Of a stretch of DNA of 64,000 nucleotides, positions 1-64,000 are shown piece by piece. Both the position numbers and the translations under genes were made by a program. The stretch lies in IMG/VR virus record IMGVR_UViG_3300028895_001288. One strand, 5' to 3'. This DNA comes from an uncultured virus (IMG/VR IMGVR_UViG_3300028895_001288). Taxonomy: Duplodnaviria > Heunggongvirae > Uroviricota > Caudoviricetes. The notes beneath the pieces were generated by a model that saw only the letters and a list, made by a program, of their open reading frames with translations, searched no databases and was not told where the DNA came from. Numbering within the stretch: position 1 is the first letter of the stretch; each line of letters starts with the position of its first letter.

Positions 1-115
1 GGGCGTGTGCGTACAGGGAGCCGTGCGACTGTGGCATGGGCCACCTCTGCGAGCACGAGAAGGGCTGCGAAGTGTGCGACAAGAACGAGTGTCCCCTGTG
101 GAAGGAGGTCGTGTA

Positions 116-3100
116 GTGCCCGACTTCGACGAGTGGAAGAGGCAGGTTGATGAGTGGTACCGGAAGATCTACGGCATCACGCTGGCCGACGCCGGCGACA
201 GTGACGAGGACTTGCGGCGCCACTTCCCGGACATGGAGCCCAAGGAGTATGTCCAGTGGATCGGCGACAAGCGCGATCTTGATCCGGTTGGCAAGTGGTC
301 GGGCGGCTACTAAGCAAGGAGAGACTATGGGATCTGAAGACACGATGAACCCGGCGTTGGAGGAGACGCTGGACAACTTCACGGACGCGCAGCTCAACAA
401 CGAGCTGGCGCGCAGACGCAAGGCGAGGCTGGACGAGGAGAGGCAAGAGCGCCTCGAGTTGACTGCGCTGTGGGAGCGGAACCTGGACGCTTTGCTCCCG
501 CTCACGCTTCACAAGGACGGGTGCAAGGGTACGGGCACACATCATCCCGGAGCAGACGATGATCCTCCGTGCGCGCGCTGTTTCCTGCTGCACTCGAAGG
601 AAATGACGTGGTGGGACCCGGAATACCGCCTGAAGATCGGCGTGGAGCACGCGCCCATACCGGAGGAGTGATGGCTAGAGAACATAGTGACAGGCCACCG
701 GCCGTCCCGATGTGTGAGAAGTTGGCCGCCCGCGACAGGGAGGTGGGCACGGTCATGGAGTTCCTGAACTTCCTGGAGGTGGGCGACCTTCACGTCTGTA
801 CAAGGCGGGAGGTGGATTCTATCGGTGGCGGGTGGGAGCAGTTCAAGCCCACGCTGAGGAAGCACCTCGAACTGGCCTACGCCTTCGTAGGCATCGACGC
901 CAAGCAGCTGGAAGAGGAGCGCAGGGCGCTTCTCGAGTGGGAGCGCAGGAGGTTGAGCTCTGATGGACGGTTGTAAGCGCAGATGCCGCGGCTGCGGACG
1001 GGCGGACAACCTGGAACGCCAGCTGTGCGGGTTCTGGTTCTGCTTCTGGTGCCTGCCGCGTGCCCTCGAGAAGGGCGCAAGTTACTGGCGCCGTCTATAC
1101 CACGCGCTGTACCCGTGGAGGTGACGATTGAAAACGCTCGAAGAGCTTGACCGCCTGCGCAAGCGCATGGAGGCCTGGGAGAACGAGGTCCTGTGGCCTG
1201 CGATCAAGCGTACACTGGGCATGAAGGAGAAGGAGGAGGAAGAGCCCGGGGTCGAGAGCAAGCGACCCCTGTGCATCACGTGTCGCTTCTACGTGGCCGA
1301 CAGCGCGCCCACGTTCAGCAAGTGCGGGCGCACCATCGACCCTGTGGCCGGAGGTCCGAAGGAGTTCTGCGACAGGGAGCGGAGCGGTTCTGATCTGTAT
1401 GACAGGTGCGGTCCAACGGGCAAGTACTGGGAACCGAAGGAGAGCGATGGACGCTGAATTCAAGATGAAGATCACGGGCCGCTCCTACGCCGGCCATGCG
1501 GGTGGCAAGAACTCCGTGACGCTGGAAGGCACGGCGGATGAGATAAGCCTCTTGGAAGCAATGATGCGGGGGCTTTACTGGATCACGACCAAGGGCGGCA
1601 AGCTCGTGAAGTGGCGCCATTACCTGTCGGACAACAAGCCGCCCTCGATGCCCGATCCGATCCTGGAGCGGTACTGGCCCGACGAGCGGATGGAGTACGC
1701 TCATCTGAAGGAAGGGGAGGGGCCCGACGGGCATAGCGACCCGGCGATCTACGTGCACCACATCTACGGCTACGCCGGTCATGAGGAATACGAATACCGG
1801 GCCGAGCTACTGGAGCAGGTGGGCTTCGTCTGTCTGCGCTCACAGCGGATGGAGGACGGGCAGTACTGGGAGATCTGGTACCTGCCCGGGTGTTGGGTTG
1901 CCAAGCGGGAGCTGAAGAACAAGACGACGCAGGAGATCGTGGAGTGGCTGCGCAAGAACATCCGCCCAGGCAACATCGAGGTGGTGGGCGAGAAGTGGGA
2001 CCTGTGTCACCCGGACTAGTTGAAAGCGGAGGAGGGCGCGTCATGCGACGCTTGTTCGTGCTGGCCGTGCTGGTTGTGGTGATGGTGTTCATGGGGGGCT
2101 GCTGCCAGTCCCCGAGGGAGCGCTTCGGCAACCTGCACAATTTCTAGGAGATATCATGCCTTTTGTGGAAGAGGAAGTGATCAGGTCGTATAGCCTGTGC
2201 AAGCCGGGCGCTCCGCTGTTCGTGGCGGAGGTCAACCACGTCACCGGAGGACCGCACGGCGAGGAGATCGTCGCTGAGTTTCTTCCAGTGGTAGCCATCA
2301 AATCTGTGATCAAGGACATCTACCAGCGCGCGTGCGGGGATGTGGAGGTCGTGCGCAGGCAAGTTCCCGCTTGTCCTTCCGCCGAGGTGCTGGAGAAGTT
2401 GGGTTTTTCACGAGTAAGGCGGCTCGACGATATTTTTCCCGTGGTTGCCGATGAACATCTCCGCGACATAGGCGAAGGGTGCGACGGCGCGGAATACACG
2501 CTTTTCACGTCCTGGTGGGGGGATTCCCCGAAGGATCACATGAATCATATTGGGGAGCTGGTTTTCGGGATGGCGGACAGGGTGGCTGCCCAAACGATTA
2601 AAGGGGCTGACAAGTACCGTTTCAGGGCGGCACTCGTGAACATGCTGTGTTCCAAGGACGATCTGATCGTAGAGCGGAGTATCGGGAAGGAGCAGACTGC
2701 CTCATGAGCCTGTGGCATCTCGTCTGGGCGATCCCGGTGGGCATCGGGCTTACGGTGTTCCTCGTCGGGCTCGCCATCGTTGGGCTGTGCCTGCTGAGCG
2801 GTACGTCGCTGTTGAAGTTCATTGACTACGGCGACAAGAAGTTCATGGAGCCGCGTCGCAACGTCACGCTCAAGTGTAGCCGCTGCGGCGGACCGGCGAT
2901 CACCGGCTTCGACGTGAAGGCGCCTTACATCTGTGCCAAGTGTTTGGCGGAATGGGAGAAGCAGAAGACATGAGCGAACCCATAAAGACGCAGGACCCGG
3001 TGGCGTCGCTGCTGTACGACCTGATGCGCGACCACCTGCCGGTGGGTACGGTCTACGAGCTGGTGAGGGAGAACAAGGCCAGCAGGCTGGAGAACGGTGC

Positions 3101-3444
3101 GGTGTTCTGTAACACGCACCTGGGCGAGATGGCCATGAAGTTCGCGGACATCTTGCGGGACAAGACGCCCACGCTCGAGGAAGAGCGCGAGAACTGGGCC
3201 AAGTCGCACGGACCGAGTCCGGGGTGGTGAGATGAAGATACTGTGTATGGTTGGTCTGCATCGTTGGAAAGAGCCCGTCGTGAAACTTCTAAGGCCAGTG
3301 GAGAAGTTCCAGTTGGGCTCGGTCTACGATGTTGAGAAGGTCAAGGAGTGCAGGCGTTGCGGCAAGAAGAGAGTCAGGTACGGGCGCGCCTTCATCGGTG
3401 TTGGCGAGGACGGCTCCGGCCACTACTCGCACTTCAACGTCTAG
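116..3444 (+). other. Run of ~11 small coupled hypothetical genes (116-313, 327-671, 671-976, 963-1124, 1128-1457, 1447-2019, 2043-2147, 2156-2707, 2704-2973, 2970-3230, 3232-3444), several Cys-rich
   Basis: Overlapping stop/start codons, GGAG-type RBSs, CxxC pairs; no recognisable family. Confidence 0.7.
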
Positions 3445-3452
3445 GAGAAACA

Positions 3453-4031
3453 ATGATCGACAACTGGCTGATGATCTGCGTGCCCAGGACGGCGAGCACC
3501 TCGCTGTCCAAGATGCTGGGCCTGCGCGTGGACGGAGGGGCCGGCGAGTATGCCGAGAACCGCTACTTCGGGCACATGCCCGCGTCCATGCTGCGGCCCC
3601 GCTTCGGTGAGAAGTGGGACGAGATGTTCACGTTCGGGTTTGTGCGCAACCCGTGGGACCGGCTGGTCAGCATCGCCGCGCGGGTCAACCCGCAGGCGCT
3701 GGCGAACAAGGACACGTTCTACGCGTGGATGACCACGGGCTGCCAGGGGCAGGGCGGCGATACGCCGTTCGCCACCGGCGGCACGCCGATCACGCGGCCG
3801 TGCAGCGAGTTCCTGCTGCCGTGCAAGTACGTGGGGAAGTACGAGACGCTGGCCTATGACACGACGGTCATCTGCCGCGCGCTGGGGCTGGAGAAGGTGC
3901 CGCAGTGGCGCCACGACGAGCAGTGTGAGCATAAGCCCTATGTGGATTACTACCACCAGGACGCCCGTGAATGGGTGAGGTGGTACTACCACGCGGACAT
4001 CGTGAACTTCGGGTACCGGTACGGAGGCTGA
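3453..4031 (+). CDS. Sulfotransferase family 2-like protein
   Basis: ICVPRTASTSL (5'-PSB-like), FGFVRNPWDRLVS (3'-PB-like), GKYETL, C-terminal YHADIVNFGY; RBS AGGAG. Confidence 0.8.
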   Translation: MIDNWLMICVPRTASTSLSKMLGLRVDGGAGEYAENRYFGHMPASMLRPRFGEKWDEMFTFGFVRNPWDRLVSIAARVNPQALANKDTFYAWMTTGCQGQGGDTPFATGGTPITRPCSEFLLPCKYVGKYETLAYDTTVICRALGLEKVPQWRHDEQCEHKPYVDYYHQDAREWVRWYYHADIVNFGYRYGG

Positions 4032-4032
4032 A

Positions 4033-4377
4033 ATGGGGAAGAAGATCGAGCAAGCGACCTGTTGCGGGAGAACCGTTGAGTTCCGGTTTTGTCCCGTGTG
4101 CGGCAAGCTGCACAAGGATCAAGACCCTTTGGTGACACTGCACGCGCATTGCCTGAAGTCTTTGCGCGCTCTCGAGACCAGCAAAGAGACCAACCTTGAG
4201 ACAATCGCGCGAATAGAGGCGCGCGAGAAGGAAGGAAAAGCGTACCCCCAAGATGGTGAAGAGTTGAAGTGGAGGCGAGAACACACGAAGGGCAGTGACC
4301 CCATGATAGCCAAGTGGAAGGGATGGGTTGACGCCCTTTCCGAGGTCATCGCGGTCCGTGAGAAGGAGAACGACTAA
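4033..4377 (+). CDS. Hypothetical protein with N-terminal zinc ribbon
   Basis: TCCG...FCPVCG; coupled to neighbours. Confidence 0.6.
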   Translation: MGKKIEQATCCGRTVEFRFCPVCGKLHKDQDPLVTLHAHCLKSLRALETSKETNLETIARIEAREKEGKAYPQDGEELKWRREHTKGSDPMIAKWKGWVDALSEVIAVREKEND

Positions 4378-4937
4378 TGGCGGGAGTCAAATACACGGTC
4401 ACTGAGGAGTACGACATGCTCACCATCGAGGGTGAGCCATATTGCGGTAGGCGCAGGATCGTGGCCAACATCCACGAGCCGAACTCCGACAACCCCGTCG
4501 TCGAGCTGAAGCACGCGCTCGGGCTCGACGGGGTCAAGGAGATCCTCAAGCTCGCCCAGCAGCACAAGCACGGCGGCAAGTTCGAGACCCACATCCTGTG
4601 GGGCGACAAGATCAAGGGCGGCCCGAACAAGTACGAGTTCAACACGCCCGAGGAGCGCGAGGCGTTCCTGGCGGCGATCTCCGAGGGGGACGGCTGGTTG
4701 TCCGGGGAGGAGGTCAACCCCGGCGACTACATCAACTGCGAGTGCGGCGAGGACAGCGAGCCCTTTCACCGTGAAGAGGGCCAGTGCGACCATTGCGGCC
4801 AGTTCTACTGCACGGAATGCGGCGCGAAGACGGAGATGGCCGGCGACGGCTGGGACGGACTGTGCGGCAACTGTGCGGACAGGGCCGATGACGAGGTGGC
4901 GGAGACGGACATATTGGAAGGGAGGGACGTGTCTTGA
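4377..4937 (+). CDS. Hypothetical protein with C-terminal Cys-rich zinc-binding region
   Basis: CECG, CDHC, CTEC, CGNC motifs. Confidence 0.65.
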   Translation: MAGVKYTVTEEYDMLTIEGEPYCGRRRIVANIHEPNSDNPVVELKHALGLDGVKEILKLAQQHKHGGKFETHILWGDKIKGGPNKYEFNTPEEREAFLAAISEGDGWLSGEEVNPGDYINCECGEDSEPFHREEGQCDHCGQFYCTECGAKTEMAGDGWDGLCGNCADRADDEVAETDILEGRDVS

Positions 4938-5596
4938 GCGAACCCAGAGCCGACCTGGACGAGTCCCAGCGCCAGATCACGCTGCTGGCGCTGGCCCGGC
5001 TGAAGCGTGAGCGCCCGGGCTGGGCTTACGCCATCGGCGAGATCGAAGAGAAGCTGGGCGGCCAGCTGAAGTGGCCGCCCTACGAGCCTCACGGGCTCGA
5101 CACGCAGTCGCAGGTGTTCTTCTACGAGCAGGAGTTCTACCCCCTGTCGAACTTCTCGGCCTTCTCGGTCAAGTGGCGGGGTGTCCGGTTCGACACTTCC
5201 GAGGCCGCGTATCACTACGAGAAGTTCTGCGGACCCGGGATGGGGAAGGCGGAGGTTGCCTTGCAGATCGAGGCGGCGTGTTCGGCGCATGAGGCGCTCA
5301 AGATCGCGCAGCACTACAAAGCGCGACGCCGTTCTGACTGGGACGAGGTCAAGGTCGACAAGATGCGCGCGATCCTGCGGGCCAAGTTAGAGCAGCACGA
5401 ATATGTCCGTCGCAAGCTGCTTGAGACGGGCGACCGGGAATTGATCGAGAACTCCTGGCGCGATGACTTCTGGGGTTGGGGGCCCGACTGCGAGGGCCAG
5501 AACATGCTTGGCAAGTTGTGGATGGAGCTTCGTGCTGAGCTTAGGAAGGAGAAGTCCCTGAAAGACGAAGACCTCCCCGACGCCGGGGGGAGTTAG
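4934..5596 (+). CDS. NADAR (YbiA-like) family hydrolase
   Basis: LSNF...TSEAAYHYEKF...DWDEVKVDKM...AKLEQH...LLETGDRELIE..DDFWG...GQNMLGKLWMELR. Confidence 0.9.
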   Translation: MSEPRADLDESQRQITLLALARLKRERPGWAYAIGEIEEKLGGQLKWPPYEPHGLDTQSQVFFYEQEFYPLSNFSAFSVKWRGVRFDTSEAAYHYEKFCGPGMGKAEVALQIEAACSAHEALKIAQHYKARRRSDWDEVKVDKMRAILRAKLEQHEYVRRKLLETGDRELIENSWRDDFWGWGPDCEGQNMLGKLWMELRAELRKEKSLKDEDLPDAGGS

Positions 5597-5750
5597 CGCC
5601 GAGGAGGTCTGCGGGGCATGCCCCGGTACGACATCGAGTGACAGAGCAACGCGTGTGCCACGCGGATTTACCGATTTCAAAGGACTTGGGCGGGCCACGC
5701 TGCACAACCGTGTGCAGCTGCCTGCCCAATCGTTGTGCAAGGAGAGGCGG

Positions 5751-6553
5751 ATGGTTCCAAAGACGGTTAAGGATCACGGGCTGGTGAATTGCGTGCAGGT
5801 GACGCTGTGCCCGGGCAACGGCACGCAGTACGAGCTGATCTTCTTCGGTCCGCTCATTGGGTCGTTTGACTTCGGCGCCCTCGGGGCGACCGGCGAGGAC
5901 GACGCACAATGGTACATGGTCACCTGCAGCATCGGCAGGCGGACCATGCTGCTGAGAGGCAGGGGCGCGTTGGCGCTGGACTACGTGAAGGAAAAGCTGG
6001 GCCTGAAGCACGATGACGACGTCGTGCAGGTCACCAAGGGTATCGGCGAGTTCCTGGATCGCCCCTACCAGAAACAGGACGGGACATGGTCGGAGTAGTC
6101 AACTTCACCGGGGCGGACGTGGAGGTGTTCAACCGCCACTTCAGGGACCACCGCCTCGGTTTCGAGAGGATGTACCGCCTGCTCAGCTGCTACAAGTGCG
6201 GCAGCCCGCTGGGGTATTTCCTGGGCACCAGGGAGGACAACGACAAGGCGCTCTTCCTGGAGCTGGACTGGTGCCGCACGTTCGGCGGCGCCCACACCCC
6301 CAAGAACGGCACCCGCATCAACATCGAGGAGTGCATGTTCTACGAGGTGGAGAAGTGCCTGTGCGAGGCCTACGGCTCGCGCCCGGCCTTTCGCATCGTG
6401 CCCACCCCGATGGCGGGCTTCGCCGCCTTGATGAACGGCTTCCCCATGACCAAGGCAGCGCTGCTGGAGTTCGACTTGGACGGGTGGGACCTGGGCGAGA
6501 AGCTGGATAACCTGAATACGAAAACCGATGCCGGCATCGAAAAGGAGACGTGA
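5751..6553 (+). other. Two hypothetical genes (5751-6098, 6086-6553)
   Basis: Strong RBS AAGGAGAGG before 5751; coupled ORFs with coding-like codon usage. Confidence 0.65.
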
Positions 6554-7053
6554 TGATCTACGTGGAAGCACCCAAGTATCGCTTGACCGGGAAGCCCAGG
6601 ACGATCTTCCTGGCCGGGGGCATCACCAACTGCCCCGACTGGCAGTCTGCCATGGTCGAATCATTGAATCATAAGCACTGCATGTCCGACGTGATCGTGT
6701 TCAACCCGCGCCGGGAGAACTTCCCCATCCACGACCCCGAGGCGGCCAATGAGCAGATCAAGTGGGAGCACCACTACCTGTACGGCGTGGACGCCGTGGT
6801 GTTCTGGTTCGCGCGGGGCTCGCTCAACCCGATCGTGCTCTTCGAGTACGGCAAGGAGTTGGGCCGGCGCGACGGCAAGCACCCCAAGCAGTGGAAGAAA
6901 CTGTTCGTGGGCTGTGACCCCGAATACGAGCGCGTTGACGACGTGGTCATTCAGACGCGCCTCCACGAGAAGCAGATGGGCGTGGAGCCGATGCCGATAT
7001 CGAACAGCCTGGACGGCGTCATCGACCGCATCGTCGACTGGTGCCAGGAATAG
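6550..7053 (+). CDS. Nucleoside 2-deoxyribosyltransferase-like protein
   Basis: IFLAGGITNCPDWQ...VFNPRR...QIKWE...VVFWF...PIVLFEYG. Confidence 0.85.
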   Translation: MMIYVEAPKYRLTGKPRTIFLAGGITNCPDWQSAMVESLNHKHCMSDVIVFNPRRENFPIHDPEAANEQIKWEHHYLYGVDAVVFWFARGSLNPIVLFEYGKELGRRDGKHPKQWKKLFVGCDPEYERVDDVVIQTRLHEKQMGVEPMPISNSLDGVIDRIVDWCQE

Positions 7054-7056
7054 GAC

Positions 7057-7143
7057 GCTTCCCGCGCCGAGCTGCCGCTATACAGGTAAGCGGTGGGTAG
7101 GGCAAAATCCTGTGCCGGGTTCGACTCCCCCGGCGCGGGGAGC
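7057..7143 (+). ncRNA. tRNA-like structured RNA (non-canonical)
   Basis: 13-bp closing stem (one G-U) enclosing three hairpins, the last with the T-loop GG-TTCGACT-CC; fills the intergenic gap; no canonical D or anticodon loop, no CCA. Confidence 0.5.
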
Positions 7144-7159
7144 TTAGAGAGGAGGCGAG

Positions 7160-7441
7160 ATGGCCAAGTACAAAAAGAAACCGGTCGTGGTCGAAGCCGT
7201 GCAGCTGAGACACGACACGATCATGGAGGTGGTCAAGTTCGCGGGTGCCGGGAAGTTGACGGAGGGCAAGCCCGAGATCGCCGCCAACCCCGTGAGCGGG
7301 GAGGTGGGCATGCTCATCCCCACGCTCGAGGGCACGATGACGGCCAACGAGGGTGACTGGATCATCAGGGGCGTGAAGGGGGAGCTTTACCCCTGCAAGC
7401 CCGACGTGTTCGACGCCACGTACGAGCCTGTCGAAGAGTAG
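7160..7441 (+). CDS. Conserved small phage protein (KKPVVVEAVQ...TLEG...GDWII.GVKGELYPCKPD family), function unknown
   Basis: Recognisable widespread phage motif; RBS GAGGAGG. Confidence 0.8.
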   Translation: MAKYKKKPVVVEAVQLRHDTIMEVVKFAGAGKLTEGKPEIAANPVSGEVGMLIPTLEGTMTANEGDWIIRGVKGELYPCKPDVFDATYEPVEE

Positions 7442-7443
7442 CG

Positions 7444-7908
7444 ATGGGCGACAAGACCCGCGGCACGATGACCGTGCACAGCACGAACGGTGACATCACG
7501 ATCACCGAGGAGGGCATCCCCGTCAGCCTCTACGAGACGTGGCAGATGATGCAGGTGAAGATCCTCTGCTTCGACTTGTGGGAGTACAAGCGCGTCTACG
7601 GCAAGCTGGAGGACGAATACGACGTGCTGGACCTCGGCTACTGGTGGACGACCAGCGACGGGACGCTGGAGTACGAGAAGCCGGACCCGAACTTCCGTGA
7701 GGACGTGGCGCCCCCTGGTGAGTGGCTGACGATCAAGCAGTTCAACGATGCCTACCTGGGCGGCGACGGCGACGTGCTGTTTATCAGCAAGCTGCGGGGT
7801 TGCCTGGACAACAAGAGCATCGTCCAGGTGATCGACGCGCTCAACAGCGTGTGCCTGCGCTGCTTCAACGGACCCAAGGAGTGCGGGTGTGAAAAGCATG
7901 ACCCTTAA
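7444..7908 (+). CDS. Hypothetical protein, paralogue pair member 1 (shared C-terminal domain)
   Basis: TIKQFNDAYLGGD..VLF..KLR...VCLRCF...CGC shared with 7898-8392. Confidence 0.75.
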   Translation: MGDKTRGTMTVHSTNGDITITEEGIPVSLYETWQMMQVKILCFDLWEYKRVYGKLEDEYDVLDLGYWWTTSDGTLEYEKPDPNFREDVAPPGEWLTIKQFNDAYLGGDGDVLFISKLRGCLDNKSIVQVIDALNSVCLRCFNGPKECGCEKHDP

Positions 7909-8392
7909 GCAAGCGAAGAAGATCGTTAAGAAGTTCAACCCGGGCACGCGCCTGCCGCTGGTCCAGGGCGACTGGTACAGCGACGGCTCCTGCTGGCGGC
8001 AGATCATTGAACTGGGCGTGAATGGGCTGGTCTACCGATTCAACCACTCCCCACTCGGGGAGCAGTTCGGGATCAAGAAGGAGAGCTTCCTGCGCTGGGC
8101 GACGGTGGGCCCGTGCACGCTGGACGAGAGTCGGTCCTTCGACCTCGCCAGGAAGACCATCGTCGAGGTGACCCAGCGGGAGTACAAGCGCGAGCGGAGA
8201 AACTACAGCCGCACGATAAAGCAGTTCAACGACGCCTACCTGGGCGGCGACAGGGAGGTGCTGTTCCTGCGCAAGCTGCGGCAGAAGAACGTCGGCAGCG
8301 CGGCCATCGCCTGCATGATCGAGGTGATGAACGAGGTCTGCCTGCACTGCTTCGATAACGGCAAGAAGTGCAACTGCACGAGGGACGAGTGA
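7898..8392 (+). CDS. Hypothetical protein, paralogue pair member 2
   Basis: TIKQFNDAYLGGD..VLF..KLR...VCLHCF...CNC. Confidence 0.75.
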   Translation: MTLKQAKKIVKKFNPGTRLPLVQGDWYSDGSCWRQIIELGVNGLVYRFNHSPLGEQFGIKKESFLRWATVGPCTLDESRSFDLARKTIVEVTQREYKRERRNYSRTIKQFNDAYLGGDREVLFLRKLRQKNVGSAAIACMIEVMNEVCLHCFDNGKKCNCTRDE

Positions 8393-10432
8393 TGAAAGAG
8401 TTTCTGCGAGAGAACTGGGCGCTGCTTCTTGCGCCAACGGTGTTGGCTGCCATTTTTGCGTTCCTGCTGATCCAGCCATACTTCGAGATGCAGACGTACA
8501 ACAAGTTCAAGTCTCCCGACAAACCGGAGGCGACGTACTGGGACGCGATGTTCGCCGAGCTGAGGATACAGGACAAATGAGAGTGATCACGAAGGCTGCG
8601 GAGTTCAGCATCTTCGAGCTATTCATCCACGGCTTCAGCGTGAACTGCCCGGTGGACGATTACGCGCTCGAGGACATTCTGGACGAGCGGTTGCGCGAGC
8701 TGGTCAAGGAGACGGATAGCGTCTTGGAGGTGAGGGTCGTCTCGCCCGCCGAGAGCGGGCTCAGGCGTTGGTCGGTGCGGTGGCGGGAGCCCGTGCACGA
8801 GAAGTGGCAGCGCTGCGAGCACCGCGTCTACAAGGTCTCCCAGTTCAAGAAGTGGGTGCCCAAGGAGATCGTGGAGGCGATGGAACAAATGGACGAAGAA
8901 ACAATGGAGGTGCATTAGTGGTAGAGATTGGCAACGCTTTCGATAAGGCAACGAACACGCCCTGCCCGGTCTGCTTGAAGCTGGCCAAGAAGGGCATGAT
9001 ACCGCCGCGCACGGTGATGCCGCTGCCGGAGTTCCCGGCAAGGCGGCGCGAGACTGACGAGCCATGCTGTGTCGACTGCCAGGCTGCCGACACGGTGATG
9101 GCTATTGGTGGACACCCGATGTTCGAGGGGGCGCGCGTGGCCACGGCCAGCGAGCGCCTTGAGGGGCTGTTGCTGCCGAAAGGCATGATGGAACGGTTTG
9201 GCTTGTGCCAGATGGGGCTGCTGAAGCCCTGTTCCGTGGAGGACCTGGCGAATCACCTGGTCTTCCTGGAACTCAACGAGCTTCCGAACGCGGCCTGCTG
9301 TCACCCCGAAGAGGAGTGGGATAACTTTGCCAACGCTTGAGGGTTTCACGATCAAGGAGTACCACGGCGGCGAGGTGATGGTCAAGAAGGGCGATGACTT
9401 CTTCGCCGCCACCAGCGAGGACGACGTGAAGCCGGGCGCCGAGATCTACGTGATGGGGCTGTTCGGTGAGCGGCGCAAGCTGACGGTCGACGACAGGGTG
9501 GGCGATACGGAGACGTGGGCGGCCTACGAGAACGCGGAGGAGAAGTCCGGCCTGGGCGCCTTCCTGAAGTGGGCGCCCGACGACAGGGAGTGCTGGGTGG
9601 CCAGCTCCCTGTTCAGCGCGGACGGTATCAAGAGGTTGGAAATCGAGCCGTGAAGTACACGACCGACCTGCCCCGCGAAGTGCTGATGGACCGTGCCGAG
9701 CAGACGCGGCGCCACTACGGGCCGCAGTACACGGACATCTTCTTCAAGTTCACCTGTGAGAAGTGTGGTGAGCGTTGCACGCTGGAGACGGCCAACCAGC
9801 TCCCTGAGAAGGGCGTGTGCCACAAATGCGGTCACCATACGGAGATCGTCGAAGGCGGGTTCCTGATCGCCAAGAAGGTGCCGCACGAGAAGGGCAAGCC
9901 GCTCGTGCGGCACGTCAACATGAACCACGTGCCGCGGGTGGTGGACATCCTGGCGGGCACCTGCCCGTTCAGGGCGATCGTGGAGCGCACGGACGCCTAT
10001 GAGGCCATTTCAGCTTTTGTTGATTTGATGCCTAAACTGGCTGAAGACGAGAGAGCGGGGAAGCCGTTAAAAGGACACCCACGCACTCATGATGTCATGC
10101 GCGACATGCGAGTAAGAGTTTTGATTTTGCTTTCAGAAGGAAGAAGTAAATGGCTTGCCGCCCTTCTTGTTGCTTACGGCATCGTGTTTGACGAGAGATA
10201 CGGTCCTACAAATAGGGCAGCTATGCTGGATAACTTCAATAGCATCCTGCACTACTTCCCCGTCAAGCTGTTCAACGAGGCGGAGGCGCAGGCGCGCGAG
10301 ATATACGGCGACCCGGCCCACCCGATCATCCGCTGCATCAAGCAGGAGCGGTACCGGCGGGCGGGTTTCATCAAGGACTGGGAGTTCCTGCTCGACGACC
10401 AGGGCAACCAGGTCATACACGTGGATGAGTGA
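8392..10432 (+). other. Hypothetical genes 8392-8580 (membrane), 8577-8918, 8918-9340 (Cys-rich), 9327-9653, 9650-10432 (N-terminal zinc ribbon)
   Basis: Coupled ORFs; TM segment; CxxC pairs. Confidence 0.65.
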
Positions 10433-11450
10433 TGGCTAAGACGAAGAAAAAGAAAAAGAAGACGGAGAGGCCGGACACCGTCTGGGACAAGCTCCTGGAC
10501 GACGCCGTGCTGGACGTCGTGGCCGGCGCGAGGGGCAGGAAGTACAAGGAGGACGCGTACGAGAACATCAACACCGCCGTCATGGACGTGGAGACGGTCG
10601 TACGCGACATGTCGCGCAGGCTCAAGGAGCGCAGCGGGCTGGCGTTGCGGGTGCGCAGGGAGAACGCGTCCAGCACGGACGCGTCCATGCACCTGCTGAT
10701 CATCGACCCGGAGACACAGGGCATCATCGAGCGCGCGGCCACCCTGGTGGTCACCGCGAGCGCCATGGGGCAGGTGGCCGTGTACCAGACCGGCGGCCGG
10801 TCCTGTGAGAGCATCGCCATCTCGGACATGGAGAACATCCTGGCCGAGATGCTTCTTTCAGTAGGTTCCCCATTGAGAGAGTTCGTGATATGGAAGCTCA
10901 ACCAGCAACAGAAGAACGCGTGAACGATTACTGGGACAGGCCCTTCGCCGACCTGATGTTGAGCGTGGTGGCCGGGTTGAAGGGCAAGCGCCCGCGGGTC
11001 AAGAAGACCGAGAACTGGAGGTTCAAGGACGACACGCTCAAGCAGTGCGTGGGCGACATCTCCAACCGCCTGTTCAACGAGTGTCAGTGGAGCCTGCGGA
11101 TGGAGGAGAACATCATGCGCAGGCGCGAGCCGCCGAACGGCGGCAGCGAGTTCATCGAGGACGGCGTGACGCGGTACAACCTGGTGCTCATCAACGAGTA
11201 CCTGGCCATCATCAGCACGTTGCTGAGGGTGTCGTTCAGTGCGGGTGACAACCTGTTCTACATCACCCCGTTTTACTCCAAGCGCAAGACCGTCAAGGCG
11301 GAGCTGGGTGCGCTGCCGCAGGTGCTGGCGGAGACGCTGATCGGCGAGCACGGTGTGATGAAGGAGTACCTCGTGTGGCGGCTGCAGCGCATGCAGCGCA
11401 TCCAGAACAGGAAGGATAACCATGAAGATAAAGCCGGGCAAACTGGGTAA
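10429..11450 (+). other. Two hypothetical genes (10429-10923, 10920-11450), distant paralogues
   Basis: Shared WD...D near the N-terminus and ILAEML...REFVIWKL / VLAETL...KEYLVWRL at the C-terminus. Confidence 0.6.
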
Positions 11451-11694
11451 GACGAAGGCGATCTTCGAGCGCAGGCTTAAGATCCTGTGGCTGTTGACTT
11501 ACGACGAGACGCGCTGGCGCGTGCCCATGGACGTGGGCGGCACCGACAGCAGTCATCACAGCAAGGACCTGACCCGGATGGTGAAATTGGGCCTGGTGGA
11601 CCGCAAGCACTTCCAGGTCGGTTTCTCCGGCGGGCACTGGCGCTATCGCATCAACGGCGTCGGGCTGATGTTTCTGAGGGCACACAAGAAATGA
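11422..11694 (+). CDS. Winged-helix-like DNA-binding protein
   Basis: ILWLL...DLTRMVKLGLVDR...YRINGVGLMFL pattern. Confidence 0.6.
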   Translation: MKIKPGKLGKTKAIFERRLKILWLLTYDETRWRVPMDVGGTDSSHHSKDLTRMVKLGLVDRKHFQVGFSGGHWRYRINGVGLMFLRAHKK

Positions 11695-12242
11695 GTGATC
11701 GCGTTTGGGACAGTGCTGAAGAAGTGGATTTCAAGGTGGTGAGCTTCCCGTACAGCCACGCGGAGCCGTTGGGCGGCCCCGAGGAGCCCACTTCCGGCGG
11801 GGTGGCGTTCAGCGTGTTGTCGGACTACACGATGCACGTGCAACCGGTTGACGTGTTCAACGGTTATCTTCTGAAGAGGTGCCTCGTGCTGCCCGGACAC
11901 CCGGCCACGCTCAGGAAGCTCGCCAAGGTGTTGACCGATCAGGCGCTCAAGATCGAGACGGACGAGCTGACCAGGGGCGCGCCGTTGAAGCGTTCCAACG
12001 TGTTCGGGAACGTCGATTTGGGCAAGACCCGGCTGGTCAGGATGCGGCGGTTCGACTTGCTGGCGCACCTGGCAAGAGGTTGGCGCCATATAGGCTCGGA
12101 CCGGAAGCGGGACATGCGTTGCCTCAGCAAGCTGGGCTTCGTCGAGAGCAGGTCAGGTCGTGACGCCAACGGGCGTTATCAATGGCGAGCCTCGAAGAAG
12201 GGGCGTGCGTTTCTCAAGCGATGGGGTGTCGATGCCGATTAG
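11691..12242 (+). CDS. Chimeric protein: array-C-type motif plus C-terminal winged helix
   Basis: LPGHPATLRKLAKVLTDQALKIETDELTRG matches the array C motif; C-terminal LSKLGFVE...WRASKKGRAFL resembles 11422-11694. Confidence 0.6.
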   Translation: MSDRVWDSAEEVDFKVVSFPYSHAEPLGGPEEPTSGGVAFSVLSDYTMHVQPVDVFNGYLLKRCLVLPGHPATLRKLAKVLTDQALKIETDELTRGAPLKRSNVFGNVDLGKTRLVRMRRFDLLAHLARGWRHIGSDRKRDMRCLSKLGFVESRSGRDANGRYQWRASKKGRAFLKRWGVDAD

Positions 12243-15130
12243 CGAAGAGGAAAAGAGACGCAGGGAGATCGTGGCGAAGTGGCTGGACGTACCGCTCCCG
12301 CCCGAGCCGACGGAGGAGGAGAAGAAGGCCTACGAGCGCGAGTGGAAGCGTAGGCGCCGGAACCCGCTGGGACGCAGGAAGTACTGGGCGCGTTCCAGCG
12401 CGGGGGTGCACCTGAACAACACCTTCATCTACGGAGACGGGCGATGTTAGCGATAATGGACGGGTTTTTGGGCAGCGGCGGATTTCAGGACGGCAAGCAG
12501 GGACACATCCAAATGCCGGACGCATTGATGGGGCTGTTCTCCGACACGGGCAAGGTGGCCGTGGGGGCGATGTCCAGAGAGACGTGGACCTCGATGCTGC
12601 ATTCCAGGTTGAAACTCCATGGGCTGAAAAAGTTCATGGAGCTGCTGAGCGAACATACGGCCCCCGTTTTTGGTGACGAGATCCTGGCAATGTTCAGGGA
12701 GATGGGGACGCTCGCCAAGGAAGGGGACAGGGAGTCGTTGAATCGTTGCGCCGACCTCATCAAGGACATTTGGGAAATGACGGACATGTTCAACGAAAAG
12801 AACTTCACACGCATAGGGGAAGAGTGATGCCCGGACCCGTGTCCGACAGCTACGACCCCGAGTGGGGTACGTCATCGAACGCCGACGACATACGGTTGGC
12901 GCTGAAGCACATGCATAAGAGATTGGGCGAGGTGATCGGCGGCCCGCCACACTTCATCCTGGACGTGGTTCATCGGGAAGAGCCGGGTCCGCCGATCACC
13001 GAAACGTTCACCGAGCAGGAGTGGCGCATCCTGCGCTTCGCCTGCGAGCGTGCGAGTGAGAACTTGTGATCGACCTGCGTAGGTACCCGGCGCTGTGGGG
13101 CAACTACCCCATACAGAAGGGGCCGTTCAAAGATCCTGACTGGGACGTGTCGGCCAACACGGCGCTGTTCCTGTATCTGAGCGAGCTGCACACCTTCGAT
13201 CCCGTGACGGACTTCATGTGCTTCGAGGACCTGCGGGAGATGCTGAAGCGGGAGCCGGGCGACGACTTCTTCCAATTGAGGTGGGTCGACAAGTTCGAGG
13301 GTGTGGCCAGCGAGATGGTGCGGGCCGAGCGCTTCAGGCGGGGCGTGCAGGCCGTGGATTGGGTGTTGAAGCTGGAGGACGGGCAGATACGCGTGGAGGT
13401 GACGACATGAGCCTGAAGTTGAGCCATAGCAGCGACGCTTCGCACACCATCACGGCGAAGACGTGGACGGCCGACCACGTGATGTTGTTCTCGAAAGAGC
13501 TGTCGAGCAGTCACGGGATCGAGATCGACATGCGCGACTTCTGCGAGCTGGTGCTGTACGTGCTGACCAATACGGATCTCGACCCCATGGACCCGCGGGT
13601 CAGGCTGGTCAACCTCATCCGGGAGATGAAGATCGTGGAGGGCCACAACGGCGAGGGTACGGGGAGGTTTGCCTGTGTTCAAGGCTGCGCTGTGGATGCA
13701 GAAGAAGGGCACGTCCGAGGCTGACAAGCTGGCTGACGCCGTGGTGCTGGAGGTGGGCGAGCCCAATGACCCCGTGCTCATCAACGAGCGGTTCGGGTGG
13801 GACGACAAGTGGGCTGTGGTGCGCGTTATCCCTGGCTATGACGACAGGATTAGCCACATCGAGCAAAACTACTGGGGCGTTCCGTACAACGTGAACCACG
13901 ACTGGCTGGCCGTGGACGCCTACCTGAAGGTTAGGAGAGCGAAGGATATGGAGGAGATGTTTCCGCGCCCGCAGTTCACGGGGACGTGGGTGTGGGGACC
14001 CGACGACCGATGTAGTGGCAAGCGGCTGTTGGTCTTCCGCGACCGATGGATCACGACCGTGGATTCCACCAATTTGTTCGACTTCAACGGCCGCGCGTAC
14101 TTCATACCGGGGAGAAGCTCATGTTCAGATGTTCCCGAGTCACCCTGAGCGAAGGCTACAAGGAGGTCGCGCGCACGGAGTGGCCCATGATCGTGCTGGA
14201 GGAGGGCGACCCGGACGACCCCGTGGTGCTGTACGAGCTGTTCAAGTGGCACGAGGACAACATCCTCTACCGGCTGGTCGACATAGACAGGGTCTATGAC
14301 CGGGCCGAGGTGCGCGTCGATGCGCCCATGGGCCGCCCGATTTCCATGCGCTGGCTGGCCGCGCGGCAGGACCGCAGGCTGGACGCCGACCTGGCGGACG
14401 GACACAAGCCGATGGTCAGTTTCGACGGACAGCTGCTGGTGCCGTCCGAGACCAGCTCGAACGGGGAGAAGGACACGTTCCCCGTGGAGGGCAACATCAT
14501 GATCTATACGGCCTACTACGTTCAGCCGATGGATGTTACGGGCACGTCGGGGTCGACGGGGTTGCAGCCGGGTTGGACGACGAATCGTCCGCCGAGGAAG
14601 TTAAACAAGCCGCCCAAGATGGGCATGGTCGAACACCGTTACAAGAACTACAGGAGACTGCGTGGGAACCATTAGCATCTGGGGACGTTACCTGGACAAC
14701 GAGCCGGAGAAGGTCGACTTCGCGCATAGCAAGAGCGGGGCCGAGTACCTGGCGGCGGAATACAAGCTGGCCTTCGGGCGGGACTGGAAGGTCTGGGCAG
14801 GCAGAAAGGACCAGGAGCCGAAAGATGAGCCGAAGTCCGATTACACTCGCGTCTGAGGCGTACATGCTGTTGAAGAACCCGCAGATGGACGGGAGCCACG
14901 TGCCCAAGGCGCGTGAGCGGATACGCGAGCTGCAGGACGAGCTTCGCAAGCAGGATGATTTCTTCCTTACGGTCTACCGTGACAGCGGTGGCAACGTGCA
15001 GGTGCACGCCGCCCCGGAGGTGGAGTGGGAGGAGTTCAGGGAGGCGAGCCACCTCGACGAGGAGGACATCCTCTTCCAGTTCGAGATCGAGGGGCAGATC
15101 ACCGGAGAGCCCAAGGTGACGAACTACTGA
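12232..15130 (+). other. Run of small hypothetical genes (incl. 12444-12827, 13066-13410, 13696-14148, 14121-14675)
   Basis: Coupled ORFs, no recognisable family. Confidence 0.6.
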
Positions 15131-15633
15131 TGAAAGATCGGACAGCTAGACACCGGACGAAGATATCGACACCCGTGGAGCGCTTGGTGGATGCGCGGCT
15201 TATTCTTCCAGCCGCTGACGGGTGGAACCCTCCCGACGTGATCTTGGATTACGGTTGCGGGTACGGGACCGACGCGTATTTCCTGCACGCAGATAGGTGG
15301 GACCCTTGCTACTTTCCCGATAGGGGGCCACTGAAAGACGAGCATTACAACGTAGTGTTGTGCACCTACGTCCTGAACATCCTACCTACGAAAGCAGAGC
15401 GACAAGCGGTACTCGATGACGTTTGCAGGTTGCTGCACCCTATTTTGGGCTGGGCGTACGTGACCGTGCGACGGGACGTAAAAGGTTGGCACCGCTCGTG
15501 GCGGGGCTGGCAGGGCAACGTCCAGATACCCGAGGGCGAGTGGACGGCCCGAAGTCTGTGGAAGACAGGCTGGTACGAAACGTACGAGATCACCAAGACT
15601 CCGGTGCCGGCATCGAAAAGGAGGAAGCGTTGA
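15130..15633 (+). CDS. Class I SAM-dependent methyltransferase
   Basis: VILDYGCGYGTDA motif I; YNVVLCTYVLNIL. Confidence 0.8.
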   Translation: MKDRTARHRTKISTPVERLVDARLILPAADGWNPPDVILDYGCGYGTDAYFLHADRWDPCYFPDRGPLKDEHYNVVLCTYVLNILPTKAERQAVLDDVCRLLHPILGWAYVTVRRDVKGWHRSWRGWQGNVQIPEGEWTARSLWKTGWYETYEITKTPVPASKRRKR

Positions 15634-15861
15634 AGAATCAAGGCATATGTCTGGACTACCCGGTGACCCGGGACGAAGTCATCAAGGTGCGGCTGGTGGA
15701 CGCCAAGCGCGTGTCCGTGTTCACGGACGCCGCCGTGCTGCGTATCTGCCCCGAGGCCCGCATCTCCGTGATGGGCCACAAGGGCGAGTGTCTGGCCAGC
15801 TTTCCCTGGCGGGAGGTGAAGGATGCCGGGGTGGTCATGATCCCGAAGGAAAAGGAAGGCG

Positions 15862-16632
15862 ATGTCATACGAACCTGAGCCTCAGGAGTGGACGGAGAAG
15901 TTTCCGTTCTCGCAGGAGTTGCAGGTGATCGACGCGCCCAGCTACAGGAAGTGGCTGGCCGAGGTGTGCCCGCAGATGAAGGGCGTCAAGCCGCTGCCGG
16001 GCCCGAAGATCTGTAAGGAAGGCATACCCATAGGCAAGTTCCGCTTCGGTGTGATGGAAATGAAGACACACCGCATGGGCAGCCCGTGGGAGGGGATGGG
16101 CATCCCGCTGCAGCTTTGTTCCGGCAAGCTGAGGAAGATGCGCAGCACGCTGTCGATCGCGCAGGGCCGAAAGCGCGGCGAGGTTGCGTTCACGGGGCCG
16201 GTGAAGATCCCCGTGCTGCACGACGAGTTCGGGAACGTGTGGATGTCCCTGACACCGATGGAGGTCATCACGCAGCGTGCCGGCGTGCGCAAGGCGAAGG
16301 GGCGCGTGCTGATGGGCGGACTGGGCATGGGCTGGCTGGCCCGCAAGGTCTGCGAGAAGAAGACGGTCAAGAGCCTGGTCGTGCACGAGAAGGACAAGGA
16401 CGTGGCCAACTTCTTCGGGGAGCAGCTCGTCCGCGACTTTGGCAGGAAGATCAACATCTTCGTCAAGGACGTCTATGCCGGGATGAACGGCAACACGAGG
16501 AAGTTCGATACGGTCCTGATGGACATCTGGTCGGACTTCCACGGAGCGGAGTACGACCACAAGTTCACAGAGTTGGTCAAGACCCATCCCCGCGTTTGGG
16601 GCTGGGGCTATCACCCGGAGAGGAGCTGGTAA
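15862..16632 (+). CDS. SAM-binding (spermidine-synthase-like) methyltransferase-fold protein
   Basis: RVLMGGLGMGW...LVVHEKD...FDTVLMDIW. Confidence 0.7.
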   Translation: MSYEPEPQEWTEKFPFSQELQVIDAPSYRKWLAEVCPQMKGVKPLPGPKICKEGIPIGKFRFGVMEMKTHRMGSPWEGMGIPLQLCSGKLRKMRSTLSIAQGRKRGEVAFTGPVKIPVLHDEFGNVWMSLTPMEVITQRAGVRKAKGRVLMGGLGMGWLARKVCEKKTVKSLVVHEKDKDVANFFGEQLVRDFGRKINIFVKDVYAGMNGNTRKFDTVLMDIWSDFHGAEYDHKFTELVKTHPRVWGWGYHPERSW

Positions 16633-19600
16633 TGGGAGCTGATCTTTGCGGGTACCTCGTCGAGGGCCCTGTTTCTCTAGACCCACAGAAGGTACTCAAC
16701 GCCATCAACCTGTTCACGCAGGTGCGGCAGAGGGCAGACGGCGTGCTGACGGATGGAGCGGACGCAAAAACCGTCTCCGAGATCCTTCGCGATCGAGGGG
16801 AGGGCGCGCGCTACTCCTCGTTGATATTCGGCGATCCGACCGAAGCGCAGCTTGACCTGCTTGAGCAGGTGGTGGATGCGGGACCAGACTTCGTCAACGA
16901 GTTCGTGGGGCTGTGGGAAGGCAAGATCGTGCGGCGCGACTTCTCGTGCCGGCGCTCGGCGTCGGACGCGGACGTTCAGCTGGCCTTCGCGGGCGAGCGT
17001 TCAGGTGGAGATGGGCCAGAGCCCAGTTCGGCCTGGTGGATGTTCATGGTCGCCGACGTAACCGGCGTATTGGAAGCACTGGAGATCGCTTGATGGACTA
17101 CGAAGCGCTCGCGAGAGCCGACGAGGCCCGGCGCATCGAGGAGGAGAGGGCCGCCAAGGCCAAGGCCGAGGCGTCCCGCTGTCCGTACTGCGGGGCGTGT
17201 CACGGCCACCACGTGGCCAACTGCGACGAGCTCAAGGCCATGGCCAGGAAGAGGTCGCGCACATGATCACGATCAAGCCGATGGAATGTGCACAGATCGC
17301 AGACCCGGACAAGTTCGCCAACATCGTGCTTCACGACACCCCCAGCCTGCCCGGCAAGGGGTGGTGCCTGCTCGCCGTCCTGTGGGAGGAGCGGGTCGAG
17401 CGCGAGACGGGCGACGCGGTCGTGTACCTGCCGCCCTACCAGAAGGACGGCTGCAGCTACAGCGCGACGCTGGAGAAGGAAGCCAACGTGCAGCATGTCT
17501 ACAAGGTCATGCGGCCCATGTTTCTGATGGGTCAGCTGACCGAGCCTGCCTTCGAGGAGCTACGGAACGAAGTCTCGGAGTCGAAGGACCGGATCAACGA
17601 AATGATGCGGGACCTGGACGACGCCAAAAGGGACCTGAAGAAAGTGTCTGAGGAGCTCGAGAAGGTCAGCAAGCGTCGCGACGAGCTGAACGAACACGCG
17701 AACAAGAGCCTGGCGCTCCAGAAGCACGCGGAGAACGAGTGCAAGAACGTGAAGGTTAAGCTGGACATCCTGAAGCAGGAGATCGGGGCCGCGCGCTGGC
17801 GCGAGATATTCGGCGAGGAGGTGAAGGATGCCTGACATTCCCGCGTTGAGGGAAGGCGACAAGAACAACTTCGCGATGCTGGAGAAGGCCGCCGAGCTGG
17901 GCGACCTGTCCCTGGTGTCGAGCATACGTAAAAGCGACGGTGCGCAGGTCGCTTTGGTGTGTGCCATGTCCGTGGAGGAAGAGGACGGCGAGCAGTTTTT
18001 CCGGCCGGTGCCGCTGGCCGTAATGATCGAGGGCAACCCCTACGAGGACTTCGAGGACCCAACCCAATGACCGTACTGGAGATGACCGAGAGGTTGAAGG
18101 AGCTGCCGCCGGACATGACGGTGTGCCTGGCGGACTGGAACGAGGGCTACCTTGCACCCAGCGAACCGCAGGCCGAGATCGTCAAGGTCCAGCAGGGGCA
18201 GTACATGGTGAAGAAGAACGGAAAGCTGCAGATTCTCTCCGGCGAGTTCGTGCAGATCGGTGAGGTATGATCAACAACCTTGATGGCTACATAGGCGGGG
18301 GCGGGGCGCTGCCCAACCCCCGCCTGGAGCTCGAGATCGACCTCGAGACCGGGCGCATGTCGCTGGAGAGTTCCAAGGAGGCGATCAAGTCGATCTCCAA
18401 CCCGGCCTACGTCAAGTACGGGGTCATCACGCTGGCGGAGTGGCGCGCGACGGCGCTGGCGACCATGTCTCAGGTGGGCGACGGCGCCTTCTTCCAGGAG
18501 TTCATCGAGCACGCGAAGAACATGATGGAGGGGGAGGGGGCGAAGGCGGAGATGGACCGTCTTCTCGAGGACACGGCCCGGTTCAGGGCCGCCGGGCTGT
18601 CGCCCGAGCAGCTCCTGGACAACATAATCAAGAGCGACGTCGGAGGACTACTCTTTTGATGGATGACGCGACGTACATGCAGGTGGTGTTGAACTTCACG
18701 CTGTTCGCGATCGGTATGATCGCGGGCATGCTCTTCGGCAAGCACATGTTCTACAGGCCGCCCCACAAACACAAGTTCTCGGAGTGGGCGCCGATAGAGC
18801 ACCCCTCCGCGGAGCGGTTCTACTGGGACTGCGGCCACAGGGAAAGGAAGCGAATCGACTGATGGGTGCATACTTCACAATCAGCGGGGAGTTTATTACC
18901 CGCACGAAGGCGACCAAGCGCGGCACGCAGGACGCCGTGGTCAACTGCTTCGACGAGGTCTGGCTCAGGTGCAATCTGGACCGGTACGTGTCTGTGGAGC
19001 GGCACGGCAAATACCGGCAGAAGGTCACGATCGAGATGGACTACGTGACCATCCGGCACTCCGATGCGGACGACATCATGAGGGGCTGGTTGAAGTGCTG
19101 TGAGATGATCATGGACCAGAAGGACATGGCCAAGGCCTCCGCCCGCTACTCGGGCGACGAGGGCGATACGGAGTACACGTTGCGGGCGGGCAAGCGGTAC
19201 CTGGTGCTCAACTCCCGGATCGACGTGCTCAACGGCAAGATCAAGGAGCTAGAGAAGGAGCGCGACAAGCTGGTCAAGGAACGGTCCGTCACGCACGTGG
19301 ACGAGTTCCACGGTTCCATCGTGGACGACGAGGACGAGACGGAGATGGAGATGACGGATGGCGAGTAAACGTTGGAAGGTACGCAGGAGCGTCTGGCCGT
19401 ATCCCGACGGGTACGCGGTCTACGACGCGAAGGCGAAAGTGGTTCTCGATTCAGGGTTGTCTCACGAGGAGGCACAAACCTTGTGCGACCGGATGAACGA
19501 GGAAGAGCGCGATGGCGAGTAAGGGTTTCAAGCTGCTGCCGCCCAAGCCCGGCGTCTGCCAGGAGTGCGCGGTGGACCACAAGCCGGGCGAGCCGCACAA

Positions 19601-20127
19601 CCCGGGCAGCATGTACTACCAGTATAAGTTCCACGGGGAGCACGGGCGCTGGCCCACCTGGAAGGACGCCATCGCCCACTGTGAGCCCGAGCTGCGCGAG
19701 GCGCTCAAGGAGGAGCTGATCCTCATGCAGGTCTGGGACCCCAAGTGGGACCAGCCCGAAGGCGAGGTGCCGGACGTGATGCCGGCCAACGACGGTTCGA
19801 TCGGGACCGTGACAATCGTGTCGACGGAGGACAAAGAGGATGACTGACGGCGACGGTACGCCGGCCAGCGCGCTGGCCGACGAGCTGGTTGCGAAGTTCG
19901 TGTTCGAGCCTGACGGCAAGGGCGACTTCCACTGCGAGACGGGGGAGCATTACCTGGCGGATAAAGTTGCCCGGCATATGGGGACCGACGCCGACCTTGT
20001 CGAGTCGTTCGCGAACATCTTCTTCAACCGCGTCATGGAGCGGTTCATGGAGCCACACTCCGAGCTGCACGCCAAGTGCCTGAAGCTGGTGGAGGAAATG
20101 AAGGAGAAGGAGGATGCCGACAATTAG
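16632..20127 (+). other. Run of small hypothetical genes (incl. coiled-coil 17263-17835, 18267-18659, 18862-19368, 19512-19847, 19840-20127)
   Basis: Coupled ORFs. Confidence 0.6.
19358..19522 (+). CDS. 54-aa hypothetical protein (MASKRWKVRR...), not in the ORF track
   Basis: Open frame filling the gap, coupled at both ends, flanked by the 12-bp direct repeat GATGGCGAGTAA. Confidence 0.7.
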   Translation: MASKRWKVRRSVWPYPDGYAVYDAKAKVVLDSGLSHEEAQTLCDRMNEEERDGE

Positions 20128-23100
20128 CATGAGGGCTGCCGGGCCCGGTACGTTGCGGGAGCACCCCATCGTACAGCACTTCCTGAAGCATTACCGTTCG
20201 CCGCATTTCTATACGCTGAGGACGTGCACGCGCTGCGATTATCAGATCGGGTATTTCGTCGACGAGAACGATCGCCTGTTCTACGACAGCGGCTGTGAGT
20301 GCACCTACCACAACGGCCCGAACATCGAGCCGCGCAGTTGGGAGATGCTGGTGGAGTACTTCCGTGCGCACCAGCCGGAGATGGACCTGCTGCTGGCCCT
20401 GAACATCGACCGGGCCGGCAACGACAATCCGATTGCGGAGGATGACGAACCCGAAGGGGAAGACGATGAATGACGACGTCTGCTGGCTGGTCACCGTGCT
20501 TCACGACGGGCGATTGCTCAAATGCGCCGTGAAGTTCAAGCGCGACAGCGTGCCCGGCGACATGGTCAGGTATCCTACGGAGTGGCGCACGGAGGTCGGA
20601 GAGAGGCTGTTGCCCGAGCACGTCAGGTCCGCGGGTCCGATCGTGGCCGTCGAGGAGATCTTCGAGGTGCACGTGCGTGGATGACAAGATGAGGGCGGTC
20701 TTGAGCTACATTGAGGAGCGCGTCGCTTCCAGGAACCTGGAAGAGGAAGTGGAGTGGTTCAAGAGGCGCCAACGGGCGGCCGAGATGGTTCCGGCGCTGA
20801 AGGACTTGCTGGTCAGGGAGGAGGCGTGGCTGTATCGCGTGACTGGCTGTACGGCCTGCTATAGCCACTGCAAGTTTCACATTCCCAGCCTCCGCAGGAA
20901 AGAGGAGCCTTCCCTGTTCGCGAGTTTGTGCAACTGTCACCAGTCCAACCTCATTGTGCTGGGATGGGAGGAGGTGGCGATGTTCTTCCTGAACCACCCC
21001 GGGCTGCTGGACCTGTACACGGCGTTCCAGATGGACGCCGTGGACGTAGAGGAAGCGAATGTCTGACCACTTGAAGAGTTTGCCGTGGTGGGAAGTTGAG
21101 CGGCTTTCACGGAAGTTGAGCGTAATGGCGCGGCGCCACTTCTCGGCGCACCGCCAGGGACGGCTCTACGCGCTCGAGCGTTGCAAGGAGTGTGGGGTGG
21201 CCGGAAAGGGGTGGTACATTGCCCTGAACGGGGAGCCGGTTTACCAGGACCGGTGTTTCTGTACGTTGAAGGGGGAGCGCAAGGACGACGTACATCGGGC
21301 GATGTGGGCCCACGTGGGCGATTTCCTGCTCCGGCACCCGCACCTGGCGGACATGCTGTTCGCGTTCGACATGGACGCCGTGGAAGTGGAGGAAGCCGAT
21401 GTTTGCTCCGAAGCACAGCGGGTCCCCGAGGCGGCGGGGGCGGCCCAAGTTCGAGAAGATCATCACGCCCAAGTTCACCAAGGACGTTGAGGAGCTCAAG
21501 AAGTGGGACACGGACATACGGGATATCCTCACGGACGACTCGATCATCCGTCAGTTCAGGGCCGAGGACCTGGCTCCGAGACTGCGGGAGCATTTCGAGA
21601 AGCACCGCCTTAGGCGTCTTTACCGCACGCACCGGTGCCCGCGCTGCAACGTGGCCGTCGGGTTCTTCCTGCCGGCCAAGGGCGAGCAACTGCGGGCGTC
21701 GTTGCGTTGCCATTGCGTGCTGAAGGGGGCACGTGACAAGTCGGCGCCGACCACGTTCGCGAACCTGGCCGATTTGCTGTTGGATCACAAGCGCGAGCTG
21801 GATGCGCTGCTGGCTTTCGACATGGACCTGATTGATCTGGAGGAAGCGTGAGCGTTCTGAAACGAATGCATGACAACGAGGGTGTGATAAACGCCCGGTG
21901 GGAGCTGGTCGACGCCCTGGTGAACCACTTCTATCTTCATCGCGTGGACAACATGTACAGGACCGGCCGGTGCTCGTGCGGACAGCCCTACGGCTACGTG
22001 ATGAATTCGCACGGACAGCTGAACTTCAAGGAGAGTTGCGTGTGCAACGAGAGCCCGATACGGGCCATGAAGAAGGTGCTCGCCCACACCTGGAGCGACC
22101 TGGCGGCCCTGCTCTACGGGAAGCAGCAAGAGCTGTCGATGCTGTTCGACTTTGACATGGACCTGCTTGATCTCAAGGAGGGCAACGGCGATTAGCCTGG
22201 TACGCGAGAAGTGGCGTGTGTCCCAGTTGTTGAAGGCGCATTTCGAGAAGCACCGGGTGAACAGGATGTACCGCGTGGGGCGGTGCGAGAAGTGCCGGAA
22301 GCCATACGGGTATCTGCTCACCACCCACGCGCTGTTGTTCCTGGAGCGGTGCAAATGCTGCCAGAACAAGCGCCGGGCCGCGAGGACGAAGTATGCGCAC
22401 AGTTTCGTGTGGATGGCCGGGGAGATGATGAGCAAGAAACGGGAGCTGTCGATGTTGCTCGACTTCGACATGGACCTGCTTGATCTGGAGGACGAAGGGC
22501 GTTGAGCAGCGTAAGCAAGGATGGTTGGGACCTGGCGTTCAAGCTGTTGAGGCACTTCCACGCTCACAGGATGAACAGGATGTACCGCACGGGCCGTTGC
22601 GACGCATGCAATTCTCCTTACGGGTATGTTCTGGAGGAGAAGAAGGAGAACGGCAAGCGGTGGAACTTGTTCTTCCGCGAGACTTGCGAGTGCTGGCGCG
22701 ACGGGTTGCGCCTGGGCCGGAAGGGTATGGTGCACAGCTGGTTCGACATCGCCAACGAGCTGCAGGACAGGGAACAGGAGCTTCACATGCTGTTCGACTA
22801 CGACTTGGACCTGGTGGATCTGCAAGATGGCACGCTTTCGCGAGCCTGACAAGTGGCAGGTGGGTGTACAGCTCTGCGCTCACAGCATGGAGCATTGTCT
22901 GAAGGGCCGTTTCTACCGATGGCGCCGGTGCGAGGACTGCGGGGAACCGATCGGGGTGTGGCTGCACTCCTGCTTCGACCCGAAGTACAGGGACGAGTGT
23001 ACGTGTGATGTCGGGGCGGCCCGCCGCCTTACGATCGGGAATAAGATGCTGTGGGGCGAGGTGGCGGAGGTGATCATGCGCACCCCGGCTGCGATCGACG

Positions 23101-25075
23101 CCTTCCTGGCGTATGACCTGGACATTCTGGACTTGGAGGAGGGCTGTGAAACAAACCGAGCTGACGCGCGGCTTGAACACGCTGCACAGCGACAAGACGT
23201 ATAGGCAGACCTCAACTTGGGAATTGAGGCCGGAAGGTACGGCTAAGCGCGCGACGCGGATTCTGCGTGTGCGGGATTACTTCATCCACAACTACACGCA
23301 CCGTTCGCGGGTTTTCATGCGGGACGTCAAGGCCCGCTCGTTCAAGCGCCGTTGCGTCAACTGCGGCGCCATACTGTACGTCTTCGTCTACAGGGCGTTC
23401 CCGTACATGGTGGGTTGCTATCACGGCAATGCGAAGGAGTTCGACAAGATCCCGGGCATCAAGTATGGGCGCTTGTATCGTCTCTTTTGGGAGCAGGTGG
23501 GTCGCTGGCTTGAGGACGACAAGTTCTTCGATCTGTTGCTGCTGGCGGGTACCGATCCGGTGGACCTGGAAGACGATGGCGCTGAAACCACCGACGTCGT
23601 GTGACGTCTTCACGATGCGCGTGCGGGATAGTTTCATGGCACGTCGCATGGATGGTCGCGTGTTCCGCACACGGCGCTGTCGGCGCTGCAAAGAGGCAGT
23701 GGGCTTCTTCGTGTACCCGGCCGAGCCCTTTGAGGTCGTGGCACCGCAGCTTCACTTTCGTCCTTGCCAGTGCGGAGGGGCGAAGCAGAACTGGCCTGTG
23801 TTATGGGAGGCGCTGTCCGCGTGGGCATCGAAGAACCCGAAGGCGTGGGACTTGTTTCTGGCGTTCGACATGGACATGCTGGATCTGGCGGATGCCGACG
23901 TCAAAGGCTGACATCACGCGCGAGCTGCGCAGGCTGATGCGGGACGCATCGAGGTATGGACGCTACTACATGGAGCACCACCTCTCGGAGAACGAGACCT
24001 TTCTCAAGGTGGCGCAGTACTTCTACAGCCACTTCGAGTTCAGCAGTTTGCATCGCAAGGTGATCCTGAGGGACGTGAAGCGCAGGTCCTACCGGACCGA
24101 CCGCTGCGAGATCTGCGGTGAGCCGGCCTACTGGTTCATCTACGGCGGGGTGCTGTTCGCGTTCCGGTGCTACCACGGCGACCGCAAGCGCCACCCGTCC
24201 AAAGGGGGCGGGCACGTGTACAAGGAGCGGTGGCGGTGTATTTGGCGTTATCTGGAGGACGACAGGGTGCGGGACATGCTGTTGTCGTTCGGGATCGACC
24301 AGGCGGAGTTGGAAGATGGCGCTGACTAACGAACCCTCGACGTGGGAGCTTGGCGAGGCAGACTGGTGGTTCGACAAGCGGGATCTGGAGAACGACCCGC
24401 TCCTGCGGTATTTCGTCGAACACTACGACATATGGCACCCGGCGATGCCGCCCGCGGACCTGGTCGGGCGGTCGTACCGCATTCTCATCTGTACCCGGTG
24501 CGGCGAAGTTCATCGCTGGTTCGTCTTCCAGGAGAGGACGCTTTGGCGGTACGGGTGCAAGTGCAGCTCGCCGAATCAGGCGTTTCGGGCGTTTCGGGAG
24601 CGCCTGACGACGCTGAGGAACTACTTCGAGGCGAACCCGCGGCTGACGGACCTGCTGCTGGGTTTCGGGATCGATGCCGTGGAGGCGAACGGAGGGGAAC
24701 GCGAGGATGTTCTCGGATCAGCAGATAGCAGGCAGCTCCTTCATTAGGACCTACAAGGACAACCCCATCTTCCGACACTTCATGAAGCACTACATCTACG
24801 GCGGCAGAATCAGCCCGAAGAGGTCGTATCGGCTGGCGCGTTGTCCGGGGTGCAAATGTTGCAGGGGTTGGGTGGTCAACGTTCACGGGCACGCCTTCTA
24901 CTACGCGTGCAGATGCTGGAACATAAAGAACGAACTCGTGAACGAGTCCTGGGATTACATATTCAGGATCTTCGACCACAACCCGCCGCTCAAGGACTTT
25001 CTGTTGGCGTTCGGGATGGACGCCGTGGCCGTGGAGGAGATGCATGAAACTTCGGACACCGAGGTAAAGGGATAA
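20114..25075 (+). repeat. Paralogue array A: 13 tandem zinc-finger genes with conserved C-terminal L-x-F-D-M-D-x-x-(D/E)-L-E-E motif
   Basis: Members 20114-20473, 20677-21066, 21059-21490, 21399-21851, 21848-22195, ~22191-22505, 22502-22849, 22827-23204, 23146-23604, 23576-23911, 23892-24329, 24316-24747, 24707-25075; core HF..H...YR..RCxxC...(G)Y/F...CxC/CxH...W. Confidence 0.9.
20466..20684 (+). CDS. Small hypothetical protein interrupting array A
   Basis: Coupled ORF lacking the array motif. Confidence 0.55.
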   Translation: MNDDVCWLVTVLHDGRLLKCAVKFKRDSVPGDMVRYPTEWRTEVGERLLPEHVRSAGPIVAVEEIFEVHVRG

Positions 25076-25416
25076 TGGGCAAGCACCGCTACAACCGACC
25101 CACGCGCCTCCCCGTACTGACCGGGGACGCGTTCTTGCGCAGGCGGCTCTCCATCGAGCCGCACTGCCATTGGTGCAGGAGGAAGGTCTTCAACCCGCGC
25201 AACAAGGCGCAGGTGGATGCGGCCCTCGTGGCCGCGGTGGACTACAAGGACCCCCGGGGCGACTCCGACGACGAGCGCAACTGCGTGCTCGTCTGTACGG
25301 AGTGTAAGGAGGCCCGGTCCAAGCTGGACCAGTCTGCCTTCGGGAAACGTATCCAGAGTCTGCGAGCAAACCATGCCGAAAAAGAAGAAGAAGGCAGCAG
25401 CAGCGCAGGAGAGTAA
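25075..25416 (+). CDS. HNH-endonuclease-like protein, probably degenerate
   Basis: CHWC...AVDYKDP.G...N.VLVCTEC; usual DH and terminal N/H residues altered. Confidence 0.6.
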   Translation: MGKHRYNRPTRLPVLTGDAFLRRRLSIEPHCHWCRRKVFNPRNKAQVDAALVAAVDYKDPRGDSDDERNCVLVCTECKEARSKLDQSAFGKRIQSLRANHAEKEEEGSSSAGE

Positions 25417-25699
25417 GAACCCCAACGAGAACTGTCTCGAAGGCAGACGCTGTCCGAAGTGCGGCAGCTACGGCCCGTTCACGGTGCTCACCCAGCAGTG
25501 GGTGACGCTCACCGACGACGGGACCGACGATCCCCCCAAGGATCATGGCGACGTTGAATACGACGAGGACGCGCCCGCCAGCTGTCAGGGCTGGCCGGCC
25601 GCGAGCGAGGACGAGCCCGTCCAGTTCGCGGAGGAGTGCGACTTCGAGGGAAAGTGGGGCGATTTTCGCGACAAGGAGGTCAGTGATGCCTCCACGTGA
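25373..25699 (+). CDS. Hypothetical zinc-ribbon protein
   Basis: NENCLEGRRCPKCG motif. Confidence 0.6.
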   Translation: MPKKKKKAAAAQESKNPNENCLEGRRCPKCGSYGPFTVLTQQWVTLTDDGTDDPPKDHGDVEYDEDAPASCQGWPAASEDEPVQFAEECDFEGKWGDFRDKEVSDAST

Positions 25700-26486
25700 G
25701 AACCCGTGCTACCTGAAGCTCTACGGGGGCAACCCGCACCCCGACAAGACGGATGAGAACCACACGGTCCTGCTGGGCCCGATCACCGACCTGTCGGCCA
25801 ACAGCCACAGCGTTGAAGTCCGCATGGGTAACAACGGCCTGTGCGAGATCTGGTACGACCGCGGCAGGCTGTTCTACGACCGGCACTGGTACCTCGGGTT
25901 CGAGGTCATCAGCGAGCTGGCGGCGGCCAGGAGCACGCTGAGCGTGCAGCCACTGTCGCAGGAGATGGCGGCGCCGCCGAACGACCGCACCAAGCACCCG
26001 AATGACACGCACGCCGACAAGCGGCTGATCATGATGGTGGGGCTGCCGTGTTCGGGTAAGAGCACGATAGCGAGCAACCTGTCCAAGCACTTCTTCGCCC
26101 CGATCGTGTGCCCGGACATCGTGCGCTGGTGCATGCACGGGGAGCGAAGCAACAAGCGCATGGAGCCGATGGTATGGTCATGTGTGCATACCATGGTGGA
26201 GTCCCTGTTCAGGGTGGGGCACAACTATGTCATTCTGGACGCCGTCAACACGATGCGTTGGCACCGTGACCAGTGGAAGGACGATCGCTGGAAGCGCGTC
26301 TACATGGTGATGCCGGTCAGCGCCGAGAGGTGCATGCGGCGAGCCAAGACGTGTAACGACATCGTGATACAGCCCGTGATCGAGCGTATGGCGGCCACCA
26401 TGGAGGCGTTGGAGGAAGACGAGAAGGACGATCCCGAGTTCCAGAGGACGCTGGACTCTTTTCTGGAGGCGGCCGAAAGGCTGTAG
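25686..26486 (+). CDS. P-loop kinase (polynucleotide-kinase/AAA_33-like) with unknown N-terminal domain
   Basis: MMVGLPCSGKST Walker A, CPDIVR, VILDAVN...R. Confidence 0.85.
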   Translation: MPPRENPCYLKLYGGNPHPDKTDENHTVLLGPITDLSANSHSVEVRMGNNGLCEIWYDRGRLFYDRHWYLGFEVISELAAARSTLSVQPLSQEMAAPPNDRTKHPNDTHADKRLIMMVGLPCSGKSTIASNLSKHFFAPIVCPDIVRWCMHGERSNKRMEPMVWSCVHTMVESLFRVGHNYVILDAVNTMRWHRDQWKDDRWKRVYMVMPVSAERCMRRAKTCNDIVIQPVIERMAATMEALEEDEKDDPEFQRTLDSFLEAAERL

Positions 26487-26517
26487 TGGGCCGGTCAGGC
26501 GTCAAGCATGAAAACAT

Positions 26518-26979
26518 GTGCAAGGTCTTTACGGAAAACTTTTCCCACGGTACTCTTCGGCGGGGGATGGGGAGGTGTGCTTGGATTTGGCCACCTTTGC
26601 TTCCGCACTGCTGTTGGCACTTGGAGAGTTGGGCGCCATCCGCATTGACGGGTCCAGGGCTCTCGAACGCGGTTTGAATGCCGCTTTTCGTGAGGCTCGC
26701 CGTCGTCGCCTCAGGATCAGAATTTCCTCCCTTTCACAGATGAATGCCGCCGTGGTTGCCGACCTCTGGGAACGCAACAAGTTGGCGGAGTGGTGTAAGG
26801 TCAGCTACTGCTGGCGCTTGTGCAACATACGCCCGGAAAGCCGGCTGCGCGACATTCAGTTCTGTCATCTCATCAGGGACTCCGAGATCAGGGAAGACGT
26901 GAGAGCCACTGCAGTTGCGTTCCTGACCGAGGTCTACGCTCCGCAAGCGTCGGTGCTGGTAGGCAGTTTTCAGGATTGA
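26518..26979 (+). CDS. Hypothetical protein (start uncertain)
   Basis: Only long ORF in the gap; atypical codon usage. Confidence 0.45.
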   Translation: MQGLYGKLFPRYSSAGDGEVCLDLATFASALLLALGELGAIRIDGSRALERGLNAAFREARRRRLRIRISSLSQMNAAVVADLWERNKLAEWCKVSYCWRLCNIRPESRLRDIQFCHLIRDSEIREDVRATAVAFLTEVYAPQASVLVGSFQD

Positions 26980-27111
26980 GTTCCCTTGTGTCTGATGTTA
27001 ATATTAAAGTGTTCAATGTGCAGTAGAACAACTTTTGCGTCAGGCAGTGGGGGGAGCGCGTTCGGGGAGACCTCAACCCCTCCGAGGTCTCTCCGGCGCG
27101 CGCCATACTAC

Positions 27112-27140
27112 CTAAAAAACACGCCTACCTGCGGTACCAT
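27112..27140 (+). promoter_or_regulatory. Candidate promoter CTAAAA-N17-TACCAT
   Basis: Same spacing and motif as 56637-56665; upstream of a gene with a strong RBS. Confidence 0.35.
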
Positions 27141-27189
27141 TTCCTAAGCTCGAGCCTGAAGCTCATAGCTCTCGCGAAAGGAGAGATCG

Positions 27190-27366
27190 ATGCCGCAAGA
27201 CACAAGCGACAAGAAGTCATTGGGTTACCGCATCGACGAGACGATCCACCGTTTCGTCATGTGGGCCACAAAGGACGATACGGTCCTGTTCGTGGTTTGG
27301 TCCGCGTTCGCGGCCGTCTGTGTCGTTCACAGAGCCTGTTACGGCTTTTGGCCGTGGCAATCCTGA
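27190..27366 (+). CDS. 58-aa small membrane protein, not in the ORF track
   Basis: RBS AAAGGAG; MPQDTSDKK...VLFVVWSAFAAVCVV...GFWPWQS. Confidence 0.65.
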   Translation: MPQDTSDKKSLGYRIDETIHRFVMWATKDDTVLFVVWSAFAAVCVVHRACYGFWPWQS

Positions 27367-27372
27367 CCTGTG

Positions 27373-27453
27373 CGGCGCCCCTGTGCGGGGCGCCGGTCGG
27401 AGGTAACACTCCGGTGCCCTGAGAAGGGCGCCGGGCATCACGCTTTTTCCTTT
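27373..27453. terminator. Twin GC-rich hairpins between convergent genes
   Basis: CGGCGCCCC/GGGGCGCCG and CCGGTGCCCT-GAGA-AGGGCGCCGG, followed by a T-rich tract. Confidence 0.55.
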
Positions 27454-27454
27454 G

Positions 27455-28801
27455 CTATTCGGTAAGTTCGCGCAGGGTGGCCAGGCCGCCGTAGCCCAGG
27501 CCGCCTGCCAGGCTCGAGCGTAGCGCGGCCAGTGGTATGGTGGTCTGCCCTTGGAGGTCGGAGACCATGCGGTGGCTGCGTACGGCCGAGATCGGGTCGA
27601 AGAGGCCGCCCAGCTGCGGGGACTGGTGGACCAGCCCGGAGAAGCCTTCGGGGTTGGTCTCAATGATGCGGGCCTTGCCCTTCGGCGTGATGGCCACGTC
27701 GAAGCTGAAGGCACGGTTCTTGACGTATTTCGGCTTGATGCCCTTGGCTTTGCCGAGGGCCTTCTCGACGGCGCGCTCCGCGGTGCGGAAGTAGCCGGGC
27801 CGCTGGCCGGCCAGGACGCTGAGCTCCGACAGGCCGCCGAAACGGTGAGCGGTGGAGCCCGGCAGGACCTTGTTGCCGATGGCGTGCACGCGCAGTTCCA
27901 GGTTGGCGGGCTGCCCCGTGGTGGCCATGATCGCCGCCTCGTCGACGGGGCCGAGCTTGCCGATGGGGAAGCGCTTCTGAATCATCAGGCCCCTGCGGCC
28001 TTTGCGCTTCATCATCTCTTTCATCATTTCGCGGGCGTGCAGGCCCGGGATGCGCTGCCGCAGGATCACCTGCTCGTCTTCGGGCAGCTTCAAGAGCCTT
28101 TTGTAGGTGATGTTCTCGGGGCGGCCAAGGAACTTGTCCATGATGGTGCGTTGCACCTTCAGGCGGCTTTTCGGGTTGAGGGCCAGCGCCCCGGCCAGGA
28201 TCTCCCGCAGGTCGTCCTTCTCGGTGATCAGCGTGCCGGCCGTTTGCGACTCGTCGGTGCCCTTCATGATCCACTTCTTGCCGAGCTTCTTGTCCAGGTG
28301 CTTCTGCAGTTCGGTGGCCCGGCGCATGGGGTCCTTGATCTTGAAGATGCGCCTGGGGAGTTCGTCGCCCAGGATGGTTTTGGGATACAGGTCCGGTACG
28401 GCCTTGCCGAAGATCTTGGACTCCATCCGCTTGGACTCGATGCCCGGGATCTCCTTACCGAAGCCGATGTTGCCTCCGCGCACCCGGCTCTTGGTGAACT
28501 GGGTCTCCGAGATCGGCGAGAAGAAGACTTCCTTGAGTTGCTTGGACTTGGCGGACGTGGGCATGCCGCGCGCCCTGGAGCCGTACTGTAGGTAGTTGAG
28601 CAGGTCCGAGTCGTAGGCTTCCCCCTTGGGCACTTCGCGGGCCAGGCCCTTTTCCCTGATCTTACGAGCCAGGCGGTTGCCCATTGAACCGGCGCGTATG
28701 CGGCGTGCCAGCAGGAAGGTGATGATGGCCGGCAGACCGATGGCGCCCGCGGTCATCCACGGGCTTTCGATCAGTTCATCGTTCTCTCGAGGTTTAGCCA
28801 T
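27455..28801 (-). CDS. ATP-grasp (RimK-like) amide ligase with N-terminal hydrophobic anchor
   Basis: YPKT, KWIMKG, MIQKRF, ELRVHAIGNKV, FSFDVAITPKGKARIIETNP; the only convincing minus-strand gene. Confidence 0.75.
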   Translation of the reverse strand: MAKPRENDELIESPWMTAGAIGLPAIITFLLARRIRAGSMGNRLARKIREKGLAREVPKGEAYDSDLLNYLQYGSRARGMPTSAKSKQLKEVFFSPISETQFTKSRVRGGNIGFGKEIPGIESKRMESKIFGKAVPDLYPKTILGDELPRRIFKIKDPMRRATELQKHLDKKLGKKWIMKGTDESQTAGTLITEKDDLREILAGALALNPKSRLKVQRTIMDKFLGRPENITYKRLLKLPEDEQVILRQRIPGLHAREMMKEMMKRKGRRGLMIQKRFPIGKLGPVDEAAIMATTGQPANLELRVHAIGNKVLPGSTAHRFGGLSELSVLAGQRPGYFRTAERAVEKALGKAKGIKPKYVKNRAFSFDVAITPKGKARIIETNPEGFSGLVHQSPQLGGLFDPISAVRSHRMVSDLQGQTTIPLAALRSSLAGGLGYGGLATLRELTE

Positions 28802-29345
28802 GGAAGATGTTAAAGTCCTCAACAAGCGCGTGCGCGCGCAGTTACGCAGGCTCGGAGTGAAGCTGCCGCGCGGTGAACCCGACGTTTCACGGGTCGCCCG
28901 CAAGTGGCACCCCCTCGACTATATTTGTTCCTGGTACGAGGGTCAAGACGGAGAGCACGCCATTAACGTCAAGGCGTTGGGCGGGATGTGGCTGATGCGC
29001 CACGAATACGGGCACTACCTGGTGGAGAAATACGACCTGGCGAAGCAGAAGTCCTACAAGAACACCTTCAAGAACGGGCCGCTCTACGCGGAAGGTTTGG
29101 GCTACGATGTCGGCGTGGTCTTCCTGCGAGCGACGGACGTTGTGCTGCGCAAGGGCGCCAAGATCAGCCCGCCGAAGGGCCACCCGACATTCTATGCGTT
29201 GCTTGGCGGCGAAGAGTGTTTCTGCGAGTGCGTGGCGCTGCTGCTATCCAACCGCTGCGATTACCGCAAGGCTGCCGACGGTGACATGTGGCTGGAGAAC
29301 CGCCTGATCATCACGAGGCTGCTTCTTGAACAGCACTGTCGCTAA
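28800..29345 (+). CDS. Zincin-like metallopeptidase (HExxH)
   Basis: MRHEYGH...YA...EECFCE; RBS GAGGT. Confidence 0.75.
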   Translation: MEDVKVLNKRVRAQLRRLGVKLPRGEPDVSRVARKWHPLDYICSWYEGQDGEHAINVKALGGMWLMRHEYGHYLVEKYDLAKQKSYKNTFKNGPLYAEGLGYDVGVVFLRATDVVLRKGAKISPPKGHPTFYALLGGEECFCECVALLLSNRCDYRKAADGDMWLENRLIITRLLLEQHCR

Positions 29346-29401
29346 GTTGTGGATAGAATCGAGAAAGATGATATAAAGCGTGAACTACGAGGAGGGGTGC
29401 A

Positions 29402-30106
29402 ATGCAGGTTGATCTCGACGCAGCCGAAGACTTCAAACACCCAGACCGACTCCAGGCGTTCGTCAAGGGCATCCGCAGGACCGCGCTCTCCTTCAAGGCG
29501 TTCAAGGCCAAGATCGAGCCGCTGCTGTTCGAGGACGAGGATCTCATGTCCGATCACGAGTCGGACCTCCTCCCCGAGTACTACTACTGCAAGTACCTGA
29601 TCGCCCACGTGCTGCATCCAAAGAAGATCGTGGAGATCGGCATCCGTGCGGGGCTCTCGGCCTGGACGTTCACGCTGGCCAGCGGGGCGATACAGTACAC
29701 GGGCTACGATACCTACGCGGAGACGGCCGAGTGCCGTCCGCTGGCGGAGCGGCGCCTGTTGGCCTACAAGCGTTTCGACATCATCGTGGCCGACTCGCAG
29801 CGGCTGGTTAAGGTGCCCAAGGCCGACCTCTACCACGTGGACGGCCTGCACACGCGTGCCGGCACCTATGGCGACCTGTGCCTGTGCTACGACCACGCGC
29901 CGGACGGGGCGGCGATCCTGGTGGACGATGTGATGTGCGGCCCCCACGTGATCGCCGGCGTGTACGACTTCGTACGGGACCGGGGGTGTTACCCGATCTT
30001 CTTCAAGGATCTGAGGGGGGAGGCGCTCTTCTTCAAGCACGCGCCCCACCCCTCCAGGATGTTCATGCTGCAGAGCACGTTTCCGCAGCAGTACATAGGA
30101 GTATAG
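29402..30106 (+). CDS. Class I SAM methyltransferase (Methyltransf_24-like)
   Basis: IVEIGIRAGLS, YTGYD, YHVDGLH, ILVDD. Confidence 0.85.
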   Translation: MQVDLDAAEDFKHPDRLQAFVKGIRRTALSFKAFKAKIEPLLFEDEDLMSDHESDLLPEYYYCKYLIAHVLHPKKIVEIGIRAGLSAWTFTLASGAIQYTGYDTYAETAECRPLAERRLLAYKRFDIIVADSQRLVKVPKADLYHVDGLHTRAGTYGDLCLCYDHAPDGAAILVDDVMCGPHVIAGVYDFVRDRGCYPIFFKDLRGEALFFKHAPHPSRMFMLQSTFPQQYIGV

Positions 30107-30108
30107 CG

Positions 30109-30987
30109 ATGCTCAAGTTCCATGTGCCCGCAGGCATCGGCGACATTTCCTGGTGCTACTCGAAGGTGGAGGAACTGTCCAAGCAGCGGCAGGTCGGCTT
30201 CATCGTGTGCGGGGACCAGCCGCGGCGCAGCCATCCCTACGTGAACATCCTGCCGCGGATCGTCAACCTGGGGTACAGCAAGCTTTCCTACGTGCCGCAC
30301 ATCGAGCCCAACCTGCTGCCGCCGAAGGACACCAATCTGGCCGAACTGAAGAACGGGACGTACTACCTGGGCCTGAACCCCTGGCTGGAGGCCGGGCATC
30401 CGCTGCACGAAGCCTTTCCGATGCAGGCAACGAATTATCACTACGAGCTCCACCTCCCGCATCCCGACACGCTGCCGGCGGCGCGCATGCTGCGCAGCCT
30501 GCCCCAGAAGAAGATCGGGTTCTACTGCAGCTCCAACCGACACCGCCCGGACCTGGGCATGTGGACGGTGCAGCAGTGGGTGGCGTTCCTGGAGATGGTC
30601 AAGGCTTTCCACGAGAACTCGGTCTTCGTGGCCATCGGCGCCCCGTACGACGACAAGACGGCGCAGGTGGCCGACGAGCTGGCCAAGAGGCACAGCGTCT
30701 ACCGGTACCTCAACCAGCCGCCCTGTCAGAGCTTCCGCCTCATGGAAACGCTCAGCTACTTCTTTGCCTTTCCAAGCGGGCTGGGGATAATGGCGGACGT
30801 CCTGCGGGTTCCCTGCATGATGTGGTACTGGGCCAACCTGGCCGAGTGGGGGCACATGGGTGGCCTGTTCACCTCGTACGCCGACCCCGAGACATTGGCC
30901 AGCGGGCAGCATATCGTGGCGCCTTACGCGTCCGTGGATGAGTCGTTCAAGTTGTTCGCGGAGAAGGGAGCAAGGCATTTCAGATGA
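30109..30987 (+). CDS. GT-B glycosyltransferase, GT9/heptosyltransferase-like
   Basis: PAGIGDISW; W..QQW; FVAIG; FPSGLGIMADVLRVP. Confidence 0.65.
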   Translation: MLKFHVPAGIGDISWCYSKVEELSKQRQVGFIVCGDQPRRSHPYVNILPRIVNLGYSKLSYVPHIEPNLLPPKDTNLAELKNGTYYLGLNPWLEAGHPLHEAFPMQATNYHYELHLPHPDTLPAARMLRSLPQKKIGFYCSSNRHRPDLGMWTVQQWVAFLEMVKAFHENSVFVAIGAPYDDKTAQVADELAKRHSVYRYLNQPPCQSFRLMETLSYFFAFPSGLGIMADVLRVPCMMWYWANLAEWGHMGGLFTSYADPETLASGQHIVAPYASVDESFKLFAEKGARHFR

Positions 30988-31802
30988 AGACGCTGGTTGC
31001 CGGTCCTTGGGTGGGGGAGTTCGGCTGGGAGTTGATCTCCTGGCAGGCCTGGGTGCGCATACGCTCGCAGGGGTACAAGCAGGTTGTGGTCAGCGCGCCG
31101 GCAGGACACGAGGCCCTCTACGATACGGCTACCGTGTTCGTGCCCCACACCATGTCCGGCAAGAAGGATTGCTGGCGTCTGCTGACCCCGAACCCTTCCG
31201 AGCAGGCACGCGTCGAACAGGAACTCTCCAAGTACAGGGGCGACCGCATGCGTCCCGGCGGCTACGTCAAGCCCGAGCACCAGCAGTTCGTGAAGCTGGG
31301 CGACAAGAAGCGCGTGAACGCCGAGGACCGCTATGACGTGCTGATCCACATTCGCGGCCCGGTGGGCAAGCGCTCCTACCACGCCTGGAACCCGCATGAC
31401 GCAGCCGCCGTGGTCAAGGGCCTGGCCGGCATGCGCGTCGGCTGCATCGGCACCGAGGCGCCCGCCGTGGACGGGGCCGACGACCTCCGCAACCTGCCGC
31501 TCAACCGACTCTGTGATCTCATCGCCGCGGCACAACTGGTGATCTCGCCGGCCAGCGGGCCGGCTCTTCTTTCTGGACTGTGCGGCACGCCGTACCTGTG
31601 CTGGACCGATGGCGGCTACCGCAGTGCCGTCAGGGAGAACGACGACAAACGCACGCGCGGGTCCTGGAACCCGCTGGGCACCCCCTGCAAGGTGCTGATC
31701 AGGAAGGACTGGAAGCCCGACCCCAACCTGCTGGTCAAGCACGCGGAGGAGATGCTGATACGTAAGAGGAGAGAAAGTGATGCCGCAATGCCCCGTCTGT
31801 GA
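30984..31802 (+). CDS. GT9-like glycosyltransferase
   Basis: GPWVGEFGWEL; DLRNLPL..LCDLIAAAQLVISPASGPALLSGLCGTP. Confidence 0.7.
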   Translation: MKTLVAGPWVGEFGWELISWQAWVRIRSQGYKQVVVSAPAGHEALYDTATVFVPHTMSGKKDCWRLLTPNPSEQARVEQELSKYRGDRMRPGGYVKPEHQQFVKLGDKKRVNAEDRYDVLIHIRGPVGKRSYHAWNPHDAAAVVKGLAGMRVGCIGTEAPAVDGADDLRNLPLNRLCDLIAAAQLVISPASGPALLSGLCGTPYLCWTDGGYRSAVRENDDKRTRGSWNPLGTPCKVLIRKDWKPDPNLLVKHAEEMLIRKRRESDAAMPRL

Positions 31803-32424
31803 CGACACCGCCGGCGACTGCGGGAGCGAGCTGTTCCGCTGCCCCGCATGCGACCACATCTTCCAGTACCCCGCCGAGGTGGAGTGCATCTACGACAAGG
31901 AGTACGTGGCCACCCGCTACGACGTCTACGAGACGACGCCGCTGATGAACCACCTGCGGCTGGGTTTCGTGAAGGGCTTCGTGAGTGGGGGCAGGCTCCT
32001 GGACGTGGGCTACGGTAACGGGTCTTTCCTGAAGCTGGCAGGCAAGAACGGCTTCGACATCTACGGCAAGGACGTGCACGGGGCCGACTACGGCATCCGT
32101 GAGGTGGAGCTGTCCGACTTCGCGTGGGAGCTGGTGACGTTCTTCGACTCGCTCGAGCACTTCCCCGATCTCACCCCGGCGCGCGAGATGCGTGCCAGGT
32201 ACGTGATCGTGTCCATACCCTACAGACCCGATACGTTCCCGGCCGACCTGGGCTGGAAGCACTACCGACCCGGGGAACACCTCCACTACTTCACGGTGGA
32301 GTCGCTGGCGGCCTTCTTTAGCCACATGGAGCTGATCAGGATATCGACGCTGGAGGACGCTGTGAGAGGCATGCGGGAAGGTTTGCCCAACATCGTCACC
32401 TGCGTCTTCAAACTAAAAGAATGA
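31777..32424 (+). CDS. Class I SAM methyltransferase with N-terminal zinc ribbon
   Basis: CPVC..CPAC; LLDVGYGNGSFL; FFDSLEH; EHLHYFTVESL. Confidence 0.85.
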   Translation: MMPQCPVCDDTAGDCGSELFRCPACDHIFQYPAEVECIYDKEYVATRYDVYETTPLMNHLRLGFVKGFVSGGRLLDVGYGNGSFLKLAGKNGFDIYGKDVHGADYGIREVELSDFAWELVTFFDSLEHFPDLTPAREMRARYVIVSIPYRPDTFPADLGWKHYRPGEHLHYFTVESLAAFFSHMELIRISTLEDAVRGMREGLPNIVTCVFKLKE

Positions 32425-33314
32425 GGCTACACATCCTTGGGCCGCGCCAAGACCGGCCCGCGTATTTCGACATGGCTTGCCGTTGCAAGCCGCACAAGGC
32501 CCGCTGGTACGGGGGCGGGTTCCGCATGGGCGACCGGGCCGCGGCCTACGTCTACCTGTCGGAGTGGCGCCACCACAATCCCAACCGCAAGCTGATCGTG
32601 CTGGACAACGTCGGCTTGCCGGGCACGTTTCCCGAGATGAGCGCGGACTGGCTTTTTGCCGGCATCGCGGACGAGGCGTACGTCGCTTGCGGGCCGTCCA
32701 GCCCGATACCCGTTCCGCGCGGTGAGCGGCTCTACACGCAGTCGCTGTGGCTGACGTGGCGGCAGCTAAGGATGAGGCATGACAAGCTGCCCAAGCCCGC
32801 GATCAGGCCCGACAGGGAGGCATTGCAGACTACGTCCCGCTGGTCCGAAACGATCAATCTGCCCCCGTTCTACGTGACGTTGCAGCCGCTTTACGACGCC
32901 AAGTACGAGGGTTTCCGCAATCAGTCGATCGAGTGGTGGCAGGAGGTGTGCACGTCTCTCAACCGGCGTGGTATACCCGTGCTGGTGCTGGACTGCTTCA
33001 CTTCGGCTTTTCCCATACCTGAAGGCTGCTACCCGCAACTGAAGTGGCCGGCCAAGACAACGATCATGTACAGCATGGCGCTCGTCTCCAACGCCTGCGT
33101 CCACGTGGGCGGACAGACGGGCCTGACGTTGTGGTCGGCGATCTTCGGCGTGCCCACCGTGGCCGCCTACAAGCACTGGGGCATCATGGACCACAGGGAC
33201 GCCCGACCCATACCGTTTGGCGCTCCCGTCGAGCCTGCCGATCTGCGTGGACCGCCTGATGCGGTGGCTCAGAAAGTAGAGAAACTGTTCTATACCAAAG
33301 CGGTCCGGGCGTAG
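32421..33314 (+). CDS. GT9-like glycosyltransferase
   Basis: RMGDR; RNQSIEWW; HVGGQTGLTLWSAIFGVPTV. Confidence 0.65.
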   Translation: MRLHILGPRQDRPAYFDMACRCKPHKARWYGGGFRMGDRAAAYVYLSEWRHHNPNRKLIVLDNVGLPGTFPEMSADWLFAGIADEAYVACGPSSPIPVPRGERLYTQSLWLTWRQLRMRHDKLPKPAIRPDREALQTTSRWSETINLPPFYVTLQPLYDAKYEGFRNQSIEWWQEVCTSLNRRGIPVLVLDCFTSAFPIPEGCYPQLKWPAKTTIMYSMALVSNACVHVGGQTGLTLWSAIFGVPTVAAYKHWGIMDHRDARPIPFGAPVEPADLRGPPDAVAQKVEKLFYTKAVRA

Positions 33315-33340
33315 GTACAATCCGCGAGAGGAGACGCATC

Positions 33341-34390
33341 ATGCTGGTCAAGATGTATCCGCAGGAGAAGGGCCTGACGTTTGGCCTGAACAAGTACCCG
33401 GGCGCCGAGCTGCGCGGCTGCGTCAACGATTCAGAGGACATGGCCAACGAGCAGGTCAGGGCCTACGACTGGGACCCCGGCAATATCCGGCTCTTGACCG
33501 ACTTCCGCTGCACGCGTAAGGAGATGTTCAAGCGGCTGGAGTGGCTGGTGGACGTGAAGAAGGGTGATCGTGTCTTCTTCCACCAGAGCGGGCATGGCGT
33601 GCAGTTTCCCTCCCGCTCCTACAGCGGCGAGCCCGATGGCCTGCTCGAGGCGTTCTGCCCGATCGACTTCGCGTGGTGTCTGGACGGGATGGTGACCGAC
33701 AAGGACTACGTGGAGTTCTTCAGCCGCATCCCCAGAGGGGTTGAGTTCACCTGGGTGAACGACTCCTGCCACTCGGGCGACCTGACCCGGGCGCAGCCCG
33801 GCAACCCGCACGGCCCAACGATCGTCCCGCGGTCCTATCCCGTCCCCGAGGACATCGCCTGGCGGCACAAGGGCCTGAAGACCCGCAACATCAAGAGCAT
33901 GGAGCGGGCCATGGTCTGCGGGAAGATGGACGTGGGTTTCGTGAGTGCCTCACGCTCCGATCAAACAGCAGCCGACACCTTTGTCAACGGACGCCCCTGC
34001 GGGGCGCTCACGCATTACTTCCTCCAGACATTGCGAGGAAATCGCCAGCTCCCGCTCGAAACGGTGGTGAGCATGACGAGGGACACGTTGCGGGCGCAGG
34101 GTTATACCCAGGAGCCGCAGGCCGAAGGCCGGCGCGTGGACAAGCCGTTCATGATAAACAGGGCGGTTCCCGGTGCGCCCGGTGCTGTAGGTTGCATCAG
34201 CCAAACAGGGCCAACCGGTCCGGTCGAGGAGCAGGTGGGCGTTACCCACGCTTCCACCCCCGAGTCTCACTTAGATCCGGTCGGACCGGGCGGTGTGACC
34301 GGCGTTATGGGTCCGGCTGGGACCTACTTGCTGCCTTTCGACAAGGAAGGCGCGCAGAACGTCTGTCCGCACTGCGGGAAGACAAAATGA
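33341..34390 (+). CDS. Metacaspase (peptidase C14 family)
   Basis: GLNKYP..LRGCVND, SGHG and DSCHSG catalytic dyad motifs, SASRSDQTAAD, GALT, QEPQ; Gly-X-Y-like tail ending in CPHC. Confidence 0.92.
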   Translation: MLVKMYPQEKGLTFGLNKYPGAELRGCVNDSEDMANEQVRAYDWDPGNIRLLTDFRCTRKEMFKRLEWLVDVKKGDRVFFHQSGHGVQFPSRSYSGEPDGLLEAFCPIDFAWCLDGMVTDKDYVEFFSRIPRGVEFTWVNDSCHSGDLTRAQPGNPHGPTIVPRSYPVPEDIAWRHKGLKTRNIKSMERAMVCGKMDVGFVSASRSDQTAADTFVNGRPCGALTHYFLQTLRGNRQLPLETVVSMTRDTLRAQGYTQEPQAEGRRVDKPFMINRAVPGAPGAVGCISQTGPTGPVEEQVGVTHASTPESHLDPVGPGGVTGVMGPAGTYLLPFDKEGAQNVCPHCGKTK

Positions 34391-34506
34391 AGAACGGTTC
34401 CAAGAAGGCCCTCTATGCCCTGCTGGCCATAGGGCTCGTGCTGCTGATCTTCGGCGTGGTGCTCTTCGCCCACGTGGCGTTCCGGTTCATGCTTGAAACG
34501 AGGTGA
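34387..34506 (+). CDS. Small membrane protein
   Basis: 39 aa, single hydrophobic helix, ATGA overlap. Confidence 0.55.
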   Translation: MKNGSKKALYALLAIGLVLLIFGVVLFAHVAFRFMLETR

Positions 34507-34509
34507 GTC

Positions 34510-35436
34510 ATGGCTTGGATCATCAGTGCTGTCCTCTTCCTGTGTTGGGGCGCCTACATCGGCCGCCACGACGGGAGCGCCGACTCGGGCGGCCTCAAGC
34601 ATCTCCTCTATCGCATCTGGCGTCGCCTGGCCTTCTGGGCCGGCGACGTCAGGTTCTGGTGGGAGTGGTACTTCGGGTTCATCCCGCTACCGCGGTTCTC
34701 TTGGGCGCACCATGAGTACGCCATCACCTACGAGACCCTGCTTGATGCCTGTAAGCGCTTGCAGCCAGGCGACATCATGCTGGCCACCAAGAAGGGCTAC
34801 ATCTTCTCCAACTCGGCAATCCCGGGGTGTTTCAAGCACGCCGGCATCATCGTGCAAGGCCCCGACTCCGCGAGGGTGCAACCGGTAGACCCCCCTGACA
34901 GGCCGTTTTCGACCCCCGACCTCGCGAGGGTGCAACTCGTTGAGGCGATCTCCGAGGGCGTGGTCAGGCGCCACCCCCTGTGGGCCCGGGGCGACCTGAT
35001 GATCTTCCTCAGGCCCAAGCACGCGCAGGACAAGGACCGGGAGAAGGCCGTTGAGATCGCCCACGCCATCGTCGGCTGCAAGTACGACGCCTCCTTCAAG
35101 TTCAACATGGAGGAGGAGCTGAAGCTGCTGGCCGAGCAGGAGGAGAGCCCGCTGGTCGAGAACGTGGAGGAGCTGCACCGTTCCATGCGGAACCTCCGCT
35201 CCGAGTACGATATGTCCTTCAGCTGCACGGAGGTTGTGGCGACGGCCTGGTGGCATATGCGCAAGCGGTTGGGGATCGCCCGCAAGAAGGTCAGGGGCAG
35301 GTTGTGCATCACGGCCGACCAATTTTTAAACAGGGACTTCAAGGTCGTGTGGACAAATGTTACAGTGGGGCAGGCTGAGAAGGCCGGCCTTGGTGAAGAG
35401 GGGGTTCGGGAGCTGAAAGCGTACTGGAACGAATAA
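34510..35436 (+). CDS. Permuted papain-like (YiiX/YebB, NlpC/P60 superfamily) amidase with N-terminal membrane segment
   Basis: LQPGDIML, FKHAGI, VEAISEGV, VGCKYD..F, FSCTEVV. Confidence 0.8.
   Translation: MAWIISAVLFLCWGAYIGRHDGSADSGGLKHLLYRIWRRLAFWAGDVRFWWEWYFGFIPLPRFSWAHHEYAITYETLLDACKRLQPGDIMLATKKGYIFSNSAIPGCFKHAGIIVQGPDSARVQPVDPPDRPFSTPDLARVQLVEAISEGVVRRHPLWARGDLMIFLRPKHAQDKDREKAVEIAHAIVGCKYDASFKFNMEEELKLLAEQEESPLVENVEELHRSMRNLRSEYDMSFSCTEVVATAWWHMRKRLGIARKKVRGRLCITADQFLNRDFKVVWTNVTVGQAEKAGLGEEGVRELKAYWNE
34861..34936 (+). repeat. 22-bp imperfect direct repeat inside the papain-like gene
   Basis: CCCGACTCCGCGAGGGTGCAAC (34861) vs CCCGACCTCGCGAGGGTGCAAC (34915). Confidence 0.8.
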
Positions 35437-35882
35437 TGGGCTTCAGAAACATCCACCCAGTCAAGATTGAGAAGAAGTGGGGCCACGAGCTTTGCGTGGT
35501 CACCAAGCACCCCGTGGACGGACCGGCCGGCTACTCGGGTAAGATCCTCACACTCGACTACGGCTGGCAGTGCTCGATCCACTATCACGTGCACAAGACG
35601 GAGACGTTCTTCGTGCTGGAGGGGAAGCTGGTCCTTGAGCTTTACGACCTGAAGGCGTCCTTCGTCAAGACGGCGCCCCCCAGGAACCCCTCCATGGACG
35701 ATGTCCGGTTGGCGATCTCGACGGTGCTGGAACCGGGACAAGGCATGACGCTGGACCCGCTGACGCCGCACCGCTTCTGGACCGTGACGCTGGACGGATG
35801 CAAGTTCGTGGAGTTTTCCACGCCCGACGACCCGTCGGACAGTTACCGCATCACGACATCGGGACCGAAAGATGCAAAGTAA
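35436..35882 (+). CDS. Cupin (sugar isomerase-like)
   Basis: EKKWGHE, SIHYHVHKTETFFVLEG, PLTPHRF, EFSTPD. Confidence 0.85.
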   Translation: MGFRNIHPVKIEKKWGHELCVVTKHPVDGPAGYSGKILTLDYGWQCSIHYHVHKTETFFVLEGKLVLELYDLKASFVKTAPPRNPSMDDVRLAISTVLEPGQGMTLDPLTPHRFWTVTLDGCKFVEFSTPDDPSDSYRITTSGPKDAK

Positions 35883-36112
35883 GATGCCGTACATCCTGAA
35901 GTTCCACTCACCCCGCGACGGTGTGCTGTCCACCACGCACATCGACGCGGAGGACGACCCGGACGCCATGGACCAGGCGCTGGAGCGTATCAACAGACGT
36001 ACCGCGGAAGGCCTGGAGGGGGATCACGTACTGATCGGACCAGGGGGCCGCAAACTCAAACTCGATCTTGTCGGCTGCGCGCCGGCGGACTGACCACCAC
36101 GGAAAATCGAAT

Positions 36113-39100
36113 ATGTCTCGCGACGAGTTTCAGATCCTGTTTAACCAGGAGCCAACCGCCCGCGATTACTTTCCAGAGGGGCTCGACGAGAACCCGCTGG
36201 ACCTGTTCGTCAAGGCGTTGGCGAGCGGGAACTACGCGGAGACCGGGTTGTCGGGGCTTCGCCGCAAGGGCACGATTTCGGACCTACCGGCGCACGCCAA
36301 CGCGACCCAGATTGTAGACTACCAGGACAAGCACGGACGGCTGCCCCGCCGCATTTCCAAGACACTGCGCACGGCTGAGGGAGGAAACGTCTTTATTCAT
36401 GGCTTGTGGTTCTACTCGGCGACGGGCGTGCTGTGCGACACGTTTTTCCACGCTGCAGGTGAGAAGCACTGGGACGCCAGCTGGGACGAGGAAAGCTTCT
36501 TTTGCACGCGTGCTCCAAGGGCGCCTGGCAGACACACGCCGTTCCTGCACTCGGAAGAACATAACACGGAGCGTCCTCCGTTTGCTGTCGCGTGGTGGTG
36601 GGAGCGGCTGACGAAGCTGCCGTTGCCGCCGATGATGAATTATATGGTGAACAAGGAGCTGACCTTCTCGCAACTGGCCGACTTGCTGACGGTGGGCGCG
36701 CCATGGACATAAAGAAGGACTCGCCCCTGATGGCGTGGATCAAGGCGCTGGGTGACGACAGCTACATCACGCAGTGGAAGGATTACGGCTACCACCCGCC
36801 CCAGCTGCGGACCGTGATCTACGAGCCGTCGGGGACGGGCAAGGAGGCGACACACATCCTCTGGTCGCCGATGGGCGTCCTGGCCGACGCGTTCGTGCAG
36901 CGGCACTGCAAGGCGCCGCTGTACTCGATGTGGGTCGACCGTTGGATGCGGGTCAGCCCCGTGGGCGGCCCGCACCTGTCCTTTGACGAGGCGTGGCCGC
37001 TGCCCTGGCCCATCGAGACGTGGTGGAAGAACTGGCATGCCGACCTTCCTTTCAAGAAAGTAGGGGACTACATGTTTGAACCGCAAGCGAACTTCCGGCA
37101 GTTGGCCGACCTGTTGGCTGTGGGGGCACCGTGGGTGAGCCACTAGAGTCGTGGATACTCAGCCTGTCGACCAAGGAGTACGAGCAGGAGATGGATTCCC
37201 CCATGCTGCGGCGCATCTACAGGGAGGCTGTCGCCACGAGCGACAACGTGTGCTACCGGGGCCAGCTGCTGAAGAAGGGCGAGAAGATTGTGATCCCGGA
37301 CAACATTGATCGGGTCGGCGACTCGGCTTTCTGGGATATGCAGAGGCATCTGGTGACGCTCGGCAAGGTCATCAAGTTCACGGCTTCCGGCGTGCTGTGC
37401 CAGCAGTGCCTGAAGTACGCGCCGATGCCGACGCGCGGCGGCATGTGGGACGGGCTCGAGTTCAGCTGTAAGGGACTCTTCTGTCAGGAGTCGCCGCATC
37501 TGCATATGTGGCCGCTGCCATGTGTGGTGCGGGCCTGGTGGAGCGACTACGAGGATCTGCCGCTGGAGCCGCTGAAACCGTACCTGGAGAACATCAAGAT
37601 GTCGTTTGACGAGCTGGCTACGCTGTTAGCGGTGGGCGCGCCATGGGCATGACGTATTGGGACTACCAGCCGCTGGGACTCTGGATCGAAGGGCTGCGTA
37701 ACGTCTACAAGGAGATCGATTACGGTGACGACGCGCCGCCCGATCGCGTGCCGTTGTACACCGGCCACCCGGCGGAGCACGCTTTGAGCTTGAGGAGGTT
37801 TTCACCTGCCGGCGTGTTGTGTGCCCTTCTAACCCTAAAGGGGCCGTCGGTGGGCGCGCATATGAGCAACGGGGAATTCAAATGGGTGGAAGGTTGCGCC
37901 GACCGGCCCGTCTACCGTACAGCGAAGTGGGCGGACGAAATGCCGGAGCCCGTCATTGCGTGGTGGCACAAGTCTCACGACGACCTGCCGTTCGAGAAGC
38001 TGATGCCGTTCCTGACCGACCCGCACTTGCGGTTCAAGCCGTTCGCTGACCTTTTGGAGATGCACGCGCCATGGGCGTGAGAGACGAGATCCTGGAGAAG
38101 GTGTTCAAGGGCAGCTCCGAGCAGCACGCGATGCGCTTGAAGCTGGTGACGCCCATGGAGGTGTGGGTGCAGTCGCTGCGCGGACGGCTTGATAACGAAC
38201 ACCGGACGGTATACGAACAGGCCCACACCACGCAGCTGCGCACGCGTGGCAGTTTCACCAGAGGCGCGGCCAGCGCGATAGCAGACTTCACGAGGGTCAA
38301 GATGAAGGAAGAGGGTTTCTGGCGGAAGATCATGCCGCCCACGCCTATCGGCAAGTCCACAACGATGGCGCAGACTACAGTGAAGCAGGCGTACAGGAGC
38401 ACGCCGAACGTGAACGGTGACGTCTTCGGTTTGGACATATGGGACTACTCGGCGCTGGGCGTGCTGTGCGACCTGTATCTGCGTTTCGAGCGCCAGCACA
38501 GGGGCGACGCCTCGTGGCGGGGTAACGAGTTCCAGTGGTTGGTCAAGGGCAAGTTGAGGAGATCGAATTCATGCAAGAAGGTTCCCACGCCGGTAAGAAT
38601 GTGGTGGGAACGGCATCACGGGGAACTTCCGTTCAGGAACCTGAAGGCCTACCTGCGCAACCCGTATCTGAAGTTCGAACAGTTCGCGGACCTGCTGGAG
38701 ATGCACGGGCCATGGACCTGAAAGGTTACAAGCCGCTGCCGCCACTGACGCTGTGGGTGGATGCGCTGCGCAGCAAGGGATATAACCCTACGGACGCGAA
38801 GGCGCTCCGCAAGAAACGCAGGATTACGATCGACGGCGTCGAGCTCGTCTCGGGCGATAATGTGATGGCCCACGACTCGGGCAAGACGATGTACATACAA
38901 GACTGGGCATACTCGCCGATGGGGGTGCTGTGCGATCTCTACCTGAACTACGTGCCGCTTTCCTACCGGTCCAAATGGCGCTGCGCGTGGAAGGGGCAGT
39001 ACTTTCGTTGGATGGTCCGTGGCAAGTGGAGCAGGCAAAAGTCCAGGCATCAGATGCCCACGCCCATCTACGAGTGGTGGAGCAAGCACCACCGCAAGCT

Positions 39101-39784
39101 GAAGATCGAGCCGCTGAGGCCGTTCCTGAAGGACAAGGACCTCAGGTTTGACATGTTTGCGGACCTGCTGGAATTGCACGCGCCGTGGTCGATGGACCCG
39201 GCGCTGCTGGGCTACGAAGCTGACCGGCCCAAGCCTTTGCCTTTTTCCACGTTGCCTCTTGACAGGCATATCCGCGGACCTCGCTTCCGCTGTTTAGAGA
39301 AACCCGAGGGAGTAGAGGAGTGATCGGGATCGATCACCAGGGGCCGTTGCAGTGGTGGTTGAAGGAGATGAAGAAAGGGTACAAGGACCACACCCGACAC
39401 GGGTACTACAGTCGCCCGCCGCTATGCCGGACTGTTGAAACCTTTCGGACGTATTCCCCCGGCGGTGTTTTGTGCCAGGCGTACAGCGGCGTTATGGGCA
39501 CGCATGGGTTCAGCTACGCCTACGAGGGGCATGGTCGCCTCTACCCGGAATGTGTACCGTTCGTGTGGCGGACCCGGTGCGGCCGTACGTGTGGCAGCAT
39601 CTTCAGCGTGCCCAAACCGGTGCGCGAGTGGTGGGCGAGCCACTACTACAGCGAGCTGCCGTTCAGCGCGTTGATCCCCTATCTCGAAGACAAGAACCTT
39701 ACGATCGACGCCTTCTCGGTGCTCCTGATGACGGGGGCGCCGTGGCTGGGTTGTGAGGACAAACCGTTGAAAGGATCGAAATGA
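36113..39784 (+). repeat. Paralogue array B: 7 tandem genes with (Y/F/W)SxxGVLC and C-terminal F..(L/F)ADLL..(G/H)APW motifs
   Basis: Members 36113-36712, 36703-37146, 37131-37652, 37643-38080, 38071-38721, 38712-39323, 39320-39784. Confidence 0.9.
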
Positions 39785-40225
39785 GCGAAGCGGCCAAACG
39801 GGCCAGAAGGTTGCGGCAGCAGGGGTTTGACAAGGCGTTCGTGGACCGGTCGACCGGCGCGGTCTGCGTGCGTTGCAGCCAGTGTGAGGCGCTGGTGATA
39901 TGCGGGGTGCCCTGCCACGAGAAGGGCTGCCCGAACGAGGTGAGGGATGACGACTGAGGAAGACCTGAAAGAGGCGCTGGCCGGCATGTGCTACCAGTTC
40001 GCCTACCGCGGCAAGACGAAAGAGGGCCGCCTGACCATCTGGACGGGCGGCCTTTCTGCACTGGAGCTGGCGTTTCAGGAGCTGGGGTGGGAGGACCCTC
40101 ACCCTTACCCGGAAGGGGAATGCCAGAACGAGGGCTGCTACAACGAGGCGACCTGCGGGAAGCCTACACCCGAGGGTTACAAGTTCCTGTGTGGGAGCTG
40201 CGATGCCAAAAAACACTCTCCGTAG
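39781..40225 (+). other. Two small Cys-rich genes (39781-39957, 39947-40225)
   Basis: CSQC..CHEKGC and CQNEGC..CGSC motifs; coupled. Confidence 0.6.
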
Positions 40226-41713
40226 CGTCAAAATCACGTTCGACCGGAAGGATCGCTGCATCGACGAATACGGTGTTTGGGTGTGGTGGTACCGGACTTC
40301 TAGCCGCTTTGCTATCCAGCAGGCCGATAGTGACAACCACGTCGACCCGGACAGAATGATCGGTATCCCACGTAACCTCCGGGTCCTGAAGGCCCTGATC
40401 AAGGAGCTGCAGTGGCACGTGACGGACCTGGAGGCGGACCAGCTGACAAAGGGGACGCTCGATGGAGATACCACCGATGCCGGCGGCACGTAAGCGCAAG
40501 CGCGTGAACTTCGACGTCAAGATCCCCGTAACAGACAATCATACGGAGGGGGTGATCGGGGGCTTGCGGCTCACCGACTTCCTTGCCGACGAGCACACAC
40601 CCGTAGGGAAGGTGTGGTTTACGCCCATAGTCAGGTGGACGTACCCGAGAAGCGGCAAGAAGAGCGAGACGCGCGGAAACATACTGTCGATCCCGCGCGA
40701 CCCGAAGGCCCTGCGCAAGATCGCGGCGTTTCTGCTGGACGTGGCCGACGACGCGGAGGCCGATCAACTGACGAAAGGAACACTCGATGCCGAACCAGAT
40801 TGAGCGGGTGATGTTGCCGCTGACGAGGGACGGTGAGCCGTTCATGCTCGAAGTGCTGGACGACGAGGCGCGCGAACGGGTGTCTTTCCGTCCGGTCATA
40901 ATGGACAAGAACACGTACGCGAACTACGACCTCGAGCGGTACGGCGAGATGGTAACCGTACCGCGGGTTGCGCGCGTGTTGCGCGAGATCGGACAGATCC
41001 TGCTGGACAGGGCGACGGACATCGAAGCCGATCAACTGGCGAAAGGGACACTGGATGACTGAGAGCATACCGTATCCGTACGAGTACAACATAACGGTGG
41101 GTGGCATGCTGGTGGACACGTGTCACCGGATGGTTGGTCTGCCCGGACACTTCGAGGTTCGGATCACGCCGTTTTACAGGGGCGGATCGTACGTTGACCG
41201 GGGAAACAACGCGTCGCCGATCACCATCCCTCGAAAGAAGGAGGTGCTGGAGCGGTTCATCAAGGTGTTCCAGGCGGCGATAACGGACATAGAGGCCGAG
41301 GCGCTGGCAAGGGGGTTGGAGGAGATCAGGTTCGAGCACACCGAGACGGGAATCTGCCGGAAGCGTGACCCCGAGACCGGACAGGAGCTGAGAAGGGAGA
41401 GCGGATGACGGATCACGAAAAGAAGGTGCAGGACCTGGTTATCGAGTTTCCGCCGAGCTTTGCCGGGTGGTTCAACGCTCGTTCGTGCGGGGTTTGCATC
41501 TCTTTCAGGCAAAGAGGCACGAGTCTTCACGACATGACGAGGGAAGACAACGCCGCACCTATGAGGTGTACGAACCCAACCATCGTGTTCCCCAATAATG
41601 TCCAGTTCCTGCGCACGCTGAGCGAGGCGCTGGGGATCGTGGCCGATGACCTGGAAGCCGACAACCTGACCCGGGGCATCGAGGAGGAGAAGGTGAGGGT
41701 TTACGCATGGTGA
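40203..41713 (+). repeat. Paralogue array C: 5 tandem genes with C-terminal IPR...LR...D(L/I)EADQLTKG motif
   Basis: Members 40203-40493, 40462-40803, 40787-41062, 41055-41408, 41405-41713. Confidence 0.88.
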
Positions 41714-42848
41714 TCGTACCCAAGAGCTATGCCAAGCATTACTGGGGCAACCTGTGTGAGATCACGCGCTGCCCGAGGGAGGGCTGCGACGGCGACCTGC
41801 GTTTCTCCGTAGGTGGCGACGAGAACACGGACTGGAAGCAGGGGTGCGGCGGCTACGAGGACGCGCCCACGGCCAAGTTTCGGTGTCAGAAGTGCAACCT
41901 GGGTATCGTTATCTCGAACCCCAGGTCGTTTCTGACCAAGAACTGTTTCGATAAGGACGGAAAGCTGAGGAAGCGAGATGATTCACGGACTGGAGATGAT
42001 AAAGGAGCATAAGTGGTTCAAGGACCACCAGGTCACGAGCCACAGCATCGACCGCATCGTCTGGCAGAAGCCAGGCTCGTCGGTCTACCGGGCGGATTAC
42101 ATCCTGCACGGGCCGTTCCTGGCCGTCGTGGGCGACATGGGCGAGGCCGTCTACCAGTGGTCGGAGAACCTGACGTGGGCGTTCCTGAACGGGCTGAACT
42201 TCGGCTACTTCCACAGCAAGTGCCGGGCGAGCCCCAAGGGGTTCCCCTGGTACGACTGGGACGAGCAGGTGGCCAGGAAACAGGTGGACGAGCTGTTCGA
42301 CGGCAGCGATTACCTGGACAAGAGCAATCGCGACGAGTGCCTGTCCGCCTGCAGCAGCGAGTCGGACTGGCAGATGTTCACGATGGAGAAGGGCTACGAG
42401 ATGTTGGGCAGCGACTGGTGGGAGCTGAACATCGGCAAGGTGCCGGCATTGCAGTGCGTGGGGCACTGGTACGGCCTCAAGCTGGCAACAAACTTCACAT
42501 TGGGGAAAACGGATGGCTAAGAGAAGGAAGATCTGGGTCGTGGAGAGCTGCTGTCACGACGAGGACCAGAAGTTCGCGGATGTCATCGCGGCCGGCTCCA
42601 GCGAGGAGGCGGTGCGCGAGGCGAAGCTGTTGCGCGAGCGTTATGCGGAGGGCTTCGAGGCCTGCACGCTGGCCGAGCACATCAAGTGGCTGAAGCGCGG
42701 CCTGAAGGTCTACGAGAAATACGTCGGCAAGCCGGAGAAGGCGCAGAAGGAGTGGGACGAGTTCCTGAAGCAGGAGGACCCCGAGCTGGTCCGCGACGAG
42801 AACGGACGCCTGACACACAAGGAAGACCTGGAGGACGAGGACGAGTGA
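41707..42848 (+). other. Hypothetical genes 41707-42012, 41978-42520, 42513-42848
   Basis: Coupled ORFs; 41978 carries a phage-type LAVVGDMGEAVY...YF.SK motif. Confidence 0.65.
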
Positions 42849-43183
42849 CGTACCTCTACCACTTGACCTGGGACATCCGCGTGCCGTCGATCTTGAAGAA
42901 GGGACTTATCCCCAACTACCGCCCCAACAAATGGTCGATGCCAAGGGCGCTCAAGCGTAGCAAGGGGCGGACGTTCCTATGTAAGCACAGTCGCAGGGGG
43001 TACTGGTCGTCGGTGTTCGGGGGCGGCTGGGCGGGGCGTGTCAAGAACGCCACGCTGGTCTGGTTGAAGGTTAACGTCAAGGGCCTGAGGTTAAGGAAGG
43101 ACAAGGGGACCCTGGAAGGCGATTTCTCGATTACAAAGGTGATTCCACCAGAGAGGATCAAACTGGATGCGAGGAGGTCCTAA
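42845..43183 (+). CDS. Small ADP-ribosyltransferase-fold (Tpt1/KptA-like) protein
   Basis: LYHLT...SILKKGL.P...TFL...WLKV...IPPERI. Confidence 0.6.
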   Translation: MTYLYHLTWDIRVPSILKKGLIPNYRPNKWSMPRALKRSKGRTFLCKHSRRGYWSSVFGGGWAGRVKNATLVWLKVNVKGLRLRKDKGTLEGDFSITKVIPPERIKLDARRS

Positions 43184-44417
43184 ACCACACTGGCTGTCGT
43201 TCATACAGGACGCGCTGCCACTGCTGAAGAAGATGACGTCCCTGGACTGGCCCCAGACCTACTGGGAGTCGCTGGAGCACTACGAGGAGCTGGATTACTA
43301 CTACTTCCAGCGCCTGCCGTTCGTGGGAGGCATGGACATGCTCAAGGCCCGGCTGGCCACGCTGGGCATGGCCGAGCGGGACATCGCCGCGCAGGTCCAC
43401 GTGCTGCAGGAGGAGGCCTACGGGGTCATGTCCTTCCACAAGCATGAGTGCCGGGTGATCAGGCCCACCGCCGACGCGGTGAGCGCGCTGTGCCGGACCG
43501 AGGTGAACGTGCCGCTGGTGGACATCGTGGCGCCGTACCCGCACGTGTACATCGCCCTGCCCAAGGAGCAGAAGTTGAAGGTCAGGCACTTCCGCGACCC
43601 GGACAAGATGGTTGACCTGCAGGGCATGTACGTCACCTGGGCCCCCACGGGTCAGGCGACGAAGGACGCGCTCGCCGCCAGCGACGAGGTCGTCTTCAAG
43701 CGAAACAAGTGGGGCCTGATCGTGCCGGAGCACCAGGCCGCCGCCGATGATGAAGTCGTGAAGCCTTCCCCGGAGATGTTCGGGGACTGGGCGTGCCGCG
43801 TGCAGGCGGTGGCCTGGGCCGGCCCGGACCAGAAGCACAACTACACGACCACCTTCTTCAACATGCGGTGGCTGGAAGACACCAAGGAGGAAGCGGAGGG
43901 CGCCTACAAGCGCTTCACCGAGCACTGGATGCCGTCCTACGAGAAGTGTCCGGGCGGGCAGCTGGGCAGCTTCGAGCTCAACGAGCAGCTCTTCCACCTG
44001 GTCGCGAACCTGTACCTCTACATGTCGCAGAAGGGCGACGACGAGGACGTGGTCTGGATGCCGGACGAGGACCGGGAGCGGTACCGCCAGCGCAAGCAGC
44101 GCCGCATGGGGTCCAAGCAGCGCCGCAAGCTCAAGCAGCGCCTGCTCGAGGAGATGCCCACGGATGAGTGGATCGTGGGCCAGAAGTTGAAAGTTGACAA
44201 AAGTATCGAAGAGTCCGATACTGGCGAACAACTTGGGACAGGCAAGAAACACGCGTCTCCGAAGACGCACTGGCGGCGGGCGCACTGGCACGGGTACTGG
44301 ACCGGACCGAGGCAGGGGCCCCGCAAGAAGGTGTACAGGCGGGTCGAGCGCGTCCTGATCGTGGGGCGCGGCAAGAAGCCCGACTACACCTTGATCTCGG
44401 TGGAGAAGAAGAAATGA
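43167..44417 (+). CDS. Hypothetical protein with C-terminal SPKTHWRRAHW.GYW.GP motif
   Basis: 416-aa ORF; motif recognised from phage/mobile-element proteins of unknown function. Confidence 0.7.
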   Translation: MRGGPKPHWLSFIQDALPLLKKMTSLDWPQTYWESLEHYEELDYYYFQRLPFVGGMDMLKARLATLGMAERDIAAQVHVLQEEAYGVMSFHKHECRVIRPTADAVSALCRTEVNVPLVDIVAPYPHVYIALPKEQKLKVRHFRDPDKMVDLQGMYVTWAPTGQATKDALAASDEVVFKRNKWGLIVPEHQAAADDEVVKPSPEMFGDWACRVQAVAWAGPDQKHNYTTTFFNMRWLEDTKEEAEGAYKRFTEHWMPSYEKCPGGQLGSFELNEQLFHLVANLYLYMSQKGDDEDVVWMPDEDRERYRQRKQRRMGSKQRRKLKQRLLEEMPTDEWIVGQKLKVDKSIEESDTGEQLGTGKKHASPKTHWRRAHWHGYWTGPRQGPRKKVYRRVERVLIVGRGKKPDYTLISVEKKK

Positions 44418-44725
44418 AAATCTGTGAATTCGTCGCAGAGCTGATGAGTAACAAGGACGTCCTGCTGAACGGCCACAACGTGCTGGACGAGTCGGTTACC
44501 CATACGTGCAACCTGGACGAGAAGGTGTTTGCCAAGCTCCACCCGGATCAGCAGTGGATGCTGCTCTGCGAGCTTCGGAAGCTCCTGTCCAAGTGCGACC
44601 ATGCCTACGACGCGGGCCGCGTGGCGCGGGGCGAGTTGACGGAAGGCGATGTCAACCGCCTCCGCAGCGGCATGGGCGGCGTTGAGGGGAGCGACTTGAG
44701 GACGCTTAGGGGACTCGGCGGATGA
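44414..44725 (+). CDS. Hypothetical protein
   Basis: Coupled ORF (ATGA overlaps). Confidence 0.6.
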   Translation: MKICEFVAELMSNKDVLLNGHNVLDESVTHTCNLDEKVFAKLHPDQQWMLLCELRKLLSKCDHAYDAGRVARGELTEGDVNRLRSGMGGVEGSDLRTLRGLGG

Positions 44726-45468
44726 AATCCGAAGAAATCAGGATCTACGCGTTGCTGTACGGTCCCCACGAGGACCTGCACCGGCGCTTGCTGGACAGCA
44801 TCGCCAGGAATGTCCCTGAGGACGTGGGGCTCGACCTGTGGCTGAACGTCGTGGGCGACGCCACCAAGTACATGGTCAGCGAGTTGGGCGGCGGCCCGCG
44901 CAGCGTGCACGTCAACACGAGCGATACAAACGTGCCGAAGTACGAGGCCATGCGCGAGATGTTCGGGCGGTTGAAGGCGGGCGCGCACCCGGAGGTCAAG
45001 TGGCTCGTCTGGTTCGACGACGACGCTCACATCGAGGGAGAGTACGGTCACTGGTGGATTCACACGACAGGGTGGATCAAGGAGCGCGAGCCCAAGAACG
45101 TCTGCTACACGGGCCAGTGCTGGTTCATTGACTGGAAGGCGGGGCAGGAGCAGTTCATCCGGGAGGCACCCTGGTACAAGGGGCTGCCGGCCAAGATGGT
45201 GGGCAACAAGCGCAAGCGGCCGGGCATCGAGTTCGCGCAGGGGTCGTACTGGTGGCTGAGGCGCGACGTCATGCAGCAGTTGGATTGGCCGGACCCGCGG
45301 CTCAAGCACAACGGCGGCGACACCATGCTCGGCGAAGCGGTTCGCCAACAGGGGTTGCCGTTCCACAAGCTGCCGTGGGACTGTTTCGGCGTGAAGACCA
45401 ACGACGCACCCCGGCGCGGGCACCACGAGGCGCCGGCCGGGTGCATCGACAAGAATGCGAGGGCCTGA
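44722..45468 (+). CDS. GT-A fold glycosyltransferase-like protein
   Basis: WLVWFDDD (DxD), FAQGSYW, HNGGDTMLGE. Confidence 0.7.
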   Translation: MKSEEIRIYALLYGPHEDLHRRLLDSIARNVPEDVGLDLWLNVVGDATKYMVSELGGGPRSVHVNTSDTNVPKYEAMREMFGRLKAGAHPEVKWLVWFDDDAHIEGEYGHWWIHTTGWIKEREPKNVCYTGQCWFIDWKAGQEQFIREAPWYKGLPAKMVGNKRKRPGIEFAQGSYWWLRRDVMQQLDWPDPRLKHNGGDTMLGEAVRQQGLPFHKLPWDCFGVKTNDAPRRGHHEAPAGCIDKNARA

Positions 45469-45854
45469 TGTTAGTGGAGATGAGACTGACGGTCGAAGTG
45501 GAAAGTGCCGGTAAGAAGAAGGGCGACACGGAGGATTACATACAGCTGCACAGGCAGCTGGAGATGGAGGTCATACCTTCAAGAGGTGACATCCTTTATT
45601 CGGAGCATGATTTGGTACTCCGGGTCAAGGAGGTGCGCCACTACATAGACAGATCTCCCCCCTTGATTGAGTTGGATCTGGAGGAGGACGAAGCGCCTGT
45701 TCAACCAGATCGTCTTGATTTGGAGGCACTTCGGCAAGGGTGGATGTCTTTCATGTGGAAGCACGGGTGGGTGGTGGACCTGGACGACTCGCTTTTACCT
45801 AGAAGAGGCGACATGTGGTTACTGCTAGAGCCCTTTAAGAGAAAAGAGAGATAA
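45468..45854 (+). CDS. Hypothetical protein
   Basis: TGATG coupling; ends just before the tmRNA. Confidence 0.6.
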   Translation: MLVEMRLTVEVESAGKKKGDTEDYIQLHRQLEMEVIPSRGDILYSEHDLVLRVKEVRHYIDRSPPLIELDLEEDEAPVQPDRLDLEALRQGWMSFMWKHGWVVDLDDSLLPRRGDMWLLLEPFKRKER

Positions 45855-45858
45855 CGCT

Positions 45859-46223
45859 GGGCCCGATTTAGATTCGACGGCGGGTACGGAGGATGTGGCA
45901 GCACGCCGCGGTTGATCGGTTGGCCGCGTTATCAAGCCGATCACACAATCAAATGCCAAGACGAAAGTCGTGGCCGGCGACTTCGGCGCAAGCCGGGTCG
46001 CCCTCGCTGCTTAACCGACAGCGGGTGAAGGTGCCCGTACTCCTGGTCCCCAGGTAAGAACGGGAAGGTCCAAAGGGGGATGGCAGCGGGGAAGACTGCT
46101 GACGGCAACCAAAGGCTGCTGACGGGGCCGCCGGGTCCTGGGAAAGACCGAACCCGGATAAGCGTGTAGAGACCCCTTCCGAAGTTCCGGCGGACTTGGG
46201 TGCAAATCCCAACGGGTCCACCA
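45859..46223 (+). ncRNA. ssrA: tmRNA (transfer-messenger RNA)
   Basis: 5' GGGCCCGA..GATTCGAC; 3' CGGGTCCACCA acceptor with G3-U wobble; T-arm TTGGG-TGCAAAT-CCCAA; tag frame 45955-46014 AKTKVVAGDFGASRVALAA*. Confidence 0.95.
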
Positions 46224-46242
46224 TTTATAGGAGTGGATTTTA

Positions 46243-47390
46243 ATGCATGCAGGTGAAGCGTTGTGGACGCTGTACGCTGCGCTGGCGGCCGTTGGCCAGC
46301 GCACCCTGAAGGACCCCGGGGCGAACGCCCTGTTGACGAAGGCGGAGGAGTGCTGCGCCGTACTCGGGCAGCACATCAAGGTCGAGCCGCCCCCGATCGA
46401 CCAGAAGATGCTCAGGGCGGCGGACCTGGTTGAGCGGCTGGTGCAGGCGGACGAGGCCGAAAGTAAGGCCAGTACGATTACGGATGGCGCGGCCCGCGAG
46501 GCCTTCGACCTGGCGGTCGGCATCCTGGAGGACCTGGACGAGCTGCCCGACCGGGCGGAGGAGTTCACGGAGTCCGTGCGGGAGAAGGTTACCAGCATGC
46601 GCGACAGCATTGAGAAGTACGACAACGTGACGGCGCCGATGATGAAGGCGCTGCAGAACATGCGTGGGGGCGTCGACAGGTGGCTGAAGCGATAGGAGAG
46701 AACATGTCGGGTGAAGACAAGGTCCCTTCGGTCAAGGAACGCATACAGCAGAAGGCTTCGGGCGCGCACAAGACGCCCGAGGAGTTGAAGGCGGAGACGA
46801 CGCAACGCATCGCCAAGGAGGTGTTCAACGTCGAATCGCCGATTACGGAGGAACGGCGGATCGCGGCGAACCTGGAACGCGACAAGCTCAAGGCCAAGCA
46901 GGCCGGCAAGCTGCAGCTGCTCAACATGAGCGGCGGCCACCTGGCCAACCTGATCGTCGGGATCTGGACGTTGATGTCGGTCACGGCGGCGGTGGTGGCC
47001 ATGGTGACGTACTACTTCCTGTTGATTCACATCGAGGAGGCGCGCAAGGCTGCGCCTGTGCCGGCGAAGCAGGAGCCGGTCGTGGTCAATGTGCCTCCCA
47101 TGCCGGAAACCAAACCCCCACAACTGTTCGTCTTCCTGCCTGGTAAAGAGGGCACGAAGACCATCAGGGTGGAGGGCATCAACCCGGCCACCTGGCCGGA
47201 CGAGGTGCGCATCCGGCTTTCCGACATGGAGGCGCTGAAGTCGATTTTGAAGGAGCTGAAGCCCCCGGACCCTCCAAAGGCCGCCCCGCCAAAGAAGAAG
47301 GCGCGGGCGGCAAAAAGCACACAAGTCCAGAAGGGTAAGGACGGTAGCGAGTGGCTACCGCCTCCGAGGGACGTGGTTCCGCGGCAGTAG
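46243..47390 (+). other. Hypothetical genes 46243-46695 and 46704-47390 (membrane protein)
   Basis: RBS AGGAG; TM helix in the second. Confidence 0.65.
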
Positions 47391-47392
47391 GC

Positions 47393-47421
47393 TTCACATA
47401 ACCCACAACATGCAGTACACT
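47393..47421 (+). promoter_or_regulatory. Sigma70-like promoter TTCACA-N17-TACACT
   Basis: 17-nt spacer; -10 lies 7 nt before ATG 47429. Confidence 0.55.
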
Positions 47422-47428
47422 TCGGGAC

Positions 47429-47677
47429 ATGGACATCGAGATACAGTACTGCGAGTTGTGAGGGGGTCGAGAACACGCCGACCGTGTTGTCGGTGAGATC
47501 CGCCGGTACCTGTCGCTGCCCACGAGCATCCTTGACGTGGGCAAGGGCAAGTTCGAGGTGCTGGTCAATGGCAAGACCATCTTTTCAAAGCAGAAGGCAG
47601 GACGGTTTCCGCGTCCCGGCGAGATCGCCAAGATCTGTCGGGACACGTTCCGAAATCCGATGCAGGCATCGAAATGA
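47429..47677 (+). CDS. Rdx (SelW/SelT/SelH-like) selenoprotein with CxxU motif
   Basis: MDIEIQYCELU(TGA 47459-47461)GGREHA...GKGKFEVLVNGKTIFSKQKAGRFPRPGEI; family signature continues in frame across the TGA; ATGA overlap with the next gene. Confidence 0.88.
47476..47495 (+). promoter_or_regulatory. Candidate bacterial SECIS hairpin
   Basis: CGCCGAC-CGTGTT-GTCGGTG; loop begins 21 nt after the UGA and carries GU near its 5' end. Confidence 0.65.
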
Positions 47678-48361
47678 GCATGTCGAAGCCCAACTGGAGC
47701 GACCTGAAGCGCCGCCGGCGCATGGGTCGCGCGCAGCGCTGGAAGTCCGCCGTGAAGCACGTACCGCGGCTGACCGCCTTCTGCGCCGAGCACGGCGTGG
47801 AAATGAGATCCGTGGATGGGGGGTATCAGTTCCGGTTCATGGAGTACGTGATCATCTGGTTCCCGGCGACCAACAAGGTGCTGGTCCAATACCAGTTGCC
47901 GGGGCATGAGACCGTTCGATTTGAAGAGAACGGACAACACAACAAGCCACGTGTACTAGTGGCACTGGAGGAGATGGTTGACCTCACGAGGCCTAAATGC
48001 GTATCGCACGGTTAGTCTGTGCGTGACCGACAGCGTCTCGTCAGAGTGTCGGTTGTGCCAGTGCCGATCCCGACGAGACGAGCAGCTTGTGGCCCTGGAG
48101 CTGTACCCCGGGCCGAGGCTTGAGATCTACTGCTGTGAGTGTTACGAACACCTCTGGGTGGAAGCGTCTCCACACATGCCGGAGCTGCCTCCGCTGATTC
48201 AGTTGGAGACGGAAACTTCGCAGCTACAGGTACCGGAGTACCTGGTCAAGGACAACAGCCTGTTCCAGTTGTTCTTTCCGAGCGACCCCATCAACCTGGG
48301 CGTCCTCAGGCAGCAGCGCCGCCGCGAACGCGGCCAGCTCGAAAAGGAGGGTAAGAGGTGA
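47674..48361 (+). other. Hypothetical genes 47674-48015 and ~47978-48361 (Cys-rich)
   Basis: Coupled ORFs. Confidence 0.55.
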
Positions 48362-48849
48362 TAAGGAACCCGCAGTTTCATCTCGGGGCGTTGTTCATGG
48401 TTTTGCTGATGGCCCCGCCCGTACTGACAGGGTGTTGGGGCAACGGCACCCCGGTCGACACGCCCCAGAAGAGGGCGGAGTTGGCGAAGGACGCCGGAGA
48501 GCTGGCGGCGCTGGGCTACCTGGCGATCGACAAGCCCTCCAACGAGGACGCCGCGAAGATCAAGGAGATCATCGACAAGGTCCGCGGCAGCCTTACGGAG
48601 TGGAAGGAGGGCGGCTTCATCACGGCGCTGCCCGAGCTGGAGGAACTGGCCGACAAGCTCTTCGAGGGGGAGGACAAGAAGGCTCTTCGCATCGGCGCCA
48701 AAAAGCTGACGAAGATGCTGCTCGAGGAGCTGGACAACCTCTTTGAAAAGAACCCTTCGTGGAAGGACAAGGGCGACGAGGTGGCCACGCTGATCGGGAA
48801 GTTTATGGATGGGGCCTCGGACTCGTTCAAGACGTACATTGAGTCCTAG
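48358..48849 (+). CDS. Predicted lipoprotein
   Basis: Hydrophobic signal with LTGC lipobox. Confidence 0.7.
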   Translation: MIRNPQFHLGALFMVLLMAPPVLTGCWGNGTPVDTPQKRAELAKDAGELAALGYLAIDKPSNEDAAKIKEIIDKVRGSLTEWKEGGFITALPELEELADKLFEGEDKKALRIGAKKLTKMLLEELDNLFEKNPSWKDKGDEVATLIGKFMDGASDSFKTYIES

Positions 48850-48915
48850 GTGCACCGCGTTATCGTCATCGTGATCACGGCGACGCCTGTTACTTTGGAA
48901 AACCTGAGAATAGAT

Positions 48916-48943
48916 GAGAGGGTGGTCTGGTGACCACCCTCTC
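48916..48943. terminator. Perfect 12-bp hairpin (terminator or regulatory)
   Basis: GAGAGGGTGGTC-TGGT-GACCACCCTCTC; weak T tract. Confidence 0.45.
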
Positions 48944-49201
48944 TTCGTTGGAGGAGACATCATGAACAAATTGCCGCGAGACCGGAACAGGCCTTCCCGC
49001 AACCGCACGAAGAGGGTTCACCTGCTTCATGAGGGGCGCGGGGCGTGCGGCCTCAAACTCAAGGGTCGCCGCAAGGCCATCGCGATCGTGGAAGCGGGCG
49101 ACATCGAGAAGATCACCTGCCGGAAGTGCCTCGATGCCGAGGTGCCGCCCAAGGAGCTTGTGCCCGTCGCGGAGTCACAGCCGGGTCTCTGATCTTTGGG
49201 C

Positions 49202-49229
49202 TTGTCAATCGAAGTTCTCGATATACACT
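49202..49229 (+). promoter_or_regulatory. Sigma70-like promoter TTGTCA-N16-TACACT
   Basis: Intergenic; shares TACACTTCGGG with the 47416 promoter; inverted repeat CGAAGTTC/GAACTTCG around the -10. Confidence 0.5.
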
Positions 49230-49251
49230 TCGGGGAACTTCGGGGGATCTC

Positions 49252-50169
49252 ATGGAACTCTGGGTGATGTACTCGCCGTCGAACCTGGGCGGCCACCAGC
49301 TGGTCGGGCAGTTGTCCTCCGCGTTCATGGAGCGGGAGGAGATCGACAACGTTCTATCCATCCCGGACAACACGCTGCATGAGCACAGGGAGTGGGAGAC
49401 CCTGCCGGACATGCTGTTGCTGGTCGATGCCATCGAGTCCTACATGTCCTGGCGCTTCGCCGTGCCGGGGCGGCCGTGGATCTGCGCGGCCTCGTTCTCC
49501 TACGCCGACCTCTACACGCTGTACCGCGGCGGCGTGCGCCTGAACGAAACGGGCATCAATTACGTTCTGACCAACTGTGCTTCCTACGTGGAGCGCTCCA
49601 CGGCGACCATGCCGGCCAAGCTGTGCTACCGCCCCATGACGGAGAAAGGCGGACGGCACGCGGGTCTGCCGACTGTAGGGGCGGTGCTGCCGAACGTGAA
49701 GGACCGGGACTTCAGCCTGCTGTTGTGGGTGCGCGAGAAGCTCATACAGCGAGGCATGCAGTCCCGGTTCAAGGTCTTCCTGCACGCGGATGCCGAGGGG
49801 CGGCTGCCCGGGAAGCTGCAGTTCGAGACCTACACGGACGAGCGCAGGCCTTACGGCGACATCGACGTGTATGTTCCGGTGCCGCGCATCACGGATTACC
49901 GGTCCGGCGTCATCCCGGCCGAGTTCATCCAGGCCTGGCACGCGGGCTGCCGCCCGCTCGCCGTTTTTCATCCGAACCTGGAGCCGTTGGGGATTCCGCT
50001 TTACGGCTCCCTGTTGGAGATCGAGCAGGACCTGGACAAGCTGGCGGAGGGCGAGGACCTGACGCCGTACGGCCCGCCCAGCGAGGAGTTCTGCCCGAGT
50101 ATGGAAACATTTGTCACGGAGGTCATGCAGGGACGTGAACGATGGGAACGAGACCGAGTCGCCCATTAA
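49252..50169 (+). CDS. Hypothetical protein, possibly degenerate GT-B glycosyltransferase
   Basis: YGDIDVYVP...PAEFIQAWHAGCRPL resembles a GT-B C-terminal motif. Confidence 0.45.
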   Translation: MELWVMYSPSNLGGHQLVGQLSSAFMEREEIDNVLSIPDNTLHEHREWETLPDMLLLVDAIESYMSWRFAVPGRPWICAASFSYADLYTLYRGGVRLNETGINYVLTNCASYVERSTATMPAKLCYRPMTEKGGRHAGLPTVGAVLPNVKDRDFSLLLWVREKLIQRGMQSRFKVFLHADAEGRLPGKLQFETYTDERRPYGDIDVYVPVPRITDYRSGVIPAEFIQAWHAGCRPLAVFHPNLEPLGIPLYGSLLEIEQDLDKLAEGEDLTPYGPPSEEFCPSMETFVTEVMQGRERWERDRVAH

Positions 50170-50998
50170 GGGTGCGGTATTCAGGCTGACGGATGTCGTG
50201 GCGAGGTTCGAGAGGCTGTTGACCCTCTCGGCGGGTTTCAAGGGGGAGCGGCTGCAGGGTGCCATACTGGCCGACTTCGCCAAGATCGTGTGCAGGGGAC
50301 TCAGGCTGTACGACGAGGCAAGGGAACGGGCCCACGCGGCACTGACCCTGTACAGCGGCCGGGTCCTCGATTGGGCGTTTTACATCGACTTGTGCTGGCT
50401 AATGGCGGCCGGGTACCCCCGGTTCAAGAAAGGGCTGGAGATACGCAACAAGTTTTCGGACGCCGGCAGCCGGTGGGTCGGCATCCAGGTCACGGACGTG
50501 CGGCCGGCCCCGCGCAGCAAGCACGGCACGAACAGGGCGGAGGTCCACTTCCGCATACTGACGGGAATCTTCTGCGGGCTGAAGTTCACCCAGTGGATGC
50601 CGCACGACTACGTGACGAAGATCATGGCGAAGACGATGGGCACGCTGCGGTATGCGGGGGCGCAGCCCAAGGAAGTGGTCGGCATGCTGGGCGTGGTGCT
50701 GATCGAGCTGAACAGGCGCGGACCGCAGGTCAGGGACCTGCGCGTGCCAGGCGGCGCCCTGACCTACAACAAGAAGCTGCGCAACAAGCGGGCGGAGCCG
50801 TGCATATGGAAGTACCAGTGGCCCTGTCACCTGTGTCCCATCGGGAACAGCGCCGAAAGCCAGCGATGCAGCAGGGGGACGCACCCCTTCACGTACGAGT
50901 ACCGGGAGTGCCCGAGCTGCAAGCACAGGACGTGGTTCGACACGCACAGCAAGTCGGGCGTATGCGTCTCGTGCGGTGAGAAGCGGTCCAAGCGATAG
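50135..50998 (+). CDS. Hypothetical protein with C-terminal zinc ribbons (start uncertain)
   Basis: CHLC, CPSC, CVSC. Confidence 0.65.
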   Translation: MNDGNETESPIKGAVFRLTDVVARFERLLTLSAGFKGERLQGAILADFAKIVCRGLRLYDEARERAHAALTLYSGRVLDWAFYIDLCWLMAAGYPRFKKGLEIRNKFSDAGSRWVGIQVTDVRPAPRSKHGTNRAEVHFRILTGIFCGLKFTQWMPHDYVTKIMAKTMGTLRYAGAQPKEVVGMLGVVLIELNRRGPQVRDLRVPGGALTYNKKLRNKRAEPCIWKYQWPCHLCPIGNSAESQRCSRGTHPFTYEYRECPSCKHRTWFDTHSKSGVCVSCGEKRSKR

Positions 50999-51007
50999 GA
51001 GCAGGTC

Positions 51008-51553
51008 ATGCAGATGCGTCCACCAGGCGGCGGCGACCAGCGCTGGTACAGCCCCGAGAGGGACCTGGCCTACGCGCTGCCGCGTTACTTCCGGCAGGCC
51101 ATCTTCGTGCGCTTCGGCGGCGAGGATGCCCGCACGAAGCGGGACTACGGTCCCTACAACTTCGACCTGGAGGGCGTGACGGAGGAGCAGTTCGGCGAGG
51201 CGTGTGTCAAGGTGAGGGAGCTGTTCCTGGCGATGCGCGACTGCCAGTTCCCGGACATGGAGGTCTTCCGGGAGCGCCTCAACGAACTGGATGAGAAGGT
51301 GCTGGGTCCGCTGTTGTGGCCCATGTTCCTGATCATGCTGACGGAGTACCGGGAGTGGTGCGCGCTGGTCTCACCGAAGGACGAGACCGACACCGCGATC
51401 GACATGAAACGCATGGAAAGGGTTGTCAACGATTTCGTACGCACGATCACCAAGAGGAAGAACCCGCTCTACAGGTTCATCCAGGACCTTGCCTGGATGG
51501 CCAGGCGAGCCCTCTCGAGGGGAAAGAAAGACAATGAAGCAACTTTTGACTGA
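51008..51553 (+). CDS. Hypothetical protein
   Basis: RBS AGGAG; coding-like. Confidence 0.65.
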   Translation: MQMRPPGGGDQRWYSPERDLAYALPRYFRQAIFVRFGGEDARTKRDYGPYNFDLEGVTEEQFGEACVKVRELFLAMRDCQFPDMEVFRERLNELDEKVLGPLLWPMFLIMLTEYREWCALVSPKDETDTAIDMKRMERVVNDFVRTITKRKNPLYRFIQDLAWMARRALSRGKKDNEATFD

Positions 51554-52235
51554 GATCGCCTCCAGATGCCCGGGCGGGAAACTGCCCGAGTCCTACCTGG
51601 TCTTCGACACCGAGACCAGCGGGGTGAATCCGACGAAGGACAAGATCCTTCAATACGGGTTCGGCGTCGTCAAGGAGGGCCAGCTGGTGGACCACTTCTC
51701 CATACTGGTCAACCGGCCGGGCTTGAAGATCGCGCCGGGCGCCGTGGCCGTGCACGGCATCAGCGAGGAAAAGATGGCCGCGGAGGGCATGGACGCCGAG
51801 GCGGCCTTCAACGAGGTGCTGTCGACCTTCCAGGCCTATCGCTGCGCCGAGCAGATGTTCGTCGGGCACAACATGATCGCGTTCGACGCGGAGCTGTTCG
51901 AGAACGAGTCCCGCCATTGGGGCAAGGAGTTCCGCTTCGGGGAGAACGAGATCTTCGACACGGGCATGGTGGTGAAGGCCGCCCAGTTGGGGATGTACTT
52001 CGACCAGCGCGACTCGATCCGCTCCTGGGCCCGCAAGGTCAGCGAGGTCAGGGCGCGGGGCGTGTACTGGTCGCTGGACCGGCACTGCTTCTCGGCGTTC
52101 AAGCTGTCGAAGTTCGGGCTCGACAAGGAAGCGGCCCACGACGCCGGTGAGGACTGCCAGCTGACCCACTTCCTCGTGAAGCGCTTCAAGGAGAAGCTGG
52201 AGGAGCTCATCCCCGAAGAGGAGATCCCGTTTTGA
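51534..52235 (+). CDS. DEDDh 3'-5' exonuclease (DnaQ/epsilon-like)
   Basis: VFDTETSG, VGHN..FD, IFDT, AHDAGED. Confidence 0.92.
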   Translation: MKQLLTEIASRCPGGKLPESYLVFDTETSGVNPTKDKILQYGFGVVKEGQLVDHFSILVNRPGLKIAPGAVAVHGISEEKMAAEGMDAEAAFNEVLSTFQAYRCAEQMFVGHNMIAFDAELFENESRHWGKEFRFGENEIFDTGMVVKAAQLGMYFDQRDSIRSWARKVSEVRARGVYWSLDRHCFSAFKLSKFGLDKEAAHDAGEDCQLTHFLVKRFKEKLEELIPEEEIPF

Positions 52236-52846
52236 GCAAACCGATCAGGGCCATAGGGGTCGACGCGGGTTTTCGCAAGACGGGCGTGGCCCTGTTCGAC
52301 CTGCGCCCCAAGGGCGATGTGCTTGTCGCGGCGGACACGCTCGTCACCTCGAAGGAGACGGCGTCCGACCGGTTGAACGACGACGTGGATGCGTGTTGGA
52401 ACCTCTACACCAACATCGAGACGTTCATGATCAAGTACGAGCCGAGCGCCGCTTTCATTGAGATGCCTCACGGCGGCGCGCAGGGTGCGCGGGCGAACCG
52501 CTGCATGGGCATGGCGACGGCCGTGATGGCGTCCCTGTTCAACGCGGTCGGCATGCCCTACGAGATGTTTGCGCCGACGGAGGTGGAGAAGGCGCTGGGC
52601 GTCTTCCTGACGAACAAGCAGGCACGCGAGATGGGCATCCCCAAGGGGAAGACGGGCAAGCACAAGAAGGACCGCCTGAAGAGCATCGTGCTGGCCGAGT
52701 TCCCCGACTTCGACGGTTGGCCCAAGGCGGTCACACGGGCGGAGGACGCCTACGACGCGGCGGCCGTCTTCCACGCCGCGCGCTTCCGCGGCAGCGAACT
52801 ATACCTGAAACTAAGGAGGAAAGTCAGTGGCGGACAAGCCGGTTGA
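52232..52846 (+). CDS. ruvC: RuvC-like Holliday junction resolvase
   Basis: IGVDAGFRKTGVA, AFIE, PTEVEKAL, EDAYDAAAV. Confidence 0.82.
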   Translation: MSKPIRAIGVDAGFRKTGVALFDLRPKGDVLVAADTLVTSKETASDRLNDDVDACWNLYTNIETFMIKYEPSAAFIEMPHGGAQGARANRCMGMATAVMASLFNAVGMPYEMFAPTEVEKALGVFLTNKQAREMGIPKGKTGKHKKDRLKSIVLAEFPDFDGWPKAVTRAEDAYDAAAVFHAARFRGSELYLKLRRKVSGGQAG

Positions 52847-53993
52847 TCCCAAGAAGCAGTTCCTGCAGGCCGAGCACGACGCGATGCTGGAGAAGATCCG
52901 GCAGTCGAAGGGGCAGGAGTCCTCGCCCCTGCTCGGGCCCGACGGCCAGCCCATTGTCAAGGACAAGGACGGCAAGCCCAAACCCGAAGGGATCGTGACG
53001 CCCGGTGAGATGGGCGCGCCGGCCAGCCAGGAGGAGTTCGACGAGCTGCTCGCCAAGCAGCGCCAGCAGGAGCGTGAGAAACGCGATGCGCTGGGCAAGC
53101 AGCTGCAGAAGGCGTTCGAGGACAACAAGGAGTTCGGGCTGGTGGCCGGGCATCTCCTGACGGCGTACCGGCTGCTGTTCTGGCTGATGAGCGAGGCGAT
53201 GACCCACGAGGGCGTCACCAAGGACATGATCAACCACCTCAGCGACTCCTGCCGGGCGAGCGCCATGAACCAGGGGTACAGCCTGCAGGAGCTGATCGGC
53301 ACGATCCGCGGCAACCTGGTGCCCATGCTGAACGGCCGCATGCAGTACTACAGCCGCAAGCAAAAGGCCCGCCAGGCCAAGATCAAGCAGATCGAGAAGC
53401 GCATCGGCGCCAAAGGCGTGGCGCTGCCGTGCCTTTCCATGGAGCGGATGTTCAAGGACAAGGACGGCAACCTGTCCGGTTTCCGCCCCGGGAGCATCAT
53501 GCTCGTTCACGGCTCGCCCCTGGCAATCACCTACGCGTTGGCGGCGTGTGCGAAGTCGCATAAGGAGAAGAACAACGGCGAGTCGTGGTTCCTGCAGCGC
53601 GTCAACGAGAAGGACGAGCACGACTACATCACGTTCATGCCGTGCAAGTGGTGGAAGCACAAGGCTCAGAGCTACAAGGAGCTGGAGGAGACACTCGAGC
53701 CGATCCGCAAGAGCGGAGCGGTGCTGGTGTTGATCGACCAGCTTGATCTGCTGCACCCGCACGACGGGACGCTGCAGAGTCAGTCCAGGGCAGGGGCCAA
53801 GGCGCTGGGGAACCTTTACCAGTGGGCCACGGAGAATTGTGTGTGCTTCATCATCGGTGACGTGGTCGGCGACGACGTCACCGTGCCGCCCGAGGCGTAC
53901 AGCCCGCTACCGCATCTGCCGGTGGCCCTCCGTAACGTGGAGGGGGAGCAGAAGCTCGTGATCGGTAACGACGTAATGGACATCGACCTATGA
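52827..53993 (+). CDS. RecA/DnaB-like P-loop-fold protein lacking an intact Walker A
   Basis: GFRPGSIMLVHGSP and LVLIDQLDLL resemble helicase motifs; no GKT/GKS. Confidence 0.45.
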   Translation: MADKPVDPKKQFLQAEHDAMLEKIRQSKGQESSPLLGPDGQPIVKDKDGKPKPEGIVTPGEMGAPASQEEFDELLAKQRQQEREKRDALGKQLQKAFEDNKEFGLVAGHLLTAYRLLFWLMSEAMTHEGVTKDMINHLSDSCRASAMNQGYSLQELIGTIRGNLVPMLNGRMQYYSRKQKARQAKIKQIEKRIGAKGVALPCLSMERMFKDKDGNLSGFRPGSIMLVHGSPLAITYALAACAKSHKEKNNGESWFLQRVNEKDEHDYITFMPCKWWKHKAQSYKELEETLEPIRKSGAVLVLIDQLDLLHPHDGTLQSQSRAGAKALGNLYQWATENCVCFIIGDVVGDDVTVPPEAYSPLPHLPVALRNVEGEQKLVIGNDVMDIDL

Positions 53994-54571
53994 AGATCAA
54001 GTTGGGATGTGTCGGCTACACCACCCAGATCAGGGAGGACTGGGAGCAGTTCGCTCCCGAGATCACGCCCCCGTCCAACTACAAGGACAAGGCGAAGATC
54101 GCGAAGTACGTTGAAGACGCCAGGATGAAGCAGCTGAACACGGCGGATACGACGCCGCTGTTGTGTGAGTTCCGCGAAGTCTGCGCGGTTAACGAGAAGG
54201 GGGAATGCGTGGAGCTGATGACGGGGACCCGTATGGCCTATCTGGGTCAGTTCACGCACATTGCCGTGATAGGGGCGTCGTTGATGCGGCACCTGCTCAT
54301 GCGCGAGCAAATCGAGCACGGCAGGAAATTGGACGCGGGGCAACTGTGGAACATCATGAGCCTGCGTACAGGCTATCCGTTTCTGGCGGGCGGTAGTACG
54401 GGGAAGGACATTTTCGACCCCGTGCACGCACTCACCTGCACGAGCACGCTGGACGATCATCTGGACAGCGTGGCAAAGGCGTACGGATACAAGCACGGCA
54501 CCCTTACGGCGACGGATCGGGCGGTATTCGCGTACCATCTTTGCAAGCTCATGGGGATTGCCGATGGATGA
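53990..54571 (+). CDS. Hypothetical protein resembling phage PolB-type exonuclease-like proteins, probably inactive
   Basis: PPSNYKDKAKIAKYVE motif; acidic DxE exonuclease motif absent. Confidence 0.45.
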   Translation: MKIKLGCVGYTTQIREDWEQFAPEITPPSNYKDKAKIAKYVEDARMKQLNTADTTPLLCEFREVCAVNEKGECVELMTGTRMAYLGQFTHIAVIGASLMRHLLMREQIEHGRKLDAGQLWNIMSLRTGYPFLAGGSTGKDIFDPVHALTCTSTLDDHLDSVAKAYGYKHGTLTATDRAVFAYHLCKLMGIADG

Positions 54572-55425
54572 TCGACTCGTCAGGCCTGCGCCTGACTTCC
54601 AATTCGCGGAGTCGTTCAAGGACCTGGAGCGTCAGGGGTTCGTCCCCTGCGCTCTGGGTCCGGTCTACGTCTACGCGGAAGTGAAGGAGAGCATCCCGGA
54701 CCGCTTTGCCATGGAGGACATACCTGGCAAGCCGTCCGAGATGCGGGGCATGGAGCTGCGCCTGGAGCGGCCCATCCTGTCCCACTGCATGGACTGGAAC
54801 TACATGCTCAACATCATCGACGGTGACAGCTTCCCGTACTTCAAGCAGTGGCTGCTGTCGCAGCAGTTCGTCAACCGCGAGAAACGCTGCTTCTACGTGG
54901 TCCGGCACTTCAAGGTGCCGGTAAAGGACCCTATTGCTTTAGCTCTCGGCAAGTCCGTGGACACGGCGCTGGACGTCTTCACGCTGAGCGGTTTTTCGGG
55001 GTTGCTCAAGCCGGTGATCTCCACCCTGCCGGCGACCTACACGGGCACCAAGGACCCCAAGGAGCTGTCCCCGCGGGACGAGGTGGCCAAGCGGGTGGAC
55101 GCGGTCGTGCCAGACTTCGTGGTGCTCAAGGTCGCCTCGCCCGAGGACGAGGTGATCGACCTGGGCAAGGCCGCGCTGGAGATCGTGGACAATGCGTAGG
55201 CTGAAGATTATTTCGGACGGCACACCCGAAGGTACGCGCCTGGTCGACAGTGTGACGTCGGAGGATTTGAAGTTGCCCATTAAGAGCATTGTGTGGCGGT
55301 TTGACGTGGAGAGTTTCCCAACCGCGGAAGTGACGCTGTTGTGTCCTCTGGCTACGTTGGTGGCGGATACCGTCATAGGAGGCCCGGATGGACCGGTCGA
55401 AAACAAAGGTGGCAGTGATCGGTGA
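54564..55425 (+). other. Hypothetical genes 54564-55199 and 55192-55425
   Basis: Coupled ORFs. Confidence 0.6.
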
Positions 55426-56371
55426 CGTGATGCTGGACGTGCACATCCACTGTGACGTGACGGGCATCTCCCCCGAAGACGACATCGCCCCCAAGCTGCG
55501 CATCCGCGAGGAGACCTTGCGGCCCGGCGGAGCCGGCAACGTGGCCCTCAACCTGAAGAGCCTGGGCCTGATCGACGAGGTCTACCTCTTCGGGTTGGTC
55601 GGTGCCGACGAGGAGGGCGACATGCTCAAGGGCGCCGTTGACGGCGCCTGCATCAATTTCATGGAGCTCGTCGACACCCGGCCCACCACCGTCAAGACCC
55701 GCTACCTGACCCAGCGCGGGCGGCACCTGTGCCGGGTGGACCGCGAGTCCGTTTTTCCCGTGACGGGCCACGAGCGCAACGCGTTGGAGAAGGCCATCAT
55801 GAGCCACGGCCCGTACGACATGTTCGTGATCTCAGACTACGGCAAGGGCGTGGTCACGGACGGACTGATGGAGGGGTTGCGGGAGCGCAGCGGGGAGTCC
55901 CTGCCCATCGTGGTCGACCCCAAGGGGGACGACTTCACCAAGTACGGCGAGGTGTACGCGGTCACCCCCAATATCAAGGAGTTCCTGGGCATCATGCGGA
56001 ACCGCGCCGCGGACGTCTGGAACCTGAAGTGCGCGGCCCAGAACATCGTCATCACCCGCGGCGAGGAGGGCTGCCAGCTTCTGCGCACGGACGACAGGCA
56101 GCTCTTTCAGGGCGCATACACGGGTGACCCCGTCAAGAACACCTTCCCCTCCCGGGCCCGCGAGGTGGGTGACCCCACCGGCTGCGGGGACTCCTTCGTG
56201 GCGGGGCTGGTCAGCTCGCTGGTGGTGCATACGCAGCATCCCAAGCACGAGAGGCTGCAGCAGGCCTGCCGCTTCGCCAACGCGGTGGGGGCCTGCGCCT
56301 ACGACCACCAGGGGGCCCGGTCGGTCACGCTGGATGAGGTGCAGAAAGAGTTCGAGACGTTCAACTACTAG
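55388..56371 (+). CDS. rfaE1: PfkB-family kinase, HldE/RfaE domain I (heptose-7-phosphate kinase)-like
   Basis: VIGDVMLD..ISPE..PGGAGNVA.N, TTVKTR, SDYGKG, VDPK, TPN..E, DPTGCGD. Confidence 0.88.
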   Translation: MDRSKTKVAVIGDVMLDVHIHCDVTGISPEDDIAPKLRIREETLRPGGAGNVALNLKSLGLIDEVYLFGLVGADEEGDMLKGAVDGACINFMELVDTRPTTVKTRYLTQRGRHLCRVDRESVFPVTGHERNALEKAIMSHGPYDMFVISDYGKGVVTDGLMEGLRERSGESLPIVVDPKGDDFTKYGEVYAVTPNIKEFLGIMRNRAADVWNLKCAAQNIVITRGEEGCQLLRTDDRQLFQGAYTGDPVKNTFPSRAREVGDPTGCGDSFVAGLVSSLVVHTQHPKHERLQQACRFANAVGACAYDHQGARSVTLDEVQKEFETFNY

Positions 56372-56379
56372 GAGGTTCC

Positions 56380-57462
56380 ATGAAGCTCAAGATCAAGCTG
56401 CCGTCCTCGCTGGACGCCACGGACATTTCGTTCGACGACCAGTCCAACGAGATCTCGATGAACCTGGTTTTCTACGGGGACGGGAAGGAAAGCGTGGGCG
56501 GCGTGGTCCGCACCACCGATGAGGCCGACGAGACGCTCTTTCGGGGCATCGTCAAGATCAGCGGCCAAACGGCCAAAGTGTCCGTCGTGGACCGCACGAA
56601 GCAGGTGAAGCCGCTCATTGAGAGGAAAAAGAAAGGCTAAAATACGCCCGCGGGCGCGTTACAATACCCTGTCTGGACATTGCCATGCCCTCACAGATTT
56701 TGATCAAGACATTCATCGACACCAAGCCGGCCGAGCTCGACCGGAAGGTGAACGCATGGGTGCTCGACGCGAGCGTACGCCTGCTCGAGGTCAAGGTCAC
56801 TCCCATCTTATGGGAGTCTCAGCATCAGTTCGCCTTCACCGCACTCTACGAGTCGCGTGATGAGCGAAAGGCGCAGCCTCCGCCCGAGGGGTCCTCCGCG
56901 CCCACCGTGCCGGCCTTCGTGAACCTAGAAGGTCAGGAGCGGTCTGCTGAATGCATGGCGGGTATCTTCGGCGTGCCCGAGGGTTGGAAGCTGTCCCCGA
57001 CGGACGGGGAGGCGGCACCGGTGGTCTGTCTGAGTCCGGACTGTGACCTGGCGCCGTATAGCGAACTCTTTGGAAACGTAGAGGAGCATACCTATGAGCG
57101 AGGAGAAAGCTCCCGCTGAAACCCCTCCGGCGTCGTCGGAGGACACGCCTCCGCCCCCGGCGGACGGCAAGTTCCACTTCCTGGTCGTGCCCGAGAAGGG
57201 CGAGGACCAGACACCAAAGTGGGAAACGTCTTCCACCCTGGAGGACATGCTTTCCCGCTTGCACACCACGCTGGTGACGTGTGAAGTGGGCTGGGTCTAC
57301 GTCATCATTGATGGCAAACGGGCCCTCCTTTCAGCACCTAGGCAGGTGTTTGACCTCCAGCTGCCCGACAAAAACGTCGTGCGGGTGGAACCGAAGGATC
57401 AGGCGACATTTCTACAGGACGGCCGCTTCGTCGCTCTGGTGTCGCCTACGCAGCGTGAATAA
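56380..57462 (+). other. Hypothetical genes 56380-56640, 56685-57119, 57094-57462
   Basis: RBS or coupling. Confidence 0.6.
56637..56665 (+). promoter_or_regulatory. Candidate promoter CTAAAA-N17-TACAAT
   Basis: Matches 27112-27140 in motif and spacing. Confidence 0.35.
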
Positions 57463-57507
57463 TGCTGCGTGCGAACGTGGAGAAGTGTGTTTGGAGGAAA
57501 CAGCACC

Positions 57508-59112
57508 ATGAACAAACGTGGAAAACGAGTCGGCGGCCGACCGCGGTTCAAACGCGAGGTCAGTGAGTTGCAGGCACGCATCAGATCCCTTCCAAGTGAT
57601 GAGGCCATTTTCTCTATCATCGGTCCCAAGAACGAGGACATCGTTCCTCTTTCCAGGGCGAAAGCCCTTGTCATCTCCCGCGGGGATTACCCCCGCACCT
57701 ACGTGCCGCTGCAGCTGCGCGGCATGCTCCCCTGTGTTGTGTCCCTCTTGCCCGTCGTTTGGGAAGCCATCCAGCGAACGAAGGAAGACGGCAGCATCGA
57801 AACCTCCTACAAGGCCCACATCGGCGGGCCCGGCTGGTACGAGTACCGCAAGGGCAAGCACCACAGCCTGTACGCCCGCGAGCACATTCGCGGCTATCAG
57901 CCTTGCGGCACCGAAATCGACCTCTTCGAGACCGATCCCCGCGAGCCCCGCTGTCCGCGTTGGGGCTTGAAGGACGAGCGCATTTTCCTTCGCTCCAACA
58001 AGGTGAAGATCGACCGTGTGGAGCAGCGCGTGCACAAGAAGATGGTGCAGCACGCCGGGAGGATGCTGGACCCTATTAAGCTGGAGGACATGCCGGGTTA
58101 CGACGTGAACGGCTTTGGCGAGCTGCGCATGCCGGACCTGCTGTTCGTGCCCAGCAAACAGCCCCTTCGCCTTAACTATGACACCATCGATGACGTCGTG
58201 CTCACGGCGGTGAACATGGGGTTGTGGGGCGTGCGCGACCACGACGTCTTCCTTAGGGGTTTGCAGGCGCCACAGCGCGGTGTGGTGACGCGCGAGCAGG
58301 GGTCCAACGACTACACGTTCCGCCCGGACGAGGACCCCGATGACGATGAGGAAGTGATCTACTATCACCGCCACATCTGCTCGGACGTCGAGCTTCGCTG
58401 CCGACAGCTGTTCCACCTTCCGGTCCGCGCGGAGCTGCGCCCGACCCTCCCGCCTGGTGAGCATCGCGTGGCGCGCGGCCACGTGCTGTACGCGCCGCAG
58501 ATGCCGGCCGACACGTTCAAGGATGTTGACGCCCTCAAGAAGTCGGTGGGACAGGGCGTCCTGAACATGTATCGGTTCATTGCCGCACTGACCCGCGCCC
58601 GCATGGTGAACAACCTGCCGGCGCTGGACTCGGACGTGGCGGTGGGCGGCGGCGAGCCATACCTGGACCTGGACTCCATGATCCCCCGGGTGCAGAAGTT
58701 GGTGGGTTCGCCCATCAGCCTGGTGTACCGGCAGGGCTTCTGGAATGTCAATCTTTCCGACTTCCAGGGCAGGCGCTCCAACCGCTTGCTGTCCGAGGAG
58801 CTTCGCGAGGAACGGGCCGTGCGTCGCAAGGCCCGGGAATCCAAGCTCAAGGAGAAGCCTCTTCCCGAACCGGCGAAGAAGCTCGCCGCGGCGCGTGAGG
58901 AGGTCCAGAAGGCAGCGGCCAAGGAGAAGAAGGCCAAGGAGAAGGCCTACAGTTACACGACCTTCTCGGCGGCAGGGCTGCCCATAGACCAGGGTACGGT
59001 GATGGCGTCGGACAAGAAGGAAGCCCGCAAGAAGGTGCGCGAGCTTCTGCAGGTCGACAAGTTGCCGAAAGGCACTGTCGTGGAGAAGGCCAAGGAAGCA
59101 GCGGTTTCCTGA
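57508..59112 (+). CDS. Large hypothetical protein with basic C-terminal tail
   Basis: RBS GGAGG; ~534 aa. Confidence 0.75.
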   Translation: MNKRGKRVGGRPRFKREVSELQARIRSLPSDEAIFSIIGPKNEDIVPLSRAKALVISRGDYPRTYVPLQLRGMLPCVVSLLPVVWEAIQRTKEDGSIETSYKAHIGGPGWYEYRKGKHHSLYAREHIRGYQPCGTEIDLFETDPREPRCPRWGLKDERIFLRSNKVKIDRVEQRVHKKMVQHAGRMLDPIKLEDMPGYDVNGFGELRMPDLLFVPSKQPLRLNYDTIDDVVLTAVNMGLWGVRDHDVFLRGLQAPQRGVVTREQGSNDYTFRPDEDPDDDEEVIYYHRHICSDVELRCRQLFHLPVRAELRPTLPPGEHRVARGHVLYAPQMPADTFKDVDALKKSVGQGVLNMYRFIAALTRARMVNNLPALDSDVAVGGGEPYLDLDSMIPRVQKLVGSPISLVYRQGFWNVNLSDFQGRRSNRLLSEELREERAVRRKARESKLKEKPLPEPAKKLAAAREEVQKAAAKEKKAKEKAYSYTTFSAAGLPIDQGTVMASDKKEARKKVRELLQVDKLPKGTVVEKAKEAAVS

Positions 59113-59130
59113 CGGTGAGGTCGGGAAGCG

Positions 59131-59171
59131 GGGGTTGCGGGCGCTTCGGCGCCCGTGGCCCCTTTCTCTTT
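59131..59171 (+). terminator. Rho-independent terminator
   Basis: 14-bp stem, C(UUCG)G loop, followed by TTTCTCTTT. Confidence 0.85.
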
Positions 59172-59206
59172 AGCTATCAGCCAGTATGATACCCACGGGA
59201 GGAACC

Positions 59207-60307
59207 ATGGCTGGCGAAGAAGAAGTGAACGACGAATACCGTGACGGCAGACAGAGTCACGGCATGAAGGGCACTGTGGTCCCCAGCGCCCGCAAGGGCG
59301 ACCGCGAGGACAGCGGCGTGCGCTTCGACCCGCACAACCCGCGCTTCGACCACAACATCGTGGTGGTGCGCGAGGACGGAGGGGAAAGCAAGGTCGGCAT
59401 TTCCGCCGAGACGCAGGAGAAGTTGAAGAATGGCCTGCGCAAAGGACAGAGGGTGGATTACGACCAGCTCATGGAGAAAGGAAACGCCCCCGTGGAACGC
59501 TCCGAGATTCCTCTTACCCGCGAAGCGCCGTCCGCCGCCATCGACGACAGCGTGCCCGACACCGAGGAGACGCTGAGCATGCCCAGCGTGATCAGGAGTC
59601 CCGCACCCGCGCCGGAGCCCGTGCGGCAGGAGGAACCGGACCCGGAACCCGTACCGGTGGCGGAGCCGGCGCCTGAACCGGAACCGGAGCCACAGAAGCC
59701 CGCCGAGCCCATGGAGGCCAACAGGCCCGTCAGCAAGACTCCGGCGGACCTGGACCTCGAACCGGACCCGTCTCCGGGCCCCGAGCAGCTGTCCAGCTAC
59801 ACGGTCGAGAAGGACGAGGCGTCCGGCAAGTCCAGGCCCCTGTTGAAGCCCGCGGAGTCACCGGGCGGCGCGGAGTTCGACGACGCGTCCCTCGAGCGCG
59901 ACGAGGGTTCCGACTTGGGTGAGATGCCGGACATTTCGATGCAGGCACCGGAATCCAAGGGCGTGCCGATCAAGAGCCCCAACGTGAACCTGGACAGCGC
60001 ACCCATGCGGGTGCAGCGCGTCAAAGTCAGGTTCATAAGCAAGTTGGGGAAGTTGGCGATTCCATACAACCTGGTTTTCCGGTATGGTATGAACCTGGTG
60101 TTGATCCAGTACAGCGAGGAGGGCATCTTCTACGACCCCCCGCAGGCGACGGACCTGGAGATCGAGGTGTGGTGGCACGGGAGCGTGTTCATCTGTTTCC
60201 CGGGCGTCTACTTCGAGTTCCCGGACGGACAAACCTCGCAGACCATCTTTTTCATCGACGAGGACAAGACACGTGCCAAGCGAAAAGAGCTCCGAGAAGC
60301 CCAGTGA
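59207..60307 (+). CDS. Hypothetical protein with Pro/Glu-rich linker
   Basis: RBS GGAGG; PEPEPE low-complexity centre. Confidence 0.75.
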   Translation: MAGEEEVNDEYRDGRQSHGMKGTVVPSARKGDREDSGVRFDPHNPRFDHNIVVVREDGGESKVGISAETQEKLKNGLRKGQRVDYDQLMEKGNAPVERSEIPLTREAPSAAIDDSVPDTEETLSMPSVIRSPAPAPEPVRQEEPDPEPVPVAEPAPEPEPEPQKPAEPMEANRPVSKTPADLDLEPDPSPGPEQLSSYTVEKDEASGKSRPLLKPAESPGGAEFDDASLERDEGSDLGEMPDISMQAPESKGVPIKSPNVNLDSAPMRVQRVKVRFISKLGKLAIPYNLVFRYGMNLVLIQYSEEGIFYDPPQATDLEIEVWWHGSVFICFPGVYFEFPDGQTSQTIFFIDEDKTRAKRKELREAQ

Positions 60308-60311
60308 AGGC

Positions 60312-60497
60312 ATGGTGAAGAACGGCAACCTGAAGTCGCCGACCACCCGTTGTGATTTGTGTGGCGCGCCATCTGCCGTTATTCTTCCGAGCGGTAAAGC
60401 GCGCTGCCCGGCACACGTCGTCGCGGACAAGATGGCCAGTGACGACGAGCCGTTGAAGGGTGCGGGCGAGCGCCTCTCCGGCCAACATGACGCCTGA
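60312..60497 (+). CDS. Small zinc-finger-like protein
   Basis: CDLC...CPAH. Confidence 0.5.
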   Translation: MVKNGNLKSPTTRCDLCGAPSAVILPSGKARCPAHVVADKMASDDEPLKGAGERLSGQHDA

Positions 60498-60508
60498 AGG
60501 AGGTCGCC

Positions 60509-62371
60509 GTGCCGATCGACAACACAGCCGTCTTCTCGTCCTTTCCCAATGAGCCGTCCGGCTCCAACCAGGCCAACCGCTCCAACCGCTTCAGCGGGGC
60601 GTTCCCGGACCCCTACCTGGACTATGCCTCCACGCAGATGCCGCGCAGCATGTACGACGTGCTGCGCTGGTGCGAGTACGTGTGGATCACCTACGGCACG
60701 TACCGCATGGCCTGCCAGCGCGTGGTCCGGTACTTCCTGACCCGCATCGAGCTGACCGACGCCTCGGACGACGAGAAGGAGAAGTTCGAGGACTTCCTCG
60801 GCCCCGAGCACCTCAACCTGATGCACGAGTTGGCCAGCTCCGGCGATAACCGGATGGCTTACGGCAACGACTTCATCTCCATGCACGTGCCGTTCCGCCG
60901 GCACCTGAAGTGCCCCAACTGCAAGGCGGAGAGCCCGTTGAAGGGCATGGCCTACCGTTGGATCGGGTGGCGCTTCGAGTCCAAGTGCAAGAAGTGTAAG
61001 TACGAGGGCCGCTTCGAGCGCGTGGACCGCCGGTCCATCGAGCAGGACAAGCTCAGGATCATCCACTGGCCGGCCCACGAGATCCGCATCCTGCACCACC
61101 CCATCACCAACGAGTCGATGTACTTCTGGGAGATCCCGCCCACGGTCAGGAGCTTGATCGAGCGGGGCAACGAGTTCTACCTGGAGAAGACGCCTTGGGA
61201 GATCATCGAGGCTTGCCGGCAGCGCAAGCTTTTCCGCTTCAACAAGGACGTGATGTTCCACTTGCGCGACGAGCCCATCTCGGGTGTGCGGGACTATGGC
61301 TGGGGCATTCCCCTCATCATGGGGAACTTCAAGCAGGCCTGGCTCATACAGGTCCTGAAGCGCTACAACGAGGCCATTGCGCTGGACTACATCATCCCGT
61401 TCCGAGCGGTGACGCCCAAGCCGGGCACCTCGCGTGAAGCCGACCCGTTGCTGCACATGAACCTGGGCAACTTCCAGAACAAGGTCCTGGGCATGTTCAG
61501 GCAGCACCGCCGCGACCCGACCATGATCCACGCGCTGCCGTTCCCGGTGGAGATGCAGATGTTGGGCGCGGAGGGCAAGCAGCTCGCGCCTTCGGAGCTG
61601 CTGGACGCGGCCACCGACGAGTTTCTCAATGCACAGGGGATACCCGCCGAGCTTTACAAGGGCACGCTGCAACTGCAGGCCATGCCCACGGCGCTGCGCT
61701 TGTTCGAGCGCACATGGGTGTCACTCATAGATGGCTTTAACGCGATGATCAATTGGATATTCAGGCGCGTATCCGATTTAATGAACTGGGAGAACTTGAA
61801 GGGAAGACTGCAACCGGTCACCATGGCCGACGATCTGGAACGGAAGGCCGTCATGCTGCAGCTGGCCGCCGGTCAACAGATCTCCCGCCAAACGGCCCTG
61901 GCGCCCTTCGGCATCGATCTGCGCGAGGAAATCAAGCGCATGTTCGAGGAAGAGGAATACACCCAGGAGCAGATGGCGCGTTTCCAGGAGGAAATGGCGC
62001 AGAAGCAGGAACTCCAGCAGACCATGCAAATGGGTGCTGCCGGCATGCTGCCGCCAGGTGGCGCGGCCATGCCTCCAGGCGCCGCACCAATGCCAGGGGC
62101 GCCGCCTCCGGCCATGGGCGCTCCCGCCGCTCCCGCCGCCGCCGGCCAGCAGGGCGTCTCCATCGACGACCTGTCCATGCAGGCCGAGCAGGAGGCCCAC
62201 CGTCTCATCTCCATGCCGTATGAGATGAGGAAGTCCGAGCTGTTGCAGATCAAGCGATCCAACGAGACGCTGCATGCCCTGATCATCTCCAAAATGGACA
62301 CACTGAGGAATCAGGCCAAGACGCAGGGGGGTCAAATGTTGCTTCAACAGTCCGCGGGTGCCGCGGCGTGA
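60509..62371 (+). CDS. Probable phage portal protein with zinc-ribbon insertion
   Basis: 620 aa, helical, GIP motifs, low-complexity P/A/M/Q tail, RBS AAGGAGG; call by general resemblance only. Confidence 0.55.
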   Translation: MPIDNTAVFSSFPNEPSGSNQANRSNRFSGAFPDPYLDYASTQMPRSMYDVLRWCEYVWITYGTYRMACQRVVRYFLTRIELTDASDDEKEKFEDFLGPEHLNLMHELASSGDNRMAYGNDFISMHVPFRRHLKCPNCKAESPLKGMAYRWIGWRFESKCKKCKYEGRFERVDRRSIEQDKLRIIHWPAHEIRILHHPITNESMYFWEIPPTVRSLIERGNEFYLEKTPWEIIEACRQRKLFRFNKDVMFHLRDEPISGVRDYGWGIPLIMGNFKQAWLIQVLKRYNEAIALDYIIPFRAVTPKPGTSREADPLLHMNLGNFQNKVLGMFRQHRRDPTMIHALPFPVEMQMLGAEGKQLAPSELLDAATDEFLNAQGIPAELYKGTLQLQAMPTALRLFERTWVSLIDGFNAMINWIFRRVSDLMNWENLKGRLQPVTMADDLERKAVMLQLAAGQQISRQTALAPFGIDLREEIKRMFEEEEYTQEQMARFQEEMAQKQELQQTMQMGAAGMLPPGGAAMPPGAAPMPGAPPPAMGAPAAPAAAGQQGVSIDDLSMQAEQEAHRLISMPYEMRKSELLQIKRSNETLHALIISKMDTLRNQAKTQGGQMLLQQSAGAAA

Positions 62372-62383
62372 GGGGAGTTGACA

Positions 62384-62743
62384 ATGGATCAGCAGGTGGA
62401 CCTTTCCACGGTGCTTTGGATCATCGGTATCTTCATGACCATCGTCGTGAGCTTGACCGGGGCGGTCTGGGCGCTACTCCTGAAGAATATCGAGCGCGTA
62501 CGGAATAATGTGGCCGACGCGTTCAATGGTATCAAGGAGGAGCGCAACCATTGCGACAAGAAGATTGACGAGGTGACCGCGAAGGTGGACGCCGAGCGCA
62601 AGGAGCGCACGGACAAGCATGACGCGGCCATGGAGCGCGTTTTCGGAGAGATCGAGAAGACGAAGGACAAGACGGCGGATCTGGAGGTGACAGTGGCGGG
62701 GTTCGGTTCCGTTTACGTGACACGAGCGGAACAACAACCATAA
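62384..62743 (+). CDS. Membrane-anchored coiled-coil protein
   Basis: N-terminal TM helix then heptad-rich region. Confidence 0.65.
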   Translation: MDQQVDLSTVLWIIGIFMTIVVSLTGAVWALLLKNIERVRNNVADAFNGIKEERNHCDKKIDEVTAKVDAERKERTDKHDAAMERVFGEIEKTKDKTADLEVTVAGFGSVYVTRAEQQP

Positions 62744-62754
62744 GGAGTGGGACC

Positions 62755-63120
62755 ATGCGCATACTGGTTGTCGACTCAAACCGGGTGTTCGCGAGGAAGG
62801 TGGGCGACTTCCTGGAACAGCACCTGAAGAAGGTCGAGGTCGACTATGCCACAAACGTGCCGATCCTGCGACGCAGGTTGAGGGTCAACGACTACGACTA
62901 CATCATCGCCGACATCTTCACGGCTTTCGACGCCAAGGCCATGCAGGAGGTGCTGAGCGACGTTGACACGCCGATGCTGGTGTGGTCGATCCTCAAGTCG
63001 CCGGACCGCATCACGAACGTCTTCAGGGATCAGCTCGCCAAACGCGTGCTGCCGAAGCCCGACGACGACGCGGGCATCGAAGCGGCCGTGACGTCTGTCA
63101 TGCTTCAAACTGTTGAATGA
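62755..63120 (+). CDS. Stand-alone CheY-like receiver domain
   Basis: MRILVVDS, YDYIIADI, PMLVWS, LPKP. Confidence 0.7.
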   Translation: MRILVVDSNRVFARKVGDFLEQHLKKVEVDYATNVPILRRRLRVNDYDYIIADIFTAFDAKAMQEVLSDVDTPMLVWSILKSPDRITNVFRDQLAKRVLPKPDDDAGIEAAVTSVMLQTVE

Positions 63121-63731
63121 TGGAAGCGACCTACGACCACAACCTGGCCGTCTTCGGCCGCTGGATCGGATTCTGGCGCGACCGTTGGCACAGCAAGGGC
63201 GAAGCCTACAGCGGCGGCGTCGAGCAGACCCGCACCATCGAAGGCATCATCCGAGGCCTTTTCTCCCCCAAGCACTACTACCCGGACGCCATGGACTTCG
63301 GCGCTGGCCACGGCCGCTTCTGCGAGCTGATGAGCCTGTACTGCGGCCACATCTGGGCGGCGGACATCGTGGACGACATGCTGGACTGCTACGGTTCCAA
63401 GGCGCCCACGGTCACGCCCATGAAGCTGGAGTGGCCGGTCAAGCTGCCCCTGCGGGACGACAAGCTGGACCTGCTGTGGGCCTTCTTCACCTTCCAGCAC
63501 ATCGTCGACCCCACCATCTTCCAGCTCACCACCCAGGAGCTGCGCCGGGTCCTCAAGTCCGGTTCTCGCATCCTGATCATTGACAACGCCGTCGATACGG
63601 CCAATCATGTACGTTCCCGCGGCCCCGAGGCACTGGGGAAAGCACTGGGCATGAAGCCCGGCTTCACGCAAGTGCGCGTGACCATAGGGAATCCGCATGA
63701 CCATTGGCTGATCGACGGGGTCAAGGCTTAA
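63117..63731 (+). CDS. Class I SAM methyltransferase
   Basis: MDFGAGHGRF, AADI, FQHI, ELRRVLKSG. Confidence 0.88.
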   Translation: MMEATYDHNLAVFGRWIGFWRDRWHSKGEAYSGGVEQTRTIEGIIRGLFSPKHYYPDAMDFGAGHGRFCELMSLYCGHIWAADIVDDMLDCYGSKAPTVTPMKLEWPVKLPLRDDKLDLLWAFFTFQHIVDPTIFQLTTQELRRVLKSGSRILIIDNAVDTANHVRSRGPEALGKALGMKPGFTQVRVTIGNPHDHWLIDGVKA

Positions 63732-64000
63732 TGCCCAAGGAAGACTTCGCCCCAGGACTACCCGACCCCTCCCGCTTCGGTGAGATACACAAGCTCATCA
63801 CGGGGAAGGAGCTCCCCTTTGTCATACAGCGGCACCTGGCAGAGCGAGCCGGCCCACACTACGACGTCCGATTCGGTACACGTCCAGACGCCCAGGCTCC
63901 GCTGGTCTCGTTCGCCACGAAGAAGGACTGGCCGGGGCCCGGCGGCAAGACGATGCTCTTCCAGCAGCCGCTCCACAGCGGACAGTACGCCGACTTCGAG
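63731..64000 (+). CDS. LigD-type 3'-phosphoesterase domain protein (truncated by window end)
   Basis: MPKEDFAPG...FVIQRHLAERAGPHYDVRF...SFATKK...QQPLHSGQYADFE. Confidence 0.75.
   Translation, partial: MPKEDFAPGLPDPSRFGEIHKLITGKELPFVIQRHLAERAGPHYDVRFGTRPDAQAPLVSFATKKDWPGPGGKTMLFQQPLHSGQYADFE

Follow-up and report, generated by a model that had tools for sequence, protein, structure and literature searches.

Does an in-frame TGA in a small gene of an uncultured jumbo phage end translation, or can it be read as selenocysteine (Sec)? The question is raised by a locus on the plus strand (47429-47677) of the 64,000-nucleotide stretch of an IMG/VR virus record analysed here, hereafter the window, in which the earlier note had seen a phage-encoded selenoprotein gene. 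Our analyses make it very likely that this is a functional SelW/Rdx-like gene of the jumbo phage, with the UGA at codon 11 standing for Sec and expression depending on host machinery.

A SelW/Rdx-like frame with one internal TGA

A single open frame of 82 codons plus stop runs from ATG 47429-31 to TGA 47675-77, with one internal TGA, the proposed Sec codon, at 47459-61 (codon 11, U11). The ATG is the sole start because an in-frame TAA at 47399-401 is followed by no later start codon. Read through, the frame gives MDIEIQYCEL-U-GGREHADRVVGEIRRYLSLPTSILDVGKGKFEVLVNGKTIFSKQKAGRFPRPGEIAKICRDTFRNPMQASK (82 aa), the residues after U being GGREHADRVVGEI...GKGKFEVLVNGKTIFSKQKAGRFPRPGEIAKICRDTFRNPMQASK. 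U11 is the second position of a CxxU redox motif (TGC GAG TTG TGA, C-E-L-U, 47450-47461, plus strand), the first Cys of which is C8 (codon TGC, 47450-52). The stop codon and the start of the next ORF, ATG 47674, share an ATGA overlap, so that both the frame and the overlap described in the earlier note are present in the DNA. The gene had also been called invisible to the ORF track and, indeed, ordinary ORF listing gives just a 46-aa tail from GTG 47537 out of the 82 residues, reported by ORF callers as the protein P0003.

The read-through product is a full-length member of the Rdx/SelW family, as had been claimed. It matches the Pfam family Rdx (PF10262) with 44 bits against a cut-off of 22.6 (E 2.6e-11), residues 3-72 aligning on profile positions 2-74 of 74 and thus spanning the TGA, as well as the NCBIfam model TIGR02174 ‘CXXU_selWTH’ (38.7 bits, cut-off 34.2). 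A six-frame search of the phage genome also recovers the gene, with 35.6 bits and ‘1 TGA’ inside the match. The score against the equivalog NF041051 SelTWH_Campy, 57.5 bits, is under its 88-bit cut-off, which places the protein outside that equivalog. A profile of 34 family members matches eight distinct PDB sequences, all of the Rdx fold (MIEN1 2ljk, Atu0228 2fa8, 3dex, 2p0g, 2oka, 2obk, 2ojl and mouse SelW 2npb), with an E-value of 7.8e-16 against 2fa8.

The same 34-member alignment yielded an AlphaFold2 model (pLDDT 91, pTM 0.78) with the predicted elements E3-7, H13-28, E32-36, E42-46, E49-53 and H65-75, that is, a thioredoxin-like b1-a1-b2-b3-b4-a2 order in a model rather than a solved structure. 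Its top Foldseek matches are 2fa8, 2obk and 2p0g (TM 0.76-0.85). The SelW-related structures Atu0228 (2fa8, TM 0.83-0.85) and that of P. fluorescens (2obk) are thus close to it in shape, and sequence identity to the window protein is 20-29% across 2fa8, 2obk, V. cholerae 2p0g, MIEN1 2ljk and mouse SelW 2npb. In the model, CxxU lies between strand 1 (3-7) and helix 1 (13-28), and this place, at the N-terminus of helix 1 in a fold of thioredoxin type, suggests a thiol/selenol oxidoreductase. For the SelW-like proteins of cells, the solved bacterial ones among them, no function has been settled. Our best guess for a role during infection is redox buffering or the reduction of a phage or host disulfide; neither ribonucleotide reductase nor thioredoxin was found in the phage genome.

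The gene sits among plus-strand genes devoid of family assignment. The 236-aa gene upstream (46680-47390 in the ORF list) ends 38 nt before the SelW-like start and has a 70%-identical homologue in the relative L005, with no family found in Pfam or PHROG. The 113-aa gene directly downstream (47674-48015, ORF list), whose start forms the ATGA overlap, has no Pfam or PHROG family either. More generally, 15 of 15 neighbouring proteins lack a Pfam family, 38 of the 55 window ORFs tested lack a PHROG family, and so does every ORF flanking the gene from 44414 to 55196. Two further signals were seen in this region. A sigma-70-like site (TTCACA-17-TACACT, 47393-47421, plus strand) ends 8 nt before the ATG and would make the mRNA nearly leaderless, although one such site against 0.6 expected is not significant. 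A strong 12-bp GC-rich terminator-like hairpin lies on the minus strand at 48916-48943, between plus-strand genes.

A phage lineage carrying TGA and Cys forms

The record is clearly that of a real jumbo phage with a complete genome: it measures 211,084 bp, has direct terminal repeats, a CheckV completeness of 100% and 62.7% GC, and encodes a large terminase subunit (phrog_675, E 5.6e-42). Further PHROG matches include DNA polymerase, primase, DnaB-like helicase and UvsX-like recombinase, as well as baseplate wedge, tail fibres and RNA-polymerase beta-like pieces. With regard to the latter, a 2358-aa ORF (G000:C1:131428-138501, plus strand; L096:8861-15934) fuses a polynucleotide-kinase/phosphoheptose-isomerase-like N-terminal part to RNA-polymerase beta-like parts, and another RNAP beta-like ORF follows it.

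Related genes occur on other contigs. L001, a 65 kb viral contig, is identical to the window over 321 of 321 aligned bases, TGA included, and the truncated 46-aa call is on record for nine contigs. A TGA is also found in L005 (68% identity to the window, 10.8 kb contig), L003 and L007 (51%, contigs of 163 and 186 kb), L008 (47%, 1 kb) and L009 (46%, a 7.7 kb contig of 40% GC), i.e., in four further divergent phage-type genes. Two other genes have TGC instead: L006 and L010 (54% identity; the contig of L010 measures 139 kb) and L011 and L012 (35%, contigs of 16.4 and 9.0 kb). The record of L003 is classed as a provirus and holds no tRNA-Sec. All the related SelW-like genes are flanked by homologues of the same genes, a 248-aa one upstream and 113-, 127- and 163-aa ones downstream. 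The 248-aa gene (44722-45468, plus strand), which serves as the lineage-wide marker of the block conserved upstream of the SelW-like gene, has tblastn matches of 45-61% identity in L003, L005, L007, L008, L009, L010, L011 and L012, always upstream; the 113-aa gene adjoins the SelW-like gene in L003, L005, L006, L007, L008, L010, L011 and L012. This order is kept in contigs of 139-211 kb, and such conserved synteny argues that the gene is an inherited part of the phage lineage. No SelW-like relative was found among 50,697 deposited phage genomes, no PHROG family matches the protein, and a bacterial-type profile finds just the same two IMG/VR contigs in a search limited by its patterns.

These comparisons bear on two ways in which the TGA might be meaningless. 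One is that a sequencing or assembly error altered the codon, or that a bacterial fragment was mis-binned as viral, the record being derived from a metagenome. However, a second viral contig carries the identical sequence, the truncated call recurs on nine contigs and four further diverged genes have TGA at this place; the record bears the direct terminal repeats, the completeness and the hallmark genes of a phage; and the gene sits in the block conserved among large contigs. An artefact therefore seems all but refuted on comparative grounds, and we regard it as extremely improbable. The other possibility is a dead or truncated gene in which the TGA ends translation after 10 residues and the rest is a decaying remnant or a 46-aa piece expressed from GTG 47537. 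That ORF callers report just P0003 would fit this idea, as would the lack of recognition of the window hairpin by a bacterial covariance model (see below). Nevertheless, in five divergent genes (the window's own and its TGA-bearing relatives of 46-68% identity) a single TGA is retained, at one and the same column, with no further stop or frameshift, and a product confined to the 46 C-terminal residues would miss the N-terminal part of the predicted fold, with strand 1, the redox motif and helix 1. Moreover, between the window and L005, codons 1-36 have dN 0.31 and dS 1.15 (dN/dS about 0.27) and codons 37-71 have dN 0.06 and dS 0.91, these being small samples in which dS nears saturation for more distant pairs. 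The first 36 codons thus appear to be under purifying selection, and a dead gene is very unlikely.

What remains to be asked is whether the column occupied by the TGA is one where Cys and Sec alternate, as an alignment of homologues should reveal. A word-indexed search brought up P0002 (63% identity, YCLMCGG) and P0004 (YCELCGG), both full-length relatives in which Cys takes this place, so that Cys is seen at this column in P0002, P0004, L006/L010 and L011/L012, and TGA in L005, L003/L007, L008 and L009. An exhaustive protein search returned 94 proteins at E <= 1e-3, many of them 46-60-aa calls starting after query residue 17-38, as expected from other Sec forms. The first motif Cys is invariant in all 34 aligned full-length members, and at the second motif position 19 of them have Cys, 11 have W and 3 some other residue, the window being the remaining one. 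Not one of the 80 DNA loci from bacteria or archaea has TGG at the Sec column, so these W residues most likely stem from source pipelines that applied table 4 to the TGA; it appears that SelW-like selenoproteins have entered public protein sets with their TGA rendered as W. The bacterial or archaeal loci, drawn from a genome collection, have TGA at the column in 74 of 80 cases and TGC or TGT in 5, and selB scores above its curated cut-off in each of the five tested bacterial genomes holding TGA forms. The homologues thus carry Cys or TGA where the phage has TGA, and the column appears to have switched between Sec and Cys within the phage lineage. One bacterial MAG locus, L028 (about 240-300), has TGA at the first motif Cys instead (IKY-U-HAS-G) and may be a UxxS variant.

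Compared with the bacterial SelW-like selenoproteins (PF10262/TIGR02174), the phage protein shares the fold, the CxxU/CxxC column and about the same length. By contrast, the bacterial proteins mostly have U-N-Y or U-G-Y after Sec, and the phage protein belongs to a distinct ‘C-x-M/L-U-G-G’ subclade; the bacterial genes are cellular, whereas the window gene is encoded by a jumbo phage.

The hairpin downstream of the UGA

A putative bacterial-type SECIS hairpin, reported in the earlier note as a 7-bp stem with its loop 21 nt after the TGA, is present at 47476-47495 on the plus strand, with CGCCGAC (47476-82) and GTCGGTG (47489-95) enclosing the loop CGTGTT (47483-88). It comprises 7 bp including one G.U and a loop of 6 nt (CGUGUU), has a dG of -9.6 kcal/mol, and lies 14 nt (stem) and 21 nt (loop) from the UGA. 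The bSECIS consensus in the available part of PMC13188914 gives a loop of 3-9 nt and a stem of 4-16 bp (Fig. 2 legend), G in the first two loop positions followed by U, a distance of 16-37 nt from the UGA and an MFE at or below -7.5 kcal/mol, and the window hairpin agrees with every feature printed there. Such criteria are loose in this GC-rich genome: 383 of 5722 phage TGA triplets (6.7%) pass with stems of at least 5 bp and 171 (3.0%) with stems of at least 7 bp. The 62-nt fold is no more stable than shuffled sequences (z = 0.22; 110 of 200 fold as well), and its ViennaRNA MFE favours a competing 6-bp hairpin, AACACG/CGUGUU. At gathering score, Rfam matches tmRNA alone in the window and no SECIS family. 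A covariance model built solely from 64 bacterial SelW-like genes (hereafter R1) leaves the window hairpin unscored with default filters; with filters off, its best hit in 47400-47700 reaches -0.1 bits, away from the hairpin. The check for a bacterial SECIS that had been suggested is thus favourable with respect to the printed consensus and negative with R1 and Rfam. Taken alone, the window hairpin is no better than chance, and its weight comes from comparison with relatives.

That the hairpin is conserved among TGA-bearing homologues, as claimed, is borne out in the phage-type genes, all five of which have a GC-rich hairpin in the same place, starting 14-16 nt after the UGA. Next to that of the window (CGCCGAC-CGUGUU-GUCGGUG), these are CGUCGAC-CGGGUU-GUCGACG in L005 (dG -9.4 kcal/mol), CCCGGCG-GGU-CGCCGGG in L003 (-12.7 kcal/mol), CCGCC-CGUGU-GGCGG in L008 (-7.5 kcal/mol) and CUGCC-CGUGU-GGCAG in L009 (-6.0 kcal/mol). 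We described them by a perfect stem of at least 5 bp with at most one G.U, an apex 26-27 nt from the U of the UGA and a G in the first two loop positions, a definition set after seeing the data. Such a hairpin is present in the five TGA genes of the clade and in neither of the two distinct Cys forms with DNA that served as negatives, and occurs at 1.5% of phage positions (0.15% for stems of at least 7 bp). The loop codons encode Arg-Val (CGN GUN) in all five Sec forms and other residues in the Cys forms.

The hairpin of L005 is in the same register as that of the window, from which it differs by C-G to U-A at one pair and G.U to G-C at another. The former is a compensatory double change. At the protein level the two correspond to Ala>Val and Gly>Asp, and such replacements with kept pairing suggest that the protein sequence yielded to pairing. 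Since three pairing registers are in use among the five hairpins, this one sequence pair is all that bears on strict column covariation, and covariation evidence in the strict sense appears thin among the phage-type genes.

The same region was also compared among the bacterial genes. Sixty-four distinct TGA genes, a set from which 6 loci were dropped for a one-codon insertion, 4 as duplicates and 6 for lacking CxxU, share a GCCGCC-A-GUC-U-GGCGGC-type hairpin starting 14 nt after the UGA. Its columns are paired in 87.7% of cases versus 26-49% in slid controls, five of the eight pairs show double changes, and none of 500 shuffles reaches the covariation score. Four of the eight stem pairs are fixed by Ala-Ala...Ala-Ala codons (alignment A5, columns 18-36), which is why Cys forms still pair in 29 of 56 cells (52%): SECIS structure and conserved peptide motif are entangled, and the informative pairs are the wobble-wobble ones. 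The bacterial SelW-like SECIS and the phage-type hairpin occupy the same nucleotides, with stem start and apex as in the window, but the bacterial loop has 3-5 nt versus 6 nt (CGUGUU) in the window, and the stem sequence differs. R1 recovers L008 (21.7 bits, E 0.003), with a full-length match that begins at the UGA, and the hairpin of L009 with 13.5 bits (E 0.26), and does not find the hairpins of the window, L005 or L003.

Proposed decoding of the UGA and probable dependence on the host

TGA is the commonest stop of this phage, closing 122 of 219 selected ORFs, and coding coverage falls from 0.848 to 0.714 when it is read as sense. The assertion that TGA is the normal stop elsewhere thus agrees with the whole genome, and, TGA being the main phage stop, the recoding would be site-specific. 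A global reassignment of TGA (tables 4 or 25) was rejected because reading it as sense collapses coding density. Scanned for genes with an in-frame TGA, the phage yields 10 candidates, one of them the SelW-like gene; the nine others have no redox motif or homology support and are partly alternative frames of real genes. Global TAG recoding is not indicated by any clear excess of TAG-split same-frame ORF pairs (11 for TAG, 7 for TAA and 8 for TGA), and the minus-strand TAG-split pairs run antisense to long genes. The sole phage tRNA (G000:C1:35106-35180) has the anticodon CTA, of suppressor type, and reads UAG, not UGA; ARAGORN labels it ‘tRNA-Pyl’.

Neither tRNA-Sec (ARAGORN; Rfam RF01852) nor selA, selB or selD was found in the phage genome, which therefore must use host machinery for Sec, and we infer a Sec-using host. 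This absence might also favour a UGA read through without Sec, by a near-cognate Trp or Cys tRNA or another suppressor, with the hairpin slowing termination, all the more as the phage, which carries a suppressor-type tRNA and a tmRNA, meddles with decoding and as the window hairpin differs from the bacterial consensus. Yet the phage tRNA reads UAG rather than UGA, more than half of the selected ORFs rely on TGA as their stop, the column is the Sec/Cys site of the family, with TGA in most cellular relatives and selB in every genome tested that holds them, and the hairpin is exactly where the family SECIS lies. We thus consider read-through without Sec highly unlikely, and decoding as Sec by the host machinery the better account.

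Under Sec decoding, the SelW-like gene would be transcribed together with its plus-strand neighbours and, when the ribosome reaches the UGA, the mRNA hairpin at 47476-95, acting as an in-ORF SECIS of bacterial type, would recruit the host SelB.GTP.Sec-tRNA(Sec). Sec would then be inserted instead of termination, giving the 82-residue protein with its CxxU redox centre at the start of helix 1. All the Sec machinery being supplied by the host, expression would need a Sec-competent host and selenium. The UGA followed by an in-ORF stem-loop recalls the SelB-dependent insertion of the E. coli fdhF type. A viral parallel is the glutathione peroxidase of poxviruses, a selenoprotein gene acquired from cells that uses the host Sec machinery, as proposed here for the phage; in fowlpox its SECIS lies in the coding region, according to the available part of PMC8310308. 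However, that case involves a eukaryotic virus, a eukaryotic SECIS and SBP2/eEFSec, whereas the window has a bacteriophage, a bacterial-type SECIS and the Rdx family.

The earlier note had held that selenoproteins are rarely reported in phages. No report of one was found in the full-text literature, subscription journals being outside its coverage, so that the claim stands within that scope. The viral selenoproteins named in the available text of PMC8310308 are the molluscum contagiosum and fowlpox glutathione peroxidases; the words ‘phage’, ‘virus’ and ‘viral’ are absent from a 2026 review of prokaryotic selenoproteomes (PMC13188914); and few or no viral sequences of selenoprotein families in GOS data are mentioned in the portion available of PMC9402790. 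As far as we found, the protein family and the mechanism are well known and the phage setting is new.

If our reading is correct, a whole recoding unit, made up of a UGA and an in-ORF SECIS, can be taken up by phages, which then draw on the host machinery for the 21st amino acid, and ORF callers systematically truncate such genes, as in the 46 of 82 residues reported here. A gene decoded as Sec requires a host that decodes Sec, and would therefore constrain host prediction for uncultured jumbo phages. It would also offer a small, tractable case of Sec/Cys switching in one syntenic gene. More speculatively, and in our opinion rather unlikely, a lineage of huge phages might carry a Sec redox gene vertically and switch it between Sec and Cys across hosts, its fitness being tied to host selenium metabolism and the Sec/Cys state marking hosts that decode UGA as Sec.

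Finally, a phage tmRNA with the tag AKTKVVAGDFGASRVALAA (45859-46223, plus strand; Rfam 93.6 bits) precedes the SelW-like gene by about 1.2 kb. BLAST of this tmRNA against 151 genomes of one phylum, that of a Pirellulaceae MAG (G002), gave three short weak matches. Of nine clade loci, just one, the closest relative L005 (L005:906-1288), has a tmRNA in the flanking DNA that was retrieved. In each of these two closest genomes the tmRNA lies about 1.2 kb from the SelW-like gene, and it might conceivably act on ribosomes that stall or terminate at the recoded UGA.
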